Shown here piece by piece: positions 1 to 25,834 of a stretch of 25,834 bases of DNA. The notes beneath the pieces are model-generated. The model saw nothing but the letters and a program-made list of their open reading frames with translations. It ran no database searches and was not told the DNA's origin. The translations under genes and the position numbers were made by a program. This DNA comes from an uncultured archaeon (GTDB lineage Archaea; Altiarchaeota; Altiarchaeia; IMC4; SCGC-AAA252-I15): contig CABMCB010000040.1 of assembly GCA_902384455.1 (NCBI GenBank), positions 1 through 25,834 of the forward strand. The letters run 5' to 3'. Position 1 is the first letter of the stretch. Every line of letters starts with the position of its first letter.

Positions 1-335
1 GTTATTCACGCACGTCCGCGAAATGGAAGCTATTATATCGGGTGCCTTTGGCGCCAGGGCGGGCCAGGCACGGCGCAACTTGCCAGGTGGCACCTAACCC
101 TTGGGAGAGCAGGCTCGTGGTTTGTAGGGCGCTGTGAGAGGATATTTGGGTCCGCTGGCCTTCCTTGTTACCGGAGGAGCCGTCTCCCAAGGAAGTATGG
201 CCAGAGCGCAATAGCAAATAATCGTCGACGGGTGCCGCGTAAATCGTCAAATTTGAAAATTAGTATCCCGGGCTCCTATGTTCAGGTAAGCCCAACTCGC
301 AATCATCATCAATGCTGCTGTCGACACGGGGTTCC

Positions 336-872
336 TCACAGTCCCAACGACCGAAGCAGTTCAGAATTCGGCTGTTCCGGTTCGCTGCACTCGCTCTCCC
401 AAGGCTCGATTGAATTCCTCACTTCGCCTGCCGTTTTGCTAGGGCAGCGAGTTGGTCGTAGCCGTTGGGTGGTTCCTGACCGGCATGGTTTGCCAGGTAA
501 CCGCTCACCATTTCCACGAACAACTTGCGTTGCCCTGTCGTGAAGTCGTAAGCCTGCGCCCGCTTCTCCGCAATCGGCCCGTGCTTGGCCAAAAGCATCT
601 TCTGCGCCTGGACGTGTCCTGAGTTCATAAGTCTCCCTCGAAAAACCTAACTGAGTCTTTGGTTTGGCCAGCTCTACCGCCCAAGCCGAAGTGATGCAGC
701 GGAACCCATCTTCAAATTCTACCATAATGCTGTTCAAAGCACCACGGGCAACAACGCGACATTTGTCGTGGTACCTGTAGACCGGGCGCCACCGCGAGCC
801 AACCCACCGCCAGATATGGTCGTAGATTACTGGCGGCTCTTGGGACCGAACAGCACTACTATCCACACCCAT
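336..872 (-). CDS. Hypothetical small phage protein, boundaries uncertain (protein-like core about 640-830)
   Basis: Internal part of ORF 336..1094; the segment CRVVARGALNSIMVEFEDGFRCITS reads like a small phage beta-barrel protein. The rest overlaps neighbouring ORFs. Confidence 0.35.
   Translation of the reverse strand: MGVDSSAVRSQEPPVIYDHIWRWVGSRWRPVYRYHDKCRVVARGALNSIMVEFEDGFRCITSAWAVELAKPKTQLGFSRETYELRTRPGAEDAFGQARADCGEAGAGLRLHDRATQVVRGNGERLPGKPCRSGTTQRLRPTRCPSKTAGEVRNSIEPWESECSEPEQPNSELLRSLGL
419..628 (-). CDS. Hypothetical protein (69 aa)
   Basis: ATG preceded by RBS GAGGGAG; same strand as the gene cluster. Confidence 0.6.
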   Translation of the reverse strand: MNSGHVQAQKMLLAKHGPIAEKRAQAYDFTTGQRKLFVEMVSGYLANHAGQEPPNGYDQLAALAKRQAK

Positions 873-907
873 AGTATCACCAGCGTCGCGCCAATGGCAC
901 GTTTCAT
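827..907 (-). CDS. Small membrane peptide (26 aa, MKRAIGATLVILWVWIVVLFGPKSRQ)
   Basis: Read by eye, below the ORF-track cutoff. ATGA overlap with the upstream stop; single hydrophobic helix. Confidence 0.45.
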   Translation of the reverse strand: MKRAIGATLVILWVWIVVLFGPKSRQ

Positions 908-1002
908 TTCCAAATCCACCCGCACTTACAGGCCACCGGCTTGTCCGGCGGGTCTGGCTTGCTGAGAGGCTTCTTGCACACTGGGCACTTCCGTTGCCAC
1001 AT
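904..1002 (-). CDS. Small zinc-ribbon protein (32 aa, MWQRKCPVCKKPLSKPDPPDKPVACKCGWIWK)
   Basis: GGAGG RBS 5 nt before ATG at 1002; CxxC...CxC motif. Confidence 0.6.
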   Translation of the reverse strand: MWQRKCPVCKKPLSKPDPPDKPVACKCGWIWK

Positions 1003-1168
1003 GGTTGCCTCCACGCAAGGTCCTGCCAGTGTTCCAACTCTTGCGCAACGGTCTGGCCGCCAAGATGATATCGCAAATCCCGCACGGTGAACAAAGTGTC
1101 CTTTGACAGGTGTGGCCAAATTCCTGGATACTGCGGATTTTTGCCAGCAAAATTCCAAGTTCATTCAT
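926..1168 (-). CDS. Cys-rich hypothetical protein, probable frameshift near 1055
   Basis: Start overlaps the upstream stop, with GGAGGA RBS; motif HxCxxxxCxxCxxC. The more protein-like continuation QTVAQELEHWQDLA is in the -1 frame. Confidence 0.45.
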   Translation of the reverse strand: MNELGILLAKIRSIQEFGHTCQRTLCSPCGICDIILAARPLRKSWNTGRTLRGGNHVATEVPSVQEASQQARPAGQAGGL

Positions 1169-1385
1169 ACGGTTCCTCCTCCCAATGGGCGACTAGACAA
1201 TTGAACCCGACGAAGATGTCCTTGCCCTCGCTGTCATGCCCTTTGTAGACGGCCGGCTCTTCGCCGCACAGGTCGCAAATGTCTGCCACCTTCTTGAGGA
1301 CAACTTGGTTTGCAAGGTACTTCCGTTGTGCTGCCGCGTGGCGGGCTTTCTTCGTGCGTTGAACGTATTGTCTCTTTTTAGCCAT
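1161..1385 (-). CDS. Hypothetical protein with basic N-terminus and putative Zn finger (74 aa)
   Basis: ATG at 1385 overlaps the end of the upstream gene; CDLC...CLVAH motif. Confidence 0.6.
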   Translation of the reverse strand: MAKKRQYVQRTKKARHAAAQRKYLANQVVLKKVADICDLCGEEPAVYKGHDSEGKDIFVGFNCLVAHWEEEPYE

Positions 1386-2213
1386 TGCCGAGTAACCTCC
1401 CAGTCCGGCCAGTGTTGCCTTTGCCGAAGGTGTTTGGTGACAGGTTGATTGCCTGTCCGGAGCGCGCACCACGACCGAACCCACGGTCGTCCCGTTCCTT
1501 AACTCGTCGTCCACCAGACGTCTTGCTTAGGTGGGCGTGCTTGATGTACTTCTTTAATTCCTCTTTTTCCTTGCCGAGATGGACTAGCGCCAATCCGTTG
1601 TTCGTGTCCTGCGCCCTCTTTTCATTTCAGCATAGCGGTCGTACAGGCGAAGGCACACAGCTTGACTAAACCCTTCGTACCAAGAGTCTTTCCATAACCG
1701 CATGGTCTTACGGAACTGGTTGACGTCCCAGTCTTGCCACGGTTGCAGTGAATGGATGTAGTCAAATTTGATTTGTCCCTCATCTTGACGGGCACAGGTT
1801 TCGACAAGGTCATCCGCCAGGCGCAACAGGTAGATGAAGAAGGCTTTGCAGTACTCCCGTTCCGACGTCCGGCCAACGAAGGCCACACCGTTGCCACCCT
1901 TGTTCGCCAACACACAGTGACAGGTGTTGACGTAGGCAAGTGCTTGCGCAAGCCGGACTTGCCACATGCGGCGGCTATCCCGGTACGGGAAGTCCGGGTC
2001 AGTCTGTCCGCACCATTGCCAACCAATCGGTTCGGTTTGCTGGCGCTCCTCAAAGGCCACGTCACTCTCACCGAGTTTGTACTCGTCCATAATGGCCTGA
2101 ATCTTTTCGGCGAATGCCTGGGCCTCGTGGATGCTGCCGATGGACCGACAGGACTGTTCGTGCGCCATTAACTTGCGGAGCCGTTCGAGAACTTCGCGGG
2201 GTGTTCCTGTCAT
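1378..2213 (-). pseudogene. DUF2786-like protein split by a 1-nt frameshift at about 1620 (sequencing error or decay)
   Basis: N-terminus VLERLRKLMA...HEAQAFAEKIQAIMDEYKL fits the DUF2786 pattern. The expected C-terminus (ALVHL...RGARSGQAINL...RLLG) is in ORF 1378..1593; one extra A in ATGAAAAGAGG joins the two. Confidence 0.75.
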
Positions 2214-2431
2214 AGTGCCTTCCTGGTCCAGCGCTGTGGTGGTTTGACTGGCACGGTCATTAGCCACGCCAGGGCCTTCTTTTCTTCTTCCAAGGCCACG
2301 AGGACTTTGTGGTACACATCATCGTAGTCGTGTTTGAGGTCTATTGAGTTGAGCCGGGTTTCTAGCTCTTGGATGTGCCGCCGACTTTGTTGCACAAGGC
2401 GGGCGTGGTTGCTTGGCGACATCGGTTTCAC
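2210..2431 (-). CDS. Hypothetical coiled-coil protein (73 aa)
   Basis: GTGA and ATGA overlaps with both neighbours; helical composition. Confidence 0.65.
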   Translation of the reverse strand: MKPMSPSNHARLVQQSRRHIQELETRLNSIDLKHDYDDVYHKVLVALEEEKKALAWLMTVPVKPPQRWTRKAL

Positions 2432-2738
2432 GCCGCCCTCCGTATTGCCAGGTAGCGGTCCGTGTATGGGAAGCCACGGAAGTCCTTGCCCTGCTTCAAC
2501 GTGTACCGGAGCAGCCCGCGGGTGAGTAGGGTGCGGTCAACCTTGGCAAGCCGCTGTGTGGTGGGTTGTTGGATACCACACCGGCGGGCAACATGGACTA
2601 GCCGCGTGTGTTCCGCAGCAGTGATTTTGCCGTAGTCGTTATTTACGACCGCGTTGAGGAGTTCCAGTTTGGAGTGTTCCATCAACAGGGCATTCCTAGG
2701 ATTTGTTTGACTTGCCTGAGTTTCAGTTCGTTTTTCAT
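2428..2738 (-). CDS. Hypothetical protein: either a frameshifted gene starting at 2738, or an 18-aa leader (2682..2738) coupled by TGATG to a gene at 2428..2682
   Basis: RBS GGGAG and ATG at 2738 lie just downstream of a promoter; the long open frame is shifted by -1 near 2694. Confidence 0.55.
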
Positions 2739-2758
2739 TTTGTTCTCCCAACGTGTCC

Positions 2759-2788
2759 AGTATGGGGGCAACCATCTCCTAGGCTCAA
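2759..2788 (-). promoter_or_regulatory. Sigma70-type promoter, copy 2
   Basis: TTGAGC-18 nt-CATACT on the minus strand, followed by RBS and ATG; near-identical in layout to the copy at 3345-3373. Confidence 0.65.
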
Positions 2789-2825
2789 TAGTACTTTGGG
2801 TACATTTTCTTCTGGTACCAAAGTC

Positions 2826-3086
2826 CTAGTACTCTTTGGGTTCCCAGAGTGCAACGCCCAGTTTGGTGAGCCACTCCCGGTCGCCTTTCGTCATGGTTGG
2901 TACCTGAACCGCTTGGAACTCAGCCGCGTGGCCATGATGTGTTTCGCCGTCGTCGAAGATGGCCACTAGGGCTAGGTTCTTTGCACTGGTGACCACCGCC
3001 CGGTCCACCACACCAAGTCGGCGGGTGGCCTTGGAGAAGCAGCGCATACCAACGAGGTGCGCGACGTTTGGCTGGACGAGGTTCAC
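2826..3086 (-). CDS. Hypothetical protein (86 aa)
   Basis: GTG overlaps the upstream stop, with RBS GAGGAAG; beta-rich composition. Confidence 0.6.
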   Translation of the reverse strand: MNLVQPNVAHLVGMRCFSKATRRLGVVDRAVVTSAKNLALVAIFDDGETHHGHAAEFQAVQVPTMTKGDREWLTKLGVALWEPKEY

Positions 3087-3323
3087 TGCGCTTCCTCACT
3101 TTCGATAACGCATTGGCGGTCGTCGTAAACGCACAGCAGGAGGTCCGTGGCGAGGTCCGTGGCGTTGTCTGTGCCGAAGCTGTAGGCTTCCCACAAGCTC
3201 TCACTAGCAAAGTCCAGCCATCCGCTAAACTTCAAAACGATGGCGCCAATCACGCACCCCGTGGCGCTGTCTTCCACGAAGGTAGTTGCCGGAGGTAACT
3301 TGCTGCGTTGCTTTGAGGTCCAT
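3083..3323 (-). CDS. Hypothetical protein, probable +1 frameshift near 3281
   Basis: RBS GGGAG and ATG at 3323 give MDLKATQQVTSGNY; removing one C continues into FVEDSATGCVIG...EEAQ, whose stop overlaps the next start. Confidence 0.5.
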
Positions 3324-3344
3324 GTGCTCTCCCTTACTGTCACA

Positions 3345-3373
3345 AGTATGGGGCAACCCCGATTCTAGAGCAA
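3345..3373 (-). promoter_or_regulatory. Sigma70-type promoter, copy 1
   Basis: TTGCTC-17 nt-CATACT on the minus strand at the head of the leftward cluster. Confidence 0.65.
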
Positions 3374-3417
3374 TAGTACTTTCCTCCCATTTTCTCATAG
3401 TACAAAAGTATTAGGAC

Positions 3418-3618
3418 TTGCGCGTGGTTACGTCTCCCATATTTGCTATGGCTCTTGCCTCCGCGCAGGCCGCATTGGCCACGGCCGGTGACACGGACCC
3501 ACATGCGTTCCCAGACGGACTAGAAATTGCTGCCGGGCAGCAAATCGGTCTCTCCCAAGTGTGCAACGTGACGACGGCAGGAATCGTCAGTGCAATCCTT
3601 ATCGGGTACGAATATTAA
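3418..3618 (+). CDS. Hypothetical protein or 5'-truncated gene remnant (66 aa)
   Basis: Protein-like C-terminus FPDGLEIAAG...VSAILIGYEY; no clear RBS and an in-frame TAG just upstream. Confidence 0.4.
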   Translation: MRVVTSPIFAMALASAQAALATAGDTDPHAFPDGLEIAAGQQIGLSQVCNVTTAGIVSAILIGYEY

Positions 3619-3621
3619 GGC

Positions 3622-3650
3622 TTGCAATTCATCCAGCCTTGTGGTACATT
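3622..3650 (+). promoter_or_regulatory. Sigma70-type promoter for the tmRNA precursor
   Basis: TTGCAA-17 nt-TACATT with an extended -10 TG; predicted start about 3657. Confidence 0.75.
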
Positions 3651-3656
3651 GACCTT

Positions 3657-4149
3657 GCTGGCGCACCCTACTTTCCGGGGCCTACGGGGCAATGCTTGGA
3701 GGCGTTTCCCGTAGCCTCTTTTCGCGCTAGCTGGTGGAGGCGCTGCGGGAAACCGTGGCACCCAAGATAACGCACGTAAACGGACAAGAGGCTCCATTTC
3801 GGACCGGGGTTCAACTCCCCGCAGGTCCACCGCTAGCACTTCGGGGCTTTTCTAGAAGTGCTCAACTGTGCGCACAGTGTGAAGTGCTAGCAGGTGGGCC
3901 TGACTTGGTTTCGACGGATTGGACGGCGTCTTGCAACCGCGTGCCGAGCAGCCTACCCGACGCAAGGGAAGGCAAACCAAGAATGCCAAACTGGCATCCA
4001 AGGTTGTCGAGTTCGTGAAGCGTACCGCGTCCATCTACACGGTGAATGCGACCATGCCTCACGCACTGGCGGCCTAAAGTAACCTCGGGTGGGGCGGGCG
4101 GGAGTTCGCCCCTGCCGAGACTTGTCACAGCGCCGTGTGTTGTACCAGC
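3657..4149 (+). ncRNA. ssrA: Circularly permuted (two-piece) tmRNA: acceptor piece about 3657-3831, intervening segment 3832-3895, coding piece 3896 to about 4149
   Basis: T-arm CGGGG-TTCAACT-CCCCG (3805-3821) and 3' acceptor strand CAGGTCC-A-CC (3822-3831) lie upstream of the 5' strand GGGCCTG (3896-3902), which is followed by GGTTTCGAC. The stem has the G3.U alanine determinant; helix 2 pairs GCGTGC with GCACGT and TCTTG with CAAGA; the tag frame ends GCA CTG GCG GCC TAA (ALAA, stop 4075-4077). Outer ends are estimates. Confidence 0.92.
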
Positions 4150-4177
4150 CCAAACCCACCAAGGATAGACACGACGA

Positions 4178-5200
4178 ATGTCCCAACACCCAAACGTACA
4201 TCATGCTTGGCAGGATTGGAGCAACGAGGAAACTCTGCACGTTGCTGTTGCTTATTCAAACCCTTTTAGATGGGAGACGCGCCGGCGCCTGCTGCACGAC
4301 TTCCGTCACCACATGAAGAACCAGCCGAACGTGAAGTTGTACGTCGGCGAGCTGGCCTACGGCAACCGGCCGTTTGAAGTCACCGGGGAGCACGCAGGCG
4401 ATGCCCAGTTCCGCACGGACTCAGAACTGTTCCACAAAGAAAACATCCTGAACAAAGTCATTGAGCGGTTCAATGGTGACTGGAAGTATGGCGCCTACGT
4501 GGATGCTGACTTCACTTTCACCCGGCACGACTGGGCGCTGGAAACCATCCACCAGCTCCAACACCACGATTTCGTCCAGCCATTCTCCACGTACACCAAC
4601 CTCACCGCGAAGGTCCTCGGTGGGTCACGGCCAGGCGGTGTCGCCCGCGGGTTCGCCGCAACCTATATCGAGAACGGGTACCAAGTCCCGCAGAACCCCA
4701 GTCATCGGGAGGGCGGTTGGCCAACCGGCGCCGGCATACCCTATGGGACCAAGTGGAATCCTCCCGGCGCAACTGGCGGCGCCTGGGCTTTCACCCGCGA
4801 CGCATTCAACACCGTTGGCGGCCTGATGGACCAGTGTATCCTTGGGCACGCGGATTGGTTTATGACCTTCGGCCTCGTTCAGGAAACAGTCCAGGGTATG
4901 CACGACAATCGTTATCACCCGGCCTACGCCAAACACATCTTGGCATGGCAGGACAAGGCCAAGCTCCTCAAGAAAAACATCGGCTACGTTGACCAGTATG
5001 CCGTACACCACTACCACGGCTCTTTGAAGAATCGCGGGTACGAGAGCCGCGACGGCATCCTGGTGAAGTATCAGTTTGACCCGGTCCACGACCTGCGGAC
5101 AAACTGGCAAGGCATCTACGAGTTGGCCGGAAACAAGCCTGGGCTCCGGGATGCTATCCGCCAGTACTTCAAGCACCGCAGCGAAGACAGCACGGAGTAG
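4178..5200 (+). CDS. Putative glycosyltransferase (GT-A fold-like, 340 aa)
   Basis: DxD motif YVDADF; HKENILN; GGAWAFTRDAFNTVGGLMD...GHAD; late HHYHG motif typical of GT2/GT7-like enzymes. Confidence 0.7.
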   Translation: MSQHPNVHHAWQDWSNEETLHVAVAYSNPFRWETRRRLLHDFRHHMKNQPNVKLYVGELAYGNRPFEVTGEHAGDAQFRTDSELFHKENILNKVIERFNGDWKYGAYVDADFTFTRHDWALETIHQLQHHDFVQPFSTYTNLTAKVLGGSRPGGVARGFAATYIENGYQVPQNPSHREGGWPTGAGIPYGTKWNPPGATGGAWAFTRDAFNTVGGLMDQCILGHADWFMTFGLVQETVQGMHDNRYHPAYAKHILAWQDKAKLLKKNIGYVDQYAVHHYHGSLKNRGYESRDGILVKYQFDPVHDLRTNWQGIYELAGNKPGLRDAIRQYFKHRSEDSTE

Positions 5201-5205
5201 AGCCC

Positions 5206-5516
5206 ATGCGAGACACCTATACGCTTTCACCGCTCCTGGTTGCACATACCCGCCCTTCATCTCTTTGAACGCAGTTGAGGATGGCGTTGAGTTCACAGTC
5301 CGCTCGCCGGCTACCAGTGACGGCAAGTGTGGGGATACCGCTACCATCAAGTTGTCCCGCGAGGAGATTTTCAGGTTGGTCCTCTCCCTGCACGTTGTTT
5401 ACGACCGGGAATTCAAGGACGTGCGGGAAGCGCTGGCCGGCTCGTATGCGTTGAGTGCCGAGGCTCTGTCTAAAATAAAAGAACCGGAAAAGAAACCCAT
5501 AACACCTGCTGGCTGA
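5206..5516 (+). CDS. Hypothetical protein, probable frameshift near 5216
   Basis: RBS GGAG and ATG at 5206 give MRDT; one extra C continues into LYAFTAPGCTYPPFISLN of ORF 5076..5516, which has no plausible start of its own. Confidence 0.55.
5493..5506 (+). promoter_or_regulatory. Recurrent motif AAACCCRTAACACC, copy 1
   Basis: AAACCCATAACACC ends 20 nt before the HNH start codon. Confidence 0.5.
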
Positions 5517-5526
5517 GGAGCGCATT

Positions 5527-5790
5527 GTGCGTAGATTTATTTACCGTGAGATTTTCTTTGCTCACAACGGACCAGGACCATACAACTGCCATTTCTGCGG
5601 ACTTGGCGTGTCGTTTGACGATGTGGCTGTTCACCATGAGGACGAGGATAAAGAAAATAATGACCCCGCGAATCTCAAGGCAGCTCACTTGGTTTGCCAT
5701 TCACGGCACCACATGAAAGACCCTAAAGAATTAGGACGCCTTGGTGGTTTGAAGAAGCGCGTAACACGCGAAGCAAGTTTCGCGGGGTAG
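5527..5790 (+). CDS. HNH endonuclease (87 aa)
   Basis: CHFC...VHHEDEDKENNDPANL...HLVCHSRHH; RBS GAGGAG; located upstream of terminase genes. Confidence 0.85.
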   Translation: MRRFIYREIFFAHNGPGPYNCHFCGLGVSFDDVAVHHEDEDKENNDPANLKAAHLVCHSRHHMKDPKELGRLGGLKKRVTREASFAG

Positions 5791-5854
5791 TTCAGCCAGG
5801 TAGAACGTCGGTCTCATACACCGAAGGTCGTGAGTTCAAATCTCACCCCCGCAA
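5781..5854 (+). tRNA. tRNA-Met(CAT), initiator-like, CCA not encoded
   Basis: Cloverleaf: acceptor CGCGGGG/CCCCGCA with C1xA72 mismatch, D arm GTTC/GAAC, anticodon arm TCGGT-CTCATAC-ACCGA, T arm GTGAG-TTCAAAT-CTCAC. Confidence 0.93.
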
Positions 5855-5966
5855 TTTATCGGTCGTGGATTTTGAAAGTCTACAGTCATTGGTCGCGGTA
5901 ATACGATTCCCTTTCTAATCTCCTATCTCATCCTTTCCAAATCAGGAAAGTCCTCCCTGCGTTAGT

Positions 5967-5980
5967 AAACCCGTAACACC
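5967..5980 (+). promoter_or_regulatory. Recurrent motif AAACCCRTAACACC, copy 2
   Basis: AAACCCGTAACACC ends 23 nt before ATG 6004, at the head of the packaging operon. Confidence 0.6.
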
Positions 5981-6003
5981 TCGGGGTTGCACCGGAGGTA
6001 TAT

Positions 6004-6171
6004 ATGTCCTACTTGATTGTTGCCGCCGTGTGTTTGCTCGCCGGGTTTGGTGTTGGGCGAGTCAAGAATGCCCAGAAGCTCGCCGCGGTCCGTGCGGAGC
6101 TGAATCAAATCGCGCTCGGCGTACAGGCCGAGGGTAAAGCTGTCGTCGCCAGCATCCGGGCGCTAATCTAA
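6004..6171 (+). CDS. Small membrane-anchored protein (55 aa, MSYLIVAAVCLLAGFGVGRVKNAQKLAAVRAELNQIALGVQAEGKAVVASIRALI)
   Basis: Read by eye; GGAGG RBS, N-terminal hydrophobic helix, stop just before the terS RBS. Confidence 0.75.
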   Translation: MSYLIVAAVCLLAGFGVGRVKNAQKLAAVRAELNQIALGVQAEGKAVVASIRALI

Positions 6172-6185
6172 TCGAGAGGTGTTTT

Positions 6186-6794
6186 ATGGCTGGCCGCCGG
6201 CCGAAGCCAATGGCTATACACCGTCTGAATGGGAACCCGCGCCACTTTTCCCAGGCGGAACTTAACGAGGATGACAATCCTCAACCTAAACTGATTGCCC
6301 CTGAGATGCCCAAAGGGCTGAACAAATGCGCCCGCCGAGAGTGGAAGCGCATTGTTCCCCTGCTCCAAGACATCGGTGTGCTATCTCAGATTGACGGCCG
6401 CGCCCTTGCCGCCTACTGCGATGCCGCCTCAATGGTGGAAGAAGCTACCAGAGAAATCCGGAAGCACGGCATGGTCTTCGTGACCAAGTTTGAAACCAAG
6501 GAAGGCGACTTGGTTGAAGGGGACATCAAAGCAAACCCCGCGGTGGCGATTAAGTCCACGTTCATGAAAGTGATGAAGTCATTCCTGATTGAGTTTGGGC
6601 TCACCCCCGCCTCGCGCCGGAACCTCAAGATTCAAAAGAAGGACCAAGGCGACGCCTTCGAGAGCTTCACTAGTGGACGACGCCCTGGCGGTTTGACTGA
6701 ATTCAAACCGCCTGAGCCAATCAGTGAGGCGGAGATGACGGACACCAGTGACATAGTTGTGGAAGAATCCAAATCTGGTGTGGACGACGAATAA
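6186..6794 (+). CDS. terS: Terminase small subunit, P27 family
   Basis: GRRPKP...L.GNP, ARREWKRI, D.RALAAYC, NPAV, EFGLTPASR motifs. Confidence 0.95.
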   Translation: MAGRRPKPMAIHRLNGNPRHFSQAELNEDDNPQPKLIAPEMPKGLNKCARREWKRIVPLLQDIGVLSQIDGRALAAYCDAASMVEEATREIRKHGMVFVTKFETKEGDLVEGDIKANPAVAIKSTFMKVMKSFLIEFGLTPASRRNLKIQKKDQGDAFESFTSGRRPGGLTEFKPPEPISEAEMTDTSDIVVEESKSGVDDE

Positions 6795-6983
6795 AGTTTT
6801 GCCCCTGGTACCTAGCCATCATCGCCCGCGCCTGTGCGGCGTGCCCGGTGTCGGCAAGTCAGGGATACAAAGTACGCAAGACAACGCCAACGCGATAGTG
6901 AATCGGCTGTTGAAAACCTTGGCGGGTAGACGGGAGCTGTGAAGCTGTCGCGTGGCTTGCGTACATAGGGAGGCTGGTGGTAT

Positions 6984-8909
6984 ATGCCACCGCTGGATTA
7001 TACGATACAACCGAACGCTGCCGAGACAGCTCTGAAGTATGCACAGGACGTGCTTTCAGGCGCAGTAGTTGCCGGCAGGCTGGTCCGCCTTGCTTGCGAG
7101 CGGTTCCTCCTTGACCTCCAGAACCAAAAAGAATTTTATTTTGACCCGACCGCGGCGCAGCATGCCGTTGACTTCTTCGGATTCCTCAAACACACAAAAG
7201 GCGCCTGGTCCAAGAAAAAGGAAACAGCAGGGTTCGTGCTGTCCTCTTGGCAGGTCTTTGTTGTTGCCAACCTCTTCGGCTGGATAAACCGTGTGAGTGG
7301 CTGTCGCCGCTTCCGTGAAGCCTATATTGAGGTTGCCCGTAAGAACGGCAAGTCTACTTTCATCGCCGGCATTGGGCTCTACTGTTTGCTAGCCGATGGT
7401 GAACCTGGCGCAGAAGTTTACAGCGCTGCCACAACCAAAGAGCAGGCCAAGCGCATCTTTGACCCGGCGAAAGAAATGGTGAAGGTATCGCCTTACCTCT
7501 CCTCTCGTGTTGGAGTCTTTCGCAGCAGCCTTAGTGTTGAGGCCACGTTCTCAAAGTTCCTACCGCTGGCCAGTGAGTCCAACACATTGGATGGTTTGAA
7601 CATCAGCTGTGGGCTGGTGGACGAGCTACACGAACACCCTGACCGTAGTTTGTACGATGTGCTCAACACGGCCACCGGCTCCCGGTCGCAGCCGTTGCTA
7701 ATTGAGATTACCACTGCAGGCTTCCAGCGCGAAGGCATCTGTTGGGACCAGCGGGAGCACGGTGTCAAGGTTGTTGCCCGCAAGATAGTAGACGACAATT
7801 TCTTCGCGTACATAGCTTGTCTGGACGACGAGGACGATTGGAAGGACAAGACCAAATGGGTAAAGGCAAACCCGAACCTCGGGATTTCTACAAGCATCGC
7901 CGCCATTGAACCGAACTTCGTCAAGGCGCTTGAGCAGCCTGCGGCACAGAACGAGTTCCTGCGCAAGCACATGAATAAGTGGACTGCGCAAAACACAGCC
8001 ATGCTTGCAGAAGGCAAGTGGGAGAAATGCTGCGCAGCCGGTGAGCATGCCAATCCAGGCGAGCAACGGGAGTTGGCTTTCAAACACCTCAAGGGCCGTC
8101 GTTGCGTCCTTGGATTGGACATGGCCAGTACGGACGACCTTGTCGCCCTGGCGGCTGTGTTCCCGCCATCTGAACAGGTAACGATACCGGACATTCCAGC
8201 CGGCCACAACTTCATCAAGATGGCAAAGGACGGTGAGGTGAAGTGCTTGCCGGAAAATAACATCCTGAACTTGATACGGCTTGGGGCTGGTCAGCGCACG
8301 GAAGAAATTCCGCAAGAGTGGCTGAAGGACCCGGCGAAGTTCAAGGTGCTGACACAGAAGGACGACAAGTGGAGCCTGCTGGTGTGGTATTGGATGCCGG
8401 AGGCTTTCGTCTTGGACAAAGAGAAGTCAAACCGATTCCCGTACTCGGCATGGGTCCGGAACAAGTTTATCGAAACGTGCCCTGGCCTCCAGATTGACCA
8501 GCAAATGATTCGTAACAAGGTGCTGGAACTGAATGCCTTCTTCCGTGTCACGGAACTGGGATACGACTTGTGGAACACTGGCTGGCTCGGGCCAAAGTTA
8601 GTGGAGGACGGGATTAAGGCCGTCAAGATTCCACAGAAGTTTGAGTTCCTTGATGGGCCAACCAAGATGCTTGTGAACCTTATCACTGGCGGTGTGGTTG
8701 AGCACTATAATGACCCGGTCCTCAAGTGGATGGTCAGCAACGTCCAGCTCCTCTTGGACAGTAATGGCAACCAGCGACCCGACAAGGCGAAGAGCAAGAA
8801 TAAGATTGATGGATACGTGGCTTGCGTGATGGCCATGAACCGGGCGATGGCGAATCCACAGCAGCAGAAGTTGGACGACCCGAACAGGTTCAAGGTGCAT
8901 TATATCTAG
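6984..8909 (+). CDS. terL: Terminase large subunit
   Basis: Walker A ARKNGKST, Walker B LVDELH, ITTAG coupling motif, nuclease motifs GLDMAS and KIDG. Confidence 0.97.
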   Translation: MPPLDYTIQPNAAETALKYAQDVLSGAVVAGRLVRLACERFLLDLQNQKEFYFDPTAAQHAVDFFGFLKHTKGAWSKKKETAGFVLSSWQVFVVANLFGWINRVSGCRRFREAYIEVARKNGKSTFIAGIGLYCLLADGEPGAEVYSAATTKEQAKRIFDPAKEMVKVSPYLSSRVGVFRSSLSVEATFSKFLPLASESNTLDGLNISCGLVDELHEHPDRSLYDVLNTATGSRSQPLLIEITTAGFQREGICWDQREHGVKVVARKIVDDNFFAYIACLDDEDDWKDKTKWVKANPNLGISTSIAAIEPNFVKALEQPAAQNEFLRKHMNKWTAQNTAMLAEGKWEKCCAAGEHANPGEQRELAFKHLKGRRCVLGLDMASTDDLVALAAVFPPSEQVTIPDIPAGHNFIKMAKDGEVKCLPENNILNLIRLGAGQRTEEIPQEWLKDPAKFKVLTQKDDKWSLLVWYWMPEAFVLDKEKSNRFPYSAWVRNKFIETCPGLQIDQQMIRNKVLELNAFFRVTELGYDLWNTGWLGPKLVEDGIKAVKIPQKFEFLDGPTKMLVNLITGGVVEHYNDPVLKWMVSNVQLLLDSNGNQRPDKAKSKNKIDGYVACVMAMNRAMANPQQQKLDDPNRFKVHYI

Positions 8910-8971
8910 TCGTAACAGCACAGGGAGGCTTGAACCGCCATCGCAAGGCGCGACGGCATTCAACGTGGACA

Positions 8972-10867
8972 ATGGCAAAGACTGCCGCAAAGAATTCTGG
9001 GTTGTTTGAGCGCACTATGGGTGCGCTGGGATTCGAGCGCCGGTCGTCTCTTGAGAACCCGCAAACACCTCTTAGTTACCCCGCCGAGTGGCTCCTAGAT
9101 ATCTTCAATGGTGGTCGCACTGATGCTGGCCTACGTGTCAGCGAAATGGTTGCCTTGCAGTCGGCGACCGTGTTTCAGTGCGTCATGATTATCGCCAATG
9201 CGATGGCCACCAACCCGCTCAATGTTTATGAGCGACAGCCGAACGGCGGTAAGAAGGTTGCAACCACACACCCGCTCCAATACTTGCTGAACATGCGGCC
9301 GAACTCAGAAATGACTTCTTCCACCCTGCGCCGCACTGTGCAATGCCATAAGCTCTTGTGGGGCAACGGCTACATTGAGATTGAGCGGGACAATGCTAAC
9401 CGGATTAAGGCTCTCTGGCCGCGCAATCCGTCCCGCACCCACCCGGTCCGAACACTTGCACCCATGGAGTTCCAAGGCACTGTCTGGCCACAGGGAACCA
9501 TGATGTACGAGACCTATGACTTCATGAAAGATACACAAATCATGGAGCAAGACAATGACAATCAGAATTATGGGTTCCGCCGCCTTGTGCTTGCTGAGGA
9601 CATGATTCACATGCCCGGCCTTTCGCTTGATGGCCGCCTTGGGCAAGACGTTGTCATCCTCGCCCGCCAGGCAATCGGCCTCGCGTTGGCCTCTGAAAAG
9701 TTTGGTGCGAAGTTCTTTGGCAATGGCGCCATCCCGACGGGTGTATTCGCGACACCGGGCGATATGACCGACGTTCAGCTTGAGGTGTTCAAACGGTCCT
9801 GGGCTGAGTCCCACGGTGGTGAGAACCACCACAAGACCGGAGTATTGCCTCCGGGTGTCACGTACACAAAGACTGGCGCAACGCCCGAAGAGGGCCAGAT
9901 GCTCCAGACCCGCCAGCACCAGAAATCTGAAATTGCTTCCTTCTTCAACGTCCCGCCGCACATGGTTGGTGTGATTGATAACGATGCTGGTAAATCCAGC
10001 GTTGAGCAGTCCAGTATTGAATTCAAGCTATTCTGCACAGACCCACATGCGACGGATTGGGAACAAGAAATGGAAGTCAAACTATTCCCCGCCAAGGGTA
10101 TCGTCCCAAGCAAGTTCTATGCTGGCTTCGACATGCGCAAGTTGATGTACCCGACAGCCGAGGCTCGTGCCCTGTTCTATAACGGCGGCAAACAGTGGGG
10201 ATATTTGACCACAGACCTTATCCACGAAATGGAAGGATTGAACCCCGCCGAGGATGGTACCGGGCAAAAGTATTGGATGCCCATCAACATGCAAGATGCT
10301 GGCGCCGCGGCAGCACATGGTGAGGCTGTTCAGGGAGGCTTGGAAGACGGCACGTTGGCCGCAACTCCTGCCGGAGTCACACCGATTGGTGACCACCCGG
10401 TCGTTAAGGCTGCGGAGAAGCAGCGCAAGCAAGACATGGCGCAGGACCTCCAGAAACACCAAATTTCCTCAAATGCCTCTGTGCAGATTGCGAAGCACCA
10501 GGCTAAGTCTCAGCAGGCAGAGGGTGGCGCCGAAGCGGACAAGTCAGTGGGTAAGAGCAAGCTCGGGATGAAGAAGTCCAAGAAGCGCAGTGACCTGACC
10601 CGTGTGTTTGCCGGCATGTACCGCGATGCTGTTGGCCGTGCTTCTTTTCGGAAGAAGGCCACAGTTCAAGACTATGTCACTGTGTTCGGGCCTGTTGCCT
10701 CCGCTGTAATTGAACAAGCCATCGAGGAGCGTTGCGACGCGAGCGACTTCATCCGTGATTACACGGCGGACTTGTTTACTCGGCGCGGCGCTGGTTGGGG
10801 TGAGGACCTTGATGCTGCCAGCACTCAAGAGTTTGAAAATTTTGTCGAGAGAGTACTAAACACATAA
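8972..10867 (+). CDS. Portal protein, HK97 family, with C-terminal extension
   Basis: HPLQYLLNMRPN, LLWGNGY, FFGNGAIP, IASFFNVPPHMVG; follows terL. Start placed at ATG 8972. Confidence 0.95.
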   Translation: MAKTAAKNSGLFERTMGALGFERRSSLENPQTPLSYPAEWLLDIFNGGRTDAGLRVSEMVALQSATVFQCVMIIANAMATNPLNVYERQPNGGKKVATTHPLQYLLNMRPNSEMTSSTLRRTVQCHKLLWGNGYIEIERDNANRIKALWPRNPSRTHPVRTLAPMEFQGTVWPQGTMMYETYDFMKDTQIMEQDNDNQNYGFRRLVLAEDMIHMPGLSLDGRLGQDVVILARQAIGLALASEKFGAKFFGNGAIPTGVFATPGDMTDVQLEVFKRSWAESHGGENHHKTGVLPPGVTYTKTGATPEEGQMLQTRQHQKSEIASFFNVPPHMVGVIDNDAGKSSVEQSSIEFKLFCTDPHATDWEQEMEVKLFPAKGIVPSKFYAGFDMRKLMYPTAEARALFYNGGKQWGYLTTDLIHEMEGLNPAEDGTGQKYWMPINMQDAGAAAAHGEAVQGGLEDGTLAATPAGVTPIGDHPVVKAAEKQRKQDMAQDLQKHQISSNASVQIAKHQAKSQQAEGGAEADKSVGKSKLGMKKSKKRSDLTRVFAGMYRDAVGRASFRKKATVQDYVTVFGPVASAVIEQAIEERCDASDFIRDYTADLFTRRGAGWGEDLDAASTQEFENFVERVLNT

Positions 10868-10880
10868 AGGTTGAGGTTAA

Positions 10881-10955
10881 ATGCCATCGCAGGTCGGCGT
10901 TCTTCAAACAGCTCAAGGCTCCACGGTGGTTGGAAGCACTGTGGCAAGTGATTGA
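10881..10955 (+). CDS. Possible small protein (24 aa, MPSQVGVLQTAQGSTVVGSTVASD)
   Basis: GAGGT RBS and ATG; fills the gap between portal and the next gene. Confidence 0.35.
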   Translation: MPSQVGVLQTAQGSTVVGSTVASD

Positions 10956-10963
10956 GGTCTAAC

Positions 10964-11509
10964 ATGGCGGACCTAGTCAAAATCGAGCGGTGGGGACTGC
11001 TGTTCGTTGGAGGCAAGGACACCAACGGTCAGCCAAAGTCCTGTTTTAATTGCCCACACCTCCTCGCAAAACAGGAGGCATGTGCCTACATGAATCCAAG
11101 CATTATCTTCCGCAGGCTGACACATCACGGACAGGTTTACACTCCGGTCTGCGGCTATCAAATCGGCGGGTTGCCGACAGTAACAGATAACCCGGTCTTC
11201 ATGGGCAAGAATCCGGATGAACTCGGGCTAGAATGGGCTAAGGGCACCGGCACGAACTGCTATGGGTATGAAGGCGGGGCACCGTGCGAACGGTTCATTC
11301 ATACCGAAGGCGAGGATGGTATTTGCGCCATTATGATTGAAGACGATAACAAAGTGGATTCTGACGACTGCTGTGCGGCGCACAAAGGTCCGTCAATGAC
11401 TTGGCAGGATGCCCAGAAGCAAATTGAGGACTCAGCTTGGCCGCCGAAGTATCGGGCTGTTGCTACTGGGGCGCTGCCGGCCGGAACGGTTTTGAAATGC
11501 GCAAACTAG
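10964..11509 (+). CDS. Cys-rich protein with two HiPIP-like (putative Fe-S or metal) motifs
   Basis: GAGGT RBS; CFNC...C...C and C...CERF...GIC...DDCCAAH clusters. Confidence 0.7.
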   Translation: MADLVKIERWGLLFVGGKDTNGQPKSCFNCPHLLAKQEACAYMNPSIIFRRLTHHGQVYTPVCGYQIGGLPTVTDNPVFMGKNPDELGLEWAKGTGTNCYGYEGGAPCERFIHTEGEDGICAIMIEDDNKVDSDDCCAAHKGPSMTWQDAQKQIEDSAWPPKYRAVATGALPAGTVLKCAN

Positions 11510-12258
11510 TGTTCAAACGTGAAGAGACGCAAGTAACCCCATCCGTACCGCAGCCAGGACAGGGCGATAAGGTTGTCTACCTGTTCCATCATGCCGTCGC
11601 TACTGAGGACGAGCGTAATGAGTTCGGTGGATGGACGGACTCCCCGTTGACGGAACTTGGACAGTCCCAGGGGCAACTCATGCAGGATTTTATCACCACG
11701 CACGGGCTGATTGTCAACGCCCTCTGGTGCAGCGATTTGCCGCGGGCAGTTGAAACTGCCAAGTACATTATCCCGGTGACGACTTCTAAGGGTTGCATCT
11801 ACACACCGCAGGCGCGGTCGTGGGGCATCGGTTCCGAGATTAGTGGCAACGTCAAGACGAACACACTCTATAGGAGTGCGAAGAAGTTTTATGTCGAGCA
11901 TCCCGATGAAGTACCGCCGGGTGAGGATGCCGAATCGCTCAACGCGTCCAAGTACCGTTGGAATCGCTTCCTGACTTATGTGCTTTCAGTCACAGAAGCT
12001 GGTAGCCCGAACGGGGTCGTGGCACACGGCAACAATATCAAGAACACCGCGCAGACCTTTGGCTTTGGAAAGTTGAAGGTTGGCCACGGCTCCATCAGCC
12101 GGCTGATTTTAAGTGGTGTCACAATGACTTTTGAATTGCTCTTCGTTCCGCCAGGCAGCGACCTCGGGGCCGAGGATGATGAACCTATCCGCAAGGCAGT
12201 TAAGAGCGGACAGGTCTACCGCTCGACAGCGGAATGTGTCGAAGTGAGGTCTCTTTGA
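11497..12258 (+). CDS. Histidine phosphatase / phosphoglycerate mutase family protein with atypical RHG motif
   Basis: VYLFHHA, GWTDSPLTELG, SDLPRAVETA, AESL, VVAHG motifs. Confidence 0.85.
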   Translation: MRKLVFKREETQVTPSVPQPGQGDKVVYLFHHAVATEDERNEFGGWTDSPLTELGQSQGQLMQDFITTHGLIVNALWCSDLPRAVETAKYIIPVTTSKGCIYTPQARSWGIGSEISGNVKTNTLYRSAKKFYVEHPDEVPPGEDAESLNASKYRWNRFLTYVLSVTEAGSPNGVVAHGNNIKNTAQTFGFGKLKVGHGSISRLILSGVTMTFELLFVPPGSDLGAEDDEPIRKAVKSGQVYRSTAECVEVRSL

Positions 12259-12290
12259 AGAAGTACGTGACTGGGTGACCAGAGTAGACC

Positions 12291-12304
12291 AAACCCGTAA
12301 CACC
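12291..12304 (+). promoter_or_regulatory. Recurrent motif AAACCCRTAACACC, copy 3
   Basis: AAACCCGTAACACC ends 21 nt before the protease ATG. Confidence 0.6.
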
Positions 12305-12325
12305 GAGTTGGAGGCTTGAACTGTC

Positions 12326-14173
12326 ATGTCTACACAACGTGAAGTCCGCTACCTAGAAGCAACCGAAGTACGAGCCAAGGGCGGGTCTCCTGAGGACCCG
12401 ACACTGCGCATTGAAGGATATGCCGCGGTGTTCAACCGGACGGCCAAACTCCCCAAATATCGTGAGAACATCAAGCCAGGTGCGTTCACCCGTGCTATCC
12501 GTGATGCGCAGGATGTTGTGTGCCTATTCAACCACAACAGCAACCTAGTGCTTGGCCGGACGACTTCCGGCACACTGCGGTTGTCCCAGGACGACCGCGG
12601 GCTGCACTATGAGTGCGACATGCCCAATACGCAGACCGGGCGGGACACTCACGAATCCATCAAGCGTGGAGACATCAATGGTTGTTCCTTTGCTTTCACC
12701 GTCCCCGATGGCGGCCAGGAGTGGTCCGAACAGGAAGAGAGCGGGGTTTACTACATCCAACGCAACCTGACGGACTTGAACTTGCATGACGTGAGCCCGG
12801 TGACGTACCCGACCTATGGTGGCACGGATGTTTATGCTCGCAGTGAAGAAACCTGTGAGGCACCTGCTGAACTTCGCTCCGCTGTTGACCAGAAGAATGC
12901 CGAGCGCGGGATGATGGACATGAAGGCTATTGACGTTCCTGCGAAGAAGGAACAGCCTTTTGACCCGACGTCAGCCGTCGCTTCAACCAACGAGGGTGAG
13001 ACGGAAAAGCGTCCTTATTCAAAGCCAAGTGACGTGCCCGAGAACGTACCGGCTGCTCACAAGGCACAGTTCATGGAGGTTTTCAATTCGGCTCATGCCG
13101 CTGCCAAGAAGGATGGCAAGAGCGACAAAGATGCGGATGCCAGTGCCTTCGCCCAAGCGTGGGGTGTGATAAATAAAAACCGCAGCGAGGCTGGCGAAGC
13201 AGAAATTCGTTGGCAAGAGTCCGAAGCCGTGGTTGACGGCAACAAGGACATGAGCGAGCAGGAAGAAATTGATTTGGAAGAGGGCTTTGACCGGGCAATG
13301 AATGAGGATGATTTTGACCCACCCTACGACCCGTTTGGATTGACAGAGGACCACGTTGACGGTGACTGCGAGAACGAGATGTGTTCTTGCCAGAACCGGA
13401 TGTACGGCTTCGGTATGCGCTCCGCACTGGTTGCGGAAGAGTTCCGCGCCGGAACCCGGACAAAGCGAGTTGGTGGGAAAGACCTGACGGCCAAGTCTTT
13501 TGCCTTCGTTGGTGACCCGAGTCGCACGGAAACTTGGAAGTATCCAATCCACGACGCAAGTCATGTTCGCAACGCCCTTGCGCGTTGGGGGCAACACAAG
13601 GGGATTCCTTCCGATAAAGAAGCCGGTGTGCTGCGTAAGATTCATGCGGCCGCGAAGAGGTTTGGGATTGACGTTGCCGACGAGCGCTCGTGGAAACCAG
13701 AGGTACAAGCTCCGCAGCCCTGGCACACCAGCTACAAGGCATTTCAGGCCGGCTTGATTACTGCGGAAGAGTGCTTGCGTTACTCCGCAGAACAGGATAG
13801 GCATGACGACGGAATCTTTGCTGGTCGTGGTGAAACTGCCAATAGCAAGGACGAGCACATGGAAGCGGCCAAATATCACAGCGGGCAGGCCGATTCCCAC
13901 ATGGACGCCGCCAGCAAGCATTTCAGCAAGTCCAAGGAAATGGTTTCTGACGAGAGCAAGTCTGGCGCCAATGCAGAAGCAGGATATGCCAACGAACATG
14001 CGGCCGAGATGCACCGTTCTGCCGCAGCAAAGCACACGACTGCTTCCTATTCACCGAGCGTTGGACAGCGTGGAAATTATCATTCAGCGTCAGCGAGGAT
14101 TGCTTCTAAGACCGCAAATCGGGCAGGTAATGAAGCTCGCAAAGCATCGAGGGCGGCCGTGCGGTCTTATTAA
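12326..14173 (+). CDS. HK97-family prohead protease fused to ChaB-like, DUF6582-like and His-rich domains (615 aa)
   Basis: IEGYAAVFN, LFNH, GCSFAF, DVSPVTYPTY in the first 175 aa; QFMEVFNSAH...AFAQAWGVI (ChaB-like); KYPIHDASHVRNALAR (DUF6582-like). Confidence 0.93.
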   Translation: MSTQREVRYLEATEVRAKGGSPEDPTLRIEGYAAVFNRTAKLPKYRENIKPGAFTRAIRDAQDVVCLFNHNSNLVLGRTTSGTLRLSQDDRGLHYECDMPNTQTGRDTHESIKRGDINGCSFAFTVPDGGQEWSEQEESGVYYIQRNLTDLNLHDVSPVTYPTYGGTDVYARSEETCEAPAELRSAVDQKNAERGMMDMKAIDVPAKKEQPFDPTSAVASTNEGETEKRPYSKPSDVPENVPAAHKAQFMEVFNSAHAAAKKDGKSDKDADASAFAQAWGVINKNRSEAGEAEIRWQESEAVVDGNKDMSEQEEIDLEEGFDRAMNEDDFDPPYDPFGLTEDHVDGDCENEMCSCQNRMYGFGMRSALVAEEFRAGTRTKRVGGKDLTAKSFAFVGDPSRTETWKYPIHDASHVRNALARWGQHKGIPSDKEAGVLRKIHAAAKRFGIDVADERSWKPEVQAPQPWHTSYKAFQAGLITAEECLRYSAEQDRHDDGIFAGRGETANSKDEHMEAAKYHSGQADSHMDAASKHFSKSKEMVSDESKSGANAEAGYANEHAAEMHRSAAAKHTTASYSPSVGQRGNYHSASARIASKTANRAGNEARKASRAAVRSY

Positions 14174-14307
14174 AGATTCTACCACCCGGAACAATGTTTC
14201 GGAAGTGGTGAAGAAGATTCGGGTAGCGCAAGGCGCGCCAACCGAAGGGCAGTAATCCAGGAAAGGCTGCATGACCGGGCTGGACTGGAACGAATAGGAG
14301 AAACACC

Positions 14308-15660
14308 ATGAGTGCTTTGAAAGACCTTCGGGAAAAGCGCGCTCAGGCAGCCACCGAGCTGACTGCGACGCTTGCCGCCGAACAAAATGCTGAAACCCGC
14401 GCGAAAGCTGACCGCATCATCGCTTCGATTAGCGAGATGGAATCGGACATCGTTCGCATCGAAAAAGCCGACAAGCTCCAAGAAGAGTTGCGAGCCATTG
14501 CCGGAGCCACCACCCGCACGATTGACCCCAATGCGGGCAACAACCTGGACCCCAAGAAACTCGAGAAGCGCTACCGCCAGAACTTCATCAAGGCGCTGCG
14601 CCAGATGCCGGTTTCGACTGGTATCGGCCCCGATGCTTCTAACAAAGCGGATGCAAGTCTTTCCGCTGAAGTTCGTGAAGCACTGCAAGCCGGCGTTGAG
14701 TTCGAGCGCAATTTTGAACAGCGCGACTTGGCAGAAGGCAACATCCTGGCCCACATCGGAACGTACACTGGCCTCGGCTTCTTCGTTCCCACGGGTTTCC
14801 GCGATGCCATCGAACAGGCGACCAAGTACTTTGCTCCCCTGCTTGATGGTTCGGTTATCACTGTGATGGACACCGCCACCGGCCAACCGCTGCCGATGCC
14901 CACCAGCAATGACACCACGCAGGCCGCGACAATCGTTGGGGAAGGTTCGCCTGTTTCCGAACAGGACGTGACCGCTGGTCAAATCAACTTCGGCGCCTAC
15001 AAGTTCACCTCTGGACTTGTGAAGGCCTCGTTGGAATTGATTCAGGACTCCGCGTTTGACCTGGAAGCGTGGTTGATTGCCCGGTTCGCAGAACGTTGGG
15101 GCCGTGGTCTGGAAAACTACCTGACCAACGGCACGGGCTCTTCGCAGCCCACCGGTTTGCTGACGGCGATTGCTGCCAGCGGCGCGGTTCCCGTAGTTGC
15201 GGCCGGTTCTGCTTCTAACTCTGGCGGGTCTGAAACTGGTGCGAACAGCATCGGGTACAGCGACCTCGTCAACCTGGAACACAGCGTTGACCCGAGCTAC
15301 CGTCGCGGAGCGAAGTATATGTTCCATGACCAGACGCTCGCGTCCATCAAGCGCATCCTCGACAAGTTCGGCCGCCCCTTGTGGGTCCCCGGAGTTGCCG
15401 CCAACGCGCCGGACACGGTCCTCGGCTACCAGTACGTCATCAACCAGTCGATGCCGCAAATCGCGGCGTCCAACACCACGGTCGCGTTCGGTGACATGAA
15501 GAAGTACATCGCGCGGCGCGTGAAAGACCTCACGGTCATGAAGCTGGTGGAACGGTACGCGGAACTCGGTCAGGTCGGCTTCGTTTCGTTCGCTCGTCTC
15601 GATGCCAACTTGCTCGACGCCGGCACGCACCCTGTCAACGTCCTGCAACAGCACTCCTAA
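14308..15660 (+). CDS. Major capsid protein, HK97 fold
   Basis: N-terminal coiled-coil delta domain, GFFVP, SLELIQDS, NGTGSSQPTGLL, LDKFGRPLW, FGD; AGGAG RBS. Confidence 0.97.
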   Translation: MSALKDLREKRAQAATELTATLAAEQNAETRAKADRIIASISEMESDIVRIEKADKLQEELRAIAGATTRTIDPNAGNNLDPKKLEKRYRQNFIKALRQMPVSTGIGPDASNKADASLSAEVREALQAGVEFERNFEQRDLAEGNILAHIGTYTGLGFFVPTGFRDAIEQATKYFAPLLDGSVITVMDTATGQPLPMPTSNDTTQAATIVGEGSPVSEQDVTAGQINFGAYKFTSGLVKASLELIQDSAFDLEAWLIARFAERWGRGLENYLTNGTGSSQPTGLLTAIAASGAVPVVAAGSASNSGGSETGANSIGYSDLVNLEHSVDPSYRRGAKYMFHDQTLASIKRILDKFGRPLWVPGVAANAPDTVLGYQYVINQSMPQIAASNTTVAFGDMKKYIARRVKDLTVMKLVERYAELGQVGFVSFARLDANLLDAGTHPVNVLQQHS

Positions 15661-15711
15661 TCCTCGACGACCGGATTAGGCTAGTGTCCACCCGAACCTG
15701 GAGGAGCCATT

Positions 15712-15921
15712 ATGAGTGGCTCCTCCAATTCCTTTGTGAAGGTGTCTATGCTGGTGAGAATCAAAGCAACTGGCCAAGTGCTTGATATGGTGCCGGCTGT
15801 GGCAGTGGCGATGTTGAATGGTGGCACCGCGGAAGCAGTAGTTCAAGAGGTCAAGCGGGAGACGGCTACGCTTGCTCATCGTGTATTTGAGAAAGCCGCA
15901 AAGTTTATTGGAGCCCGATAA
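15712..15921 (+). CDS. Hypothetical protein following capsid gene (69 aa)
   Basis: GGAGGAG RBS; TAATG coupling to the next gene. Confidence 0.8.
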   Translation: MSGSSNSFVKVSMLVRIKATGQVLDMVPAVAVAMLNGGTAEAVVQEVKRETATLAHRVFEKAAKFIGAR

Positions 15922-16844
15922 TGGCTGGACTGACAGTTGAGTTCCCTGCCGCGGTTGACCCGGTCAGCCTGGCGCAGGCCAAGAATTTTCTTCGCGTTGA
16001 TGGATTCACCGATGATGACGCACTCATCACCGGGTTGATTTCTGCTGCGACGATTGCGTGTGAGAACTTCACGCGCCGCAGCTTCATCAACAAAGGCTTC
16101 TTGATGACGCTGGATGCTTTTCCGTACTTCACGGATACGATGCTCAGTCAACTTGCGTATCCGCCGAGCTATTACGCGCTCCCGAAGTACTCAACGACTT
16201 TGTGGAACTACAGCCAGATGATTAAATTGTGGCGCCCACCTCTGGTGAGTGTGGAACGTATCACGTTCATGAATTCCAGCACTTCGTCCTTTGAGGACTT
16301 GGTGCAGTCACCGTTCCCCTGGTATCCACAGACAGTTTACAACGTCGGGGACACAGTGGCGGATAACAACGGTAACGTCCAGCAATTGTTCTCCGCTAGC
16401 CCGAGCCTGAACCCAACGGGCAAGAGCGGAATCAAACCGCCGACGTGGAACACCACGCTCGCCGGCTTTACGGTTGAGGATTCGCCGGCAACTGCCGTAT
16501 GGGTGAATGTCGGCGCTATCCCGCAGGGTGAGTTCGGGTCGTTCATGATTGACAAAGTTTCGGAGCCGGCACGGTTGTTCCCTGGTATCAGCTCCAATAA
16601 CAAAGCCGGCTTCTGGCCGTCGGTGCTCTTCATTCCGAACGCTGTGCAGATACATTACACGGCAGGCTTCGGGCCGAGCCCATCGAACGTGCCCGCAAAC
16701 ATCATCGTGGCCATTCTTCAAACGGTGGCGGACTGCTATGAGAACCGTGAACCCGTGAAGGAAGACGGGGAGCAGCTTCCCCGGCACGTGCGTCAACTCT
16801 TGTGGCCACATAGGATTATGGACATGAGTCCGACGCGAGGGTAA
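15921..16844 (+). CDS. Head-tail connector (HK97 gp6-like) with internal insertion
   Basis: [14 protein letters not shown]...[37 protein letters not shown]. Confidence 0.9.
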
Positions 16845-16845
16845 G

Positions 16846-17712
16846 ATGGCAGAATTTCATTCAATGCCTCGCCGTTCGATTCCTGCCACAGGAACTATTG
16901 GAGACGTCTACTACGCAAACGATACCAAGGAACTTTTCTTTGCAATCGGCGCAGGTGGTCTTGTTTCTTTTGCGAGTTTGTTGACAACGGAACCTGATAG
17001 AGTCGGCCCGCAAGGACCAGATGGCCAACAGGGGCCGAAGGGTGATACCGGACAAACCGGGCCACAAGGGCCACAAGGATTGACTGGGCCGCCAGGGCAA
17101 CAGGGGCCGCCAGGTGCGCAAGGTGTGTCTGGCCAACAGGGACCACAAGGGGATGTTGGACCTGCCGGTCCTGCCGGGCCAATAGGCGCCGGAGTGGCCG
17201 GACCTGCCGGGCCAACAGGACCACAAGGGCCAACAGGACCAACAGGACCACAAGGACAGCAAGGGGATTCTGGGCCACGCGGTCCGCAAGGTGACCAAGG
17301 AATTCAAGGTGTCCCGGGCACAGCGGCTCCATTGTATATTTTCATCCAAGGGAACACTGGGCCACAAGGGCCGAAAGGGGATACACCCGGAATGAGCGAC
17401 ATATTTCCTGCTGTTAATTTTGCGTCAGTTTCCGTGTCAGCATCTGGCGCGACCACAGTGGTCGCTGCTGTTACAGGCAAGAAGATTCGTGTTGTTGGTG
17501 TAACATTGAGCGTGAGTAATGACGTGAACCTGAAGTGGCAAAGCCACGTCGCCGGCGACATCACCGGCCTGATATACGCAGGCAAGACAGGCGGCTTCGT
17601 TCTACCGTACTCACCTGTTGGACACTTTGAAACCGCAGTTGGAGAAGCGTTGGATTTGAATTTATCAGCTGGAGTTCCGGTCGGTGGGTCATTGAGCTAC
17701 TATTTGATTTAG
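16846..17712 (+). CDS. Collagen triple-helix repeat protein (fibre)
   Basis: Roughly 38-40 Gly-X-Y triplets in three runs, followed by a beta-rich C-terminal domain. Confidence 0.9.
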
Positions 17713-17722
17713 GAGAAAGACT

Positions 17723-18268
17723 ATGTTTGACAAATTTCATTTCTTTGAAGCATGTTCGGCTTTCACTAGAAAGCTGCGAGGTGTTGAGGACTCCTTCCGT
17801 ATGCACAGCACAGTCGAAGTAACTGTGCGCGACAAGAACGGAAAAGTGAAGTCTCATTCGGTTCAAAAGAACTTGCGCACAAACGGTGGCGCGGACTTCT
17901 GGAATACTCAACTGTTCGCGGTGAGCGGCATCAATGGCCAGGCTAAGACTGCCGGATACATGGCGATTACGACTGACGCCACGGCGGCCGCTGCCACAGA
18001 CACGACGCTTGCCAGCGAGGAAACAACGAACGGTTTGGCAAGGACGGCTCAGCTAACACCGACGCACTCTGCCGGCGCAACGTCCTCTGTATTCTCAAAC
18101 ACGTTCACCTATACCGGCTCCTCGTCCAAAGTCATTGCCAAGGTGGGGTTGTTCAACGACACCCACGCGAACGGTGGAACTCTGGTTCTCGAAACAGTTC
18201 TGGCGTCAACAGCAACCGTGAACGCGAACGGGGACACTATCACAATCACTTGGACGATTAACTACTAA
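17723..18268 (+). CDS. Putative virion structural protein (Thr-rich, 181 aa)
   Basis: AGGAG RBS; NLRTNGG...DTTLASE...GLFN...GDTITITWTI pattern of phage fibre/collar-associated proteins. Confidence 0.8.
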   Translation: MFDKFHFFEACSAFTRKLRGVEDSFRMHSTVEVTVRDKNGKVKSHSVQKNLRTNGGADFWNTQLFAVSGINGQAKTAGYMAITTDATAAAATDTTLASEETTNGLARTAQLTPTHSAGATSSVFSNTFTYTGSSSKVIAKVGLFNDTHANGGTLVLETVLASTATVNANGDTITITWTINY

Positions 18269-18277
18269 GAGTTCACA

Positions 18278-19315
18278 ATGATTATCCTGACCAACGCCAC
18301 AACCGACTCTTTGAAAGTCATCACGGCATCTGGTGTCGTGAATATAGATATGAGTGCTTCGTACGTTGACTACAACGGGTCAACGGTGACGCCTGCGAAT
18401 GCTGTTGCTCAGGTTGCTACGGCTACGACGACAACGCTTGTCGGCACACCGGGAGCGAGTACACAGCGGAACGTCAAGCATGTTCATATCCGGAACTCGC
18501 ACGCAACGTCCTCCAACCTAGTGACGGTTGAGCTGACTATCAACGCGGTGACAGTCACGCTAATCGCGTACACGCTTCTCGCCGGAGAGGCTTTGATGTA
18601 CTACGAGGACGACGGATGGGTTGTGATGGACGCCTCTGGTGGGTTGAAAACAGCAGCGGCAGCTGGCCGCTTTTTGAAGGTAACGGTTCTGACGTCTGGC
18701 ACATCGTTTACAACCGGCGCAGGAACAAACACAATTAAGACAAGATTGCTCGCTGGCGGTGGTGCTGGCGGTGGTGCGGCTTCAGCAACATCATCTGGTG
18801 CTGCGGGAGGCGGCGGCGGCGCAGGCGGTTACGCCGAAAAGACATTTGCTGTAACTCCAAACACTGCCTATACCTACGCGATAGGCGCCGCTGGACTTGC
18901 CGGAGCAACCGGCAACAACCCAGGAGGCGCGGGCGGAAATACAACCTTTGCGGTTGGAGCTACGACTGTGACCGCCAACGGTGGCAACGGTGGAACGGGT
19001 ATGGCCGCGAACGCTGTTGCCGGCACTACCGCGCTCGGTGGTGCACCGGCGACGGTTTCGACCAACGGCGATGTGAATGGCTCAGGTGCGCCAGGTGAAC
19101 AAGGATACTTACAAACGGCAGCCTTGCTTGCCTCAGGAGCTGGCGGCAGTTCTCAATTTGGAGCTGGCGGGAACGTGAGGACGTCGCAAGGTACTGGGAA
19201 CAGTGCCGTAGGATTTGGAGCTGGTGGTGCTGGCGGCGCTTGTGTTAGCGCTGGCGGCGCGGTTGCTGGCGGTGGTGGAACGGCCGGGATAATCATAGTT
19301 GAAGAGTATTCCTGA
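18278..19315 (+). CDS. Glycine-rich virion fibre protein (345 aa)
   Basis: C-terminal GGGGAGG...TANGG...GAGGAGG...GIIIVEEY glycine-rich domain. Confidence 0.85.
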   Translation: MIILTNATTDSLKVITASGVVNIDMSASYVDYNGSTVTPANAVAQVATATTTTLVGTPGASTQRNVKHVHIRNSHATSSNLVTVELTINAVTVTLIAYTLLAGEALMYYEDDGWVVMDASGGLKTAAAAGRFLKVTVLTSGTSFTTGAGTNTIKTRLLAGGGAGGGAASATSSGAAGGGGGAGGYAEKTFAVTPNTAYTYAIGAAGLAGATGNNPGGAGGNTTFAVGATTVTANGGNGGTGMAANAVAGTTALGGAPATVSTNGDVNGSGAPGEQGYLQTAALLASGAGGSSQFGAGGNVRTSQGTGNSAVGFGAGGAGGACVSAGGAVAGGGGTAGIIIVEEYS

Positions 19316-20004
19316 TGTCGCGGTTAGGAACATTTGACAAAGCAATGTCACCAACCGGGATGTTTAATCAATCCTTGGGGTCTGACGCTGGTTGGTTTGA
19401 TGATGCACTACTCGGTAGTGCAATTTTGCGCGGGCCGTCCGATGTAAGTTCGTTTTCGGAATCAACTGCGGTAGGGGTGGCACTACACGAAGCTCTGACG
19501 GATACGTTGGCTTTTTCAGATTCACCAGTGAAGGCTGCCGGTTTTCCGCGGTCGCTGACGGACACCGTATCTTTTAGTGAGTCGCTGACACGGTTGGCTG
19601 CACTTCCAAGAGCTGTGCCAGACTCCGTGACCTTTAGTGAAGTTTTGTCGCGACTAGTTGCTTTGACAAAGAGCCCGTCGGACACAATGAGTTTTAGTGA
19701 GGCTCTGCTACGCGTTGTTGCGTCGTCAAAGAACGTGACTGATACTGTGGCGTTTAGCGAAGTGCTTGCGAGAGCGGTTCAGCATACCAGGGCTGTCGGC
19801 GACACCGTATCTTTTAGTGAGACACTTTCACGATTGGTGGCAAAGAGCCGGTCGGTATCGGATTCGGAGTCGTTCAACGACGTTATGACACGGCTCACTG
19901 CCAACGCGAGAACAATAGCGGATTCGGAAGCGTTTTCAGATACGGCGTCACCCAACGGTGCTGCTGTGCTCCATTTGATGATGCTAATGGGGATGGGAAA
20001 ATAA
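19315..20004 (+). CDS. Tandem 20-aa repeat protein (putative fibre)
   Basis: About nine repeats of xRxxxDTVSFSExLxRxxxx; TGATG coupling to the upstream gene. Confidence 0.85.
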   Translation: MSRLGTFDKAMSPTGMFNQSLGSDAGWFDDALLGSAILRGPSDVSSFSESTAVGVALHEALTDTLAFSDSPVKAAGFPRSLTDTVSFSESLTRLAALPRAVPDSVTFSEVLSRLVALTKSPSDTMSFSEALLRVVASSKNVTDTVAFSEVLARAVQHTRAVGDTVSFSETLSRLVAKSRSVSDSESFNDVMTRLTANARTIADSEAFSDTASPNGAAVLHLMMLMGMGK

Positions 20005-20005
20005 T

Positions 20006-20404
20006 ATGGCGCGCAAGCTACCACAGCAGATTTCAGCCGGTGAACTCAGGCACCGTGTCCAGATTGTTAAGCCAGCCACGGGGCAGCAGGACACGATGGG
20101 TGGCGTTAGCGCAGACAACCGCTCCCAGTGGACGGTTGTTCTTGCGTGCTGGGCCAGCGTAGAGGCATGGACTGGTTCTGCCACATTGGCCGCAAATCAG
20201 TTCATTGCTTCTGCGTCGCACTGGATTACGATTCGACACCCGCGGACATTTGTGCCTACGGCGCAAATGAAAGTTTGGTTTCGGGATTTTACGAACAAGG
20301 ACCACACGTTTCAGATTGAAGCTGTGCTGAACCCGACAGAGCAGAATAAGTTGTTGGTATTGGTATGTACTGAGATTGACGACTCGGCGGCGGCAAATGG
20401 CTGA
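20006..20404 (+). CDS. Head closure protein (SPP1 gp16 / head-tail joining)
   Basis: AGELRHRVQI...D.MGG...WASVE...ITIR...FQIEAV...LVLVCTE. Confidence 0.92.
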   Translation: MARKLPQQISAGELRHRVQIVKPATGQQDTMGGVSADNRSQWTVVLACWASVEAWTGSATLAANQFIASASHWITIRHPRTFVPTAQMKVWFRDFTNKDHTFQIEAVLNPTEQNKLLVLVCTEIDDSAAANG

Positions 20405-20894
20405 TGGATTCACGTTCGAAATTAAAGGGCTGGACCAGATTCAAAAGGCCCTAGAAGAGATACCTCGCAATGTAGCCAAGAAGGGATTGCGAGCTGCACT
20501 ACGAGCTGGCGCTGTGCCAATGCGGGAAGGCATCGTCGAAGCAGCTCCAAAGGATACCGGGTTCTTGAAAGAACACTTTGGGATACGGCTGAGTGTGAAG
20601 GGCAAAGATATCGCCGGCTCGGCTTTTGTTGGTCCGGAAGGCCACGTTGACTATCCGGATAAAGAAGGTGGCTACCGGGAGAAGGTCAATAGCAAGACCG
20701 GGAAGAAGTCGAAGATTGGCCGGATATCGGTGGCAAGCGTAACACGGTTCTTGGAGTTTGGAACGAGCAAGATGGCGAAGAAGCCGTTCATGACGCAGGC
20801 GTTTGAGAAGGTTAAGAACGTCTCGCTCAATGCCATCATCGAGAAGCTCAGGTCTTTTGTGGAGTCGGAGGCTAAGGCCGCGGGAGGCAAATGA
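20397..20894 (+). CDS. HK97 gp10 family tail component
   Basis: IKGLDQI, APKDTGFLK, FLEFGTSKMAKKPFMTQAF. Confidence 0.93.
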   Translation: MADGFTFEIKGLDQIQKALEEIPRNVAKKGLRAALRAGAVPMREGIVEAAPKDTGFLKEHFGIRLSVKGKDIAGSAFVGPEGHVDYPDKEGGYREKVNSKTGKKSKIGRISVASVTRFLEFGTSKMAKKPFMTQAFEKVKNVSLNAIIEKLRSFVESEAKAAGGK

Positions 20895-21322
20895 TGTTTC
20901 AGGAAGGGCTATTCGCTTTCTTGTCTGGCCAGTCCTCCCTGACCTCGTTGCTTGGCACGAGCAGGAGTGATGGGTCCAATGGCATCTTCCCAATTCAGGC
21001 ACCGGGCAATGCCGTGCTGCCGTATATCGTTTATCAACGGGTGAGTGGCGCCCCGGTTTACGTTTATGATGGTGCCGACAAGTTTACGATTTCTCGATTC
21101 AGGATAAGCATGTATAGCTCCACACAGAAGGGCGCGACCAAGCTGGCAGTTATCGTGAGGAGCATTTTGAAGAATTTCGTGGGGACGTTCGCCGACCCGG
21201 ACGCAACGGTCGTGCAGAACACCATGTTGGAGCTTGAGGCGGATGATGCTGAATCGGTGCCGCACGGGACCATTTTCGCGTGCCACCAGGACTATAGTTT
21301 CAGCTACATTGATAACGCCTAA
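20891..21322 (+). CDS. Tail completion/terminator protein (DUF3168 / gp17-like)
   Basis: IFPIQAP...LPYIVYQRVSG...RFRISMYS; synteny. Confidence 0.88.
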   Translation: MMFQEGLFAFLSGQSSLTSLLGTSRSDGSNGIFPIQAPGNAVLPYIVYQRVSGAPVYVYDGADKFTISRFRISMYSSTQKGATKLAVIVRSILKNFVGTFADPDATVVQNTMLELEADDAESVPHGTIFACHQDYSFSYIDNA

Positions 21323-21409
21323 ACGGGACGCAGGCAGTAAAGAAGTAAGCACGACGGCTCCGCCGAGCTGCGTGACCAAAGAAGTAGAGAAGTACCAGGA
21401 GAACAGCCT

Positions 21410-21826
21410 ATGTCTTCACAAGCCTTTTCACCGCGGGGTACGCAAATCTCGTTTGAGCAGTTCGTCTCCGTCGGCTTCCAGCTGCTTGCCGAAATTCGTG
21501 AAATCAACTTCACGGGTTCCAAGTATGACTTGGCCGACGTGACGCACTACCAGTCCGGGAACTTCCGTGAGTGGTTGACCACTCTCGCGGACAGCGGAGA
21601 AGTTTCCTTTACCGGGAACTACATCCCTACTGACTCTTCCCAACAGTCCTTGCTTGCGTTCTTCAACGCCGGCACGCTGATTGCCTGGAAGGTGCAACTG
21701 CCGAACTCGTTGGGCACTATCACGTTCAACGCCTACGTGCAGTCTTTGGAGCACAACCTGCCCATTGACAAGCAGGCCACCATCACGGGCAAACTGAAAA
21801 TCACGGGTCAAGTCACCGGGTTCTAA
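21410..21826 (+). CDS. Major tail tube protein
   Basis: DVTH...REWLTTLADSGEVSFTGNY...LKITG; AGGAG RBS; synteny. Confidence 0.9.
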   Translation: MSSQAFSPRGTQISFEQFVSVGFQLLAEIREINFTGSKYDLADVTHYQSGNFREWLTTLADSGEVSFTGNYIPTDSSQQSLLAFFNAGTLIAWKVQLPNSLGTITFNAYVQSLEHNLPIDKQATITGKLKITGQVTGF

Positions 21827-21863
21827 CCCGCTACCCTGTGAGCCCTAACACGATACCGAGGAA

Positions 21864-21890
21864 TGGAGGGCGGCACCAAGCCACCCTCCA
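21864..21890 (+). other. Strong hairpin after the tail tube gene (no U-tract)
   Basis: TGGAGGGCGGC-ACCAA-GCCACCCTCCA. Confidence 0.6.
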
Positions 21891-21911
21891 ATCCAAAGGA
21901 AAGGGTGTTTT

Positions 21912-22388
21912 ATGGCGGCAAATTTGAAACGGCGACTCACGCCTAGCTACGCCTTCACGTTTGAAGTGGAGACGGATGCTGGCTTGGAACGCCTCGCGCT
22001 ACGTTTGTGCTTTGACTTCAATGCGCTCTCCCTCGTCGAGGAAAAGACAGGCTTCAGCCTTCTCACCGGCGCTATCTTCAACCATCTTACGGCTGGTATC
22101 ACGCTAACGATGTTCTGGGCGGCAGTGATTGCCTATCAGCCGGAATATGCGGTTGCTGGCGGTCGTGAAGTACTCGGTTCGATGATTACTCACAGGAATG
22201 CCGGTCCTGTTGCTGATGCGGTAGAGGAATGCTTTGTGCAGTCTCTACCTCCGGACCAGCAAGAGCGAATTCGCTTGGCCAAGGAAGAAGCCAAGGCGAA
22301 GTTGGAGGCAAAGAGGAAAGCTCTCGAAGCCGGTCAGCCGGTTGAGGATTCCTCAAACCCTCCGACGGTGACCCCTGCGACAGCGTAA
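21912..22388 (+). CDS. Tail assembly chaperone (gpG-like)
   Basis: Between tail tube and tape measure; LCFDFNALSLVEEKTG motif. Confidence 0.85.
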   Translation: MAANLKRRLTPSYAFTFEVETDAGLERLALRLCFDFNALSLVEEKTGFSLLTGAIFNHLTAGITLTMFWAAVIAYQPEYAVAGGREVLGSMITHRNAGPVADAVEECFVQSLPPDQQERIRLAKEEAKAKLEAKRKALEAGQPVEDSSNPPTVTPATA

Positions 22389-22729
22389 CTCTCTCGCTGT
22401 TGGACCTGTGGGCTATTGCCCGATTTGACCTAAAGCTCACAGACGATGAGTTTGGAAAAATGACGTCTGCCGAGTTCGAATTGCTGCTAGCACGCAAGCG
22501 GCAAGCCGACCGGCAGGCTTACTTCCAGGCTGGCATCGTGGCGGCAGCGGTCATCAACTACTCCCTCGCCCGCGGCGAAGACCACAAGCTAATGGACCCG
22601 TGGGATTTTGTGCCTGGCGGCAATCCCAATGCGGAGGACGAAAAGGTAGACCTCACCAAGATGTCTCCCGAAGAACAAGCGGCCTACGTGAAGGGAATTT
22701 TCTCAAAGGCAATCTACAGGAAGAACTGA
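22355..22729 (+). CDS. Tail assembly chaperone -1 frameshift extension (gpT-like)
   Basis: The -1 frame is open from 22346 to 22729 with no good RBS; candidate slip site A AAC CCT at 22355-22361; EFGKMTSAEF motif. Confidence 0.75.
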   Translation, partial: KPSDGDPCDSVTLSLLDLWAIARFDLKLTDDEFGKMTSAEFELLLARKRQADRQAYFQAGIVAAAVINYSLARGEDHKLMDPWDFVPGGNPNAEDEKVDLTKMSPEEQAAYVKGIFSKAIYRKN

Positions 22730-22730
22730 C

Positions 22731-25700
22731 ATGGCAATCAACATTGGAACACTCCTCGTTGAGCTCGGCGTCAACATGGGCGGGTTCATCGAGGGGATGG
22801 ACAAAGCAACATACAAATCCAAGCAAGCCGGGAAAGAAATTGGCGAAGCCTTCAGGGGCATCGGCCGGGACATTGGTGGTATCCTCGGGCAGTTTGGTGA
22901 AGTTGGTACCGTCGTCGGGGAAGTGCTTTCCCAGACCGGCGAAACCATTAGTAAGGTTGCTAGCCAGTTCGGTGGCCTTGGCGGTGCCGCAGGCGCCGCT
23001 GCGATAGGAGTCGCTGCTGTAGGTGCGGCCGCGGTTGCGGCGGCGGCGGGTATGAGTGTCCTGGCCATTCAGGGCGCCGAGGTCGTGCATCAACTTGAGC
23101 TTGCTTCTGCCAAGACTGGCATCAGTGTCCACGACCTCCAAACTCTACAGGCGGCTGGCAGTACAGTCGGTGTATCTCTAGACCAGATGGTCACCGGCTT
23201 TCGCAAGTTTGACCAGGCACTCGTTGGAATTGGCGCGCGCTCTGGCGCCGCAAACTTGGTCTTGAAACAGTTCGGTATCCAGACTCGCGACAATAAGGAA
23301 GCGCTTTACGAAGTAGCAGACGCTTTCGCAAAGATGGAAGACGGGCCAACGAAAGCAGCTTATGCTGTCCAGCTATTCGGGCGCGCCGGGTTGAACCTTA
23401 TTCCGTTGTTGGACAAAGGCCGGGCTGGCCTCGAAGAGTTTGAGGCAATAGTTGACCGCTATGGTCCGAAGATTGGTGTGGAAGCTAAAGAGGCAAATGA
23501 GGCTTACTTGGTGTCACAGACCAAGCTCAGCCTTGCTTGGGACTCGATGAAGGTTGCAGCGGAGGAATCTATCCTGCCGACCATTGCCAGGATTATCACA
23601 GCACTGGCAGACGCAACTAGGGCAACGAACACTTGGTTCACAGACCTCGGACGCGGGATTCAGTATGCAGGTGCCGCGGGCCTTTCATTTGTGACTGGGT
23701 TTTCTACCGAAGAGATATTGAACAAAGCAAATCCGCCGAGTGAAGCTGCCAAGAAGAAAGACGAAGAGTCCCCGCTCCTACTCGCCGCTTTGAAAGAGCG
23801 GGTTGCTTGGATTAAGGCCGGCGGGCAGGCTGAGTATACTGTTAAGGCCACTGAAGAAGAAATTACTGAGCTAATGCAAGTTGGAACTGCCGCGGCTCTC
23901 CGCCAGGCGGCTGCCTTGGAAGAACAGCTCCCCAAGCTCCGGGTTGCCGCAGAACTCGAGAAGCAGCGCAATGAGTATGCCGCCAATCCGAAACCCACCG
24001 CCCTCGGTGCGGACAAAGAAAAAGAATTTCTGGCAACAGTCGACGAGCGCCTTCGCAAGCAGCGGGAGCTCGCCTCTGCCGTCAACTCCACGTCTGGTGC
24101 GACTCTAATCGAGAATGCCACTCTTGACGCACAGATGGCGATTGATAAGCAACTGTTGGGCTACCAGGGAGAGCTTGTTAAGATTAACTCTGAACTGAAG
24201 CGCGCACCGTCTGGTACACAGGCTTCTGCAGACCTTCTGGCAAAGAAGAACCAGCTTGAAGATTTCATCCGGACACTTACTGCCGACACACCAACAATCA
24301 TCTCCAAGTACCAGGAGATTGCGGCGGCAACTCAAATCAATAAGGCTAACGCCGGCCTTGATACGGCCATTGATAAGCTGTCTCAGCAGAACAATGCCCT
24401 GCGTGAGTTGGCGGCTGCCTACGACCAGGGCGGGGAAGCCATTCGCCGTGCCCAGATTGAACAGTCTCTCTCCAAGGAGCGCGAGGAGCTAAGCAAGGCC
24501 AGTATTGCATATGAGGCTCTGTCGCGCAAGGTTGGCGAGTATGTCGCCAGCATGTCGCCGGAGAAAACTGCTCTTGATGAAGCCAAGAAAAAGATGAAAG
24601 AGGCGACTGAGATTGCTACTGAGAACGCCGACCTCAAAATTGACCTCAAGCTCCGTGACGAAGTGAACGCCCTCAACGCCAATGCAAAGGCTTGGGAGAT
24701 TACGACTGCCGCTATTCATGGCAGCAACGAAGAGAAGATTCAGGCAGCACGTTTGGCCGCGGAGGCTATTGCTGCTGCCAAGCCGGGTGCCACACCGGAA
24801 GAGATTACGTCTGCTGGCACAAAGGCCGCTGTTGCTGAGGAAGACATTCTGCGGAATAAGATTGCGCAGAAGATTGAGCAGTTCGATATCAACGGCGCCC
24901 TGCTGGAAGAAATTGACCTCTATAACCGTATCATTGCCGTCACCAGCCAGGAGAGTACCATCCACCTACAGGCTGAGGAGGCTAGGAAGAAAGCAATTGT
25001 TGCCTCACAGCAGCAATGGGACCAAGCGGCAATTGACGTTGGGACTTTCCGGCAGAAGGCTGCTGGCTTCCTGAACGAGCTCGTCCTTGATGGACAGAAC
25101 TTCTGGGCGAACTTCGGCAAGGCCGGGATGCAGGCCGTCACCGGCATTGAAGATGAACTCGCCAAAATGCTCGTCACCGGCAAGGGCAGCTTCAAACAGA
25201 TTGAGCAACAGTTTGAACAATCCATCTTGAAGAACAGCATCCAGACTGTTGTCAGCAAGGCCGCCGGCGGGCTACTGAGCGCAACAGGACTCGGAAGTCT
25301 TTTGCCCGGACTTGGCGGCAAACCAGATGGTACCAAGGGCAACCCGATGTATGTGAGTATCGTTAACAGCGCCCTTGACTTGGGTGGTGCCAGCGCAAAC
25401 GGAGTGGGAGGGCTTGGGAACCTAGTTGGCGGCGCCCTGAGTGACCAGGGCAGTAGTGCTGGCGGCGGCGGTGTTGGTGGCTTCTTTAGCGGCATCTTGG
25501 GTAAACTCTTTGGTGGCTTTCTTGCTGGCGGTGGCGATGTTACCCCTGGCAAGGCTTATGTGGTCGGTGAGAAGCATCCAGAGTTCTTCATTCCCGGCAA
25601 GTCCGGTACTGTTGTGCCGACCTTGAAGACTGGTGGTGGTTCCGTCAACAATGTCAGTGTTCATTTCCACGGTGTCACAGATGCCGATAGTTTCAAGAAG

Positions 25701-25766
25701 TCACAGAGCCAGATTGGAGCGCAGATACACCGCTCAGCTTCGCTTGCGTTCCAGAGGGGTTCCTAA
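22731..25766 (+). CDS. Tape measure protein (1011 aa)
   Basis: IGTLLVELG N-terminus, Ala-rich helices, LFGRAG, C-terminal AGGGDV.PG..YVVGEKHPEFFIP. Confidence 0.95.
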   Translation: MAINIGTLLVELGVNMGGFIEGMDKATYKSKQAGKEIGEAFRGIGRDIGGILGQFGEVGTVVGEVLSQTGETISKVASQFGGLGGAAGAAAIGVAAVGAAAVAAAAGMSVLAIQGAEVVHQLELASAKTGISVHDLQTLQAAGSTVGVSLDQMVTGFRKFDQALVGIGARSGAANLVLKQFGIQTRDNKEALYEVADAFAKMEDGPTKAAYAVQLFGRAGLNLIPLLDKGRAGLEEFEAIVDRYGPKIGVEAKEANEAYLVSQTKLSLAWDSMKVAAEESILPTIARIITALADATRATNTWFTDLGRGIQYAGAAGLSFVTGFSTEEILNKANPPSEAAKKKDEESPLLLAALKERVAWIKAGGQAEYTVKATEEEITELMQVGTAAALRQAAALEEQLPKLRVAAELEKQRNEYAANPKPTALGADKEKEFLATVDERLRKQRELASAVNSTSGATLIENATLDAQMAIDKQLLGYQGELVKINSELKRAPSGTQASADLLAKKNQLEDFIRTLTADTPTIISKYQEIAAATQINKANAGLDTAIDKLSQQNNALRELAAAYDQGGEAIRRAQIEQSLSKEREELSKASIAYEALSRKVGEYVASMSPEKTALDEAKKKMKEATEIATENADLKIDLKLRDEVNALNANAKAWEITTAAIHGSNEEKIQAARLAAEAIAAAKPGATPEEITSAGTKAAVAEEDILRNKIAQKIEQFDINGALLEEIDLYNRIIAVTSQESTIHLQAEEARKKAIVASQQQWDQAAIDVGTFRQKAAGFLNELVLDGQNFWANFGKAGMQAVTGIEDELAKMLVTGKGSFKQIEQQFEQSILKNSIQTVVSKAAGGLLSATGLGSLLPGLGGKPDGTKGNPMYVSIVNSALDLGGASANGVGGLGNLVGGALSDQGSSAGGGGVGGFFSGILGKLFGGFLAGGGDVTPGKAYVVGEKHPEFFIPGKSGTVVPTLKTGGGSVNNVSVHFHGVTDADSFKKSQSQIGAQIHRSASLAFQRGS

Positions 25767-25834
25767 ATGTCATTCTTTGAAGTAGAGTTCCCGCGGACAA
25801 TCTCGTACAAGAGTACGGGTGGTGCTGGCTTCAA
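25767..25834 (+). CDS. DUF2460-like distal tail protein, 5' part only
   Basis: MSFFEVEFPRTISYKSTGGAGF directly after the tape measure stop; resembles the GTA-type TIGR02217 N-terminus. Confidence 0.7.
   Translation, partial: MSFFEVEFPRTISYKSTGGAGF

What the first reader, a model, noticed from the sequence alone, without database searches (positions are those of the whole stretch)
3622..4160. Phage-encoded circularly permuted two-piece tmRNA with its own promoter
Seen directly: the tRNA-like 3' end (3801-3831) precedes the 5' end (3896), the acceptor stem has G3.U, helix 2 pairs across the two pieces, and a tag frame ends in ALAA-stop. GCTGG (3657-3661) and CCAGC (4145-4149) could clamp the free ends. 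Established: two-piece tmRNAs are known from Alphaproteobacteria and some cyanobacteria and betaproteobacteria, and phage tmRNAs are uncommon. Inference: the roughly 175-nt acceptor piece with a long hairpin may represent an independent permutation, giving the phage its own ribosome-rescue or proteolysis-tagging RNA that uses host SmpB (no smpB in this window), perhaps to counter defences that cleave RNA or stall ribosomes.
Basis: partly seen in the sequence, partly recalled or inferred. Interest (0 to 1): 0.92.

Follow-up and report, generated by a model that had tools for sequence, protein, structure and literature searches.

The report
Phage two-piece tmRNA, mis-binned contig
The window carries a real circularly permuted (two-piece) tmRNA gene on a tailed bacteriophage contig that was wrongly binned into an archaeal genome; it is a divergent member of a kind of phage gene that is already known.

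Summary
The core observation holds. Rfam's permuted-tmRNA model hits 3772-4077 (+) at 66.9 bits (cut-off 47). The T arm and 3' acceptor strand (3805-3831) precede the 5' acceptor strand (3896-3902), G3.U is present, helix 2 pairs across the pieces, and a 30-codon tag (3985-4077) ends ALAA-stop. One homolog (metagenome contig L230, from a related phage) shows compensatory changes in the helices and 5 synonymous to 1 non-synonymous change in the first 13 tag codons, so the gene looks functional and phage-borne.

The accessory claims fail. The GCTGG/CCAGC clamp is at chance level and lies outside the conserved block (~3724-4122). The promoter is an 8/12 match.

The novelty is overstated. Phage two-piece tmRNAs are published, and my scans found at least 193 permuted-tmRNA signatures on IMG/VR contigs. 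The acceptor stem, resume context and long tag resemble the beta type, so an independent permutation is not supported. However, no subtype model reaches threshold and only one relative was found.

The window is a whole contig of an archaeal bin with no SmpB. A sister contig (C25) encodes a lysozyme, a lytic transglycosylase, a pol III beta clamp and a DnaG-type primase. The virus therefore infects a bacterium and is mis-binned.

The parts
3623..3651 (+). Candidate sigma-70-like promoter: TTGCAA, 17 nt, TACATT, with TG at 3643-3644. Weak.
   Evidence: Read. It matches 8 of 12 consensus positions. The scanner (threshold 9 of 12) found no promoter in 3300-4500. It is not conserved in L230.
3657..3723 (+). 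Window-specific leader with a long hairpin. It is uncertain whether this belongs to the mature RNA.
   Evidence: Minimum-energy fold. There is no counterpart in L230.
3724..3771 (+). Conserved 5' extension of the acceptor piece. It holds the invariant UGGUGGAGG (3732-3740) and a small GAAA-loop hairpin.
   Evidence: Aligned with L230. On its own it is not significantly structured (z = -1.3).
3772..3804 (+). Acceptor-piece strands of helix 2 (3772-3801) and the junction to the T arm.
   Evidence: Rfam alignment. Consensus fold with 4 compensatory pairs.
3805..3821 (+). T arm: CGGGG-UUCAACU-CCCCG.
   Evidence: 2 of its 5 pairs are changed on both sides in L230.
3822..3831 (+). Acceptor 3' strand CAGGUCC, discriminator A, then CC. 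The next base is G, so the terminal A of CCA is not encoded.
   Evidence: L230 encodes the full CCA.
3832..3895 (+). Intervening segment (64 nt), presumably excised. It forms a hairpin stacked on the acceptor stem.
   Evidence: Fold of 3822-3902: -46.8 kcal/mol, z = -5.8. L230 has the same architecture with a different sequence, z = -6.3.
3896..3902 (+). Acceptor 5' strand GGGCCUG. G3898 pairs with U3826 (G3.U).
3903..3944 (+). D-loop analogue (UGGUUUCGAC) and the coding-piece strands of helix 2 (3915-3944).
   Evidence: Rfam alignment. Consensus fold.
3945..3984 (+). PK1-region hairpin (3951-3973) and the resume context ...CAAACCAAGAAU.
   Evidence: Rfam alignment. Consensus fold with one compensatory pair. 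The pseudoknot itself was not tested.
3985..4077 (+). Tag reading frame: resume codon GCC, 30 codons (AKLASKVVEFVKRTASIYTVNATMPHALAA), stop TAA at 4075-4077.
   Evidence: Against L230, the first 13 codons show 5 synonymous and 1 non-synonymous change, and the length difference is 3 codons, in frame.
4084..4119 (+). Bipartite hairpin after the tag stop. Conservation with L230 ends at about 4122.
   Evidence: -27.9 kcal/mol, z = -3.6. L230 has the same shape. 2 compensatory pairs. No U-run follows, and no + strand terminator was called.
5781..5854 (+). Phage tRNA-Met (CAU) with a C1xA72 mismatch. Context: a second translation-related RNA gene of the phage.

Best explanation
The locus is a genuine and probably functional circularly permuted ssrA gene. 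It is carried by a tailed, lambda/HK97-like bacteriophage whose genome is spread over at least two contigs of the bin (C40, which is the window, and C25; at least 73 kb together). The phage infects a peptidoglycan-walled bacterium, probably a proteobacterium, and its contigs were mis-binned into an archaeal MAG.

Likely mechanism, inferred from what is established for two-piece tmRNAs:
1. One precursor is transcribed.
2. The tRNA-like fold (acceptor stem, T arm, helix 2) forms across the 64-nt intervening hairpin.
3. RNase P cuts 5' of G3896. 3' processing and CCA repair finish the acceptor piece at 3831 plus an added A. This leaves two RNAs held together by the acceptor stem and helix 2.
4. 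Host AlaRS charges the RNA through G3.U.
5. Host SmpB and EF-Tu deliver it to stalled ribosomes.
6. Translation resumes at GCC 3985 and appends a 30-residue tag ending ALAA, a degron for host Clp-type proteases.

The likely benefit to the phage is to keep ribosomes free while host and phage mRNAs are being degraded.

In evolutionary terms it is a divergent offshoot of the beta-type permuted tmRNAs that are common on viral contigs. It is not a separately permuted gene.

SHOWN: the gene anatomy, conservation with compensatory and synonymous changes, the phage context, and the bacterial character of the phage. INFERRED: processing, charging, SmpB dependence, tagging, and the benefit to the phage.
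For: GENE.
- RF04321 scores 66.9 bits against a cut-off of 47.
- The anatomy was read directly.

SELECTION.
- L230 aligns at 72% identity over 269 nt and scores 77.4 bits with RF04321.
- The consensus fold has 98 pairs, 20 of them with changes on both sides.
- The first 13 tag codons show 5 synonymous and 1 non-synonymous change, and the tag length differs by an in-frame indel.

PHAGE-BORNE.
- Terminase, portal, protease, capsid, adaptor and tape-measure genes lie to the right, and a phrog_421 ORF lies to the left.
- L230 genes 1-1157 are homologous to window 398-1742 at 56-78% amino-acid identity, in another arrangement.

BACTERIAL HOST.
- C25 is C40's nearest contig in tetranucleotide space: 0.0095 against a median of 0.033.
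- The two contigs share a 23-mer upstream of similar -35/-10 pairs.
- C25 encodes a DnaG-type primase, a pol III beta clamp and a clamp loader.
- C25 also encodes Phage_lysozyme at 154.9 bits and an SLT domain at 53.1 bits. Both families ring only in the bacterial control genomes.
- The nearest terminase, capsid and primase relatives are all bacteriophages.
- The tRNA-Met has C1xA72, whereas the bin's own initiator-like tRNA has A1:U72.

ARCHAEAL BIN.
- Ribosomal protein S28e is present and so is an archaeal SSU rRNA.
- SmpB is found in 0 of 31 genomes (the bin and 30 relatives).
- A permuted tmRNA is found in 0 of 30 relatives.
- Capsid and terminase homologs are found in 0 of 30 relatives.

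BETA-LIKE.
- 84 metagenome contigs share the acceptor stem. 10 of the 11 loci tested are beta_tmRNA over threshold, and the exception is L230.
- The best subtype score for the window is beta, at 43 bits.
Against:
- ARAGORN does not call the window's gene.
- The RF04321 score is the lowest I saw. A random sample of 20 viral loci scored 84.6-172 bits.
- No subtype model reaches threshold: alpha gives no hit, beta 43 against 84, cyano 37.7 against 70. Descent from the beta type therefore rests on the acceptor stem, the TLD score and a by-eye reading of the PK1/resume context. It does not rest on a tree.
- The terminal A of CCA is not encoded.
- No convincing promoter or terminator was found.
- The link between C40 and C25 rests on composition, a shared 23-mer and complementary gene content. 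It does not rest on an assembly join.
- C40 is not a strong compositional outlier in the bin: it ranks 23 of 71 by tetranucleotide distance, and its GC is +1.6 sd.
- The host is not identified, and the best protein identities to known phages are only 30-40%.
Confidence: 0.8

Rival explanations
1. It is the host bacterium's own ssrA, with a prophage integrated next to it. ssrA is a classic integration site, so the RNA would not be a phage gene.
For: tmRNA genes are frequent integration sites (PMC4131195 and PMC11915505, passages read). IMG/VR includes proviruses, so some of the pattern hits may be of this kind. The contig is a fragment with no visible ends.
Against: - Phage-type or orphan ORFs lie on both sides, and no cellular gene was seen in 25.8 kb.
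- The gene sits between an early-type region and the terminase genes, not at a prophage end.
- A second, diverged phage (L230) keeps the gene next to homologous phage genes in a different arrangement.
- No cellular genome among 400 (class) and 401 (phylum) sampled has a match beyond the 35-40-nt TLD core.
Confidence: 0.05
2. It is a fourth, independently permuted tmRNA lineage that arose in or is confined to phages. It would have its own architecture: a long acceptor piece with a conserved 5' extension and a single 3' hairpin.
For: - No alpha, beta or cyano model reaches threshold, whereas 20 of 20 randomly sampled viral permuted tmRNAs do.
- A conserved ~48-nt 5' extension is present that the beta model lacks. 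In the beta model the first ~50 positions are unpaired and carry a promoter-like TTGA...TATAAT consensus.
- GGUGGA occurs in the upstream block of only 2 of 270 other permuted tmRNAs, and one of those is L230.
- Only one relative was found.
Against: - The acceptor stem GGGCCUG/CAGGUCC is identical to that of 83 other metagenome genes, and all 9 of those tested are beta-type.
- The TLD scores best with beta.
- The PK1 hairpin and the ...AAUGCCAA... resume context align with the beta/general consensus.
- The intervening length of 64 nt and the long tag are typical of the collected beta-like set: 68 of 135 heuristic tags are 22 aa or longer, and one begins AKL.
- Divergence alone explains the failure of the subtype models.
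Confidence: 0.1
3. The virus really infects the archaeon of the bin, or the archaeon captured the gene. That would make this a tmRNA operating, or idling, in an archaeal setting without SmpB.
For: - The contig is binned with an archaeal genome and is not a strong compositional outlier.
- 73 tmRNA genes have been reported in archaeal MAGs, with their origin left open (PMC11915505, passages read).
- G3.U recognition by AlaRS is universal (recalled).
Against: - The sister contig C25 encodes a muramidase and a lytic transglycosylase, a bacterial-type beta clamp and a DnaG-type primase.
- The tRNA-Met has C1xA72, while the bin's initiator-like tRNA has A1:U72.
- Intergenic -35/-10-like motifs are present.
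- The nearest relatives are all bacteriophages.
- 0 of 30 related archaeal genomes have the capsid, the terminase, a permuted tmRNA or SmpB.
- No CRISPR-spacer-like match to C40 exists in the bin. The only short exact match is to C25 and is not in a repeat array.
- GC is 55% in C40 and C25 against 50.5% for the bin.
Confidence: 0.02
4. It is a decaying or decoy copy that no longer tags proteins. One version is a TLD-only SmpB titrator, like the mycobacteriophage DS6A element. Another is a hitch-hiking fragment picked up by imprecise excision.
For: - DS6A-type TLD-only elements exist and inhibit tmRNA (PMC4131195, passages read).
- The Rfam score is low, ARAGORN does not call the gene, CCA is incomplete, and no clear promoter or terminator was found.
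Against: - The full gene is present, with both TLD halves, helix 2, the PK1 region, the tag and the 3' hairpin.
- The tag frame is kept open in two diverged phages, with 5 synonymous and 1 non-synonymous change and an in-frame indel.
- The helices keep their pairing through compensatory changes.
Confidence: 0.03

Closest known systems
Beta-type permuted (two-piece) tmRNA, Rfam RF01850 beta_tmRNA, including the many copies on IMG/VR viral contigs
   Same: - Gene order: 3' TLD half, then the intervening segment, then the 5' TLD half and the tag.
- An identical acceptor stem, GGGCCUG/CAGGUCC, with G3.U.
- The helix 2 layout, the PK1 hairpin, and a GCC resume codon in an ...AAUGCCAA... context.
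- An intervening segment of 40-70 nt.
- Long tags ending ALAA occur in this group (heuristic).
   Different: - The beta model aligns only positions 76-170 of 331, at 43 bits against a cut-off of 84.
- The window and L230 share a conserved ~48-nt extension 5' of helix 2, with an invariant UGGUGGAGG. In the beta model the region 5' of helix 2 is unpaired and carries a promoter-like consensus.
- After the tag there is one bipartite hairpin and no U-run. The beta type has a hairpin plus a terminator-like hairpin.
- The tag sequence is unrelated beyond the first residues.
Phage-encoded two-piece tmRNAs already in print, such as OM43 phage Melnitz and pelagimyophages (Buchholz et al. 2022, PMC9004378)
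   Same: A complete permuted ssrA on a phage genome that has no smpB, alongside phage tRNA genes. The proposed roles are keeping the hijacked translation machinery running or tagging proteins (passages read).
   Different: - Those are alpha-type genes on ~140-kb T4-like myophages, and in Melnitz the gene is described as controlled by a glutamine riboswitch.
- Here the gene is beta-like and sits on a lambda/HK97-like phage with a siphovirus-type tail tube.
- Rfam found no riboswitch in the window.
tmRNA genes reported in archaeal MAGs (tmRNA database update 2025, PMC11915505)
   Same: A permuted tmRNA in a metagenome-derived archaeal assembly. The authors list 19 permuted genes among 73 and favour mis-binning (passages read).
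   Different: Here the vehicle can be named: a bacteriophage with a peptidoglycan hydrolase and a bacterial-type replisome. I could not check whether this very sequence is among their 73, because the supplementary tables are closed.
One-piece phage tmRNAs (mycobacteriophage Bxz1 group, Bacillus phage G) and the TLD-only element of phage DS6A (PMC4131195)
   Same: A phage-borne ssrA-type RNA that depends on host SmpB (passages read).
   Different: Those are of standard (unpermuted) or truncated form. This one is permuted and complete.

Membership tests
Permuted (two-piece) tmRNA, Rfam RF04321 | Covariance-model score at or above the family's gathering score | tested here: met
   66.9 bits against 47, model positions 1-213 of 213, at 3772-4077 +. 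It is the only such hit in the 2.41-Mb assembly.
Permuted (two-piece) tmRNA, Rfam RF04321 | Circular permutation: the T arm and 3' acceptor strand with (A)CC are encoded upstream of the 5' acceptor strand, separated by an intervening segment | tested here: met
   3805-3831 precedes 3896-3902, and a 64-nt hairpin lies between them.
Permuted (two-piece) tmRNA, Rfam RF04321 | Seven-pair acceptor stem with G3.U, the alanine identity element (recalled) | tested here: met
   GGGCCUG pairs with CAGGUCC, and G3898 pairs with U3826. The stem is invariant in L230.
Permuted (two-piece) tmRNA, Rfam RF04321 | Helix 2 pairs the acceptor piece with the coding piece | tested here: met
   23 predicted pairs: 4 changed on both sides, 2 on one side, 0 broken, from two sequences.
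Permuted (two-piece) tmRNA, Rfam RF04321 | Tag reading frame that starts at an Ala resume codon and ends in a hydrophobic ...LAA degron plus a stop | tested here: met
   GCC at 3985, 30 codons...PHALAA, TAA. 5 synonymous and 1 non-synonymous change in the first 13 codons, and an in-frame indel against L230.
Permuted (two-piece) tmRNA, Rfam RF04321 | Pseudoknot PK1 upstream of the resume codon | tested here: inconclusive
   A hairpin at 3951-3973 with one compensatory pair. The second stem of the pseudoknot was not examined.
Permuted (two-piece) tmRNA, Rfam RF04321 | Precursor cleaved into two RNAs; alanylation; SmpB-dependent trans-translation | not testable with these tools
No SmpB in the assembly.
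beta_tmRNA, Rfam RF01850 | Full-length match at or above the gathering score of 84 bits | tested here: not met
   43 bits, model positions 76-170 of 331 only. Genuine beta-type loci score 89-299 bits.
alpha_tmRNA, Rfam RF01849 | Match at or above the gathering score of 50 bits | tested here: not met
   No hit on C40, even at E up to 10.
cyano_tmRNA, Rfam RF01851 | Match at or above the gathering score of 70 bits | tested here: not met
   37.7 bits, model positions 49-128 of 288 only.
Phage-encoded gene (as opposed to host ssrA beside a prophage) | Phage genes on both sides, and the gene retained in a related phage | tested here: met
   for the flanks. L230 keeps the gene next to homologs of window 398-1742.
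Virus of Archaea | Host-specific machinery compatible with an archaeal cell, and association with the archaeal lineage | tested here: not met
   Muramidase and SLT domain; beta clamp and DnaG-type primase; tRNA-Met with C1xA72; 0 of 30 related archaeal genomes have the capsid or terminase.

The most novel reading that the evidence does not exclude
The window and L230 define a phage-restricted architectural variant of two-piece tmRNA. In it, a conserved 5' extension of the acceptor piece presents UGGUGGA, which is exactly complementary to the 3'-terminal UCCACC(A/G): 7 pairs in both homologs. This pairing could sequester or guide maturation of the aminoacylatable end, giving a built-in switch for processing or charging that cellular tmRNAs lack. 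An even bolder reading, that the virus works in the archaeon of the bin, is not strictly excluded, but I put it at about 2%.
Probability: 0.12. Interest if true: 0.55.

Novelty: new member of a known kind. Interest (0 to 1): 0.3.

Why it matters
**Annotation.** This is a bona fide tmRNA gene that ARAGORN misses and that only the general Rfam permuted model detects.

**tmRNA biology.** It adds a divergent, phage-borne relative of the beta-type two-piece tmRNAs. Its tag is kept under purifying selection in two phages. This supports the view that phages use trans-translation actively and do not merely carry ssrA fragments.

**Metagenomics.** This is a worked example for the open question raised in the 2025 tmRNA database paper, namely whether 'archaeal' tmRNAs are real. 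Here the tmRNA reached an archaeal MAG on a mis-binned bacteriophage contig, one that marker-gene contamination estimates (0.9%) cannot see. The same bin also holds two near-complete tRNA arrays, which suggests further viral DNA.

None of this changes what is known about how tmRNA works.

Tried and rejected
1. One search used a pattern with one N too many. It could not match even the window, so its zero result is void. The pattern was corrected and tested on the window before being reused.

2. blastn of 3600-4200 against 50,697 phage records found no match.

3. Relatives found through the large terminase:
- 9 IMG/VR loci at 40% identity or less, none with a tmRNA.
- 1 locus in the GTDB representative genomes (Oleiphilaceae, 40%).

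4. BLAST of the RNA against 193 viral and 83 metagenome permuted tmRNAs. Only L230 matches beyond the TLD.

5. Lineage-specific patterns in IMG/VR. A 15-mer from helix 2 gave 11 hits, none of them a tmRNA. The resume-region pattern gave 0 hits.

6. BLAST of 3724-4122 against sampled genomes:
- 400 genomes of the class and 401 of the phylum of the one proteobacterial handle were scored.
- Nearly all matches cover only the 35-40-nt T-arm/acceptor core.
- A few 24-38-nt matches fall elsewhere, and I take them as chance.
- One genome (G279) was not scored.
- These are samples of roughly 1% of the group, so the result is 'not found in those searched'.

7. The idea that the 23-mer shared with C25 was a CRISPR spacer was rejected. 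There is no repeat array, and the match lies in an intergenic promoter-like region.

8. The ORF at 4178-5200 as a possible SmpB-like partner was rejected. It has no Pfam or PHROG family, and the Atlas neighbours are viral hypothetical or glycosyltransferase-like clusters.

9. Long tag as a novelty was rejected. 68 of 135 heuristic tags in the collected set are 22 aa or longer. The tag finder is my own crude regex and failed on 141 of 276 sequences.

10. I considered building a covariance model from the two homologs and did not do it. Two sequences add little beyond BLAST, and the length would exceed the calibration limit.

11. I did not make a tree of permuted tmRNAs, so the placement near the beta type is not phylogenetically tested.

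12. I did not search for an integrase, so the phage's lifestyle is open.

13. The supplements of PMC11915505 and PMC9004378, which may list this sequence or close relatives, are closed and were not seen.
Full report
**1. The observation**

- Rfam release 15 finds two RNA genes in the window. One is a tRNA-Met at 5781-5854. The other is tmRNA_permuted (RF04321) at 3772-4077 on the + strand, at 66.9 bits against a gathering score of 47, covering the whole model.
  - T arm: 3805-3821.
  - Acceptor 3' strand CAGGUCC, then ACC: 3822-3831.
  - 64-nt intervening segment: 3832-3895.
  - Acceptor 5' strand GGGCCUG: 3896-3902, with G3898 pairing U3826.
  - The UGGUUUCGAC element, then the second strands of helix 2.
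  - An in-frame tag from GCC 3985 to TAA 4075-4077 reading AKLASKVVEFVKRTASIYTVNATMPHALAA.
- A degenerate permuted-TLD pattern matches once in the window and in 0 of 100 shuffles.
- ARAGORN reports only the tRNA-Met.

Two accessory claims do not hold.

- *The clamp.* The proposed GCTGG/CCAGC clamp is at chance level: 4 complementary 5-mers against a shuffle mean of 2.68, and 29% of 2000 shuffles reach 4. It lies outside the conserved block.
- *The promoter.* The proposed promoter matches 8 of 12 consensus positions plus a TG. The scanner called no promoter and no + strand terminator in 3300-4500.

**2. Is it a working gene?**

- A scan of metagenome contigs for permuted tmRNAs with the same acceptor stem returned 84 loci.
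- BLAST against the 83 loci I could extract shows that only one, L230 (1,927 bp), resembles the window beyond the tRNA-like core: 72% identity over 269 nt, window 3769-4022.
- L230 scores 77.4 bits with RF04321 and, like the window, reaches no subtype threshold. ARAGORN calls it 'Permuted'.
- The pairwise alignment shows homology from about 3724 to about 4122 and little on either side.
- The two-sequence consensus fold predicts 98 pairs, 20 of them changed on both sides. That includes 4 in helix 2, 2 in the T arm and 2 in the hairpin after the tag.
- In both sequences the acceptor stem plus intervening segment folds into one long hairpin (z = -5.8 and -6.3), built from different sequences. Both also keep a bipartite hairpin after the stop codon.
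- The L230 tag is AKLASKVVEFGKRVAAKVVPAQLALAA. The first 13 codons differ from the window by 5 synonymous changes and 1 non-synonymous change, and the length difference is 3 codons.

Together this argues for selection on both the RNA structure and the encoded peptide.

**3. Whose gene is it?**

- To the right of the RNA lie an orphan 340-aa ORF, the tRNA-Met, small and large terminase, portal, protease, major capsid, adaptor, head-completion, tail-tube and tape-measure genes.
- To the left lie small ORFs. One is in phrog_421 and carries the DUF2786 and DUF7168 domains.
- L230's protein genes (1-1157) are homologous to window 398-1742 at 56-78% amino-acid identity, but in the opposite orientation relative to the tmRNA.
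- So two diverged phages keep this gene. A host ssrA beside a prophage is therefore unlikely.

**4. The genome context**

The window is the whole of contig C40 in a 2.41-Mb, 103-contig assembly. That assembly is archaeal.

- Ribosomal protein S28e is present; it rings only in the archaeal control genomes.
- An archaeal SSU rRNA is present.
- No SmpB was found in it or in 30 relatives up to order level, 0 of 31.
- No standard tmRNA scores over the cut-off.
- No permuted tmRNA was found in the 30 relatives.

I therefore tested whether the virus could be archaeal. The evidence says it is a bacteriophage.

- A 23-nt exact match (E = 8e-4) links window 3371-3393 to contig C25. In both contigs it lies just upstream of a TTGnnn, 17 nt, CATAnT motif and a gene start, and not in a repeat array.
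- C25 (47.7 kb, 54-55% GC) is the nearest contig to C40 in tetranucleotide space: 0.0095 against a median of 0.033.
- C25 carries the modules C40 lacks: UvrD and SNF2 helicases, a DnaG-type primase, a DNA pol III beta clamp, a clamp loader and GTP cyclohydrolase I.
- C25 also carries a Phage_lysozyme domain at 154.9 bits and an SLT domain at 53.1 bits. Both families ring only in bacterial controls.
- The nearest terminase, capsid and primase relatives among 50,697 phage records are all bacteriophages, at 24-40% identity.
- The contig's tRNA-Met has a C1xA72 mismatch, whereas the bin's own initiator-like tRNA (C11) has A1:U72. Reading these as bacterial and archaeal initiator types is recalled knowledge.
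- 0 of 30 related archaeal genomes have a homolog of the capsid or the terminase.

I conclude that C40 and C25 are parts of one bacteriophage of at least 73 kb that was mis-binned. This is the null hypothesis that the 2025 tmRNA database paper proposed for its 73 'archaeal' tmRNA genes, 19 of them permuted (PMC11915505, passages read).

**5. Comparison with known tmRNAs**

*Already in print.*
- Buchholz et al. 2022 describe a two-piece tmRNA in phage Melnitz. They count 53 two-piece forms (as called by ARAGORN) among 133 unique tmRNA structures found in 402 of 18,146 phage genomes (PMC9004378, passages read).
- Huge phages carry tmRNAs and even SmpB (PMC7162821, passages read).
- One-piece tmRNAs are listed for mycobacteriophages and Bacillus phage G (PMC4131195, passages read).

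*My scans.*
- In a random sample of 20 of the 70 short loci, 19 are beta_tmRNA and 1 is alpha_tmRNA over threshold. Their RF04321 scores are 84.6-172 bits.
- Of 11 further loci tested, 10 are beta-type and the exception is L230.

*Where the window's RNA differs.*
- Alpha gives no hit, beta gives 43 bits against 84, and cyano gives 37.7 bits against 70.
- It has no similarity beyond the TLD to any of the 193 viral sequences.
- It has none to the 400 and 401 sampled proteobacterial genomes.

*Where it resembles the beta type.*
- It shares the exact acceptor stem.
- It has the best TLD score with the beta model.
- The PK1 hairpin and the ...AAUGCCAA... resume context match (read by eye).
- The intervening-segment length is in the same range.
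- Tag length is in range: 68 of 135 heuristically found tags are 22 aa or longer, and one begins AKL.

*What is distinctive.*
- A conserved ~48-nt extension 5' of helix 2. In the beta model that region is unpaired and carries a promoter-like consensus.
- A single 3' hairpin.

I read it as a divergent offshoot of the beta-type family. An independent permutation is possible but not supported, and no tree was made.

**6. Mechanism**

What is shown is the anatomy and its conservation. The rest follows from established knowledge of two-piece tmRNAs (recalled, and the introductions of PMC11915505 and PMC9004378):
1. One precursor is made.
2. RNase P cuts at G3896.
3. The 3' end is matured at 3831, with the terminal A added because the gene reads CCG.
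4. AlaRS charges the RNA through G3.U.
5. Host SmpB and EF-Tu deliver it to stalled ribosomes.
6. Translation resumes at GCC and a 30-residue ...ALAA degron is added.

No smpB is in the assembly, so the unidentified host must supply it. The benefit to the phage, keeping ribosomes free during infection, is an inference.

**7. An unexplained detail**

- The invariant UGGUGGA (3732-3738) is complementary to UCCACCG (3826-3832), giving 7 pairs including one U.G. The L230 equivalent is complementary to UCCACCA, giving 7 Watson-Crick pairs (read).
- GGUGGA occurs in the equivalent upstream block of 2 of 270 other permuted tmRNAs, one of them L230. It also occurs in 971 of 20,000 shuffles of the window's own block.
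- Both partners are invariant, so there is no covariation. This is a lead only.

**8. Limits**

- Only two sequences support the structure.
- Earlier findings could not be consulted.
- Supplements of the cited papers were not visible.
- The join between C40 and C25 is inferred, and the host is unknown.

**9. Verdict**

This is a real, probably functional, phage-encoded two-piece tmRNA. It is a new and divergent member of a known kind, sitting on a mis-binned bacteriophage contig. Interest 0.3.

Noticed in passing
window 3371-3393 and G000:C25:23491-23513 (L298:3491-3513): An exact 23-mer is shared in inverted orientation (E = 8e-4). In both contigs it lies directly upstream of a TTGnnn, 17 nt, CATAnT motif and a gene start. 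It is probably a shared operator or UP-like element of the phage's early promoters.
   Followed up: partly
window 5781-5854: The phage tRNA-Met (CAU) has a C1xA72 mismatch, which is the bacterial initiator type (recalled). Only two of the three G:C pairs usual in the anticodon stem are present; the third is U-A. The archaeal bin's own initiator-like tRNA (C11) has A1:U72.
   Followed up: partly
G000 contigs C59 (49310-58891), C38 (18856-28629), C4: Two ~10-kb arrays of 34 and 30 tRNA genes (C59, C38) and 25 tRNA calls spread over C4. C59 and C38 share 27 anticodons at 71.5% mean identity. The bin also has 41 scattered tRNAs. These are probably further large-virus contigs in the archaeal bin. 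A short tblastx hit links L230 to C38:18324-18419.
   Followed up: partly
window 3732-3738 versus 3826-3832; L230 1397-1403 versus 1491-1497: The conserved UGGUGGA in the 5' extension is fully complementary to the 3'-terminal UCCACC(G/A) of the acceptor piece in both homologs. There is no covariation, and the motif appears in about 5% of shuffles.
   Followed up: partly
L230 about 1160-1290: A tRNA-like element lies upstream of the L230 tmRNA: a GGGTTCAAATCCCAC T arm and a 7-bp acceptor-like pairing, about 105-120 nt long. Neither ARAGORN nor Rfam at gathering threshold calls it. It may be a tRNA with a long insert.
   Followed up: no
G000:C25:33229-34305 (L298:13229-14305): One ORF combines an HNH endonuclease region (residues ~3-172) with GTP cyclohydrolase I (residues 177-356). 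The latter is typical of phage 7-deazaguanine DNA-modification pathways (recalled).
   Followed up: no
IMG/VR loci L073 and L223; metagenome locus L222: Beta-type permuted tmRNA genes on viral or metagenome contigs often sit beside tRNA arrays (12 tRNA hits on L073, 12 on L223). Many carry long tags of 23-39 aa by my heuristic, for example ANADTFDFSAMSFTGNTVRGAANESRFALAA in 8 loci.
   Followed up: partly
G000:C28:5768-6232: An Amidase_2 (N-acetylmuramoyl-L-alanine amidase) domain at 45.4 bits on another contig of the archaeal bin. It is possibly another bacterial or phage contaminant.
   Followed up: no
window 16846-17712: A collagen triple-helix repeat protein lies between the head-tail adaptor and a glycine-rich tail-fibre-like protein (18278-19315). 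It is a likely fibre or decoration protein.
   Followed up: no
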